Source: Octopus vulgaris | Lineage: Eukaryota | Direction: 5' to 3' | Length of the DNA stretch: 64,000 nt | Assembly (NCBI GenBank): GCA_951406725.2 | Contig: OX597819.1 | Location: forward strand, 132,432,001-132,496,000 | Shown: positions 1 to 64,000 of the stretch, piece after piece | How the letters are laid out: the number at the start of each line of letters is the position of its first letter | Numbering within the stretch: the stretch's first letter is position 1 | The notes under the pieces: generated by a model | Database searches by the model: none | What the model saw: the letters and a program-made list of their open reading frames with translations, nothing else | Told to the model about the DNA's origin: nothing | Made by a program: the position numbers and the translations under genes

Positions 1-483
1 ACCACACCACACCACACCACACCACACAGCTCCACACCACACCACACCACACCACACCACACCACACCACACCACACCACACCACACCACACCACACCAC
101 ACCACACCACACCACACCACACCACACCACACCACACCACACCACACCACACCACACCACACCACACCACACCACACCACACCACACCACACCACACCAC
201 ACCACACCACACCACACCACACCACACCACACCACACCACACCACACCACACCACACCACACCACACCACACCACACCACACCACACCACACCACACCAC
301 ACCACACCACACCACACCACACCACACCACACCACACCACACCACACCACACCACACCACACCACACCACACCACACCACACCACACCACACCACACCAC
401 ACCACACCACACCACACCACACCACATCACATCACACCACACCACACCACATCACATCACATCACATCACATCACATCACATC
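1..483. repeat. (ACCAC)n pentanucleotide tandem repeat grading into (ATCAC)n
   Basis: Directly visible from the window start; it abuts the truncated end of the Tc1 fragment. Confidence 0.97.
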
Positions 484-1035
484 CATACCCAGCTACATTG
501 TATTCTTCTTGGGACAATTTCCTACACTCACTTAGAACATTTGCAGCTCCCGGCGAACAGTTTTTGTGGGTTCTCGGGATGGTCATTAAGCTCTGCAGTA
601 ATTTTAGGAGCTGTACTTTTGTGATCCTTTTTCTAACAATTTGCGTAAGAATCCCACGGTCCCTATCTGAAAGTTTTGGTTTTCTTCCGGAGTTTTGTTT
701 CGACGAGGAGGTTTTTCCCTCTTTCTCAAAGGTTATAATTACTTTCGAGAGAGTTCTTCTTGATACACCGAACATTTCGGCTGTTTTCGTTACGCTAGCA
801 TCTGCCATACGAGCACCTACAATTTGACCTCTTTGAAAGTCCGATAGATCTGTCATTTTAATGAATTTTAATTACCTTTTTCTAATGATTTCTGAAAAGA
901 AACAGCAATTTTAGCAAAACATATTAAACAACACTAAAAATAAATAAAAAAACATAAAAATAAACAAGCTTCTGACGGTTTTATAGATATTTCAAAATTA
1001 TGATGCTAGGTGTTTCCATATTTTGTCCAACCCTG
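484..1035 (-). mobile_element. Tc1-family DNA transposon, 5' part with TIR and frameshifted transposase N-terminus
   Basis: ORF 467..856(-) MTDLSDFQRGQIVGARMADASVTKTAEMFGVSRRTLSKV...SGRKPKLSDRDR has the paired-like HTH and GRPR-like motif of Tc1 transposases. The minus strand starts TA|CAGGGTTGGACAAAATATGGAAAC at 1037-1012, a Tc1-type TIR preceded by TA. Confidence 0.88.
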
Positions 1036-1064
1036 TACATATGTATATATATATATATATTATT

Positions 1065-1265
1065 AGCATTGCTGTGGAATGTTGGCGATTTCTTTCCTCT
1101 GTCTTCTTTTTCTCTAGGACTTTCCTCTGTCTCCTGTTTCTGAAGAAGAGCTTTGCTTGAAACGTAAAACATCCTTTCTTTCCTTCCCTGAGCGTCTTTT
1201 AATACTTTGCATGTACCATGTTCTCGCTTCTTGTTGTTTTTTTCTTGTGTTTTCGTTTTTTTAAT
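1065..1265 (+). mobile_element. Older copy of the putative PLE terminal repeat also present at 19370-19570 and 20688-20850, with a hammerhead-like core
   Basis: Reverse-complement similarity to the 19.4 kb and 20.7 kb copies; GTTT-CTGAAGA-AGAGC ttt GCTT-GAAACGTA-AAAC at 1136-1170. Confidence 0.55.
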
Positions 1266-4235
1266 TAACTATATGTATTCACGTGCATATACATTTATAC
1301 ATATAATTCCCTTTTACAGGATTCCTCTCACAAGGCTTTGGGCAACCCGTGGCTACAAAAGAAGAATTCTGTTCAAGATTATTTCATTGGCTACTTCATC
1401 TTTTAATATGGATAGCTTAAATAGTCTCGTTGTTTAGACACAAGATTTGCGACAGTTGAATATTTTGAGTTTGCGGGCAAGAATCTTTGCCCCCAGATAG
1501 AAAACATTTTATTTCATGGCACAGCGTTTCTTCCAATCTTTGATATCTGCCTTGAAGAAAAAAAAAAAAGCAACCCAAAAACCAAGAAAAGTAAAATCTT
1601 CGTAAATCTTTGAAGAAGTAAAAGATGAAAGCGAGATATAAAATAAGCTGCTTCCCAGATATAAAATATAATTTTCTGAGAATTCATTAACCAAAAGCTG
1701 ATGTTCATAAAACTATTCTCTGAAGTTCACGTAAAATAAAGTGATCGAACGCTTGAGAGTCAATAACAACAAACTGATAATTTCCGCTGCCGAGTTGTCT
1801 AAACAAAGGGCTTCAACTCAGAGTTTGAAGATCAAAGAAAACTGCAAAATCGAATGAATTCATATTTATTTATTATCGTTTCTTTAATCCTAAATAATTT
1901 TACAAGTGTGTTAATAGAATATCGTGATCTTCATGTTGTTCTCACAATTATTAACGGCCTTATTGGAGGAGAATGAGTTGAGCGAATGAAAGAAACACCA
2001 TTACAAAGTCAGCAGATGTACCATATTTATTCTATCAAGACGTGACGATGTCATAAACGGTAAAGTTCCAAACACTTTGCGATATTTAGATACACTTTAA
2101 GCGAAAACTTCGTCAACGTGTACTTTTCCTTTCAAGTCTCTAGGGTTCATAAAATGCTGTCAGAAATATACCGGGTCCGTTCAATAACTCTGTAATCCTC
2201 ACTTTCAAAACTGTGGAATTGTACAAAATTTGAAAATAATGATTAGATGTTTATTTTACATTGTTTGTTTTGTAGACTGCAACTGGATACATTATTTAGC
2301 TCTGCTCGGGAACTAATCAATTACTTTCAAAGAAACCTCACAGTTACCAATAGAAGCATTTCTTTGAATATAAACATTTAAAATTAGGTGTGTCTACAGA
2401 ACTACAAAGAAACTTTTACTCTCATAGACACACCTATTTACGTAGGTTGTCCTCTGAGAGTAACATTGTATTTGTCTAGCAAAACAGATCTTTCGACGTC
2501 TATCTATATGTCTAACCTATATTACATAATAAAATTCCTTTTTATTCAGCTGACTTTGCTATTTTGAAAACAGAATTAGAATACAAGAGCGTTTGAATAT
2601 TGTTATTGTCAAAAGTATTCAGAATTTCATCGGATTATGGATTGTAATCTGGCTTTGACAAGAAGCAATCATTTTCTCCTTCGTTCAAGAGCATTCGTAA
2701 TTGAATACTTTCGTATTGAACGAACCAATATCAACTAATTATAATGTTAGACGACTTTTCAGTTTTTCTTCAGCTAAATCTAGACAAATCAATAGAATCT
2801 GCTGCTAATGGAAGCAGCGTGTATCAGTAATTTCTATGAGTCTTCCTTTCAAACTAATTCCAACTATTGTTGCTAATATTTTGCTTATTGGGAAGATTTT
2901 TCGAGAAACATCTTCGTCGATGCACTTCAGCAATAAAACAAAATAAAACAAAAACGAAACTAAACTCCATTCCAGTTCCATAGTTTGGAAATAGATACAA
3001 CCGAATATACGAAGGTTTCGAGCTTGTACAGCTTCGATATAATCAAATAAAGTTTATTCTTTCATATCAAAGGAAGATTTATGTCGAGTGGCGGCGGGAA
3101 ATTCTTCACGGAAGTGTTGAATGTTGCATACACCAACCACCAGAGTAACCATAAACCAGAAATATGCCTCGTGAAGTAAAACAATCACGAAGACCGGTGG
3201 ATCCGGCTGTTTTAGGCTGAATATTCCAAAGTGAAATTTTGGTTTTCCTAATATCGAAAATATTTGTCTTCTATTAATTCACATCGATTCCAAGGGGCAC
3301 AAAGCTGGCTTTTTGTTTTTTTATAAACTAAGTTTTTTTTTAATAATGAGCGAGGGAAAGTTGAAGGCTATTTACATGTTTTCAAGGTTTTGTTTATATA
3401 AATTAGATAAAACCCAGCGTAGAAGGAATTTAAACATTTAATACGAACCAAATGAGTCTCTTTGGAAAATTTCGTTTTTAATAGCTTTCGAAATGACTTT
3501 AGCTGTACAAACATCTTGTTTAAAAAACATGATGCACAAGCATACACACACACACACTTAAAAAAAACCTAACTCCACAGAATACACGTGACTGTCTGTT
3601 ATGACATATTCTAGCCTTGAGCGAGATTCTTGTTTTCGTCTTTTTTTCCCCGTGTTTAAAGGTTAAAAGTTGTATTGTAAATATGTTTTTGTGGCGGTAA
3701 TATTGTCGGTGAGAGAACTGAGCTAAATTATTTTCTACAACATCGAAGCTGTCTGCTGAGACAGGGGTGGATTCTCTGTGAACAGAATCCCATATGATGT
3801 TTCGATTTTCATTTCCAAACACTCCACTCTCGCACTGACAAGACCCCTAGCATTTCAGTTCCTAGTTCCTGTCATGCAACATTCTCCTCTATAATTAAGA
3901 GTTCATTATTTTCCGACAGTTGTCCTCAAGCGTGGTTTTTCTCTTCATTATCGAAACATAAATTTGTGTTATGTGTATTTATTTAGCCAAAGGAATCATT
4001 TGCAATCTATATTAATGTGTGCAGCTCGAAGTACAACCGAGCTACATTCAAATCACCCATCGCCTTTCTCTACTTACCTCTTAACGAAGACACCATCAAA
4101 AACATTTCGGTGCGAAGTTGTCCTTCACCGATTCTTCCCATAATTTCTTGCTATGCTTTCTTAATGATCTGGCAGACTTTAGATTTATTTTCTAAATATT
4201 GTTTAAATTTTAATGCCTTCGAAATCCTGTTTACC

Positions 4236-4623
4236 TCTATATAAAGCTGAAGTTGTCTGTGTGTCGCAGGTTTGGTAGCCTTCAACTAACACTATCTCCT
4301 TCGAGATCCTGCGGTGCAAGTTGACCAAAATTGAGAGTATGATAGAAGAAGGCTTGCTCTTCATTCTGTAGAAGATAAAATTCAAATCGGACCATGTTAA
4401 CACAAAAAATTATTTACACCAAAAAGCTGCTTTATTTTCTATGAAAATCCCTATTTTTTTACGATTTTTTGACTGCTGTGTCGCCATTTTTCGGTGTATT
4501 TCAACCAGAAAAATGTTCACTTAAAGAGAATAACAAGCTACATAATGCAAAATTTTTACTTTTCAAAAATTCCAATTCTAAAGGGTCGAAACAAACCCCA
4601 GCAACGCCGAGCAATACTACTAG
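4236..4623 (+). mobile_element. Non-autonomous Helitron-like element
   Basis: 5' TCTATATAAAGCTGAAGTTGTCTGTGTGT; 3' degenerate hairpin CCCCAGCAACGCCGAG followed by ..CTAG|T. These are Helitron TC/CTRR termini, although the upstream base is C rather than the usual A. Confidence 0.6.
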
Positions 4624-4924
4624 TTATCTTATAATTTGACATTTTAAAAAGTGACTCATGGTCTTACCTGGTATCTTTAGGATTGGCGTTTGTGAAATTT
4701 TAAAATTCCTAATTAAACTATAAAACCATTATTTACCCGTGTTAAGAATGCTTTTCCACAAAAGTTGATTTAGTTTTGGATTTAAATCTGATATTTTTGT
4801 TTGAGAAATTCAATAAAAAATTTTGGCAACTAATGCGAAAATAAATATTTTAGGGTGTTTGAATCCCTGTAAAAGTTTCAACCCAATAAAATTGACTAAT
4901 GTAGAAAGTACCGATATGCAACAT

Positions 4925-5095
4925 GTTTGCGGGTGGGATGATGGATAATTGAAGCGAACTCAGTACTTGGTTGGTTGTTTTTATTTTATGGACCCAGAAG
5001 AATATAAGTTATAGTTGACACTGGTGCAATTTGAACATGGAGTCTAACGAGTTGTAGCTAAGTGCCACGACTCCTTATGTTCGCCAACCACAATC
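4925..5095 (-). mobile_element. Highly decayed copy of the Nin-domain-like SINE
   Basis: Degenerate match to the cagtact..ttattttat.gaccc.gaag..aa.gt.gac..ggt..aatttgaac motif of the family seen at 35.3-35.8 kb. Confidence 0.45.
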
Positions 5096-7117
5096 CTTTA
5101 GCTTACTTCTACTGATGTAAAAATAAAGCGAGCTAACAAGCGGAAATCCGTTTTCCTTTCATCTAGATTACTGATAATTAGGGTAATAAAATCCATATTT
5201 TGGTCGTGGGAACACATCCTAAACCGAAGTAAATTTCACCAGAACATCTTAACAAGTCAAATATTGCTGAGAGATTGAATAAAGAGACAGAAACACAGGA
5301 AATGAAGAGGAATTCGTGATTGCACTTTATGAATAAGAAGTGATGTTTCGAAGTAGACACCATGTTCTTTGTCGGATGATTTAAATCTGAAATTATAGAA
5401 ATAACTCATAGAATTTGCTTTTATAGAATCAATATATGAGGCAAATTGTAGGAAACATTAAATTTATCGCAGAGCTCTAGTATTTCTGCCATCTTTGCAG
5501 AAACTGAATGAAGAAATCTTAGAAATACTGGAGAACCGAAACAAATGAGTTAAAAATTTAGTCTCACCCTTCGTTCCATGAACATAACACATTAATGGTG
5601 ACAGGATATAAACGATGGTCTCTTTAGCTGGTCGTCTCACGTAGAATGTCTCGGCTCTCTCCTCTGTTATCTTTAGCAATGCCTTTATACGAACAGCAAT
5701 GGTTGCTAAATATTTCACTATAAATAAATATCAAAATAGTTTACAAAAATCTATTGATCTTTCAGAGTTCATATTATCTTAGCAGATCTCAGGCAATGTT
5801 TTACTGTCTTACCTGCAGGAGATCTAATTTGATTATGGTATACAGGTACAGTTTTCGCTCAGTGATTTTTACGTTTCTAACTTTCGTTTATTGTTTCCAT
5901 AAAGACAAAAGGAAATAAAGGTTTTACATTACAACTTGTTATTTTTAGATGGTTACAATCACGTTTGAAATACTATGGCCACTAAAATATTTATAGGAAA
6001 CAAACCCCAGCGAGTCTGCCACAACTATTAAACATTGGCTCGATGCCGCCGTCTCTGTCTTTCGGCCACGGTAATGATTCGAGTTGCTTTGTTATGTATT
6101 GATCTGCCGACAGACACGACAAAAGAGTTGGAGATGTTTTGTTGAATAAAGTATTGAAATCAATAAAGTATTTTGCAAAGCTGCCGTTTGTGTTCGAAAT
6201 ATCACGTAAAACATTCACAAGTTTCTTCTAGTTGGTATTACAAAGCCACAGAGTCTCTTCCAGAACAATTCCGTAATATCTTCTCAGACTTTAATACTTC
6301 AGTTTATTTCTAGAAAAATAAAGAAATAAATTCAAACTTCCATCTTCTAAACAGAATTGAAGAAATACAAAAGACGCAAGCAACATTATTTTACTACTAA
6401 CAATAATAAAATCGATAATTTAACTTACAAGTCGCCATTTTGGTCAAATATAAGATATTTATCTCTTTATTTTGCTTCTAAATATAAAACACATAAGCTC
6501 AAATATTGGAGTATATATTTCATTCTTTGAATCCAAACCGGGATCAAATTAATAAATCCTTTTATACTCGCTGAACAGTGAGATTCGAAACGTTGACTTA
6601 TTCTTAATACATTTCGGCTGATTAGAACGCAAATATGTCAATCGCTGTTCCGTTCGCCCCAGGGAAATAGTTCCTTTACGACGAGTGTTCATCACATAAG
6701 TAATTCACTAGTAGAAAGGAATCTAGGATATCGGTGTTTCGAAATGTGTCTCCTTAGCTAGACGTAGCCGGACCAATAAATCTAAACGGGAGCTGATGGT
6801 CTTTCCTTCTTTTTAAATATCATTTTATGCTAGTTTACTCACACCTGCTCTACCAACTGAAGTATATTCTTCAGAGATCCTCTCTTACATGGCGACTCTT
6901 CTACATCACCAATTCACATCTTCACTCTTCTTATCGCTCTCATTCTTATACAAGAAAACCTACGCCTGCTCTCACTCCCACTTAATAGGGAAGCTTTCTG
7001 CTCTCAGATCTGGTATTTCTCTTACACGAAGCAATTTCACTTTCACTTTTGAGTAGCGATATATTTTAAAAATTAAATTAGAATGTTATTCGATTTCAAA
7101 CAGGTGTGTGAGACATA

Positions 7118-7290
7118 GGCGCGTGGCCTAGTGGTTAGGTGTGTTGTTCTCACAATCCTGATTTCGATTCCATGACCGAGCAGCGCGTTGTGATCTTGAG
7201 CAAGACACTTCATTTCACGTTGCCCCAGTCCGCTCAGCTGCGAGCGGGTTACCTTTCAACGGACCAGCCTGCTCACCTAGTGAGCGGGGT
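7118..7290 (+). mobile_element. tRNA-derived SINE (family A)
   Basis: A box-like GTGGCCTAGTGG, B box-like TTTCGATTCC, then TTGAGCAAGACACTT core; related minus-strand copies at 30470-30730 and 56770-56830. Confidence 0.75.
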
Positions 7291-7609
7291 GGCATCATTC
7301 CGAAACTAAAATTTGGTACTGGGATTTATAGTTGTCTTGGTACGAAATAAAAGAAGAACCAGTTCCATATTGAAATTCAATTTGCTTATTGATTCCATGT
7401 TATAAACCACGTGACCCTGTCTTATGAAACTTTAGAATTAAATATTGTCGATTTGCAAATGTATAATAACTACTGCAGAATCTTTAATAGAAAATGGTTT
7501 AAATTGAAGTCGGCATTTATTGGTTTTCGGGACGAATTATGGTTAATGTACGATACAAAGACTACTTTAGAGTAATAAAGACACACGCAGACACACGAAG
7601 ATATAGATA

Positions 7610-7950
7610 TCCACATGGTTCCGGGTTCAGTTCCACTGCGTAGCACTTTGGATAAGTGTCTTCTTCTATAGCCTCGGGCTGACTAAAAGCCCTGTGAGTG
7701 GATTTGGTAGACGGAAACTGAAAGAAGCCCGTCGTACATGTATGTATGTATGTATGTATGTATGTATGTCTAAATCTATGTGAGTATCTTTGTGTCTGTG
7801 TTTACATCCCCTGTAACTTAGCGGTTCGGCAAAAGTACTAGGCTTAAGAAATAAGCCCTGGGGTCGATTTGTTCGACTAAAAACCTTCACGGTGGTGCTC
7901 CAGTCAGGCCGCACTCAGATCACTGGAATATGGAAAAAAATAAAAGAGTA
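7610..7950 (+). mobile_element. tRNA-derived SINE (family B) with internal (TATG)n
   Basis: GGTTCCGGGTTCAGTTCCACTGCG..AAGTGTCTTCT..TATAGCCTCGGG..GGGGTCGATTTGTTCGACTAAA..GGTGCTCCAG; the family recurs in reverse at 15830-16270, 17735-18025, 21085-21235 and 48920-49125. Confidence 0.8.
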
Positions 7951-7984
7951 TATATATAATGTTTGTTTTATTCTCAGTTATAAG

Positions 7985-8800
7985 CTTCCTACACCGTGGC
8001 CTGGGTATATTTTCTGAGTTTCCCATTTTCCTTGCCGTTGCTTCTTTGCCACGTTTTATGCTGTAGATCTACACCAAACCCAACAAACCGAAATTCTTGC
8101 CCTTTGTACATTAATCGTCATGCAAAGAAGTGATTGAATTCTTTGTGTCATGATTTGGATCTTCTTACGAGATAAAACCGGTTGTAAACTCCTGAGAAAC
8201 TATCCATTTAAGAATCTATTCATATCGAAGAGCTGTCCCAATCTTGAGTAGAGTTAGATCTGGTTCGTTGAGGACTTGAATACCAGCTTCAGGAGCAGCT
8301 CAAAGAAAATGAAACAAAATCCTTTCTTAACTCCGATTCTCATTCCAAATCCTTTGGACATAATTCCGTCACTCTCTAATGCTCATTAATCCATCGTACA
8401 AAATCCTAATAACGCTTAGCAGCTGAAGACCGCATCCAGTAAGTGTTAACAGTTAACAGCTTAAACAGGTTGTCCGCTATGCCAAGGGCGTAAAACACTT
8501 TTGCGAGATCATTGACCACTAAATACAGAGGCTAAGTCTATTATCTTTTCTTGGAGTTACTGAAATATGCCTTTGATGGACCTCTTGGTACAAAAGCGCA
8601 TTATTACCCATCATATACTCTGTCTACATATTCTTGAAGCTATGAGGCGTATCTCTGCAATTACAATCGCTTCTGTTGTCTTCCTTCTTATACAGTGTAA
8701 CAATGTTGGAATCCTGTAAGGTGACAAAACGGATTCTGACCTTTGAGTAAGGTAGTCCTTCTGTCCATTTGGTTACCACAACACTCTGGCGAGAGAGAGA
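7985..8800 (-). mobile_element. Possible decayed non-LTR retrotransposon ORF2 fragment
   Basis: Coding-like composition with weak RT-like remnants (e.g. IIDLASVFS); no intact motif. Confidence 0.3.
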
Positions 8801-9078
8801 GCGAAAAGGAAATCCTGGATTGAAAAAAGCAAATATAACTTGTGTCGCAATATGAGTTAGACTGGCTCAAAACTAGGCGCTAAGGATTGTTCCCGATGGC
8901 GTTAGGGGTTACGTAACTTCATTGGATAGCTAGCATCCTCCTCAAACGGAGTAGCCCTCAGTCACTAAGCTGTTGTTTACCACTGTTCACCCGTATGTGT
9001 GCGGGGAGCAGCATATTGCAAACAAATGGTAAATTTCACTTTCCCTCTATTTCTCTCTGTCTGTTTGTCTCTCTTCTT

Positions 9079-9115
<37 letters not shown>

Positions 9116-10949
9116 TTCTCTCACACACTAAACATTATATCTAAATACAAACCGTAAATCAAAAATAAAACCTTCTAATGGGAATAGGACCACGTAGATA
9201 TCATTTATCAGGTGACCTCATTACCAGTTACACCACACTGCGTTTAAGTATCTTTTATTATACATGGAACTTGACAGGAACCCTTAATTTATTCACACAC
9301 ACACACACACACATACATACACACACGCACACACACACGTGTGTATAAGTGATTGTAAGTTTAATTTAATAGTCAACCACTAGCTTATCTAACTTAATAT
9401 GCACTCATTTATACTCACAGATATGCGTGAGAACTTATTCAGCTCTTAGGGAGTCTGTGATATTTCCGCCACCGAAATAGAATGGAACCAAGTGTGTTTA
9501 TGGTTTGAATGTTTATTCCAAAGTCTTAGATTACCAACTACCTTGAGAATTTAGCGTCACGCTACACTGGCCGGCCCTTAACCAATATTTCATAAGTGCT
9601 TTTTGTTATTTTAGAATTTTATCGGAGATGAAATGAAAATGTTTGGTGTTCGTGCTTCTCGTGCAGCAGCAATTATAAGGTTTGAGATTTGATTAAAGAC
9701 ACGATTTGTTGATTGATGTGATTGACCGATCGACGTAATTGATACTGGTTCACTGATTGAGTGCAACAACGTAACGTCTTAATAACCATTCTTTAAAACC
9801 AGATCCAGGAAAAAGTCCGCTGAAATGTCAATGACACAATACTAACTTCCTTTCCAGACAACTCATTTACCATTGGTTCCCACCTGACACACAACTCTCA
9901 CCTGTGGCTCCACAAACTTTCTGCTGGTGCCAGTCTGCTCCTTTCTGGCCGTTAAAACCGACAGATTAAACCAGATGGAGGCTTGTTGACGAGTTTTAAA
10001 CATTTTTGTGAAAACTAAATTTCAGGCGGACTTTGTGTAGATAATCAAGATTTAATGGCTAACTGTCTAGATTTAATGGCCAGTAAGCGATATCCCGCAA
10101 CATCACCGTGGGACGCGTACCTCAAAGTATGGTCAGACCCGCAGATCATTCTAATCATTCCACCTTATTTCTGCTATACCTCCAGGCGTCTAAGTCTACC
10201 TTGTCACTGATCTACCAAGCAAAGAACGAGAAAGTGACCACCCGGCGCAGCTTTCAATTATTAATATATGTCTGGCCTAAGTTGAGGCTTTATTTTTTTT
10301 AGATCCAAAGACAGAACGTTTTGATGAAGCGATCGGGGTATCATAGAGAATGGAATATCGTCACTGCCATAGTTTCTTCAACTCTGAAGGCACACAGAAT
10401 GTGGCCATGGGTGGCAGCAGATGTGACTTGAAGCAACAACGAAGACTGCAGCCATGCGGCATGGATACATCATTGGTTGTTCTTGGAGAAGTGTGGTTGG
10501 TATTTAAAAGGAAGAGTCTTGGAGGAAGGGAAATGGTACGTTGTGATGTTCATGCATTTTTCTGTAAAAGGTAATATTATGTCTCAGAGAAGACAGACAA
10601 GGCAACTAACAGTACTGCGGCCCGTGAGCCACTTTTAAAGTAAATATCTCGACATATGTATGACGCCTTTATACAATAAAACTGTCGAGGAGGAATAAAA
10701 TGAAATTAAAGAACTGAAAAGACCAAAATCGTGAGCGAAAAAGAAAGGGTGGTGGTGGTGGTGGTGGCGGCTGTACATCGATCTGTTTTATAGTGGAGAG
10801 AGTTAAGCTTAAACCACGATTGTTGCCTAGCTCCAGGTCTGTCTTGATTGAGAACTAAAATAAAAAAAGTGTTCTTGCTATGGCTATCCTGTATTTTTTT
10901 TATATATTTAGAAATAAAAATTAAATGTCGTAAAATATATTTGCCAACT

Positions 10950-11045
10950 AAATGTGGCGGTTCTATAAAGGACGGTGTTACTGTTGTTTTTAGCCCCAGG
11001 AAGACATCTCCTCCAGCTGGCCAACGACACACAGTCGTATTCTCT
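10950..11045 (+). repeat. Interspersed repeat shared with 13265-13370
   Basis: GTTACTGT.G.TTTTAGCCCCAGGA.ACATCT.C.CCAGCTGGC occurs at both loci. Confidence 0.65.
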
Positions 11046-12592
11046 TTTTAAGACAGTAAGGGGGGGATTTGAGGATCTGGCTGCTATCATAGCAAGTTCA
11101 GGAATCGGGTAGAAGTTTCTTTGAGATGAAAGGTCACGAATTTTTATAGGAACCAAGGGATTGGATGGTGTGACGTTTCCAAGAGCGTCTGCGAACTAAG
11201 TTGTTCTTGATTCGGGTTACTAGGAAATAATTTCTTTGCTTCTGGTACAGCTGCCCTGTAAGAAGTGATTTAGTTCTTAGGAAATGGTTCATCTGCAATT
11301 CACAATACAAAGAATTTAATTATAAAAGCCACATGGATTAGTAATTATCAAGCTAGATGTACGATGAAAAATTGCTGAAATCCATTTATTAAACAACAGC
11401 GATTAATAATTACTTTGTCAAGTCACTGGAATATTTTTGTAAAAAGTTAAATTTAAAACGAGATTAATTTAACATCGTCTCTTTCCATTGTTATTCATGT
11501 ATTATGGAATTAAAAAGAAATATATGATACTATTTTTTATAATTAAGTTCAGAATGTATTAGGTTGCTATAATATCTGGTTTTATCAAAGAAAAAGAGAT
11601 ATTGTATTTCTGTAATTCAATGAAATAAAAAAAATAAAACCGATGAAATGAAAAAGCGAGGTTGTATTGAATCTATTGTAACAGGTTCAACCAGTTTTAT
11701 GGAAACGCTCAATATATCGGAAAAATACTATATAAACAGGTGCAACCGATTTAATAGAATAATTAAAAACGTGCTTCAGAAAATGGAAAATATAGGAAAA
11801 ACTGTATAATACAAACATTGCTAAGATTATTAATAGAGGTATGAGGACAATACATTACTATTCAGCGAACAAGTTGTTTTTTTAAACCTATTTCCAAAGA
11901 CACCCAATCATCATCGCTAAAAATATATGGAATTTGAAGTGAACTTACGTTTAGAATTCTTGATACTCATCTATTTTTCAATGTGACAAATATATTATTA
12001 ATTATATTTGTTCATCTAACAATCTTTTACCTTCTCATAATACTGTCGGATTCACCTGAATTAAAAATAAAATATTATTCGTCGATGTATTCAGGTTTTT
12101 CTTTATTGAAGGAAAGCAAAATGGATTCTTTCACTGACAAGAGTTTACGCCTCTGACTTGCAGCAATGCCGAACTCTACTAAAATATTTACGACACGAAG
12201 TGAGTCCTTTTCACGTTGGTTGTTAGCAACGGTTCATGCATATTATAAGGCATTCTACTTATACTGAACAAACTTTTGACTTGCAGACTGGCAGTAACAG
12301 TAGATAGTATTTCAGTTCAGTAGAACCAAATTTTGAGTTCGAAACCTATCAAAGAGTCTTTAATCATTTTCAAATCGATGGAATAAGTACCGATCATAGA
12401 ATACAGACGATACAAACGCACCAATATTAGAATTTGCCAAAATTTAAACATTGATCTGAGAGTCTTCTGTTCTGGAGTTTCCTTATCTTCGCATCACTAA
12501 AACAACAACTAAGTTGCTAGTCATTTAGTATACACGGAACACTGTGCAGTGAAGTCGTTGTTGGTGCACTGTCAGGTGCACACCACACCCAC

Positions 12593-13026
<434 letters not shown>

Positions 13027-13207
13027 TGGTAAAAACGGTAAGATAACAAAAGAAAGAAAGATACCTCAATATTATGTAAATAGAGGAAATTTTTCTATAA
13101 AATAATATGTTACAATTACTCAATAGTCAAGATAAAACTCTGAGTTTCAGATGCCGAAGTGAAATCCACAACACCACTTCGGCATCTGAAATCCAGAGTT
13201 TTATCTT

Positions 13208-13213
<6 letters not shown>
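13027..13213 (-). mobile_element. Short inverted-repeat element between (TA)n tracts, probable PLE end
   Basis: Arms ATAGTCAAGATAAAACTCTG..TTTCAGATGCCGAAGTG and CACTTCGGCATCTGAAA..CAGAGTTTTATCTTGACTAT (13123-13213), plus a unique tail. Confidence 0.55.
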
Positions 13214-13256
<43 letters not shown>

Positions 13257-13436
13257 GTATATTTGCCATCTCAATATGGCTAACCACTAAGGGTAGATGT
13301 TACTGTAGCTTTTAGCCCCAGGAGAACATCTTCCCCAGCTGGCTATAGACACACTTTCTGTGTCCTATCGGTATTTGCAAAGGGAGGTCATCCTTCCCTC
13401 GTCAACCTAAGTGATACGCACGGACTGCAGTTTCTG

Positions 13437-13488
<52 letters not shown>

Positions 13489-13502
13489 ATATACACGCAC
13501 AC

Positions 13503-13533
<31 letters not shown>

Positions 13534-13859
13534 TGTATGTATGTATTTAGATACAATATCCGTATATATAGTGATGGGATTGGTGTTGTGGTTTTCTACA
13601 CCGGTTCATATATACACGGCGAACAGCCGCGACAATGTCCTTTCCATTTTAGTCACGTGTTCAGCTGCACATCTTGTTCTTATCCTCACCAAACTATTTA
13701 ATCGCTGACTCTCGACGGGAATTTACTCTGACATTTGCAGACTTTGTTCTGTGTTCAAATGTCACCAAAGTCAACTTAGCCTTTTATCCTTCTTGATAAT
13801 TTAACTGAAACTTCCCTCAAGTTTGTGTTTTTTTTAATGTTAGTAATTATTATTAATAT

Positions 13860-15065
13860 TTCCTCCAACATTTTCAAAGTATTGGAATCAGTCATCAATA
13901 ATGACCTCTTCCCCCACCTCCTCACTGACCATCATCGTTACGGCTTCCAGAATCAGATTTACTGATGACTAATTCTTTTATGTCACGCACCGATTGCTTC
14001 TTGCTTTAGATGAAAGCAATGTCGTGGCTCTTGACAGTAAAAGCCTTTCATTGTAACCGGCATACAAATCTCCTCTCAAAACTGACCACTCTACGGACTT
14101 CATCTGTCTCCCATCTCTTGGATTGGTAGCATTCTATCCGATCGCAACATGGTGGGTTATGCTGACGAAGCTCTTTCGGCCCCACTTTCAGTCAGCTTGG
14201 ATGTTCCCCAGGGATTTTACTCACCATTCTCTCCCTTCTATCCTTATAGGTGCATACGGCGTATCCCACTCTTACGCAGATGGCATCCCCTTTCATTCCT
14301 CTCCAGCTCCCCACCAACTTGCATCATCCACACACATCCCAGACATCTTACATCAAACATACACTCTCCCACAAATGGAGGCCCTGAGAACTCCTTTGGT
14401 CGGGCCATGCCAATCCTGTTTTATTTAACAGCTCAAAATACTCAATCGTTACTCTAATCAAGAAAACATACCACACCGCACCTCAGTTAAATATGACATT
14501 CAGCTAAAGCGTTCACAGTTAAAGTAAAAGATAGATATCATTCTGATAGAAGAACTTACCTGGTGAAAACACATCTTTGAAATCGGACTGCATCCCAAGG
14601 ACTAATTCTTCCTTTTAGGACAAGAAAATATTTCAACCCGCAACAACTGTTGATATTCTACAAAGCTCAAGTGTAGCCCTCAGTAGAAATCGCTAAAAGA
14701 CACATCGCAGCAGCTTCTGACCGACACACGTGACGCCTCCCCACTCTCTCTCTTTGTCAACTATAATGGCTTTTGTTCCTCGGAGCTGTTTGGTCTCATA
14801 CATCTACGCTTCAAGTATTTCCTGTGAACGAGAAGTACTTTTACCTCTCCTCCTTCTTGTGTTCAATCACCCTACTAACCCCTACGCCCAGTCCTTCCTC
14901 CACAGAACACGAAATCCCACTAGAATCTCTTCTTCCCTGCTCATATCTTTCCAGAACGTATTCATCTGCAACAGCATCGACCTCATCAGCCTCGGTCCGG
15001 CTGCAATGGTCATTGTTAATTATCCTACTTTCACTCGACTCAATCAGTTAAAATAATCATAAATA
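13860..15065 (+). mobile_element. Decayed LINE (Jockey/CR1-group-like) RT and 3' end
   Basis: Remnants FKVLESVIN, YGF, VVALD..KAF, VPQG and HSYAD in RT order, followed by an A-rich tail. Confidence 0.7.
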
Positions 15066-15829
15066 ATGTTTAATTACATGTAGAAAATCATTAGGGCTAC
15101 ATAACATCGTCTCTGACGGACGTTGTCCGTGTAATACAATATTTAATGCCCACTCTATATACGGTACATCGCCATGTCTACATTACACATACGTTCTGGT
15201 GTGAATGTCACATGTTGTACAATAATTAGAGAACAGTGTAGCTCTACGATGTCTGGGGAAGTGAGTACATCGCCTCCATTGACTTCAGTGAATTCTGCAT
15301 GTACTACAACATCTTGTGTAGGCTGGAGACAAACACTGGCTCGTCTATTGTACAATGTATAATATATAGATCAAACCACAAATTCTCCATTCATCTTTGT
15401 TTTTCTAATAAAATCACATTTTGCTACACTCAATAAAATTCCCACAATGCCTCTCTGCCACATTTTGTTGTGCTACATTGATTTTTGCTTCGCTACAGTG
15501 AATTGTCTCAAATTCTGCCACATACAATTTTTCAAACTCGGTCATGGTTTTTGCTTCTTCCCCACCTCCAATAAACCATTTCAAACATTGATTTATTGAA
15601 AAAACATTCTCCTGATTCCGGCGGTGCTCTTCATCGTCACAGTAAATTATTTTTGTGGTTAATAAAATAACTTTGGTGGTTTAAAATGGAAATTCTCTCC
15701 TCAGACATCTTTATTCAATAAACTTTGAACTCTGAGTGGATTTATCAAGTCAGAGGCTTCTTACCGGTCGCCCAACATGCTAGAAATAGCAACTAAATTC
15801 CCCTGAAATGATCTTATTTTGCTATTCTA

Positions 15830-16072
15830 TTACTCACTAGACTGCGACCATACTGGGGCACTGCCTTGAACGGTTGAGTCGATTTCGGTGCTTAGTTTTT
15901 AAAGCCTGATGCTGATTCTATCAGTCACTTTTTCTGAATTGCTAAGTTTGGCTCCTAATATAGATATTGGTTCATGTTGACCACCAGTTTATATTTTCCC
16001 ACTAAATCCATTTCAAATCCCCCTACACTGGTTGTCAAGCGGCGAGGAAGGCGTGCACAAGCCTCCTCTCTC

Positions 16073-16132
<60 letters not shown>

Positions 16133-16275
16133 GCACACATTCACACATATACGATGAATTGCCACACAAATTTTCTGCCTACCAAATTCACTTATAAGGC
16201 GTTGGTCGACTCGAACCAGTCGAAAACACTTTCCCGGGGTACCATACCAAAGGGGAACTGAATTCAAGAGCCGTG
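15830..16275 (-). mobile_element. SINE family B with internal (CA)n
   Basis: Reverse-complement similarity to 7610-7950. Confidence 0.65.
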
Positions 16276-17329
16276 CCATACCATCGTACACAATGATGAA
16301 CAATAACATCAACAGAACTCCTTCCATTTTTATGATACATTTCGTCGTTAAAATTCTATCGTTCGCTATTTACATCGACCACGATTTCCTATTGTCCCAG
16401 GAGTTAGGATTTCCTGTAAACAACAGGAAATGCTGACTAAAGTCGCAGAGACACAAATAGTAAAATATTTCATCTAAAATAACAACGCTATGTACGTATA
16501 TAACAGCGAATGGCAGAGATCTGTAAGAGGCCGACGAAAATGCTGCGAATACTTCGCCAATTCCACCCTACACTCTCATATTACCATAAGAACGCTAAAT
16601 GAAAAAAAAAAAAAAGGAACCCGTCTTCATTACTGGGCATCACGAACGAACAGATCGCGTGCAACTTGGCACGCAATTACAGAGCAGATGTTTTAAATAT
16701 TTTCAATATTTCATTTTTGGATTTATATGTTTTAAGAATTTATAGCTTTTTCACTGTTATTTCTTAGCTTTTATATTCCATTGCCATTTACAACGTCACC
16801 GATTGCTTTTCCTTCGCAAAATATCTCCCTATATTGTTTTTCCATTCTGCATTTCCCCACCTCCCTATTTTCTCGAATAAACTACTAGATGCATTGCAAC
16901 ATTGCCTCTTCTTGCCACATTGCCATTCTTCAACATTTTCCTATGCCACGCTGCCTTTTCCTTGGCTACATTCATTTGTTTTAAATTCTGTCACATTGAA
17001 TCTCTTCACACTATTCAACATTTCGGAATCGGTCATGAGCGATGACTTCTTTCCTTCATTGTGTCAGCGATTATTAACTTTGAATTAAGATATTTTCCTA
17101 ATTTCGCTGCTGATGTTCACTCTCATAACACACAAATTCTAAAATGAAAAAGAAAAACAATTCTTATTCAAAAATGTAAATTCTGTCCTTATTTTTCTGA
17201 TACATTTCGTCGTTAAAATTCTACTCAGTTGTCATGCATGTTACAAATAGCAACTAAATTCCGCAGGACCAAATCCTGCCATAGAAACGGTAAATACTTA
17301 AACTGGGACCAGCAGTACACACATTCCTT

Positions 17330-17560
17330 CGTCTTTATAATACGTTTCTTCATTAATAAATGCATTTAGTCGTTAATATATTTCGTTATTAGTAAATACC
17401 ATTCGACGTTAATAAATGAATTTTATCGAAAATATATTTGTTGTTAATAAATACATTTACTGTTAATAAATACATTTTGTCTTCAATAAATATATTATGT
17501 CATTAATAAATACGTAGTGGTTAATCTATGAATTTTGTCGGCTGTTAATTAATAAATGTT
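17330..17560. repeat. Degenerate AT-rich tandem repeat, unit of roughly 20-22 bp (~CGTTAATAAATACATTT)
   Basis: Recurrent ttaataaata(c/t)att motifs. Confidence 0.6.
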
Positions 17561-17734
17561 GTTAGAATCCGAAATGTCGTTTACCATAGTGAAGACATTA
17601 CTAGGTAGCTGCTTGCTGAATTGGCAAGAAGCAAGAATCACCCACCGTTAATTTCTTCCTCCGTTTTCTTTTATTTGCAATCTTTCACCCTTTGTCTGTT
17701 TTAGAATTTATAGCTTTTTCACTGTTATCTTGAA

Positions 17735-18025
17735 GACTTCTTCATTGAATAAATCGACTCCAAGACTAATTTTTTAAAGTCTGGAACTAATTCCATCAGT
17801 TTCCTTTGCCGAGCCGGTTGTCAAGCGATGGTGGAAGACAAACACACACACATACACACACATACGCTCACACACACGACGGGCCTACCACATCCACTCA
17901 CAAGTTTTTGATCGACCCGAGGCCATAGTAGAAGACACTTGTCCAAGATGTCACGCAGTAGGACCGAACTCGGAGCCATGTGGTTGGGAAGAAAGCTTCA
18001 TAATACACAGCCACATCCGCACCTA
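17735..18025 (-). mobile_element. SINE family B
   Basis: TCCACTCACAAG..CCCGAGGCCATAGTAGAAGACACTTG..GAACTCGGAGCCATGTGG..ACAGCCAC. Confidence 0.75.
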
Positions 18026-18434
18026 TTTAAAAAAAAATAAACTTCCGAATTTTATGTTTAAAATACCAGAGATTGCAATTTTACTAAATGAAAGTTTTAA
18101 AAATTTTATTTCTTTTATTTTTCGCAGCGGCTTTTACGAAATATTTGTTTTAAACACAGGAGAATACAAACCCGAAAAACAAAACGAAAACCTCCCAAAA
18201 TCGCATTTTCACTTCTTTCTATATCACCCCTCCCCTCACCGTTTTCCGTTTTGAGGTTTGATGTCAAATTATTGCTTCTAGTTCTTTTCTGCTGAAAGAT
18301 TTTCTCTGAAGAATATGGCGTAAAGATTACAATTATGTTCAAGTGCTTATTGCGATACACCGGTAACACATGAAGGTGTGTGTGTGTGTGTGTGTGTGTT
18401 TGTGTGTGTGGGTGGGTGAGAGAGAGAGAGATAG

Positions 18435-18468
<34 letters not shown>

Positions 18469-18872
18469 TGAAGGTATGTGTTTGTGTGCATGTGAGTGTG
18501 GACTTCCATATGGAATGAACGTGGAAAGTAATTTTCTTTTCAATTTTGTTTAAATTGTTGAATATTTTAAACTTATTTTAAGGTGATAAATATTTTTGTA
18601 TTGAAAACTAACTTTCATTTCATCATTGTATGTAAGCGCCAAGAAATTTGATAAATGTGAAATCATAATTATTGTATGTAGACCATAGTTCCAGATATTA
18701 CCTATGGTGACAAAAATATGATTCGAAAGTTCCCCATCGTCACACTCTAGTGTGTGTGTGCGTGTATATATAGTATATATGTATTTATGTATGTATGTAT
18801 TTATATATGTATATATATGTTTCTATATATATATGCATATATATATATATTTGGAAATCGATATATAATATA

Positions 18873-18960
<88 letters not shown>

Positions 18961-19369
18961 TTCATATATGGGTACGGGACGTCATCAATGGTGCAAATAA
19001 CATGAAACACGTAAACAATGAGAGAAAATAGGTCCCTTTTCTGTGTTTACTTGTCCTGTAGCCACATATTCATGGCCACAGCTCGTGAGCTGAAACTAGA
19101 TGAAAATGAAGATGAAAAGGAAAAAAAATATACATATATATAGGCGGTGCTCCAGTATGGCCGCAGTCAAATGACTGAAAGAAGTAAAAAGAAAAAAAAG
19201 AAAGATATGCATATATATAGTATATATACATATATATAGTATATATATACATATATATAGTATATATATACATATATATAGTATATATATACATATATAT
19301 ATAGTATATATATACATATATATAGTATATATATACATATATATATAGTGTATATAAAGTTAATCCAAA

Positions 19370-20165
<796 letters not shown>

Positions 20166-20379
20166 GTGAAATAGAAAGATGAATAATCTTGTAGTAGATT
20201 AATCAAAAATTTAACCGATACCTTAGTAGCAAAAATCACAGCAGTAAAACAGCACGGTTGGAGGTACAACCATATGGTGTTGCAACCGTGCGTTGGTGCG
20301 GATAATTGAAATTAGAACATTATTGGTGAATTGAAGAAATGGAGCTGAACGCAGATTGAACAGAAATCGTTTTATTTCA

Positions 20380-20459
20380 TTCTACACGTGTTTCGAAAGG
20401 CACAAATTACCAAAATCCGATGGAATAATGGGACCATATTGTGTCTTTCTCTTCAGGAA
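20380..20459 (-). ncRNA. Minimal type I hammerhead ribozyme motif (PLE-type)
   Basis: Minus strand: TTC-CTGAAGA-GAAAGACACAA..loop..TTGTGCCTTTC-GAAACACGT-GTA-GAA; palindromic stem III ACACGTGT. Confidence 0.7.
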
Positions 20460-20583
20460 GAAAATAGGAAATCCGTTGGAAAAACAAAAACAGAACAGAG
20501 GCAGAGCAAAAACAAATCGAACTATGCTCCTAAGAGCCCATGGCGAAACTGTTTATCAGTGTATGTTTATCAGTGTATATATG

Positions 20584-20975
<392 letters not shown>

Positions 20976-21009
20976 CATATATAGTATATATATACAAATA
21001 TATATATAT

Positions 21010-21064
<55 letters not shown>

Positions 21065-21084
21065 AAAGAGATGGACAGAGAGAG

Positions 21085-21235
21085 CACCACCTTTAGTCGA
21101 ACAAAGCGACCCCAGGACTTATTCTTTGTGAGTCTAGTACTTATCCTACTGGTAACTTTTGCCGAACTGCTAAGTTACGGGGACGTAAAGACATGACCAT
21201 CGGCTGTCAATCGATGGTGGGGGTCAAACATAGTC
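21085..21235 (-). mobile_element. SINE family B, 3' part
   Basis: GAGCACCACCTTTAGTCGAACAAA.CGACCCCAGGACTTA..GCCGAACTGCTAAGTTACGGGG. Confidence 0.75.
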
Positions 21236-21264
21236 ACACAAACATATACACACAAACATTCATA

Positions 21265-21308
<44 letters not shown>

Positions 21309-21313
<5 letters not shown>

Positions 21314-21471
21314 GGAAACCACTATGTGGACACCCATATGCTAGAAATAGATCCGCTGCGGTCTCACCACCAAGAAATGTTCTCAAATTTTTCTTGAGAA
21401 CATTTCTTGGTGGTGAGACCGTAGCGGATCTATTTCTAGCATATGGGTGTCCACATAGTGGTTTCCCTCTA
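21309..21471. repeat. Near-perfect palindrome (~78-bp arms, ~7-nt loop) adjacent to (TA)n
   Basis: TAGAGGGAAACCACTATGTGG..TTCTCAA atttttc TTGAGAA..CCACATAGTGGTTTCCCTCTA; the ORF track shows the same peptide on both strands. Confidence 0.93.
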
Positions 21472-21769
21472 ATATATATATTATAAAGTTTTACTGAACT
21501 TTCACTTGTTTTTATGTTAGACCACTGGTGTGAAATCAATGTTAATTAAATAGATATCTAATTTCTCATCCTTATTTTAAATTTATATATATATGCATAC
21601 ACATTATATAGACATATATACATACAAACATTATATATATACGTATATACATTATATATACACATGTAAACATACATACATGTATACATACATACATATA
21701 TACGTATATATACATACATATATATATATACATTACATATATATATATACATATATATATATATACGTA

Positions 21770-21801
<32 letters not shown>

Positions 21802-21826
21802 CATATACATATACGTATACATATAC

Positions 21827-21885
<59 letters not shown>

Positions 21886-22403
21886 CAGGCACGCACCAGA
21901 AAATGTTACCCGACTTGTGATAGATAACACTCTTGTTATGACATAATACTTGTGAGAAATTGTGTCGAGTTTTGTTGCCTGAAAGATTTCGTAACTTTTA
22001 ACAGTTAATAATAGAAAAGAGGTAAGCTTTGTGTGTCGAGTGAGTTAGTATGAATAACGGAGATCTATTACAGGGTTTAGATTACTCACAGATATATATC
22101 TGCGAGTGTCACTACTTAGAGCCCTCCCTCGGTGGCGCAGACGATATCAAAGTAAAAAAACGATTAACGAAGCAAACAAAAAATCCAGTTCTTGAAGAAA
22201 GTATAATTATGTTGAAACAGTATTCGCTAATAGGTATTTGAAATAGAATCTTCTGGCAGTCGCTGCCGCCGCGGCCGTCTTCGAAATAGAATTGTCTTCA
22301 TGCGAAATTTATTTACATCTGAAAATTATCAAGTATAAAAATAAATTAAAAACAAAATAATCAACAATCATATATATTATATATATATATATATAAAATG
22401 GGG

Positions 22404-22449
<46 letters not shown>

Positions 22450-23137
22450 GTACAATATATATATATATATACACAAATATATGTATGTATGTATAAAGAA
22501 CTCTATTGAAATGAAACAAAGGAGAATTCGAGAGAGCGGCTTCGGTGCTGGTCTTCTTAAAAATTCTACTCATTAGTCTATATTCTCGAGTTTTATATTA
22601 AACATATGAATGGAGGAAATGTTGCTAAGATGCCGATGTATATATTTGTTGAAAATTATCAGAGAAATAAGAGCTAATAGAAAATTAGCAAAAGCATAGA
22701 GCGCACCGAAAATATGAGATTGTCTTTTGAACTTACTGACACGTGCAGTAAACCTTATAATCTTTTCAGCCATTGGGTTGGGTGCGTCACGGAAGGAGAC
22801 TAGGGTTGTTGCTTCTGAAACAAGTTCGCCAAATATAGGCCATTTCATTTCAGGTTGTATATAGGGAACGATCTGTTGTCTAACAAAATACAATTTTTGC
22901 ACAGCTTTTGCTATTGACATCCATAAATAACGGTACCAATGAAAGGCTGGGGACACTGGCTCATTGCAACATTCATGGCTGTTGTTAAGATCCTAAACGC
23001 CAACCCAGTCCCCCTCTTAGCGTCTGATATGCCGAATCACCCAACACTGGTAACGGTTTGATTTCGCTCTGAAACTTTAACGTTTGTCAGGTTATTCTAG
23101 AATAATGTCGATTTCTCTTACGCCAAACACCCACACA

Positions 23138-23522
23138 TGTATGTATGTATGTATGTATGTATGTATGTATGTATGTATGTATGTATGTATGTATGTATGT
23201 ATGTATGTATGTATGTATGTATGTATGTGTGTGTGTGTGTGTGTATGTCGCTCTGAAACTTTAACGATTGTTATGTATGTATGTATGTATGTATGTATGT
23301 ATGTATGTATGTATGTATGTATGTATGTATGTATGTATGTATGTATGTATGTATGTATGTATGTATGTATGTATGTATGTATGTATGTATGTATGTATGT
23401 ATGTATGTATGTATGTATGTATGTATGTATGTATGTATGTATGTGTATGTATGTATGTATGTATGTATGTATGTATGTATGTATGTATGTATGTATGTAT
23501 GTATGTATTTATGTATGTATGC
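23138..23522. repeat. (TATG)n microsatellites separated by a duplicated CGCTCTGAAACTTTAACG
   Basis: Directly visible; the 18-mer occurs at 23066 and 23249. Confidence 0.93.
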
Positions 23523-23532
23523 ATTTTTTTTT

Positions 23533-23991
23533 CTTAAGGCTTAAGGCTGTATCATGCGCGGGGACATAGAAATAATCGGACTGAATACCCGTTCACGCGG
23601 TTAAACCATTGGGAGTGAAGGACTCCTAGCCTTTGTCAGGACATCCTTCTAGGAGAAGGTAACTCAGGTAACTGGGATAACTCCGAAATAAAACCAGCGG
23701 CTCAGTGGTTACCGATGATGTTGACTTGTTCTTCTTTTCGGATTATGACTGCTGTTGCTTAGTGAGTGGGATTGACTCAGAGCACAGCCTTTCCTCACTT
23801 TTAAAATAATCTTCTTGCACAGGCATTGCACGATAACACCATTGTTCATGATTGTTGATGGTGCTGTGAGTCTCAACTGAATGGCTGGCTGTAGCCTTAT
23901 AAAGCAAATAAAAGTCACATTCGATCACAGCACCAATAACAGTTAAGCTTCGTGCAATGGCCATACTCGATAACGAGGGGACAGCCGTCAT
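23533..23991 (+). mobile_element. Short non-autonomous RTE-derived element (RTE-like 5' motif joined to the LINE 3' tail)
   Basis: Contains CTAGGAGAAGGTAACTC..AAACC. Its 3' end TAAAAGTCACATTCGATCACAGCACCAATAACAGTT.AGCTTCGTGCAATGGCCATACTCGATAACGAGGG is nearly identical to 26728-26810. Flanked by tetranucleotide repeats. Confidence 0.65.
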
Positions 23992-24410
<419 letters not shown>

Positions 24411-24624
24411 TGTATGTCTATGTCTGTGTGCACGTGTCTCCTTTTTTGAGCAGAATTGTTACAGCAAATAATTACTCGATACATTTCCGCTCTAATTATA
24501 ATTAATTGCACATTGATTATATTAGCCCTCACTTACTAAATATTTTATCCTAATACTTTCTTGAGCTCTTGTCCTCGTCTTTGTAAATCGCATAAAGATT
24601 TCTCTGAAATGCGAGTCTAGCTAT

Positions 24625-24790
24625 ACGTAATGCTTTGTGGCATTTTGTCTGTCGTTACGTTCTGAGTTCAAGTTCCGCCGAGGTCGACTTTGTCTTCCAT
24701 CCTTTCAGGGTCGATGAAATAAATACCAGTTGAGCGCTGGGGTGGATGTAATCGACTTATCCCGCCTCCAAAATTATTGGCCTTGTCACG
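24625..24790 (+). mobile_element. Nin/Deu-domain-like tRNA-derived SINE (family C)
   Basis: GAGTTCAAGTTCCGCCGAGGTCGACTTTG.CTT.CATCCTTTC.GGGTCGAT.AAATAA.TACCAG matches the Nin-domain-type core. Confidence 0.8.
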
Positions 24791-25062
24791 TACGCGCAAT
24801 TCGTTTTAGGATCACCACTACTTTATTATCTCCCTTCTTCCTAGCTCTTCTGTCTGACCACCCATATCCGGCCATCACCATGATTGACCGCTAGCCACTA
24901 AAGGTTTCATTTTTTAATTCTTTCTCTGTTTATTTTCTCGTGTTCCTTTCTGTTGACAAGCATAGGCTCAAAAAGTAAAAGACTTTCTCACCTTCCCGAG
25001 CGTTAAACTAATACACCTGTTTGTTGTTTACACACCTGTCGTCTTTTGTATTTTGTAAATTC

Positions 25063-25065
<3 letters not shown>
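24790..25065 (+). mobile_element. Degenerate PLE-like 3' end followed by (TA)n
   Basis: Eroded hammerhead-like CTGTTGACAAGCATAGGCTCAAAAAGT, pyrimidine-rich tail, then (TA)n. Confidence 0.35.
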
Positions 25066-25142
<77 letters not shown>

Positions 25143-25171
25143 CATACACACACATATATGTATGTGTGTGT

Positions 25172-25855
25172 GAGGTCACTTATGTGTGTGCTACTGGTAA
25201 CATGGAATCCAGTACAACTCGCAGCCCGACAAGGCTTACCTGTTGAGGACTGTTACTAGAAACCCAGCAGGACCAAAACCAAGATCTTTGATTAGAACAG
25301 ACGAATCTTGTGTAGGTTCAACGACAGTCTAGCAATAGCACAGGTACTCAGAAATTCTGGGTTGGTATCCAGATTGCTGGGAGACCACTGGGTGTGAGGA
25401 AACCCTTATCTTTTGTTAAAGCACATCTCTGAGGGAAGGACACTCTGACATAAAACCAGGAATGAAGGGAATGGCATAGAACATTTTTGGTGATCTTTTG
25501 CTTGCGCTTGATGCCATGGTGCTGCCACATTCCTGAGGCTGCAATCGATATTGGCACTGGATATCTTGCCCTGGCCTGTCTCTGGATCATGTAAGTGGGG
25601 GTAGAAAGGGTCCGGGATGTGTTGTAAAAGCCTTATTGGACTTAAAATGCTAGGTTGTGCAATCGCTGGCGAGGAAACTATGTGAAGCCCGGTCGGGATG
25701 GAGGGAGCCGAGGTGAGCATGGAAGCTGCGGACGCAAACACAGGTGAAGCGGACTGGTGGTGCATTGACCTCATGCATGGGTATTGCAGGCATTTTACAT
25801 GGGCAATGGTCAACAGTGGTTTTCTTCGATCATGAGTAGACAGCCACCATCATCA

Positions 25856-25856
<1 letters not shown>
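25172..25856 (+). mobile_element. Short RTE-like element between (TG)n tracts
   Basis: 3' end GTGG..CTTCGATCATGAGTAGACAGCCACCATCATC resembles the tails at 23960 and 26780. Confidence 0.5.
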
Positions 25857-25894
<38 letters not shown>

Positions 25895-26406
25895 TGTGTG
25901 TATGTGAGTGTGTGTGAGTGTGTGTGTGTATGTGTGTGTGCGTGTGTGTGTGTTTGACTTTAAACTGAATCCAATAGAGGGGCCCTGTTATGGGTTTTGA
26001 TTAGAGTGTAACCACCTCTGAGCCACTATTGTTCCTCGGTCTACTCTAATTCGGAGTTGTGGCACCTGTTAAGGCCCCAGCCGTAGGTTCACTAGTATAT
26101 GAACAAATGAGAATAAAGGGCCCCCGGCTCTTGCTAGAACTTCCTTTTAGAGGTTAAACTCGTATAAAGCACAACTAAAGTGCAGTCGGTTTCTGGTTGC
26201 CGCCGCTTATGTTGTGTCACTTTTATGAAAGCTGATTGCGCTGGAAAGTCGGTTCAGTGCTGTGCAACAATTCATCCACCCCAAAACAAATTCATACACA
26301 GAAACTGCTTGGATTCTCGGTACGTTTGCACGGTCTTCTTGAGTTTAGTAAGAGGTCTTACTTGGTCACGAAGTTGACTTTCACCATGTATGTGTGTGTG
26401 TGTGTA

Positions 26407-26438
<32 letters not shown>

Positions 26439-26475
26439 GGCAGGGTCTACATACATACATACATACATACATACA

Positions 26476-26812
26476 GTAAAGCTGGACTCATGAGTCATCT
26501 TCGTAGTCATAAAGCGAGAAAGACGAGTGACAACCTGGCCACTGGTGGTGGTGTAACACACCATACTAATCATATCTGTCGGACATGTGGAAGAGAGTGT
26601 AATTCGGCAGGAGGACTTAAACGACATGCAAAGGTACATGAAGCCCAGTTACAACTACAGCCGGCTATTACCGGTAAAGGTTTTAGTTGCCAATTCTGTA
26701 CAAGACATTGTAGATCTTTAGCTGGGCTAAAAAGTCACATTCGATCACAGCACCAATAACAGTTGAGCTTCGTGCAATGGCCATACTCGATAACGAGGGG
26801 GCAGCCATCATC
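26476..26812 (+). mobile_element. 5'-truncated LINE (RTE-like) 3' end encoding tandem C2H2 zinc fingers
   Basis: Open frame SKAGLMSHLRSH..CRTCGRECNSAGGLKRHAKVH..CQFCTRHCRSLAGLKSHIRSQH* (stop 26759), short 3'UTR, then (TATG)n; the tail is shared with 23910-23991. Confidence 0.75.
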
Positions 26813-27857
26813 TATGTATGTATGTATGTATGTATGTATGTATGTATGTATGTATGTATGTATGTATGTATGTATGTATGTATGTATGTTTAAATACACA
26901 CACACATACACATCTTCCAGTGGAATATGGAAGAAGTTGCATGAAATTGCTAAACAAGCTGCAACCGAACCAAGTTAATTAATGCTGTGAAGCTGTAGAA
27001 TATAATTTCCCATGTTTTCAATAAATCTTTATTTCTAAAAACATCGACAGGACCCAACTGTACTTGATGTACACCAAAATGTTTGGGAAATAATTATGAT
27101 TATTAAATATAATTAAGTAGATTTACTCCGTTTATTTATATAAGCGACTTTTCTGTTAAATACCTTCGCTAATTACTTAATTACAACGAACCTATCAAAC
27201 TAAACAAGGATTAAGACAAAAAAAGAGAGAGAGAGACGTCGAAGACGTGAAGCGTAAAATTACATTTTTTTCTGAAATGTGTTTCTTTTTCACCATAAAA
27301 TCCTAAGTTCGGTTTTTACATTAGCTTTTCTTTTTGCTTCGTGAATGAAGAATCACATTTCGGTAAATTGTTATTGCATAACAATCTAAGAATGTAATGT
27401 ATTCACTGGTTGGATGGGTCAGTGCCGGACGCAATATTGCGCTCTTGCCAGTGAACCGAATCTTGGGATCAGTTTGCATTCCGGTTCCGGTTTTAACTTT
27501 ATCAGAGAGTGAAAGGTTAGCACTGATAATCTTCTTAGAAGAAGATTTGGGACTGGTGCAGTAGAGAGATGAAGGAAATATTCTTCATGGATTACCGCAG
27601 TTGGAATCAGTGCATTTAAAGTTGTTGTGAATGTCGGCAACAGGATGGAATCAAGTTGAAGCATCGATCGGCGCTGTTAAACTTGGTGAAAAATGAAGTT
27701 TACCATTGAAAAGTTTCGGTTAGCACGAGGTTATTGTTGAAGACAATTACTTTTCGTATTGAGTGGTGGAACCGAACCCAGAACTACATGACTGCGACGC
27801 GAACTTCTCAATCACACAGCCATACTTGCCAGGTCGAACCATTTCACTTCAATTACA

Positions 27858-28050
27858 TAATGGTTTCAAACTTTGGCACAAAGCCAGAGGTTCCGGGGGA
27901 GAGGGCTAAGTCGATTACTCAACTGGAACTTATTTTATCGTTCCCGAAAGGCAAAGTCGACCTCAGCGGAATTTGAACCCAGAACATAAAGACAGGCGAA
28001 ACGCTGCTAAGCATTTTGCCCGAAGCGCTAACGATTCTGCCAGCTCACCA
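27858..28050 (-). mobile_element. SINE family C
   Basis: GGCAAAGTCGACCTCAGCGGAATTTGAAC..GCTAACGATTCTGCCAGCTC. Confidence 0.85.
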
Positions 28051-28399
28051 CTTTCTCTTATATTTTGTAAACACCTCTGCAAAACATATCAACAGTTCTT
28101 TTTGTTACAAAAAGTTTTTAAAAATCCTATACAATTGATTGTTTTATTTAAACCAAATAAAATGTTTCACATTTTTGTGAGTAGCGTAGAGGAATATGAA
28201 AGGAGATCGGTTGATAGATTCCACTTCATTTATTCCAGTTTCCAGTGTCAGACACCCCTGTTGTTACTTTCTCAGATTTTGATGTAATTCTCCAAAAGAA
28301 GCGACATCCTTCATAAAACGGTGTCACTTTGCCCAAATACTTCATTTAACAAACTCTCTGTCAACATAATCATATTTTCATGATTCTCTGTCTTTCCTC

Positions 28400-28407
28400 T
28401 TTTCTTT

Positions 28408-28447
<40 letters not shown>

Positions 28448-28452
28448 TCCTC

Positions 28453-28513
<61 letters not shown>
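28400..28513. repeat. (TTTC)n microsatellite
   Basis: Directly visible. Confidence 0.95.
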
Positions 28514-28514
<1 letters not shown>

Positions 28515-28825
28515 AACACTCTCTGTTATACCTATGTTATTAAGCACCTGCCTGTCACAGTTAAACTTTTTTCATAGATTCCCTATCATATTCTCAGAGG
28601 AATACAAGTAAAGACAAACGTGTCACCAAAGAACATTTGAAACAAACACAATCTTTTCAGTTTTCCTGTCTTTGGAGTCTCAAACCTCTACGAGTGTGTA
28701 ACCGACTCAACCAGGATTCTCCCGCTTTTCAAATGTATCTGTTTTATAAAGTTTTAAAGAATTAAGTGAAATACATTTTTTAAAATGAAGTTTTGTCCCA
28801 AACCAGGGACTGAGACTTAAAGGAT

Positions 28826-28900
28826 TACAAAGAAGGAAAAGAAGAGCCCTACAAAGAAGGAAAAGAAGGGCCCTACAAAGAAGGAAAAGAAGAGCCCTAC
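28826..28900. repeat. 24-bp tandem repeat, 3 copies (TACAAAGAAGGAAAAGAAG(A/G)GCCC)
   Basis: Directly visible. Confidence 0.9.
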
Positions 28901-29299
28901 TAATTCAAAAGTGCCAATTCAAACAACTGAATATCATAGACGATGATAAGGAGTTCGAAGGAGAAGCAATTCGTAGAAAGAAGCGATTGGGGACCTTACG
29001 GCTCAACGGAGAAATGATGTGCCTGGGAGGAGAAGCGGGTGACATGTTTGAAGGTGTTGACGGAGGGTAATGGATCAGAAAACTCACCAGAGCAATGACG
29101 ATGGAAACACTTGTAGAAAAAAATGCAGGAGTCAAAGAGTGTAACATAGCGGAAAGAAGAGGACCCACCATGTTCTATAAAGTTGTACAGAACTAAATGA
29201 AGGACAATCTTTAAAATAATATTATATAAAGTTTTACAGAATTAAATGAAGAGACTGTTTGCCATATTTGTGTCTCGCCTATAATTGGGTTATTACTGG

Positions 29300-30150
29300 T
29301 ACTAATTCTATCGAAGAAGACCAAGAAGGTCATCTGATAAGTTGCCAGAGAAGTGTGGCACTAAATCTGCCAATACAAATAAGTTGCTATGATTTTATTG
29401 TCTGTAATTAGTCGATCGCGTACCTCTTGGTATATTTGCTCCATTTTGGTCAGAATTGATTGAAAGTAGATCACAGAATAAAACAGAGTGTGCCAATTGC
29501 TTAAGGCATATTGAGAAGCTGCACCACTAATAAAATGGCTGTATTATTGCTAGTCCGTTTTGACAATCTTTGTACAGTTCTTATTAGTTCCATTGAGTTT
29601 CCCTGTTTTATTATTTTCTTTCGACAAGCATTAACATTTGTGCATAAAGAAAAGATTCTATACATTTCTTTCATATTCTGTCCTACTATTGATCTACGAA
29701 AACAGAAAGATATGCAAAAGATAAAAAAAAAAATTAATTAGAATAGGAAATCTTTCATCTCATCTATCAAAGTTTCAAACGATGAAGCTATAGAAAAATA
29801 AGATTCCTCTTTGAATTGTCGATAGTTACTGAAATATGCCAATTGAATGTAATTGTGTGTTTAAAATGACTGAAGCTGTAGAGACGAAGAAGATAAAAAA
29901 ATATTGATTTGGAGACAGCGTGTTGTTTACAAATAGAATACTTCTAACGCCATTTTCTAATTGGAGCAGCCAAAAGGATAAGACAATGGTTTTTGGAATT
30001 ATTAGTCGTCATTTCGTATTCTGGTGCTGATGCGATTTTAACTGTTTAGTTTCCAGGGAAGTATGACAAGATGATAAGGGAAGCTGCGAACCATTTGATG
30101 AAGTGTACATTTTATTCAGTAAGTAAATCCCTGGCGGAAGTTGTGTTCAC
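29300..30150 (-). mobile_element. Possible pogo/Tigger-like transposase relic
   Basis: Weak remnants FLCTNVNA, TAILLVVQ and TKMEQIY in the order expected for the pogo DDD domain. Confidence 0.3.
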
Positions 30151-30444
30151 CACAAGAAGTATTATTTCTAATTAGATTTTCGTTTTGTTTTCTAGTTTAT
30201 TATTATTATTTTTGTTTTATACGAGCTGATAACATTTTCTGACAAAAGACAGATAAAGACGATATTATTTATACTTACAAAACAGTGATTGGCGATGTTA
30301 GATCGAATGACTGACGAGACTAACCAACCTTTTGGCTACTCATTATATTTAAAACCACAACCATAAAATCATCAGAAGTCCTTTTGATAATCTTCCTACT
30401 ACTCCAACCATTTTTCCTGTTTTATATACTTGTTAAGTAACTGG

Positions 30445-30732
30445 CATTCGTTGCTTACAGCGGAACAGCCCGCTTATGAAATTAAGTGGTCGAGTACTCC
30501 TTAGACACGTGCACCATTAACGTAGTTCTCGGTGAGATTCAGCTTGATGTTGCATGTAACAGAACTGGCCCTTCGAGATACAGGGGCCACTCATTTTGGC
30601 CAGCTTAGTGGAACGGAGCAACGTTATAAAAAGTGCCTTGCTCCAAAAGACACAACATCTTGCTGAGTATCGAACTCATGGTCTTACGATTGTGAGCCGG
30701 CTGCACCTAACCACTTACTCACGCACCTTCAT
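30445..30732 (-). mobile_element. tRNA-derived SINE (family A)
   Basis: Minus-strand head with A/B box-like motifs (GTGGTTAGG..GAGTTCGATACTC), related to 7118-7290. Confidence 0.7.
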
Positions 30733-32464
30733 ATGTTAAGTACATAGTTAAAGTATGTACTAATCAAGTGCTGGAGTCGGTTTAATCGATTACAACCTTC
30801 CATAAAATGTGTGGCCTTGTATCTATGCTTAAATAGTTATTCATGTTTACATATAAATAAGCAAATTAAATGGTGTTTAATAAGATAAATATTTTATAAT
30901 CATACTTAATAATTACATTATCTCAAGTTAGTCACACGCATAATCTAAGAGCGTTAGTTTTCATAATAAACAATTTGTTTTCGCGATTTATTGGAAAATA
31001 TCATTATGATTTAATCGTAAAAATATTTTTCTTAATGCGATTTAAAGTAGGACTTAATCCTTCCAAAACAACAACGAAAACTAATTCTAAACAATCTTCT
31101 TTAAATGCTTGCATTCATTCAGGTGAATCGCATTTAGACGATAATATTATTATTAATTCTCTTTTTAATCTCTACTTAATCCCTATTTTTCATTTTTAAT
31201 TATAATTTTCTCATATTGAAATGAAATCACAAATATTCTTTTGATTTTGTTTCAAGTGTCGAATCTCAAACTAAAAAAAAATCATGATTTAAACTGATGT
31301 ACTTAACCATTTTTATGGTGCCATTGAACACTGTTATACGGTGCTGTAATACAAAATTATAATTGAGGGTGTCTTGTAGGAACTATCATCTAAAAATTTT
31401 AATGAATTGTTTTCGAGGAAAATTAAATTAAATGCAGTAATTTATAACAAGAGAAAACAAAGCCGTGCAACATTTGGGTAAAGCGATCATCGATAATTTT
31501 TGAAGTTAGTAGTAAACGTTGGTGTTGTTCAGACGTTGTTTTAGTGTTCATGCCTCTCCAAAAAGAATTAGATTAACTCAGTGAGATCAATCAAAATGAA
31601 GAAACAAAATTGAATTAAAGGTAGGAATCGATATAATATGGAAGCAAGATAAATATGTATAACGAACTGGCAGGAACTTGTGAAGCAGCGTTTTAAATCT
31701 CTAACAGTATTTGGCTGCTCTTCTTTTTCCTCTTCCTCCTTCAGCGTTGAGAAGGGAAGTTTAATGGTTGAAATCTCTCTGCCTTAATACCGAGTGGTGA
31801 TGTACCTTAACAAAAACACAAATCAATATATTCGTTTTGAAATTAAGATAAAAGTAATTTAAAAACGCAGAAAATGAAAGAAAATAAATTTTTAGGGGAG
31901 AAAAAAATAATACCGAATCAATAATCTCTAATTGACTATTTTGAAGAGAAATCATATCTTGTTCATTTATTTCATCATTAAAAAAGTATTCCAACAAGAT
32001 GAACACGAATAAAAACAAAATGTGTCATGTTTCGGGCTTCCAGAATTATGAAGTAGATACTATGGGGAAAAAAAAAACTAAGCAGAGATGGTGGTGATCC
32101 GATTTGAACTCTCATAATTTTGGTTCAAACCTTTTGTGTTTTACCGCACTCGTAGCATTTGTGAACGACGGAAACCTGCATTTCCACACCTACGGCTGCT
32201 ATCTCTTGCTTTGCCTCTAACTCCTTACATCTCTATATTAATGGTGTTCTCCTAGTTGTTCCTTCCATCTACATAAGTTATTACGCTGATGACATCAATC
32301 TTCATTCAGTCATCCCTGTACAGACATCAATCACATCAATCACATCAATCACATCGGGTACGTTGTTACTCCTCAGCCTTCTTAAACTGCCACACGACAG
32401 GAAACTATTGCACTGCACGCAATGATATGATGTTGATAATGATTGTACTACTACTACTACTACT

Positions 32465-32660
32465 ACTTTCTACTATAGGCACAAGGCCAGCAATTTTGGA
32501 GAAGGGATTAAGTCAGTTACATCGGCACCAGTACTCAATTGGTAATTATTTTATCGATCCCAAAAGCATGAAAGGTAAAGCCGACATCAGAACGTAAAGA
32601 CAGACGAAACACCTCTAAGTGTTTTGTCTGATACACTAACGTCTCTGTCAGCTCGCTGAT
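32465..32660 (-). mobile_element. SINE family C
   Basis: Matches the family motifs (GGCACAAGGCC..TTTATCGATCCC..CAGAACGTAAAGACAGACGAAA). Confidence 0.75.
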
Positions 32661-32666
32661 TTAGAA

Positions 32667-32790
<124 letters not shown>

Positions 32791-33655
32791 AACTAAAACT
32801 AGAACAGCAACGGACCATGATAAAACGATGGCAAGAAAAGCCCCTTCATGGCAAATATTGGACTGAACTAAATACAAAAGAAATAAGCAAAGAAAAATCC
32901 CAGCAATAGTTGAGAAGCTCAGGACTCAAAGCAGAGACAGAGGGATTTTTAATTGCAGCACAAGACCAAAGCCTCCCCACCAGAAATTACCAAAAACATG
33001 TAATGAAAAGAAACATAACAAGTAACCTCAGAATATGTGGAGATGGACAAGAAACAATAAATCATATTATCTCTAGTTGCCCAGTCCTGGCTAAGAAGGA
33101 ATATATTCACAGACGCAACAGAGTTGGGACCTACATACACTGGAAGCTATGCCAACATTATGGAATAATAACACAAAAAAAGATGTTATAGGCACACACC
33201 AGAAAAGGCCACAGAAAACGAGAAAGCAACCATACTCTGGGATATGCCAATACACACAGATAGAGAAATTAAGGCCAACAGACCAGATATAGTTATCAGA
33301 GATATTGAAGAAAAAAAAATGCTTTCTAATTGATGTATCAATACCAGCAGATGACAACGTGTCTCTAAAAGTAACTCGAATGTGGAATCTAAAAACAGAA
33401 ACAATTCCTATTATTGTAGGTGCATTAGGTATGATAAAAAATATTCAGACAAATACATAACAAAAACACCAGGACTTACAAACACATATAACATACAGAA
33501 AATTGCACTACCAGGCACTGCACACATCCTACGCAGAACACTTTCAATACAGTAACCATCAGAGCATCACAACAAATCACAGCACAAACCCAAGGCACAC
33601 AGAGCTGCGCTCGGTGGTGAAGTGAAAGCACGATATAAAAAAACCCCTACTAAAT
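32791..33655 (+). mobile_element. R4/Dong-clade LINE, 5'-truncated (zinc knuckle plus restriction-like endonuclease)
   Basis: LRSSGLKAETEGFLIAAQDQSLPTRNY..RICG..ETINHIISSCPVLAKKEYIHR..HWKLC; ILWDMPIHTDREIKANRPDIV; IQKIAL.GTAHILR; flanked by (AAT)n on both sides. Confidence 0.9.
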
Positions 33656-33656
33656 G

Positions 33657-33716
<60 letters not shown>

Positions 33717-34150
33717 TTTGGTGCAAAAGATTGGCTACAGCAAATATTCCGCTCAATATCATAGACTTGCCTGTCAGTTGTTTGACCTTAACTAGTTGAG
33801 CATGTCCCTTAATGGCTGACGATATGTGCATCTCTGATCACGAGCAGAAGTAGTGGGGGAGCATCATAGCCAACTGTCGAGCGGGATTCTTTGGGGTTTG
33901 AATAATTCACCTCTGGGCCGTTTCGTTCAACATACTTAAACAATCCTTATTCAAGGACCGTTTGAGCGGGATGGGTTACTCGAACTGAAGAAAGTTTTAA
34001 CTGGGCCCCACCTGCAAGGTCATGTGCGCGCATATGGTTGTGATACATGTGCCTAGTGTACCCTTATCAGACGGGTAGTCATGATGGGTATACAGGGCTT
34101 CGTATATTTTACCCCAGTGTCACTTTGATGGTATGCGCTGCTCATTCAGT
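33717..34150 (+). mobile_element. Non-coding interspersed repeat (family D) inserted in (AAT)n
   Basis: Highly similar to 39143-39676 and 45592-45800; ends in (AAT)n. Confidence 0.85.
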
Positions 34151-34160
34151 AATAATAATA

Positions 34161-34880
34161 AAGCATTAAGGACTAACTACGTGATATACAAAATCGACAA
34201 CACTACCAACAGCGACAAATGCAGAATGTGTGGTGAGAAGGGTGAAAGGGTATGGCACATAGCGCATGTCCGAAATTGGCACAGCACGAATATAAAACAC
34301 GACATGACAATGTGGCAAGAATGATTCATTGGGAACTCTGTGGAAATCACGGCCTACAAAGAGCAAAGACGTGGTATGAGCAAACCCCAGAAGGAGTCAC
34401 CGAGAATGAGAACTGCAAAATCCCGTGCGATGCTATGATCCAGGGCGATCACCTGACCAGACATGAGAAACCGGACATTGTTGTGGTGAATAAGAAAGAA
34501 AGAACATGCATGATAATCGACACAGCATGCCCCAGTGACAACAGGGTCAAAGAGAAAGAAGAAGAAAAAATAAACAATTATGGCGATTTGAAGTGAAAAA
34601 TACGAAGGTTGCGGTCAATGAGGAGAGTCGACGTGATGCCAATAGTAATTGGTGCAGTTGGAAGTATCAGCACTCAACTACGAACATGTCCGAAAAAGAT
34701 TGGTGCAAGTGTGAAGGTAGAACACCTACAACAATCATCATTGCTTGGAACTGCAAGAATTCTTGGCAGGGTTCTTGAAGCATGACCAGTAAAACAAGTG
34801 TCACCTTAGTTTGGCAGCTGTGGACAGCTGACACTTTCCATCTTACCCAGCAAATAAGCTGAGACTTTTCATCAAATAAC
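34161..34880 (+). mobile_element. Second R4/Dong-clade LINE 3' fragment
   Basis: ALRTNYV..KCRMCGEKGE..CPKLAQHEYKTRHDNVARMIHWELC..EKPDIVVV..CMIIDTACP..LLGTARIL. Confidence 0.9.
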
Positions 34881-34914
34881 AATAATGATAACAATAGCAA
34901 CAACAACAACAATC

Positions 34915-35556
34915 ATTTCTGCCTTAGAACAAGGCCTGAAATTTGAGGGGAGAGGGATAATCGATTACATCGACCCCGGTACTAAATTTATCGACTCCGA
35001 AAGGGTGAAAGGTAAAGACGGTGTCGGCAGAATTTGAACTCAGAACGTAGCGGCAGAGGAAATACATATTTTTTTACTACCCACAAGGGACTAAACACAG
35101 AGGGGACAAACAAGGACAGACAAATGGATTAAGTCGATTACATCGACCCCAGTACGTAACTGGTACTTAATTTATCAACCCCGAAAGGATGAGAGGCAAA
35201 GTCGACCTCAGCGGAATTTGAACTTAGAACGTAGCAGCAGACGAAATACGGCTACGCATTTCGCCCGGCGTGCTAACGTTTCTGCCAACTCAACAGCAAC
35301 AACAACAAGAATAATAATAATAATAATAATGGTTTCAAATTTTGCCACAAGGGCAGTAATTTTTGGGGAAGTAATGAGTCGATTACATCGACCCCAGTGC
35401 GTAACTGGTACTTAATTTATCAACCCTGAAGGGATGAAAATCAAAGTCGACCTCGGTGGAATTTGAACTCAGAACGTTTTGGCAGACGAAATACCGCTAA
35501 GCATTTTACTCGGCTTGCTAACGATTCTGCCAACTCGCCGCCTTAACAACAACAGC

Positions 35557-35617
<61 letters not shown>

Positions 35618-35830
35618 TTTTCTACTATAGGCACAAGGCCCGAAATTGTGAGGAAGGGGGCTAATTGATTACATCGACTCCAGTGCATAACTGGTAGTTA
35701 ATTTATCGACCCCGAAAGGATGAAAGGCAAAGTCGATGGCAGCAGAATTTGAACTTAGAACGTAGCGATGAGCGAAATACCGCTAAGTATTTCGTCCTGC
35801 GTGCTAACGATTCTGCCAGCTCGCCGCTTT
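34915..35830 (-). mobile_element. Tandem/nested cluster of about four family C SINEs separated by (AAT/AAC)n
   Basis: Repeated AGTCGATTACATCGACCCCAGT..GAAAGGATGAAAGGCAAAGTCGACCTC..GAATTTGAACT units. Confidence 0.88.
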
Positions 35831-35856
35831 GCAACAACAACAATAATAATAATGAT

Positions 35857-36164
35857 CACCGTGATCACCGTGACCGACCAGGCTATCAGATGTTGCTACA
35901 CATCGCTGGTCACAACGCGCTTCGCATTGTTTTAGCCTTCAAATGACGCCACCCCACTGGCTAAGCGAGCAGGCCAACAGAAGAAAGAGTGAGAGAAAAT
36001 TGTGGCGAAAGAGTACAGCGGGGATCGCCACCCTCTCTGCCGGAGCCTCGTGGAGCTTTGGGTGCTTTCGCTCAATAAACACCCACAACGCCAGGTCTGG
36101 GAATCGAAACCACGATCCTACAACTGCGAGTTCGCTGTCCTAACCTTTAGGCCATTGCGCCTCC
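35857..36164 (-). mobile_element. tRNA-derived SINE (family E)
   Basis: Minus strand begins GGAGGCGCAATGGCCTAAAGGTTAGG..GGTTTCGATTCCC (A and B boxes); flanked by (AAT)n. Confidence 0.8.
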
Positions 36165-37235
36165 AATAATAATAATAATAATGATATATAATACCCAAGC
36201 TGTACTTGAGAAGATATCTATGACATTGTTTTTAAAGAAGCAAAATATGCTCAGTTAGTGTGAATGTTCGCTGATGTAAAGTGAAGTTCTAAGCATTCAG
36301 CTAAAGACTGCGTGTTTGTTAGTTGTGAAGTTTGAATTGAAACTTCGATACAGCAAAACTAAATATATTTTTCTATTTTAAATTTATTCTCCATTGCTGC
36401 AGGCTATTACTCACGTGACATGTTATTTGGAGCGAGCCATGCTTTACCGTTTCTAAGCAATCGAACCGACTGAATTTCCTTTTCATGTTTCTTTGCCAAA
36501 ATATGTATAATATTGAAAATTACCTTAGAGCTATATTAATTCAGATATTTCTCTAAGCAACGTTGCATAATAACGGAGAAGCATATAAAGTCGGCATCTT
36601 TCAACGAATATTTCGTCATTCTTCTTTCCGAACAAAACACCCGCAATCTTTTCAGTATCGCCCGGGGGTTTCTTATTTCCGGTTCCTGTAAATGTATTTC
36701 AATAAAGTTTACTTACTGAGATATCAGCTTTGTGTGAAAAAAAAAAGACAACAGCAAAAAAACAAAAAACGAGGCAAAAACAACAACGATATCACAGGAA
36801 GACGAATGCCTGTAGGTAGAGGCACGACTATCACACACAGAGGCGTAGAAGTTTGAGAAAGAGAAGCGAGCGTGTAAAGTGCAACCAAAGAGTTTTTCTT
36901 GGAGAGAAACGAAGAAGTAAATCCATGAGGAAGCGACTCCATAGAGTAGCATTCCTCTCCGAGAACTGCACTGATTATGCCACACAGTGGCCAACAAGTG
37001 ACTAAATTGCGGACATCATACGTAATATGTAATGGGCAAATATGTAAACTATGGTGGACCGATACAATCCGAAATTGTAATGGATGCAGTGGTCAGATAT
37101 GCCATGTTTTTATCGATAATCTATGGTCGGATGTCAGTGGGAGAATGTATAAGGGTTTTGCGTTGTTTACATCTGTCATCTGGTCTATCAGCTTCAGCTA
37201 AATGGCTATCTGTCAACTACAGTTTTATATATGTA

Positions 37236-37317
<82 letters not shown>

Positions 37318-37429
37318 CATATACGTACATACATATATATGGAAAAGTTGATTACACTGGTGGTGCTCCAGCTTAGTCACAACCTTTCTTCAAACTAATT
37401 AAAAAGTTTTTCTTTCTTTAAGATCCCTC

Positions 37430-37860
37430 ATAACAGATAAAATATGAAACAAGAAAAGACTTGCAATCATTTTTGCCAGGTGTGCACAACACGGCAATTT
37501 AGTAATTGCCAACTTTCTAAAGGTTGCAAGATTTTTTGTACAAGTTTAGATGGAATTGGACGTCTCAGGCTGGAGCGCTTCAAGTGTATCAAGGAGAAAA
37601 AAATATTCTGAATGTTAAGAAACTATAACCAACAGGTTCAAGACAATATTGATGATAATCCCAGAAAATCAATGAGATCCATATTGCTAAAGAACTTCAG
37701 CTATCAGAGTGGATTATCAGAACTATGGTACAAGGACAATCGATACAAGTGGTTTGTATTGATGAAAGGCCATTTCATGTCTGCAGAGACGCAGGAAAAA
37801 GTCTTGGATCCACATGAAGCGGTTACTTAACAAGGTTAAAGACGCTTACGAATATCGCAT
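37430..37860 (+). mobile_element. Decayed Tc1/mariner-superfamily transposase N-terminus
   Basis: IANFLKVAR and VQDNIDDNPRKSMRSI HTH remnants. Confidence 0.55.
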
Positions 37861-38367
37861 ACTTTGGATCTTGTCTAATATATGGATTATATTAGAGGAG
37901 AAATCAAAACCAAGGCAGAACGAGTATCTCAAGTCATTTAGAATAATTTAATTAGGGTCAGGTGACTTTGAAGTCTTACAGCTGTTTCTGCGATAACCCG
38001 AGTGGTTGGTTCGCATGTCCACTCACTGGGTATTTATTCCGTCATCAGAGACAAGGTATGAATATTTTAGACGGGGAAAATTTACAGTTTACAACGAATA
38101 AAATAGATTCACAATCTATAAGGAATAAAATTGAAGAATAAAGAGTAAAAGTAGTTAGCAGAATACAGGCGGCAGAATAATGTTCACAACTCATTTTATT
38201 GCAGAAAATATGGATGTTGGTCGGTGCTTCCATGAAGGTAAAGGTCCTTAGTTAAAATCCAAGGTAAATCCAGGCGCTATTTTAATCCCAGTTGTTATAT
38301 GTAGGGGCCCTGGGTACCGTCAACAACAGACTTAACATTTCCATTGTTGAGATTGGTGTAATTACAG

Positions 38368-38504
38368 GAGTTGAACTGATTCAGAAACACGCTCTATTGG
38401 GAACAGCAAGGATTGTAAGAGAGTTCCTTGATATCAAAGGAAACTGGTTGTGACCCGGTTTCTGGGACACTGATTTCGAATGTAAAACATTCGTGCACAT
38501 CATG
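38368..38504 (+). mobile_element. R4/Dong LINE extreme 3' end
   Basis: ELIQKHALLGTARIVREFLD followed by a short UTR and (AAT)n. Confidence 0.7.
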
Positions 38505-38583
38505 AATAATAACAATAATAGTAATAATAGTAGTAGTAGTAGAAGTAGTAGTAGTAGTAGTAATAGTAATAATAATAATAATA

Positions 38584-38614
<31 letters not shown>

Positions 38615-38712
38615 CGATGATGATGATGATGATGATGATGATAATAATAATAATAATAATAGTAATAATAATAATAATGATAATAATAATAGTAATAATA
38701 ATAATAGTAATA

Positions 38713-38767
<55 letters not shown>

Positions 38768-38772
38768 TAATA
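38505..38772. repeat. Compound trinucleotide array (AAT/AGT/GAT)n
   Basis: Directly visible. Confidence 0.96.
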
Positions 38773-39122
38773 CCAACAAATAGTCATGAAGGAAGGCGAA
38801 AAGATAGATAAATACAACCGTCTTAAGTACGAAATAACCCGACAATAGAAAATGAAGAAGATGAAGACTGTGCCAATCATTGTTGGTTCCTTGGGAAAAG
38901 TAGGAGAAGGAATCAAGGAGAATATAAAGGAAATTAGGAGAGAGAGTTCCCAGTAGAACTGTTACAAAAGGTTTGCCTCCTTGGCATGGCCAGAATAGTC
39001 AGGAAAGTATTAGGTAGATGGAAAGAATGGATAGCATGTTACCGTAGGCTGCAGGCAGTAAGCCCGCTACGCATGCAAGATGCCAGGAGTTCCAACAAAA
39101 CCTTTGATTAAGAGAAAATAAT
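38773..39122 (+). mobile_element. R4/Dong LINE 3' end
   Basis: EKIDKYNRLKYEITR..TVPIIVGSLG..LQKVCLLGMARIVRKVL. Confidence 0.8.
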
Positions 39123-39142
39123 ACTAACAACAACAACAACAA

Positions 39143-39676
39143 TGCCCTGATGTTGTACCAAGCAGTGGCTCTCATGGTTTCTGATCTGAACGGATCGCAA
39201 AGTGTTATCACGTACATTGTTTTGTCTTGGTATAAAAGATGGGCTACATCAAACATTCTGCTCAACACCACAGATTTGCTTGTCAGTTGTTTGACCTTAA
39301 CCAGTAGAGCGTGTCCCTTAGTGGCTGACGATATGTGCATCTCTGATCACGAGCAGAAGTAGTGGGCGAGCATCAGAGCCATGTGTTGAGAGGGATTCTT
39401 TGGGGTTTGAATAATTCCCCTCTGGAAACATGGGTGTTTCGTTCAACATCCTTAAACAATCTTTATTCAGGGACCAGAAGAAAATTCCAACTGGGCCCCA
39501 CCTGCAAGGTGATGTGCTGTTTATCTTGATATGAGATCACCATGTCGCGCACACATGGTTGTGATGCATGGGGCTGATGTACCCTTATCAGACGGGTAGT
39601 CATGATGGGTATACTGGGCTTCGTATATTTTACCCCAGTGTCACTTTGATGGTATGCACTGCTCTCTCACTCAATA
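39143..39676 (+). mobile_element. Family D repeat, longest copy
   Basis: Similar to 33717-34150 and 45592-45800; bounded by (AAC)/(AAT)n. Confidence 0.85.
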
Positions 39677-39759
39677 ATAGAATTAATAGTAGTAGTAGTA
39701 GTAGTAGAAGGGACAAGCGTAGATACGTAATCACCATGAAAGTGATCAAAGTAACGAGT

Positions 39760-42000
39760 AGCGTTCATGAGCGATCACTGGAAGCTAAACAATGGCAAGA
39801 AGTAATCTAGATACTACAAAAGAAACAATTCGAGGACTCTGCAACTTGAAAAGATCTCAAAATTCTGTTTTGAATATTTAAGGAGGAGACGTGAGGTGTA
39901 AGATGTTTGATATGAAAACGATGGATTTGGAGAAAAAAACATGAATGGTTTAGTGAGGATAAACCCATCTTCCTATCTGCAACTTATGGATCGAGAAATC
40001 CTAAAAACTTCAGGTTATGACATACGTGGTACACCTTACGAGGCCTTAAATGCAAAAATATCGCAGCAGAGAAATAAAGACCCAGAAAAATATCCAGTTT
40101 GTCTCCAAAAGCTTATGTGAGAACAATTGTTGATTATTAAAGACATAAACGAAGAGAGTAGAAGAAGACTAGTTCGGGTCTGGTGTGCATCGGCCACCAG
40201 ATGTTTTTTGATAGTCTTCTCCACATATTAATATTGGGTATATGAGCAGTAAATGAAGTAGCGACAGTAATAAATTGATATATTTAACACGTCATAAGAA
40301 AATGGTAGACACTTTTGCAGATGCAGTCAAGAAAGAAGAATATTCCAAGGCAGTTCTCTCACTTTACCTCGTTTAACTGACATGTTTAATGTGAGTGAAG
40401 GCGAATATAAAACTGTAGAAGGACCAACCATCATCTGTTGCAAACGGACGACATAAAGTTATATGCTGCAGTTGATAAATAACTAAAAGCACCGCTACAG
40501 ACAGATTACACAGATTGCAATTGATACAAAATTCAGATTAGGAAATTGTACCAAAGTAATCATGAAGAGAGGAAAATTCATTAAAATCACTGTCTTGTTA
40601 AATAAAGAAACTGAAGTTAGAGAAATAAACCAAACACTTAAGGCATAAAAAGGATATAAAAAACAACCTGAGTGAGTATAACATACAAAAATGAAGAAAG
40701 AAGATTTCAGATGTATTAGATTACTTCTTAAACCAGAGGTAGATGAAAAACAAAGAGAAGATAATAGGTATCAATAATTTAGCTGTAATAATATTCTAAA
40801 CTAGATACTAAATGAATTAGAAAAAATAGAAAGTAAAAAATGACTGTATTAAAAATAAACAATATAAATGGCAGGAAGATAATATTTATGGTGAATATAA
40901 GAAGTTTTATGCAATGAGAAAACTATTATAACGCATCCGCTGTAGAACGAGATAAATGGCTGGTTAAGCATAAAGGCAAAACTAATGGGAATAACTACAA
41001 AGCCCGAACCAAACATTAAAAAAAAGAGAAACAAAAAACTGTTTTCTGTTTTTTGTTTTTGAAAAGCAACAGATACAGAGACTGGTATCGGAATTATGTG
41101 TGATGGAGAAACACTGAGAAAATAACGAAATTGTGAAAAAGTGAATGAAGAATGTGAAGCTAAAAGTATGACAAAAAAAATCTCTCTGGAAAATAGTGAA
41201 AGTGAACGGGGTAGAAATGGAGGAAAGAGGCAGAACAGGGTGGGAAGAAAATGGAGGAAAGAGGCAGAACAGGGTGGGAAGAAAATGGAGGAAAGAGGCA
41301 GAACAGGGTGGGAAGAAAATGGAGGAAAGAGGCAGAACAGGGTGGGAAGAAAATGGAGGAAAGAGGCAGAACAGGGTGGGAAGAAAATGGAGGAAAGAGG
41401 CAGAACAGGGTGGGAAGAAAATGGAGGAAAGAGGCAGAACAGGGTGGGAAGAAAATGCAGGAAAGAGGCAGAACAGGGTGGGAAGAAAATGGAGGAAAGA
41501 GGCAGAACAGGGTGGGAAGAAAATGGAGGAAAGAGGCAGAACAGGGTGGGAAGAAAATGGAGGAAAGAGGCAGAACAGGGTGGGAAGAAAATGGAGGAAA
41601 GAGGCAGAACAGGGTGGGAAGAAAATGGAGGAAAGAGGCAGAACAGGGTGGGAAGAAAATGGAGGAAAGAGGCAGAACAGGGTGGGAAGAAAATGGAGGA
41701 AAGAGGCAGAACAGGGTGGGAAGAAAATGGAGGAAAGAGGCAGAACAGGGTGGGAAGAAAATGGAGGAAAGAGGCAGAACAGGGTGGGAAGAAAATGGAG
41801 GAAAGAGGCAGAACAGGGTGGGAAGAAAATGCAGGAATTGAAACTGAGATTGAAAGATTCTTGATTACAGAATGAAAACCTTCACTTCAGAAATTACCCA
41901 AAAGCTTTGAATTAAGGCGAATAAATAATTGCAAATTATGTAGAAATGAGGAAGAACTAATAAGCTAGATTGACTGTGACTGTCTAGGCTCAGATGAGAA

Positions 42001-42045
<45 letters not shown>

Positions 42046-42445
42046 GGAGACACACTGGAACTTATGTCATTATTAAGAGATATGAAAATGAGGAAAAGCT
42101 TAGGCCACAGGGCAATCACAAATCTGTAATTTTATACAATAAAGAAGTCTTAAGGTTAATCCCAACGGATTTATTTGTTAAACAGCGTCAAAAATTAAAA
42201 TGCTTTCTATTGGAAATATCTGTCGCGACAGAGACTGTGGCATCTCTTATAAAAACAAAATAGAGACATTATCCAAATAAAGAGATCTAGAAGTCGAGAT
42301 AACCAGAATGTGGGTATAAGAATTGGAAACGGTACTAATAACAAGTAGCAAGACAATGATTAAAAGCATAGATAAATATGCAAAGCTTCAGGACCTACAG
42401 ATGGGCCCAGCACACAGATAATAGCAGCACCGGACACGGCGAACA
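39760..42445 (+). mobile_element. Old, decayed R4/Dong-clade LINE (RT to endonuclease) interrupted by a minisatellite and (GA)n
   Basis: RRIFQGSSL (~40340; RGIFQGDSL), HLLQTDDIKLY (~40440; HLLYMDDIKLY), KCFLLEISV..RDLEVEITRMW (42200-42312). Confidence 0.7.
41217..41835. repeat. 34-bp minisatellite, 18 copies (ATGGAGGAAAGAGGCAGAACAGGGTGGGAAGAAA)
   Basis: Directly visible and nearly invariant; one internal G>C variant at ~41458. Confidence 0.97.
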
Positions 42446-42590
42446 TATACAGGGGCTGCAAAAGTAGGGATACAGTTATGAAAAAGAAAAAGAAAACACG
42501 TGCAATACTCATTTATTTTTATAAAAAATTAAACGTTACTATAATAAAAACTGACTAATATCTATGATGTTATTATACCATGGTTATAAA

Positions 42591-42802
42591 GGCGGGGAGC
42601 TGGCAGAAACGTTAGCACGCCGGGTGAAATGCTTTGCGGTATTTCGTCTGCCGTTACGTTCTGAGTTCAAATTCCGCCGAGGTCGACTTTGCCTTTCATC
42701 TCTTCGGGGTCGATAAATAAAGTACCAGTTACGCACTGGGGTTGATGTAATCGACTATCCCCCTCCCCCAGATTTCAAGCCTTGTGCTTGTAATAGAAAG
42801 GA
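42591..42802 (+). mobile_element. SINE family C, near full length
   Basis: GGCGGGGAGCTGGCAGAAACGTTAGC..GAGTTCAAATTCCGCC (A/B boxes) followed by the Nin-like core. Confidence 0.9.
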
Positions 42803-42942
42803 TTGTATCATAGTTATGATAATAAATGCATTATTATGATTGATGAGACTGAAAATATCAAAAATGAAGCTAATTTAATGTGCTAATAATAATTTTAATG
42901 AATTAAGTATTATAACATTGATATGATACTTATTGTATATCT

Positions 42943-43133
42943 ATTTCTTTATTACCCACAAGGGGCTAAACACAGAGGGGACAAACAAGGACAGACATAG
43001 GTATTAAGTCGATTACATCGACCCCAGTGCGTAACTGGTACTTAATTTATCGACCCCGAAAGGATGAAAGGCAAAGTCGACCTCGGCGGAATTTGAACTC
43101 ACAACGTAACGCAGACGAAATACCGCTAAGCAT
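42943..43133 (-). mobile_element. SINE family C variant (CCCACAAGGGGCTAAACACAGAGGGGACAAACAAGGAC tail)
   Basis: The same variant occurs at 35070-35290, 49137-49367 and 51200-51427. Confidence 0.88.
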
Positions 43134-43274
43134 ACTTATTGTATATCGATTTTCGCACCACCCGTGTAATGTAAAGCAGCAATTATAAACACCAAAACGA
43201 AACATTGCACATATGTAAGGGGCACAGAATTGTGTTTTGTGGTGCACAGAAGGTACATCGTAAAAATTAGACTT

Positions 43275-43640
43275 AACAGGAGCACTCAGAGAGCGCAAAC
43301 CTCCACCAAGGCAACACCAACGTCCTCTCAACGATTAGCCGGAAATGATTTTTGAAATGAGAATATCTGAAATAAACTCAACTGCTCTCACAAAAGAGAA
43401 TACTAAAAATGAACACGATCGCTATCTAAAATTAAGTAAAAAACCAGAAAAATAATCCAGAATTCTTACCCGTAACGGATCGATTCCAAAATCTAATCAG
43501 TTTGTGCCAGTCACAAGACCAAACATACCTGAAAGTTTCATCCGAGTCCATCCAGCGGTTCTTGAGATATCTTGTCCATGGACAAACAAACAAACACGAC
43601 TGAAAACAATACCTCTGCCTTCGCTAAGGCGGGGGTAATA
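43275..43640 (+). mobile_element. Helentron-associated (HINE/DINE-1-like) non-autonomous element
   Basis: 5' AACAGGAGCACTCAGAGAGCGCAAACCTCCACCAAGGC, internal AAGTTTCATC..TCTTGAGATATC, (ACAA)n, and 3' hairpin ACCTCTGCCTT cgct AAGGCGGGGGT-AATAA. Confidence 0.7.
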
Positions 43641-43644
43641 ATAA

Positions 43645-44032
43645 CGTTTCAAAATTTTGGCACAAGGCCAGTAATGTTAAGGGACCAGGTAATTGGAATT
43701 CAGAACGTGAAGTGTCAGAAGAAATGCCCCAGGGCGTGGTGTCCGACGCATCTGCGATTCTGCCAGCGCCCCTCCTCTATCAACGACAGGAACGACAGCA
43801 ACAACAACAATATTCCTTTCTACTCCAGGCAGAAGGCCTGGAATCTTGGGGAAGGAGTTAAGTCAGTTACATCGACCCCAGTACTCAACTGGTATTTATT
43901 TCATCGACTCCGAAAGGATGAAAGGCAAAGTCGATCTCAGCAGCATTTGAACACAGAACGTAATGAATGGTAGACGAAAGGCCGCGAAAGTAATTTGCCA
44001 GACGCCATCACGATTTTGCCAGTTGGCCGCCT
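43645..44032 (-). mobile_element. Two family C SINE copies
   Basis: Family motifs recur at 43645-43770 and 43815-44032. Confidence 0.75.
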
Positions 44033-44892
44033 TGACGACGACGATGACAACAACAGTAGTAGTTGTTGTTGTTGCAGTAGCAGGAGCAACAGCAGAGAAA
44101 GACTAGCAGCAGCAGCAGTAGTAGTAGTAGTAGAAGTAGTAGTAGTAGTAGTAGTAGCAGCAGCAGCAGTAATAAGAACAACACCAGTAGATTAGAAATT
44201 CATCGATAACTATTTATCATTTATTGATTTGCTTCAATCGGTTCGATGTCAATAGACGAATCGAACACATTTTATTGAATCGAAAGAAACGGTAAAGAAA
44301 TTTAGTCCTCAGAAAGAGTTGGAGTAGAAATCTGTAAAGCTAAGAGTCTTCCATCCTCTACCGTCTGCTCCAATGAATCCCTTCCAACCAGCATCTGTTT
44401 CTCTCCCCCAAACTCCCAACCTGCTGCTCTCCTTCAATTTCTCAACACACATCCACCATCGCCTTTATCTGCTTCGTACCGCGCATTTCTCATAATATCC
44501 CTTGTTTTCTATGTATCGAAGCCAAAGCCACGAGACCAACAACTGTTCGGCAACGTTGTAGCTGCTTCGATGCATTTCTAGCTGTCAACACCTTTCATGA
44601 TATAACTTCACTATTTTAACAGCTACTTAGGCATCACCTCTTTCTGAAATGTCTACAACAGAGATGCTAGCACTTAGCACAGAATGAATGTGTCACGATT
44701 TCGTTTAAAATCTCACCTGAGACTGCAGCTTTGCTCTCTAGCAGGTCTGCTGTTTATAAGACAGTTGATAGTAGTTAAAGAAGATCAATGAGTTCTGACG
44801 TTTCATGTTTGGAACCTCAAGGTTATGGATTCACAATTACAATGGTAGGCTATCATGGAAACTTATTTAAACTTCAGACTCACGCACGCACG

Positions 44893-44924
<32 letters not shown>

Positions 44925-45434
44925 GCATGGAATTCAATAGAAATGAACATATGCTAAAAAATAGTTAAAAGAGAAACCAATTTCTGAATGTGTGGAATTG
45001 AATAAAAATAATTTTATGGAGCTACACGTACGCGCACATACGCATACGTACAGACAGATACGAATGCATACACTCACGTACACAAGCACATAAATATAAA
45101 GACACTCCTGCACATGCTTGTAACTTGTATTGGAGATGAGCAAAAGTACTCGATACGTGGTGTAGAGTATAGTTATATTTACTTGGCTGAAGCCGAACAC
45201 CCATCTTAAACGTCTCATTTATACACCCATTCAAAGGGCAGTACAGAAGACTGTAAGAATTGTCCCTTTGTCCAAAGAAAGTTCAAGGATTCACCTTCTT
45301 ATTGGCCAAGACACGTGAATCGCTTATAAGGGGCAGCAGCTTTCTCCAGAATGGAAGCAGTATTCATACAAGGAGACAGTTTTCAGAATTAGAAAATCAC
45401 AAAAACTATAATTACTAACAAAAATAAGCAAAAT

Positions 45435-45486
45435 TGATGGTAGCAGCAGCAGCAGCAGTAGCAGCAGCAGCAGCAGTAGCAGCAGC

Positions 45487-45517
<31 letters not shown>

Positions 45518-45519
45518 AT

Positions 45520-45577
<58 letters not shown>

Positions 45578-45590
45578 GTAGTAGTAGTAA
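45435..45590. repeat. Compound trinucleotide array (GCA/GTA/TTA)n
   Basis: Directly visible. Confidence 0.95.
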
Positions 45591-45591
45591 T

Positions 45592-45800
45592 TATGCAGTA
45601 CCAAGCAGTGGCTCTTATGGCATCTGCTCTTATCTGATTGAAAATGCTATCATATTTTGCTTTGGTGTAAAAGATGGGTGACGGCAAATGTTCTGAACAA
45701 TAGCACAGATTTGCTTGCCAGTTGCTTGATCTTGACGAGATGAAGATGTCCCTTGGTGGCTGACGATGTGTGCGTCTCTGATTGCGAACACCACAGCTTG
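45592..45800 (+). mobile_element. Family D repeat, diverged partial copy
   Basis: TACCAAGCAGTGGCTCT.ATGG..CACAGATTTGCTTG.CAGTTG..GGCTGACGATGTGTGC. Confidence 0.75.
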
Positions 45801-48800
45801 TAGTAGACACGGCGTTCCTAACTTACAGGCGATGTTGGAACTTTTTCCGCCTTCATCTCATACATACATACATACATACATACATACATACATACATACA
45901 TACATACTTACATAGATAGATAGCAGGCAGAGAGTATGTATATCAACGGCTTGTCTGTCTCCCCTATCTCTAATGATGAGTGTCACAAGTGCGTCGGAAT
46001 GGATGAGAACGTTGAATACGTCGGTGTTGTGACTAAAGCTAGAATAACAGAAGCTTGGAAGAGAAACAGGAAACATACCAGCAAAAAGCAATGGATGGGT
46101 ACATCTTCCGTAAGCTAGAGGCAACAACAACATTGGCAGGAAGAGTAGCTTCTCCTGGACCTGAGATAGATGCATTACATCCCACTTAGAAGGGTATACC
46201 TTCACTGTCCAGGAACGGGAGATAGTTACTAAATACCCGATAAACAAGAGGGATAAAGATATAACCAATCCTTCACGTTGTGATAAAAAAGTCGACTCTA
46301 TTCTGCCAGTGTGGAAGATATCAGCCACATCATCAGTAGCTGAGGTGAAATGTCTACAAGAACCTACCTGCCCCTGAGACGTGATATAGTTGCAAGGACC
46401 GTTTATAAGGACAGCTCTGACATATACATCAAAGGCATGTCAGAACCAGCAGGAATTCGCGCCTTTAAAAACCTAGGAATTCTCCAATGAAAACATCAAT
46501 TCGGTGCAAATATAACAGACATGATATTGTTCCATGGGACAAGGAACAAAAGACATGCACTGTTGTAGTGGTCAGCTGCCCAGCGGATGTGAATGGACAA
46601 TAAAAAATACAGGAAAAGAGAAGATTTATGGCGAATTAATGTGGAACTTACAGCTCTTATATGGTTAGATACCAACAAATTTCCACAAAAACTAGAAATA
46701 CTCGGTTTTACAGAAAAAAAGCAAAAGAAACTGACCAATCTATTAGCGATTTATAAGACATTTAGCTTTTTTTTCTTCATTAGATTCTGAGTTCGTACCA
46801 CGACAAGTTTACTTTTGTTTTCATTCCCTTGTGGGTCTTAAAGTTAGTTCCTGCAAGGCACCGAATCAATTCATTCTGTGATATTTCTTTTCTAGAAACT
46901 CATATTTAGTAAACCTCTTTGAGGCGTTGGCTAGAATTTCATTATTAGAGACCCCACCCAAACAAGAAACAATCTGTTTCAGTAAAGCAACACAAACACA
47001 ACTGGAACTGTGAGATTCTTTCATTAAAATTCTTTACACGAAGCTTATAAACCATGAAATGTTCTGAAAATTGATCTTGTTATTTTTGTTTTTACTCTAG
47101 ACCAAGAAATTGTGCGAGAAATAATTCTTATAAAAGGACTCAATCCTTGCTCTGTAGAATATGCCAAGATATAAATCTTAGTTTTATTTACTCTGTATTT
47201 ATTTCACACTACTTCAACACTAATATTTATTAACAACGTAATGCTATAACTTAGATACAAATAGCGTTTGATAGAAATACATTATCCGAACAGTTTCCTC
47301 TCCATCTACGTAGCATCGCCATATTGTTGTTCAACTAATTCTCATATTGCGGCAGTAATATTTCGACATTTTATATTGCTAATATTTCCATACTTTCCCA
47401 CAACACTTTACAACAATTCTAAGAATAATAAATTCCAGTTCTTTGCACTTGTTCCATTTAAGAACCTAATTGTTTTTACTTCCCAAACTGTGCCAAATAA
47501 AGAAATTTAGCATGAATTCTTTGCAAATATCATTAATATTTCTGTGAAATGCTTAGCATATTTTCATAGATATCACTATATTTCCCCGGAGAGTGTATCA
47601 ATATCAATGCAAATTTGCAGGAAATAATTACATTTAGATTATTCTTTTCCAGCGTTGTCTTCACTTTTTAAATATGTTATGTCATTCGCTAGAATCATTT
47701 GAATAAAAAGTACTTATTTCACGGAGAAATATTCCACGGCACTGTATTAGTGGTTCTTTGCGATGCATAATTTATAATGCTGTTATTTACTCGGCTCAAT
47801 ATTTCCAGCGAAATATTGAAATTTTCTTCCCCAAGTCATTCCTAATTTCAGATGACAAAAATGATTCTAGTTTTCGAAATCCATTAAGAATATTTTCCTT
47901 TCACAGATCAGGAATCGGTTTCTTTTTTCTGAATGCTTCTTAAACATTATTATGTTTCACTTTCTGAATCTCATATCGGGAATTGAAAAATATCGGCAGA
48001 GAGTAATAATCATTAAATGGGAACTAGTTTAAGCACTCAAATATTTTGTGCTGAGGTTATTTCTATTAACGGCAACTTCCGCAAGAGGCTCTGTCTTCTC
48101 ATTTATGTTGTTAAACCCTTCTAATGACTTTTTAACGTTCTTAAATTTTGATTATTCTTAACACAACCACTTTGTCATTTACTTGGTTTTTTAATCAAAA
48201 GGAATTCTTTGAAGTTGATTTCATTGAAATCGTTTCACATTAAAATTGCCATTCATATCGTCAACATTGAAATGTGGTGACGACTACAATTTCAAAATCC
48301 CAATGCTACTTGCATTAAAATCTTTTCGAATTCTTGTATGGAAGGTCAACGTATCAAAGATTTCAGGTTATTAAAATCATAAAATTCCCTTTGTTTCACA
48401 ATTCCAATGAAGAACGCAGAAAAATCAAATAAGAATTTCATTTCTTTCCGAGCGGAAATCCAGTTTAGAGCCTTGGTGATAGAACATTAAATACAAAAAA
48501 AACAATGTTGCAACCTCTGTCCTTCGAGCAAAGATACTTCAAAATGTGTAATTGTTCTCTCAAGAAACCAGAAATCCATTTCTTTTTAATACTGCTATAG
48601 CAATCAGTTAATAAAAACCATGATATTGTAGAAGAAACAGTTGTGTGCAGAGTATGTCGCAGTGTCCTTGACAATTATAAGTTCAAATCTCACAGAGACT
48701 GTTTCCTTTCATCCAGGGGTTTGATTCGAACGATTATAACCCTCGGTTACATTTGTTAGTCTTGAAAAAAAAAAAAGAAAAAGAATCACCATTAACACAA

Positions 48801-48919
48801 CGCCATGCTTCCTCTCTTCTTGTCTCCCATCAATTCATGATGAGCGCGGAAATTATAAACTCTTTTATTCATGACAGCTGAAGAAATAATAAAATTCAAT
48901 TATACATATCGTTTGTTTT

Positions 48920-49367
48920 TTACTTGTTTCAATCATTAGAGTGCTGCCATGCTGGGGCAACGCATTGGAGAAATTTTAGTCGAACCAATTTACTTTTTAA
49001 GTATTTGATTTTTAAGCCTGGTACTTATTCTATCGGTCTCTTTTGCTGAACCGCTAGGTTACGGGATGTAAACATACCATCATCGGTTGTCAAGCAGTGA
49101 TGGAGGGAAAAGCACAGGCACACAGAGTATATATATATTTCTTTATTGCCCACAAGGGGCTAAACATAGAGGGGACAAACAAGGACAAACAAAGGGATTA
49201 AGTCGATTACATCGTCTCCAGTGCGAAACTGGTACTTTATTTATCGACCCCGAAAGGATGAAAGGCAAAGTCGACCTCGGCGGAATTCGAACTCACAACG
49301 TAACCACAGACGAAATACCACTAAGCATTTCGCCCGGCGCTCTAACGTGTCTGCCAGCTCGCCGCCC
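48920..49367 (-). mobile_element. Adjacent SINE family B 3' part and family C variant copy
   Basis: Matches the respective family motifs. Confidence 0.8.
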
Positions 49368-49621
49368 CATCTATCGACACACGCATACACGGTTTTCGTG
49401 TTCTTATATCTTACTTCATTTACATTTTATATCTTATTATTTCTATTATATTTTTTGTATTATCTCTTATTTTTTATTATTTGAATTTTTAATATAAACA
49501 TGGACCCCATCCAAGTCTTATAAATCACTCTAAGCACGATTTCATTTTCGGATGTAATGTACTGACAACTGAAATTTTTAGCTTCTACAAAAAAGTTTTT
49601 ATACACATACATATACACTCA

Positions 49622-49670
<49 letters not shown>

Positions 49671-49939
49671 AATAATAATTTATACACGTCTCTATATTCC
49701 TAATAATAATCTATTTATATCAATATATTAATGATGATAAAATTTTATATATTAATATATTCATACACTCCTTGCAGACATTATTTTCCCGACTCTGTTA
49801 AATCTGTTCCTATAAATTTTCTAGACGTCTTTCTACCATATTCTAATCAATTTTATAATAAATATCGTATTTTATGCAGTCAATCTTTTGATTTCTAACA
49901 CCTGCCGACGGTTTCATGTTAAACAGGTAAAATAATGTT

Positions 49940-50135
49940 TTCCTATTTAGGCACATTTTGGCGGGTGGGGTTAGCCGATGCTCTTGACTCCTGTTCTTGA
50001 CTGGTAATTTATTTTAACGACTTTGAAAGGATAAAAGAGAAAGCTGGCCTTCGTAGAATTTGAACTCAGAACGTAAAGAGGAAGAAAAAATACCTTAAAG
50101 TAGTGTTTCCAATGTTGTAACGATTCTTCCATCTC
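49940..50135 (-). mobile_element. Diverged SINE family C
   Basis: GAAAGGATAAAAG..GAATTTGAACTCAGAACGTAAAG..TAACGATTCT. Confidence 0.65.
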
Positions 50136-51107
50136 ATTACTCTGAACATGTAAAATAATACCATTTCCTCATTCATCTTGGAATTGGGGGTAAATGCGTA
50201 GCAGTCACCAAAACGCAACATATTTATTTTATTGAAACAAAAACAACCATAAAGCTCAACAGAGTAACTTTAATTAAAAGGTTTCAAGAATTGATTTGGT
50301 CGATCAAATATTCTTTATTGAACTTAACTGCTCTGAGAGATGGTGATGCAGTGAATGACGTGGGGTATACAATTTGAATGAAATTTATTCTTTGTCGTCT
50401 AATCTTTATTCTAATTATTTTATTATATTCACTGAAGTTAATTGTAATTGAATATATTGTTAAAGTGCTACCAGAGTTGCCTGTATTTTATTAAATGATC
50501 TGATTATTATATCTATGCTATGGGAATCTTGAAATAGCAGAGGATGTACAAACAAGGCTAATCTTTTATCTTAGTGTATAATAAATAGCAAGCTTGTTGC
50601 TACTAGTTCAGAACCCGATGTAGTCTTGCACTATCATACACCATTCGGGGTATATCAGAAGACTGTATTCTGAGATATGTTTACAAGAATGCAAATGTCT
50701 CTCAATTTATAATATTCTTCTTCTATTAGAATGTTCCAATACCTGTTTAATGAATCCTACACAATCAATACTTCCACCTGTTCAACACAACATTGCTAAT
50801 TCACAGTATCGAAATACTAACTCATAAATCAGGGAACGTTTGATGGAATGGAAAAAAAATGAAATCTGTTGTTGGGCAGTATCTTATGGAAACGCTTATT
50901 TTGTCGTCCAATTTGCTAATGTTTCCGGTCTGTCAGTTTAACTTTTTATATCTTTTACATTATTATCATCGTTCGTTTGGTCCTTTATATTTTCTAGTTT
51001 ATCAAGAATTCCTTTCACTCGGTTACCATATTGACCCCTCGTGTATCTTGATTCCGTTATTTACTTAAATGCACTTTGAAAAGCTCGATTAGCCCTGTAA
51101 TATATCG

Positions 51108-51570
51108 GTTTTTCAAGTTTTGGCACAAGGCCGGTAATTTCGAGAGAAAGGGAAAGTCAATTATATCGACCCTAGTACACAACTGGTACTTATTTTATCG
51201 GCGAGCTGGCAGAAGCGTTAACACGCCGGGCGAAATGCGTAGCCGTATTTCGTCTGCCGTTACGTTCTAAGTTCAAATTCCGCCGAGGTCGACTTAGCCT
51301 TTTATCCTTTCGGGGTCGATAAATTAAGTACCAGTTACTCACTGGGGTCGATATAATCGACTTAATCCGTCTATCTGTCCTTGTTTGTCTCCCCTGTGTG
51401 TAGCCCTTTGTGGGTAGTAAAGAAATAGGTACTTATTTTATCGACCCCAAAAGGACGAAAGACAAAGTCCACTTCGGTGGAATTTGAACTCAGAACCTTA
51501 AGACAGATGAAATGCTGCTTGTTACTTTGTCCGGCGTGCTAACGATTCTGCCAGCTCTCGCAGCCGCCTT
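51108..51570. mobile_element. Nested SINEs: plus-strand family C variant (~51200-51427) inserted in a minus-strand family C copy
   Basis: GGTACTTATTTTATCG occurs on both sides of the inner copy (51185-51200 and 51428-51443), consistent with a ~15-16 bp target-site duplication. Confidence 0.85.
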
Positions 51571-52169
51571 TAATTCTGCAATCCCCTTACATTTACCAAA
51601 CGCACGATACTTGGTTCTTCAGATAACGGTTCGAATCTTTATAACGTTCTTTGCAAAATTCCTTATATTTTGAATGATTCTTTTCTCCATAAAAACGAGT
51701 GACGAATCACTTTTTTCGATGTAGAATATAAGTATTTGGAATCGAGTTTCTCTACCATTCGAGAAGGAAGCAGAAATTGTGAATAAAACTAAATGTTGTG
51801 GTTTTGAATGACTCAGCAGCCAATGTCATTATATCGTGTGATTGATTTATCGATTTTATTCCATAGAATTGTGAAAACACCATAACCGCCAAATGAAGGA
51901 ACCTCTACAAGGATTTAATGCCATCTCAAGTATTGAAACTCTTGTTTAGCTCCGACTTCAACGGCCCCATAAAAATATTTCCTGTTATTGTTTCTCTTAA
52001 AAACTTACCTTGTTTTACTCATTCCCACACTCATTGCCGTGAGCCAGGGACCATGAACGCATGCACCATCCCTCTCCATCTTTTATTGCCTCACACCATA
52101 ATTGTGCATTCATCCTCCAGAGGTCATCTATTCCCATTTTCATTACTGAGGGTTGGAGTTGGGGTCTCT

Positions 52170-52690
52170 GGATGCATCTGGCTCTCCATCAATTAATTCC
52201 TGCCTCCGACCGTTATTCATCATTCAGAGGTCTTCTGGTCTGTTCTTTGATGTCATCCAGCTTCCGTCTTCTCGGCCTCGTCCTTCCTTGTTGATCATTA
52301 TCTCTTCTTCCAGGATGTGACTACTGCGTTTCTGGGCTCTGACGACATGCCCAAAATATTGCAGCTTCCTCATTCTGACATTTTCCTAAAATACTCTTTC
52401 GATTTCCATTTGCTCAAGTTCTGACTCACTTGTTCGAGAGTCACTCAAATTGATCTTCAAGACTCTTCGGTGGCACGTGTTGTTACAAATGCTTTGATTT
52501 TGGAAGTACCTTTTGCTATTCGGCTCCGCCTTTCACATCCAGACGGTACAACAAGCCAAGCTAGAATTCCAGAAGCTTTAATCTGATCTTCTTCTCAAGA
52601 GCTCCGTCCTTCCACAGTATTTTGCTGCCCTCGAGTTCTGCTCTTATTTCCTGGTCTCCGTCTCCTCATTGCAAATCTTAGATTAAAGTT
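52170..52690 (-). mobile_element. RTE-clade LINE 3' fragment
   Basis: Minus-strand LQYFGHVVRA..GRTRPRRRKLDDIKE motifs typical of the RTE C-terminus. Confidence 0.7.
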
Positions 52691-52798
52691 TAACCCAAAT
52701 TTATTCTTCGGACACTTAATAGTTCTAACTTCAACTCCATCCGAAACGAGCAGATTTCTATGTTTTCTGTAATATTAACAACAGAAATATTTAAGATA

Positions 52799-52799
52799 T

Positions 52800-52863
<64 letters not shown>

Positions 52864-52982
52864 GAGAGAGAGAAAGAGAGGAGAGTGAGAAAGAGAGGAG
52901 AGAGAGAAGAGAGAGGAGAGAGAGAGGAGAGTGAGAGAGAGGAGAGTGAGAGAGAGGAGAGAGAGAGATAGAAAGAGAAAAG
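52799..52982. repeat. (GA)n-rich polypurine tract
   Basis: Directly visible. Confidence 0.95.
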
Positions 52983-53349
52983 AAGCTGAAATAAAATTTA
53001 AATACTTTAAAAAATATAAGGTTACCCTTAGAAGCAATTTACCAAATTTGTAATTGAATAAATAACTTAAATAAGAAATTAAAAAAAAAAAAAAAAAATT
53101 ATTTATTTTGAATAAAAGTTGTATGTTATAATCTTTCCCTTGTTGACTAATTTACAAAACTGAATACACCATTCATTTCAAATGGTCTACATTTCGATAA
53201 AATCATTTATATTTGATGCTATATAAGCTCTTGTAAACTATATGTTTATGTATGTATATAGACATATATACACGCACACATAAATATACATGCATGCATA
53301 CATACATGCATACATACATACATACATACATACATACATACATACATAA

Positions 53350-53395
<46 letters not shown>

Positions 53396-53402
<7 letters not shown>

Positions 53403-53790
53403 TTAGAGACAAAACCACTATTATGCAAATCAAACAAAGAAAGACTTAATCCAATACATAAAAATTTTTATATAAATTAAATATAATTAAGATATCCACT
53501 TCATAGTTCAAAATTGCATAGAAGGTCTTGAAACCACCTGATGAATGTCCATTGAAGTGACAAGAAACGATCGTAGTGGATATCTTAATTATATTTAATT
53601 TATATAAAATTTTTTATGTATTGGATTAAGTCTCTCTTTGTTTGATTTGCATAATAGTGGTTTTGTCTCTAATTAATATTATATTATATTTTACTATAAA
53701 ATTGGATTCAATCCTAAATCTGATTTTTCCCTGTAAATTTGGATTTATTCCCTAATATTTATTTTATTGGATTTATTCCCTAATATTTAT
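53396..53790 (+). mobile_element. Probable PLE end: ~105-bp inverted repeat enclosing a hammerhead motif, set in (TA)n
   Basis: Arms 53396-53500 and 53575-53679 are reverse complements; a unique tail and (TA)n follow. Confidence 0.75.
53534..53579 (+). ncRNA. Minimal type I hammerhead ribozyme motif
   Basis: CCAC-CTGATGA-aTGTC cattgaagt GACAa-GAAACGATC-GTA-GTGG: stem I CCAC/GTGG, canonical core, palindromic stem III ACGATCGT, GUA triplet at 53573-53575. Confidence 0.8.
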
Positions 53791-54653
53791 TATATATATA
53801 TATATATATATATATACAAATATATACATACAAATATATACATACACACACATACTTCCCACAAATATTTATGTCGAATAAAACTCGATACATTTATCTC
53901 CTAGGGTTAAATGTATCAAGGCAAGAGGTGGACCAGTAAGACTAAGTTCTTATCGTTTCCTGATGGTATTGCTATGGCCGCTGTTCTAAACACCTTTGAA
54001 TCGGAAACTGAATGGTTGAAGAAACATCCAACGACTGTACGATATTCCAGGGCTTCCGGTGGTGGGTCTAATGTGGATACATCAGCGTCAAATAACCTTT
54101 CGCTCTCTCTTACAAAGGAGAGGACACGCATTGGACGGATCTGAAAATATAACGACGCGATGGTCAAGGTTGGAATCTGTTTAATCATAGATATACTACA
54201 CCAGGTTTAATTTAGAGTGAAACGATAATACCAACAAAAACAGCAGCAGCAGCGACGATGGCAACATCAACATTAACCAAACAACCTTTGTACATCGGTG
54301 ATGCGAACTGCTGACATTTCGGCTGTTAAAAGTATCACGTGACAAATGAAGATGTTTGAAAATAACGCTAAATCTCGATGAAGAATTTCATTGGGAACAG
54401 TTTCACTTTATTTGACTGGGATTTTTCCGAGAGATCCTTTAGGAAAACTCGAATCTTGGATCGACAAACTGAACGGCTACATCAGTCAAACTAGTTAGAA
54501 TTAAGTCTCCAGATACGGAATATATTATTCCCTTGAGCTTTAAGCCTTAGTCCTTCTTCGCATTTTCCTTCTTCGCATTTTCCTGGGAAGATAAACGCTC
54601 AATGGTTTTCTAATGGTTCATATATTCCGTGTTACTAATCCTCACATATTCTG

Positions 54654-54693
<40 letters not shown>

Positions 54694-55525
54694 GGAGGGA
54701 GGGAGGGAGAGAGATATTCTAAATTTACTAACCTTCACATATTCTGTTTTACTAATCCTCGCATAATATTCTACATAATTAATTCTGCAATATTCAATAC
54801 CAGTAATCCTCACCTGTCCAATAATGGTTCAGTTTCCACATTGATTTTCTGATTGATTATCTTCTTTTAGTTTTTGATCGATTACCTACTACCCTTTGAT
54901 TGATTATCTACTTCAAGTTTTTGATTATCGGCTGCCATCAGTGAGAAACTAAAGTGCACAGCGTTCACACACGTCTCTACTCAGCTACACCGCAACACGA
55001 AACATATTTCTGTTCCACATTTCGAAAGACAGATGCAGTCTGACAGGCCAAAACAATTGCACTCGATACACGGCCTTGCGGTGCATCAATTGGAACTGCC
55101 TACGATTTTAATCACATACACACACACATACACACACACACACATACACACACACACACATATATGTGAGGCACGTGTCATCAGTTATTACTCATGGTTG
55201 GCAGTTGGTGACTTTTATGTAGTAAAACAAAAAACAAGCGAAACACGCGACTGAGGTGAAGGCAGATTTACTTCTGCCTTTATATCACGTAAAGAAAACG
55301 TTGTTGTAGGAGTATTGTTGTAGGAGTGTACGCAGCATGTGTACTACAGCAGTTCTAAGCGTAGCTTTAATACCGAGATTGAAAAACTGGGGCAAATTAT
55401 GCCCACCTAATCTTCAAAAAATAAAATATTTTGCATTTTATGCATAGTAATCAGAGTAATGTTCATAAATTTATTGAATTATTTTGCCATAAAAGGAAAA
55501 TGTTACTATCGATGTATTTTATACA

Positions 55526-55576
55526 AGGTAGGCAGAAGCACTGCCTACCTTGCCTACCTAGGCGGCACGTCCCTTA
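55526..55576 (-). mobile_element. GC-rich DNA-transposon-like terminus
   Basis: Minus strand AGGGACGTGCCGCCTAGGTAGGCAAGGTAGGCAG with a repeated TAGGCA subterminal motif; partner end not found. Confidence 0.4.
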
Positions 55577-55621
55577 TACACATTACATACATACATTCAC
55601 ATACATACATACATACATACA

Positions 55622-55652
<31 letters not shown>

Positions 55653-55708
55653 TTACATACATACATACATACATATATACATGCATACATACATACGTAT
55701 ATACATAC

Positions 55709-55739
<31 letters not shown>

Positions 55740-55984
55740 TATATATATACATATTCTCTTCTCTCCGAGATGCAAAGTTACCACGGAGGGAAGAGAATAC
55801 TTTTATATAGGGGCCAGCTTTCTACCTTTCTTTTCAAAAAGAGACTAACCAATAATTTAATTTCATGTAGAGAAAGGAAAAAATAAATAACAGAAACCTA
55901 AGCAAACTAATTTGGTCAATTGGCGACAAAAGCAATAGTCGCACATGCTCATTAAGTTATAGCATTCTCGCTCACTTCCGTTGT

Positions 55985-56240
55985 GTATGGCAGTGCTTGA
56001 AAGTAAAGTGTGTCGAGCGTGGTCGTCTCAAAAGAAGATCGAGCTTCAGCTACGGAAGAGGAAAACCTTTTGAAATCGTGGGTCCAAGGTTCAGTGGAAG
56101 ACTTCAACAAAAGGTTTCAAGACGACGACGCAATGCAAAAAGAATTCTAGCAATGCTTCTTGCATCAACCGAAACGACTCTGGATGAAGCGTGTGACTGC
56201 AGAAGATGGATTACTGCGAATGAGATTAAATGGAGGAATG
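55985..56240 (+). pseudogene. Decayed Myb/SANT-like DNA-binding domain fragment, possibly from a PIF/Harbinger element
   Basis: ATEEENLLKSW then, frameshifted, WKTSTKGFKTTTQCKKNSSN; resembles the WTxEExxxLxxxW..W..GFxRTxxQCKxKxxN pattern. Confidence 0.4.
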
Positions 56241-57438
56241 ATATGTTTTGGAGTTTTCTTTTTATAGCACCTGACCCAATATTTTTGATCAGATCTCGTA
56301 TTATACGTAATACAAATTTTCAACTATTAATGACAATAATCCGGCATTGGATTAACATGTTAATTTTTTGTATTTAAATGATTTAAAAAAATTAAATACT
56401 TTAATACAAAGTTTTAATAGGGATTATATGGTCACCATGAAAATCTGAGTGCTTTCGGATTTATCCGGAGGTTCCTGATATTTGGAATAAATATAAGAAC
56501 ATAAGCGACAGCATTGTCTTTTTCTTGGAATAGTTTGTAGTTATGAGCGAGGCGAGATGTTGATGGTTCGGTGATACGTGGCAGCGATTCTGCAGATGGT
56601 TTTAGGTTCTTCTGTGGCTGTGGGCCGACAAAAACACTCTTTCAATTCTCCTGGCCGCTGAGGCCAACGCCACATCCCCGGAGAGGGAGGAGAAAGAGAG
56701 AGGGAGAGGGAGAGGACCCAGGATTCGGCTTTTATCCTTTTTTCGCCTGAATTGGCTGGGGAAACGTGAAAAGAATCGAACGCACAAACTTATGATTGTG
56801 AGCCGAACACTCTAGTCACCATGCCACGCACTTTAACCGGTTTATATAGTGCAGAATATGAAAGTGACACACATATAACTCGACCATATTCGTTCGCTTT
56901 CAGACATTGCTGTTATATTAAAGCACACCTCTTCTATATTCATTATTTAGGAGATGTCATTTCTTACAGAATTACGATATATATAAATGTGATTTTTAGG
57001 AGAGGAATAATGTTATTGTCTGATATATTCGTCTTTCTGGGGTGCCGTAGCATTGGAAATCTCATAAAATATCGGTAACACACACACACACACGCGCGCA
57101 CAAACAGTAAAGCAATAGGGAAAGCAAGAGGTGGTGGAGGGCCGGGCTGGTTTATATATTATTATATGAAATATATATTGTTGACGGTGAGGAGTTGGTG
57201 AAGAGGTCTGGTGTACGGAGGAGTCTGCGACACGGTTCTGATTCTGTTTTGTTACCATTTCGCTGTATCGACATCGTTAATCCTCGCGGGAAAACAATCT
57301 CGAAGTCTACAATTCTCCCGTTTCCTTTTCTCCATTCTGCTAATGCATTCAATAAACACACATTTTGCCTTAGCTTTCTAACATTATGTACAATAAGGCA
57401 CGTTTATATATGTATATATATACATATATATATATGTA

Positions 57439-57495
<57 letters not shown>

Positions 57496-57763
57496 TGTTT
57501 ATGTATTGTATATAGACAGGATGTATTATCTTTGGGCCTTGGTTGCGTGTGTGGAAAGCAGGGTTGGAACTTACAATAGAAAGGGTGGCAACAAAATATC
57601 ACATGACATTTTTGCCCGATATTCTACCGATTCTGCCATCCAATTCCTTTCCACACCAAACGCGCACACATGTATATACATAATCGATATGAACGAATTT
57701 CAAAAGTATATACACTCATGTTTTGAGTTCTATGTTTACCTGTTTGCATCAACGAATATATAA

Positions 57764-58340
<577 letters not shown>

Positions 58341-59409
58341 TATTTTGCAAAAAGTACTTGATAGTGTCACAATATTTTAAAATTTTCTTAAAATTTAGTA
58401 TTTAAAAATGCTATAATACTCATGCGTACAAGTAGTGACAATTTTTCATGTATATTTATCCATATTTAGTAAACCTATCTATGTATGTAGCTATATGTGT
58501 GTGTATTTGTGCGTGTGCACACGTGTGTATGTGTGCGAGTGTGTGTGTATTTGATAACAATTTTACTCAACACACATACACACACACAAACACAAACACG
58601 CACACACACACTCACACACATTAACGCCAAGGCAACAGAATCCCCTCCGCCTCCCAAACATCTAATCTTATTATTGGAGAGAAACGAAATAGTTGAACTG
58701 CTATGTTTGAGGCAGAGCACAGCAGTGACGAGGCTATAGAAATGTGAGAGGTTACGGTCGTGTTGTGTATATATTTACATTACTAAATTCTGAATATATA
58801 ATCTTCTACAGGCAGGGAACATATGTACATTGAGGCATTGTATTTCTAACTGCAAAGATACGCTTTTTATTTTTAGCCGATTTAAAAACAACACGACAGA
58901 AAATCGATTTCTTTTATTTTATCGTATTTTGCAGTTTACCAAGGATTAAATGGAATAAAGTGTGAAGGATTTTTTTTCTTTGAATTTAAGATGAAGTATT
59001 AGATTACACGGAGAATATTTTTACAGAAAACTATATACAACTTTAAAATGGAAATAAAATGCTTTAAAAGAAATATAAAATCCGGTTACAATCTGTAAAT
59101 ATAACATATCTAAATCGGATTAGGAGAAGATGTAAATGACATTGCATAATATCAACAAAGGAGGAGAGGCTGTGCAAATATTGTGAACTTGGTAAAGTTT
59201 TTATGTAGGGGAGAGGCTAAACATCGGATTAGGAATAGTATGAACTTGACTGGTTCAAGTGGCATTTATTTCAGGATGTAACGAATTAAATAGCTAGACT
59301 TGTGCATTTAAAAGGCGCACATGTTATACACATAAACGCATATCAATGCATGTATGTATATATGTATACACACATTCTGATGTGTGTATGTGTACGCGTA
59401 TACTTTTTG

Positions 59410-59771
59410 TCTGTAAAGGTCGTTTGCCAAACTACAACGGCGCCACCCTTGTCGACCGGTCTGTGTCACTGTTTACGACCCTTCCGGAAGCCTTCCCTTC
59501 AACCCACTTTTACCTTCGTCTACTTTCCTGCTTTAGTCCATTCTACTTCCACTTCTCTCACCCAGTTTCTCGACCTTCATACTTCCTGTCCACGCATGGC
59601 GCTCCGTGGTCCTGCGCTCCATATTTGTTACAAGCGGCTTATTTAACTCAGAGATGCAAAACTCTGCTGTCTTTCTTCAATTGCGATCCTCTCAATTTTT
59701 CTTGAAGAACGACTTTTTCCAAAACGTTAGATTTCCATTATCCACTGAAAGTTTGTCATTTTACTACATAC

Positions 59772-59843
<72 letters not shown>

Positions 59844-59985
59844 TCTCCCTTGACTTTTCCTTACGACTCGACGAATGACTATGTCCGAAACGTTACACTT
59901 TTACTCAATAGCGTTTACTCTGTTACCTTTTTGCTCTTTTTTCAGCCTCAACTTAATATTAACTGTGAACATGCTAAACACTTTT
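59410..59985 (+). mobile_element. Possible decayed PLE 3' end with hammerhead variant, interrupted by (CA)n
   Basis: TCGACGA-aTGAC tat GTC-CGAAACGTTA at 59868-59895, preceded by coding-like decayed sequence. Confidence 0.4.
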
Positions 59986-60016
59986 GTTGTTTGTTTTTTT
60001 TTCATTTGATTTGTTT

Positions 60017-60061
<45 letters not shown>

Positions 60062-60085
60062 ATATTACATTTATCTGCCTGTCTC

Positions 60086-60130
<45 letters not shown>

Positions 60131-60243
60131 TTATCTATCTGTCTATCTATCTTTCCATCTATCCATCTCTCTCTGTCTCTCTCTCTATCTATCTATATAC
60201 ATACATATATTACATACAAACTTGCATACGTACGCACACACAA

Positions 60244-60286
<43 letters not shown>

Positions 60287-60753
60287 GAGACATAGTGTAC
60301 CGTTATTCGTCCGATCAACAAATCTGTTCAATCCAGCAAGAAATAGGTATAATTTAATAAATACAGGTTTTAAAATGAGCTATAAGGTTTCATGCTCAGA
60401 TAGTACAATGATCGGATGAGCTTATATAGCGTGCATTGTGCTGTCCTGCAATCTATAATTATGGCTGTTCTCTGAGAAAGAACGAAGAAACGGGGGAAAA
60501 GCAGTTATATTGCAGGACAGTACACGGAACGCTACACAAGTTCGTCCGATTATTATATTATATGAGCATGAAACTTATAATACATCATTAGTAAATCCTT
60601 CGTTATCAAATAATATTATACAACTAAATTTGTTCTTCTCTTAGCTATTTTTGTTACAATAGTGACAACATGAATTTCTTCCATCCTCTTTCTCTGTTAA
60701 AATAGTTTAAAAAATTATATTAACGTATCTTGTCTGTTGAACTTCCATATTTG

Positions 60754-60839
60754 TGCAGCTGAAGATAGCGCTGTATTTAAATTGATGTAATGGTTGCATT
60801 GTTCAAGTAGATGGAGCCGCTTGAAACGGTCGTACTGCA
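60754..60839 (+). ncRNA. Type I hammerhead ribozyme motif with long loop 2
   Basis: TGCAG-CTGAAGA-tAGCG..~47 nt..CGCTt-GAAACGGTC-GTA-CTGCA; followed ~110 nt later by (TA)n. Confidence 0.72.
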
Positions 60840-60981
60840 TTACTAATTGAAATCCTATCTTGAATTTATTCACCTTACTTCGAACTGCGCGGATAATACC
60901 GAACTGACTTGGTACTTCAACTTAAGTACCTAATTCAACTGAATCTTAATTACATATATATACATATATATATATATATTA

Positions 60982-61037
<56 letters not shown>

Positions 61038-61099
61038 GTATATATATAATATATATATATTATATATATATATATAATATATATGTGTGTGTGTATATT

Positions 61100-61981
61100 T
61101 ACGAGGTATGATCAATAAGTATCCGGACTGTTGCCATTGTAACGAAGCTAAACCAAGCGGACTAAAGCCGCTTGGCAAAGATTGGCCTTCAACTCTGCTG
61201 TGAATGCACTGTAAGTTTTAGCGTTGCAGCTCACTTCCGCTGTTTTACAGCAGTGCGTGTGATCGTTGCGTTGACCACGACAGGGGAAGTTGTTATGGCG
61301 ATATCTGTTCAGAGGCCTGCGCAAAATTGCAGAAAGTGTCTGGAGAGGGGAGTGTATGAGCCGCACACAAGTGTACGAGTGGTTATGACGTTTTCCAAGA
61401 TGGCCAAAAAATGTCGATATTGACGAAAGTTCTCGAAGACCCGCAACCTGCAGAACTGAGGAAAACATCGCAGATGTGCGTGCAGCTGAGAGGGGAAATC
61501 GTCGAATCCCCATCTGTGAGTTATCAGAGGATGTGCAGATTAGTTACGGTTCAGTTCAGTCCATTTTCACTGAAGATTTGGGTGTGAGACGCGTGGCTGT
61601 CAAGTTTGTGCTAAAACTGCTTTCAGCTGACCAAGAAGACACTCGGGTTTCGTTTGCAAAAAGTATCCTTGATTGTATTGAGAATGATGAAAACTTTTTG
61701 AAAACTTTGCGTCGGTCTCTGAGCAGGTATCGCAAAGCTTTTGGCAAAATTTAATGCAGATTTTCTGGCCAACTCTCTCTGTCATGGTCAGTCCGACTAT
61801 CACACGTAACAGACCTTCCTTCCAAGCACTGCTGTAAATAGCGAAAGTAAGTTAGAACGTTGAAACTTAGTGCACCTGCACAACAGAATTTAAGGTCAAT
61901 CTGTGCCAACCGGCTTTACTCTCCGTGCTTTAGCCTCGTTACTATAGCAAGAGTCCGGATACATATTGATCAGATCACGTA
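61100..61981 (+). mobile_element. Non-autonomous mariner element with TIRs and a deleted transposase
   Basis: TACGAGGTATGATCAATAAGTATCCGGACT ... AGTCCGGATACATATTGATCAGATCACGTA; transposase HTH remnants SRTQVYEW..RRPATCRTEENI..ISYGSVQSIFTEDLGVRRVAVKFVLKLL. Confidence 0.9.
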
Positions 61982-61997
61982 TATATACATAAATACT

Positions 61998-62039
<42 letters not shown>

Positions 62040-62083
62040 TATATATGCATATATATATGCACACACACACACACACACACACA

Positions 62084-62115
<32 letters not shown>

Positions 62116-62162
62116 TATATACACACACACACACACACGCACACACACATATATATATATAT

Positions 62163-62345
62163 AAAATAGAAATATTACATTTCTAAATATCTGAGAGAGA
62201 TATAAGCAGTGGTGGTACGATAGAGCAGTTGTATACTGTCAACTGAATGGGACTGTCCCATTCAGTTGACAGTATACAACTGCTCTATCGTACCACCACT
62301 GCTGATATCTCTCTGAGATACTTAGAAATGTAATATTTCTATTTT
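62163..62345. repeat. Near-perfect palindrome (~91-bp arms, 1-nt centre) adjacent to (TA)n
   Basis: AAAATAGAAATATTACATTTCTAA..ATGGGAC t GTCCCAT..TTAGAAATGTAATATTTCTATTTT. Confidence 0.93.
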
Positions 62346-62427
62346 TTGTGATCAGTGGATTTATTTCACTGGAATTATTATATATGTTTACAAGGTCTAC
62401 ATAAGCATCTGCAGCTAGCAGACCATG

Positions 62428-62478
<51 letters not shown>

Positions 62479-62546
62479 ATATATATATATAATATATATA
62501 TATATATATAATATATATATAATATATATATATGTGTGTGTATATT

Positions 62547-62625
62547 TACGAGGTATGATTAATAAGTATCGGGACTGTTGCCATTGTAACGAAGCTAAAG
62601 CCGTTTGGCAAAGATTGACCTTGAA
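62547..62625 (+). mobile_element. Second copy of the mariner left end
   Basis: Near-identical to 61100-61190 and preceded by the same GTGTGTGTATATT flank. Confidence 0.85.
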
Positions 62626-62870
62626 ATCTGCAAAGCAGATGCTAAAAATTATATGCTTATCTCTCTGACCTCACACATCAGCAAAGTCATGGAACGAATA
62701 GTCCGCAAGAAACTAATCATGTTCCTTGAAGAAAATGACTTGCTGACTGATAACCAGCATGGATTTCGACCAAGTAGAAGCTGCCTAACACAGCTCCTGC
62801 AACACTATGACTGGGTGTTAAAACAGCTACTAAATGGCTCAAATGTGGATGTCATATATCTCGACTTACT
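62626..62870 (+). mobile_element. CR1/L2-group LINE RT fragment
   Basis: NYMLISLTSHISKVMERIVRKKL..LEENDLLTDNQHGFRPSRSCLTQLL..VDVIYLD. Confidence 0.88.
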
Positions 62871-63206
62871 CTTGCTATAGTAAAATAACCAACTTAAGGG
62901 ATAGAATTACTTGTTTGTTCCCTATTATTTTGTTGAGAATAGTAATATTCCTACCTTGTTTATAAATATTCAAATTAAAAACCACAAAATGGAGATGTAG
63001 AGTTAATATTAACAGCAAAAATTCAACATGTTTCCTTACACCTGTTTTGATTTTACCCAAGTGAATTAAATTCCAGTAATTAAAACATTCTTTGGGTCAA
63101 AATCTTGTTAGTGGAGTAAAAGAAGTAAAAAAAAGACATGTCGTTAGTTTATTAACGTTATTCTTCCAAAACATCCCAACAGACTGAATTTGAACATTTT
63201 ACATAC

Positions 63207-63256
<50 letters not shown>

Positions 63257-64000
63257 TTATGCTTGTATTCATATGTGAGCGTGTGTGTTATAAATTTGAA
63301 GTACTTTCTTCATGGATCCAGATCCATAAGGTCGATATTTCTTTCTGCAGATTTAATGGTCGCTTTAATAACTCTAATTTATCGCAGGAAACTCTTCTGT
63401 ACAAGGATACGGGGACACAACAACGTGAGCCTGGAAGATACGAAACCCTGTTGTATATATCAGTTGTTGAGCAAGTTGTCAATTTTAAGGTACTGAGGCA
63501 ATAGTGTCAGCATATGTTATATGACTACGTCCACCTACGTATATTGCATAACCATTTCAATGTGTTAACAGAACCTGTGGTCGTCAATTCACTGGGGTCT
63601 CTTTGCAAGACGAACTCAAGAAAAAATTGACTAGTTTCGACTTGTTATTGCCATCATATCGGGAGAGTTTATTTGTGTTCCAACAAAAGAGTGAGAGAGA
63701 GAGAGAGAGAGGAAGAGAGAAAGAAAGAGAGAGAGAAAGAGAGAGAGAGAAATGGAGAGAGACTGAAAGAGCATGAGAGAGAACTAGTAACTTGTAGTTT
63801 ATTTGTAAAACAATGCAACGAGGAACTGGCGCCAATTTTACAAATTTGCATATCATTTCCTTCAATGGAAAATTATAAAATAACTAAATTAAAATGGTAA
63901 GTCAGCGGTGTGTGGATAAATTATGTATAAGTCCACCTACGTATGTGTGGTAAACCTACGTTCAGCATTGATGTGTAAATAGAACGCGTGGGTAAATGAC

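Follow-up and report, generated by a model that had tools for sequence, protein, structure and literature searches.

A probable decayed RAG1-like transposase gene in the genome of Octopus vulgaris

RAG1-like elements and the octopus locus

The antibody-gene recombinase originated from RAG-like (RAGL) elements. Among molluscs, the portions of Martin et al. 2020 available to us report RAGL only from pteriomorph bivalves, and the data screened in that study included an octopus genome and cephalopod transcriptomes (PMC7204232, supplement 6). The preliminary description of the present locus knew of no described cephalopod RAG1L, and we found none in print; the text of the supplement to Tao et al. 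2022 (173 species) names no cephalopod.

We analysed a window of 64,000 nucleotides from contig OX597819.1, in which the minus strand from 6438 to 2000 is probably a dead, likely still transcribed transposase fossil of the RAG1L-B type (Table 1). In the order and rough spacing of its candidate finger, RING, RNase H, ZnC2, H795, GPG and Glu remnants, the locus resembles the family-B RAG1L of Crassostrea virginica, Modiolus philippinarum, Pinctada imbricata and other invertebrates, and its short leader before C1 (21 codons) is like that of many invertebrate RAG1L rows, as far as both can be judged from the accessible parts of the source (PMC7204232). Unlike those elements, the fossil carries dozens of stops and frameshifts and extra DNA in three intervals, its second Asp, ZnH2 histidines and CCGHC tail are unreadable, and a RAG2L partner, terminal repeats and a target duplication were not found in our searches. 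Vertebrate RAG1 (121 proteins) shares the domain order and the E-x6-R-x-F-R spacing, whereas YxID, GPG and H-x-DIN[LM] occur in none of the 121 and are found in the invertebrate rows available. Transib (HzTransib row; PDB 6pqn) has a core of the same class, but the same partial source gives it no N-terminal finger (PMC7204232) and its row has no GPG or DINL words. According to the parts of the papers at hand, Chapaev elements have an N-terminal Cys/His finger and, in some of them, a RING, as the octopus locus may have (PMC4411706; bioRxiv 10.64898/2026.01.24.700457), together with characteristic core motifs and a 3-4-bp target duplication (PMC4079192).

The minus-strand remnants occur in the RAG1 order given in the preliminary description, are spread over all three frames and are interrupted by many stops, and coding ability is gone, such that 6438-2000 cannot specify a working enzyme. 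The minus strand shows no clearer shortage of stop codons than the plus strand or the flanking DNA, and this measure is uninformative. A RAG1L-type fossil remains the best reading of the locus, on weaker grounds than those originally offered. The assignment of the ~4.5-kb stretch to the RAG1 family is putative, and the catalytic residues named below are candidates.

Table 1. Features of the locus, in window coordinates
Feature	Position	Strand	Basis or remark
First exon (extent covered by one contig)	6429..6873	-	Run X8 contig, depth 9
Old low-copy repeat within first exon	6550..6805		
GT..AG intron, 119 bases	6310..6428	-	Skipped in one X8 contig, unskipped in X15
X8 contig coverage without further skip, broken at repeat	1318..6309	-	
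Remnant of an N-terminal zinc finger with C1 and C2 motifs (NZD/Chapa)	6110..6259	-	Motif scoring, reference rows
Possible C3 motif F-x-x-H-S-I	5969..5986	-	By eye only, against Cvi row
Possible RING remnant, K-C-x-H-x-F	5310..5364	-	Motif scan
Young high-copy interspersed repeat, ~400 bp, splitting fossil	4235..4634		DNA matches; contig joint 4223-4624
Candidate first catalytic Asp block	4038..4106	-	GDG 4064 overlapping AMGDL 4063 in next frame; ambiguous
RNase H block KIE..GI.FTE..P.S	3752..3812	-	Top site for its motif in region; by-eye match, Mph/Cvi rows
LCxL, candidate ZnC2 site	3291..3302	-	Anchored word test
H795 block: H, one-base slip, DINL (3085-3074), invertebrate form	3074..3102	-	Reference rows
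NGPG and E-x6-RSFR (2133-2101), candidate third catalytic Glu	2101..2181	-	Motif and anchored test
Possible C-terminal remnants, TS-x-x-L-like and C-x-L-C	2000..2057	-	By eye

Candidate zinc-finger and core remnants

The best-supported part of the fossil is its N-terminal finger. As first described, RLCG (6256-6245) is followed after 36 residues by H-x4-C-x2-C (6136-6110), in the same frame and with one stop between, and C-x-H-x-F is present at 5324-5310. By hand count, the spacer is 34 residues in the oyster and sea-urchin rows of the partly available alignment (PMC7204232), whereas it is 54-55 in 110 of 111 vertebrate RAG1 proteins. The word YxID lies at 6170, in a frame neighbouring that of the finger. 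The C1 and C2 pair scores 26.4 bits, exceeding all 200 shuffles and all 118 natural windows; with a larger control set its score was reached by none of 400 shuffles and by one of 117 natural windows, and with the RING added by none of the 117. These features are degenerate and rank in about the top 1% of natural 5-kb windows, and a Gumbel fit predicts, by extrapolation, ~0.2 zinc-finger-like matches of equal score per 64 kb. A 40-bit control window that rivalled the finger was rejected as an artefact of a 3-kb CTT array. With a fixed background, the control window that reached the finger's score was a repeat adjoining a microsatellite. The candidate C3 shares the C1/C2 frame and lies, by eye, 11-18 codons farther away than in the references. 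The RING candidate has a G-V-x-F upstream in a different frame; its C-x-H-x-F is the second-ranked site for that motif, and the words GVP and CPxC were missed.

The core is less readable. The preliminary description considered the first two catalytic Asp motifs not cleanly legible, and this agrees with our results, as the first may lie at 4064 or near 3856 (second candidate stretch, near 3868-3830) and the word DEK of the second is absent from its predicted offset. RVN is found at 4739, MKI at 3812, LFTENP at 3785-3768 and NPMKF*ILL at 2636-2610, all on the minus strand; the exact pattern D.EE...G is unmatched, since the G lies further on from the D.EE at 3952. No independent support was obtained for RVN, D.EE or NPMKF*ILL as RAG1 remnants. 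From LCxL to DINL is 72.3 codons, against 74 in the partly available reference, and a chance H795 look-alike at 4028 outranks the site chosen. E-x6-RSFR is present as reported, with the E-x6-R-x-F-R spacing of vertebrate RAG1, and its candidate Glu (2133) is in the frame of GPG, 15 codons past the start of that word. The C-terminal candidates are closer to the Glu than in the references and gave no match in the anchored test described below. The tail Cx2Cx3GHx4C, as given in the accessible part of PMC7204232, is absent, with only a C-x-L-C at 2014 (rank 16-39, beyond tolerance) and no GH. Three inter-motif spacings demand unexplained extra DNA of ~155, 225 and 275-360 bases.

Tests of the core motifs and of their order are at the null level. 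For four core-motif units, the observed score was reached by 33, 45, 27 and 155 of 200 shuffles, and the order of the best core-motif sites was matched at chance frequency (40-91 of 150 shuffles). A 13-motif chain gave z values of 1.9-2.7, with 6-62 of 148 natural windows equally high. Taken one by one, the motifs of the preliminary description do not rise above chance, and as a set they do so only in part.

In the anchored test, five anchors from the preliminary description were fixed and 27 further conserved words were taken from the available part of an invertebrate RAG1L alignment (PMC7204232). Three words (YxID, LCxL and GPG), features of invertebrate type that the preliminary description had not listed, fell at the predicted distance, against a null mean of 0.10, and three were reached in none of 1000 shuffles, 384 natural windows or 32 sets of shifted anchors; these three had been noticed by eye before the list was drawn up, and LCxL is our own wording. 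The other 24 were missed, including DEK (second Asp), PGN, YAR, WLY and, among the ZnC2/ZnH2 words, LHK and EHxQ. Restricting the test to core words left 2 of 23 matched, equalled by 6 of 1500 shuffles, and omitting LCxL left 1 of 22, equalled by 100 of 1500.

The proposed RAG1L origin gains from the three words at their predicted places, and does not gain from alignment to vertebrate RAG1. Tblastn with that protein gave shuffle-level scores, and the frameshift-aware comparison initially recommended did no better with the vertebrate reference, an outcome counted in the preliminary description as one of those that speak against a RAG1L: a codon-aware profile alignment was equalled by 4-9 of 60 shuffles and 49-54 of 65 natural windows, a non-significant result in which the MGD site and FTENP were nevertheless picked unprompted. 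Single frames, with stops as X, found nothing relevant in Pfam and no match in PDB, though PDB includes amphioxus RAG1L. One frame (5405-1902) had no match among 1.84 billion protein representatives, and Rfam gave none. Scans for invertebrate RAG1L, Transib or Chapaev proteins listed vertebrate sequences alone among the homologues shown (120 of 199 in one search), a fish RAG1 from metagenomes, and none from viral contigs, genome contigs or plasmids. A search for a host gene in 96 open frames, taken from 70 kb of downstream DNA and from the remainder of the window, yielded only transposon, retroelement and weak zinc-finger matches.

Transcript, repeats and copies

The first exon ends with an ATG (6438-6436) and 7 further bases before the donor. 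Removal of the intron at 6428-6310, which was absent from the preliminary description and was found in one assembled public run, brings the start codon proposed at 6438 into frame with the finger, where it precedes the R of RLCG by 21 codons with three stops between; we estimate a ~30% chance of meeting an in-frame ATG close to a donor. We infer that this intron is the element's own. A possible second intron (4077-3889) was rejected, as it is not skipped in X8. At the contig edge lies a GTAA donor-like site (1317-1314) with 28 unplaced letters. Contig depth is 160 over 1318-4262 and ~10 upstream, figures unusable for ranking expression. Among the listed runs carrying the locus there is no RNA run, and X17 covers little of it.

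The ~400-bp repeat (~4235-4634), also absent from the preliminary description, has at least 41 other matches at 93-95% identity among those listed, from 3230 candidates. The locus is common to related organisms A-D, of which 11 runs among the 24 listed contain 0.68-0.96 of its words. Organism E also carries it, with ~5.5% other letters, and lacks the 400-bp repeat. The repeat at 6550-6805 was considered as a terminal inverted repeat of the element and rejected.

The preliminary description called for less decayed copies to be sought in the genome. Searches by DNA, by protein and by two motif patterns, which set floors, found no second copy, and a strict first look with the PF12940 profile gave no match in the genome, the controls being silent too. 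Four weak protein matches in the genome looked unrelated. No RAG2 or kelch-family sequence was found in six frames of 481-1922 and 9 kb of neighbouring locus, a search that an equally decayed gene would escape. Pattern matches to terminal inverted repeats starting with CAC and flanked by a 5-bp duplication numbered 3 in the window against 6.7 expected, and 1 against 1.2 in the neighbouring locus; the 25 longest inverted pairs listed include no fitting one.

These events may be placed in a tentative order. The arrival of a single RAG1L transposase gene of family-B type would predate the divergence of the related species now carrying the locus. Its source would be a cut-and-paste transposon from the Transib/RAG group, with a DDE core, an N-terminal zinc finger and RING, and a short first coding exon. 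After this one insertion mobility would have been lost, and decay through stops, frameshifts and insertions would have followed, the 400-bp repeat being the latest. The remnant probably still gives rise to a spliced non-coding RNA.

Alternative origins and significance

It is unlikely that the remnants are chance words, picked over three frames from the single-copy, AT-rich sequence of a long non-coding exon. Every library search was empty, the core motif tests are at the null level, and by extrapolation ~0.2 finger-like matches of this score are expected in a stretch of this length, all as chance would have it; against this stand the anchored test, which no shuffle or natural window equalled, and the invertebrate-type spacer length and in-frame spliced ATG, which point the same way. 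Somewhat more doubtful still is another zinc-finger member of the transposase group, whether a Chapaev with Chapa and RING, an N-RAG-TP or an unnamed RAG1-like family, with core words owed to chance or shared ancestry. The finger is also Chapaev's, according to the available part of bioRxiv 10.64898/2026.01.24.700457, and the core is weak. The preliminary description took an N-terminus with a RING to exclude Chapaev, which is wrong, as the accessible part of PMC4411706 describes two Chapaev subgroups having both Chapa and RING; the family assignment consequently rests on the weak core. There, the locus agrees with the RAG1L rows available in FTE..P.S, in DINL and in the GPG that precedes the Glu, and GPG and DINL are missing from the Helicoverpa Transib row.

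We consider it very improbable that the locus is a once-domesticated host gene derived from a RAG1L and later turned pseudogene, instead of a transposon copy dead on arrival. Such a gene would suit a locus that is still spliced and has no second copy, terminal repeats or RAG2L found, and there is a reported sea-urchin precedent in the available part of PMC9885083, but no intact orthologue was seen. The single copy and missing ends do not separate these two histories because autonomous Transib-type elements, in the part of PMC4411706 at hand, usually occur in one or a few copies and lose their ends when old.

With a RAG1L-B-type fossil as the preferred reading, we tentatively put forward, with somewhat less than even confidence, a fuller account in which this would be the first RAG1L from a cephalopod, left by an ancient element of family B that bore a RING and became fixed in octopods. 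Its own first coding exon and intron would remain in use, and the dead gene would have become a spliced, multi-exon non-coding transcript. As a dead copy that presents no new mechanism, its value lies in distribution and dating. The question of whether RAGL elements descended vertically from a bilaterian ancestor hangs on how widely they are spread. If the assignment is true, the earlier failure to find them in cephalopods would reflect decay, with the fossil sitting below the detection of tblastn, and a second class of molluscs would be known to have carried a RAG1L.

A candidate RAG1-like locus and its surroundings

A fossil of a RAG1-like (RAG1L) element has been proposed on the minus strand of this microsatellite-rich window (36% GC), between about 6438 and 2000. 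The host was put down as probably a cephalopod in the preliminary description; the repeats are in keeping with an octopus, and any claim about cephalopods hinges on this assignment. The peptide motifs named in that description do follow RAG1 order on the minus strand; they are distributed among three frames and interrupted by many stops, with the D.EE...G pattern proving only a loose match. A clear second Asp, ZnH2 and a CCGHC tail were not found in the fossil by core-motif ranking or by the anchored word test described below, and we found no RAG2-like frame among six frames of 481-1922 and 9 kb of neighbouring sequence, and no terminal-repeat consensus above chance. Three inter-motif intervals exceed the oyster spacing by ~155, ~225 and 275-360 bases (hand counts), a surplus for which putative ancient introns or inserted DNA would account. 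Repeats aside, DNA and protein searches of the assembly (2.8 Gb, 227 contigs), which are floors, revealed no second copy of the fossil.

Elements within the locus, elsewhere in the window and on two other stretches (L064, L085)
Feature	Position	Strand	Remarks
Tc1-type transposase, front part	470-871	-	helix-turn-helix matches; truncated by ACCAC array
Inverted repeat	2404-2475		33 bases, 73% complementary, 6-base loop; in unexplained extra core DNA; no second copy found
High-copy repeat, 400 bp	~4235-4634		within fossil span; copies 93-95% alike among matches listed; short GC-rich hairpin near one end, other end AT-rich; presumably Helitron-like
Old low-copy repeat family	6550-6805		~40 matches among those listed, 66-89% identity; no Pfam match; putatively Penelope-like
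Open frame, C2H2-like zinc fingers	26352-26756	+	weak Pfam matches; probably end of a LINE
Minisatellite	41215-41837		34-base unit, 18 copies, 99% alike
Tc1-family transposase, fairly young, two frames	L064:3439-4469	+	Pfam HTH_Tnp_Tc3_2, HTH_SB, DDE_3
CTT array, ~3 kb	L085, ~25-28 kb before window

Comparison with vertebrate and invertebrate RAG1

Nothing relevant was returned by Pfam for six frames and 25 short pieces of the locus, by PDB for five pieces, or by phmmer for a single 1168-residue frame searched against 1.84 billion proteins. Our vertebrate reference comprises 121 RAG1 proteins, gathered from a fish RAG1 gene met in a motif scan of metagenome contigs (L054, host DNA in the collection). 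The locus was not detected by tblastn with vertebrate RAG1, and frameshift-aware alignment to vertebrate RAG1 stayed at shuffle level, scoring 74 against 61 +/- 7 for shuffles (maximum 78). A frameshift-aware vertebrate profile gave z values of -1.1 to 0.7 across ten settings. The codon-aware version picked the MGD site (~4060) and FTENP unaided, but a total score at least as high came from 4-9 of 60 shuffles and, among natural windows, from 49-54 of 65.

Invertebrate forms were represented by the accessible rows of a published alignment (supplement 7 of PMC7204232). By hand count, 34 residues separate the C1 and C2 motifs of the N-terminal zinc finger in the oyster and sea-urchin rows available there and 36 in the fossil, whereas the vertebrate spacer is 54-55 residues in 110 of the 111 proteins where it is measurable. 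An ordered chain of thirteen short motifs at functional sites reached z 1.9-2.7 (300 shuffles), a level also attained by 6-62 of 148 natural windows; the order of the best sites of ten core motifs was not beyond chance. When rigid units were scored, the four core units did not rise above the controls; the zinc finger alone did, at 26.4 bits, a value reached in none of 200 shuffles and none of 118 natural windows. This support weakened with more controls: with a fixed background, 1 of 117 natural windows reached the zinc-finger score, falling to 0 of 117 once the RING was included, and by extrapolation 0.2-0.5 matches of this score are expected per 64 kb. One high-scoring control window was rejected as a composition artefact of a CTT array.

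For the anchored word test, five anchors were fixed from the previously named motifs (6136, 5324, 3782, 3085 and 2133), and the list held 27 nearby short words, none among those motifs, that are conserved in most of the accessible invertebrate rows. Three of the 27 matched the predicted distance, namely YxID (-11.3 codons; predicted -12), LCxL (-72.3; predicted -74) and GPG (-15; predicted -13), the last of which shares a frame with the candidate catalytic Glu. The shuffle mean was 0.10 matches. Three were reached in 0 of 1000 shuffles (2 of 1000 at the loosest tolerance), and none of 384 overlapping natural windows and none of 32 shifted anchors attained that number; these figures are optimistic because the three words had been seen by eye beforehand and the list was hand-picked. 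Core words only gave 2 of 23 matches (equalled by 6 of 1500 shuffles), and omitting LCxL left 1 of 22 (100 of 1500). The 24 missed words fit deep decay, yet they limit the RAG1L claim. None of the 121 vertebrate proteins contains YxID, GPG or H-x-DIN[LM], so the fossil resembles the invertebrate form.

Contigs of public runs, probable splicing and age

Contigs of four runs were aligned to the locus. A contig from X8, an assembled public run, joins 6429 to 6309 and thereby skips 119 bases that start with GT and end with AG on the minus strand. The skip, seen in one contig of this one run (87 million letters, kind not recorded), is best read as splicing; X15 is continuous across 6429-6309, and X11 spans 6354-7199, also without the skip. 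Removal of the putative intron brings the ATG (6438) into frame with RLCG, which lies 21 codons downstream with three stops between, an outcome to which we assign a likelihood of ~30% by chance. A second X8 contig (2975 bases) spans 1318-4262 at a depth of 160, versus ~10 upstream of the 400-bp repeat, and there may be a second start or acceptor at that repeat, although contigs alone cannot show this. The edge of this contig coincides with a donor-like GTAA at 1317, which suggests a candidate further exon whose location was not found. No host gene was found near the locus among 96 open frames from 70 kb downstream and from elsewhere in the window.

Among the runs listed, at least 0.68 of the 1800-4230 words are present in 11 of 24 (related organisms A-D), and 0.20 in three runs of organism E. 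The latter's sequence (X15) differs from the window by 125 letters over 1267-3526 and 132 over 4805-7214, or ~5.5% (single rows were listed for 40 of 359 differences and 12 of 32 indels), and has 69 other letters where the 400-bp repeat is absent. Because decay far exceeds this distance, we infer that the fossil is much older than the split from organism E.

Nature and fate of the element

No paper on a cephalopod RAG1L was among those listed by searches of the open literature. The accessible text of Martin et al. 2020 (PMC7204232) reports molluscan RAGL from pteriomorph bivalves only and does not mention cephalopods, data from which were among the screened sets. Cephalopods are likewise not mentioned in the accessible part of Martin et al. 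2023 or named in the readable text of Tao et al. 2022 (distribution figure aside), and the available text of a 2026 octopus repeat annotation (PMC13282606) holds no RAG or Transib term.

The proposed RAG1L fossil is probably real and dead, with the zinc finger and anchored words arguing for it and the vertebrate-reference alignments and core-unit tests against. A chance likeness, which would accord with the core-unit tests and sit poorly with the anchored words, is unlikely. Slightly less likely again is a Chapaev-type or other relative, a reading favoured by the weak core and disfavoured by the RAG1L-like words GPG, DINL and FTE..P.S. That a formerly domesticated gene lies here is very improbable.

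RAG1L proteins are DDE transposases that, according to the accessible text of PMC10462144, cut at terminal repeats by nicking and hairpin formation and leave 5-bp duplications. No enzyme can be made from the present locus. We consider it likely that the locus is a dead RAG1L element of the family-B type: a single element, with a RING as in bivalves, would have inserted long ago, died and then decayed, and the element's first exon and intron probably persist within a non-coding transcript.
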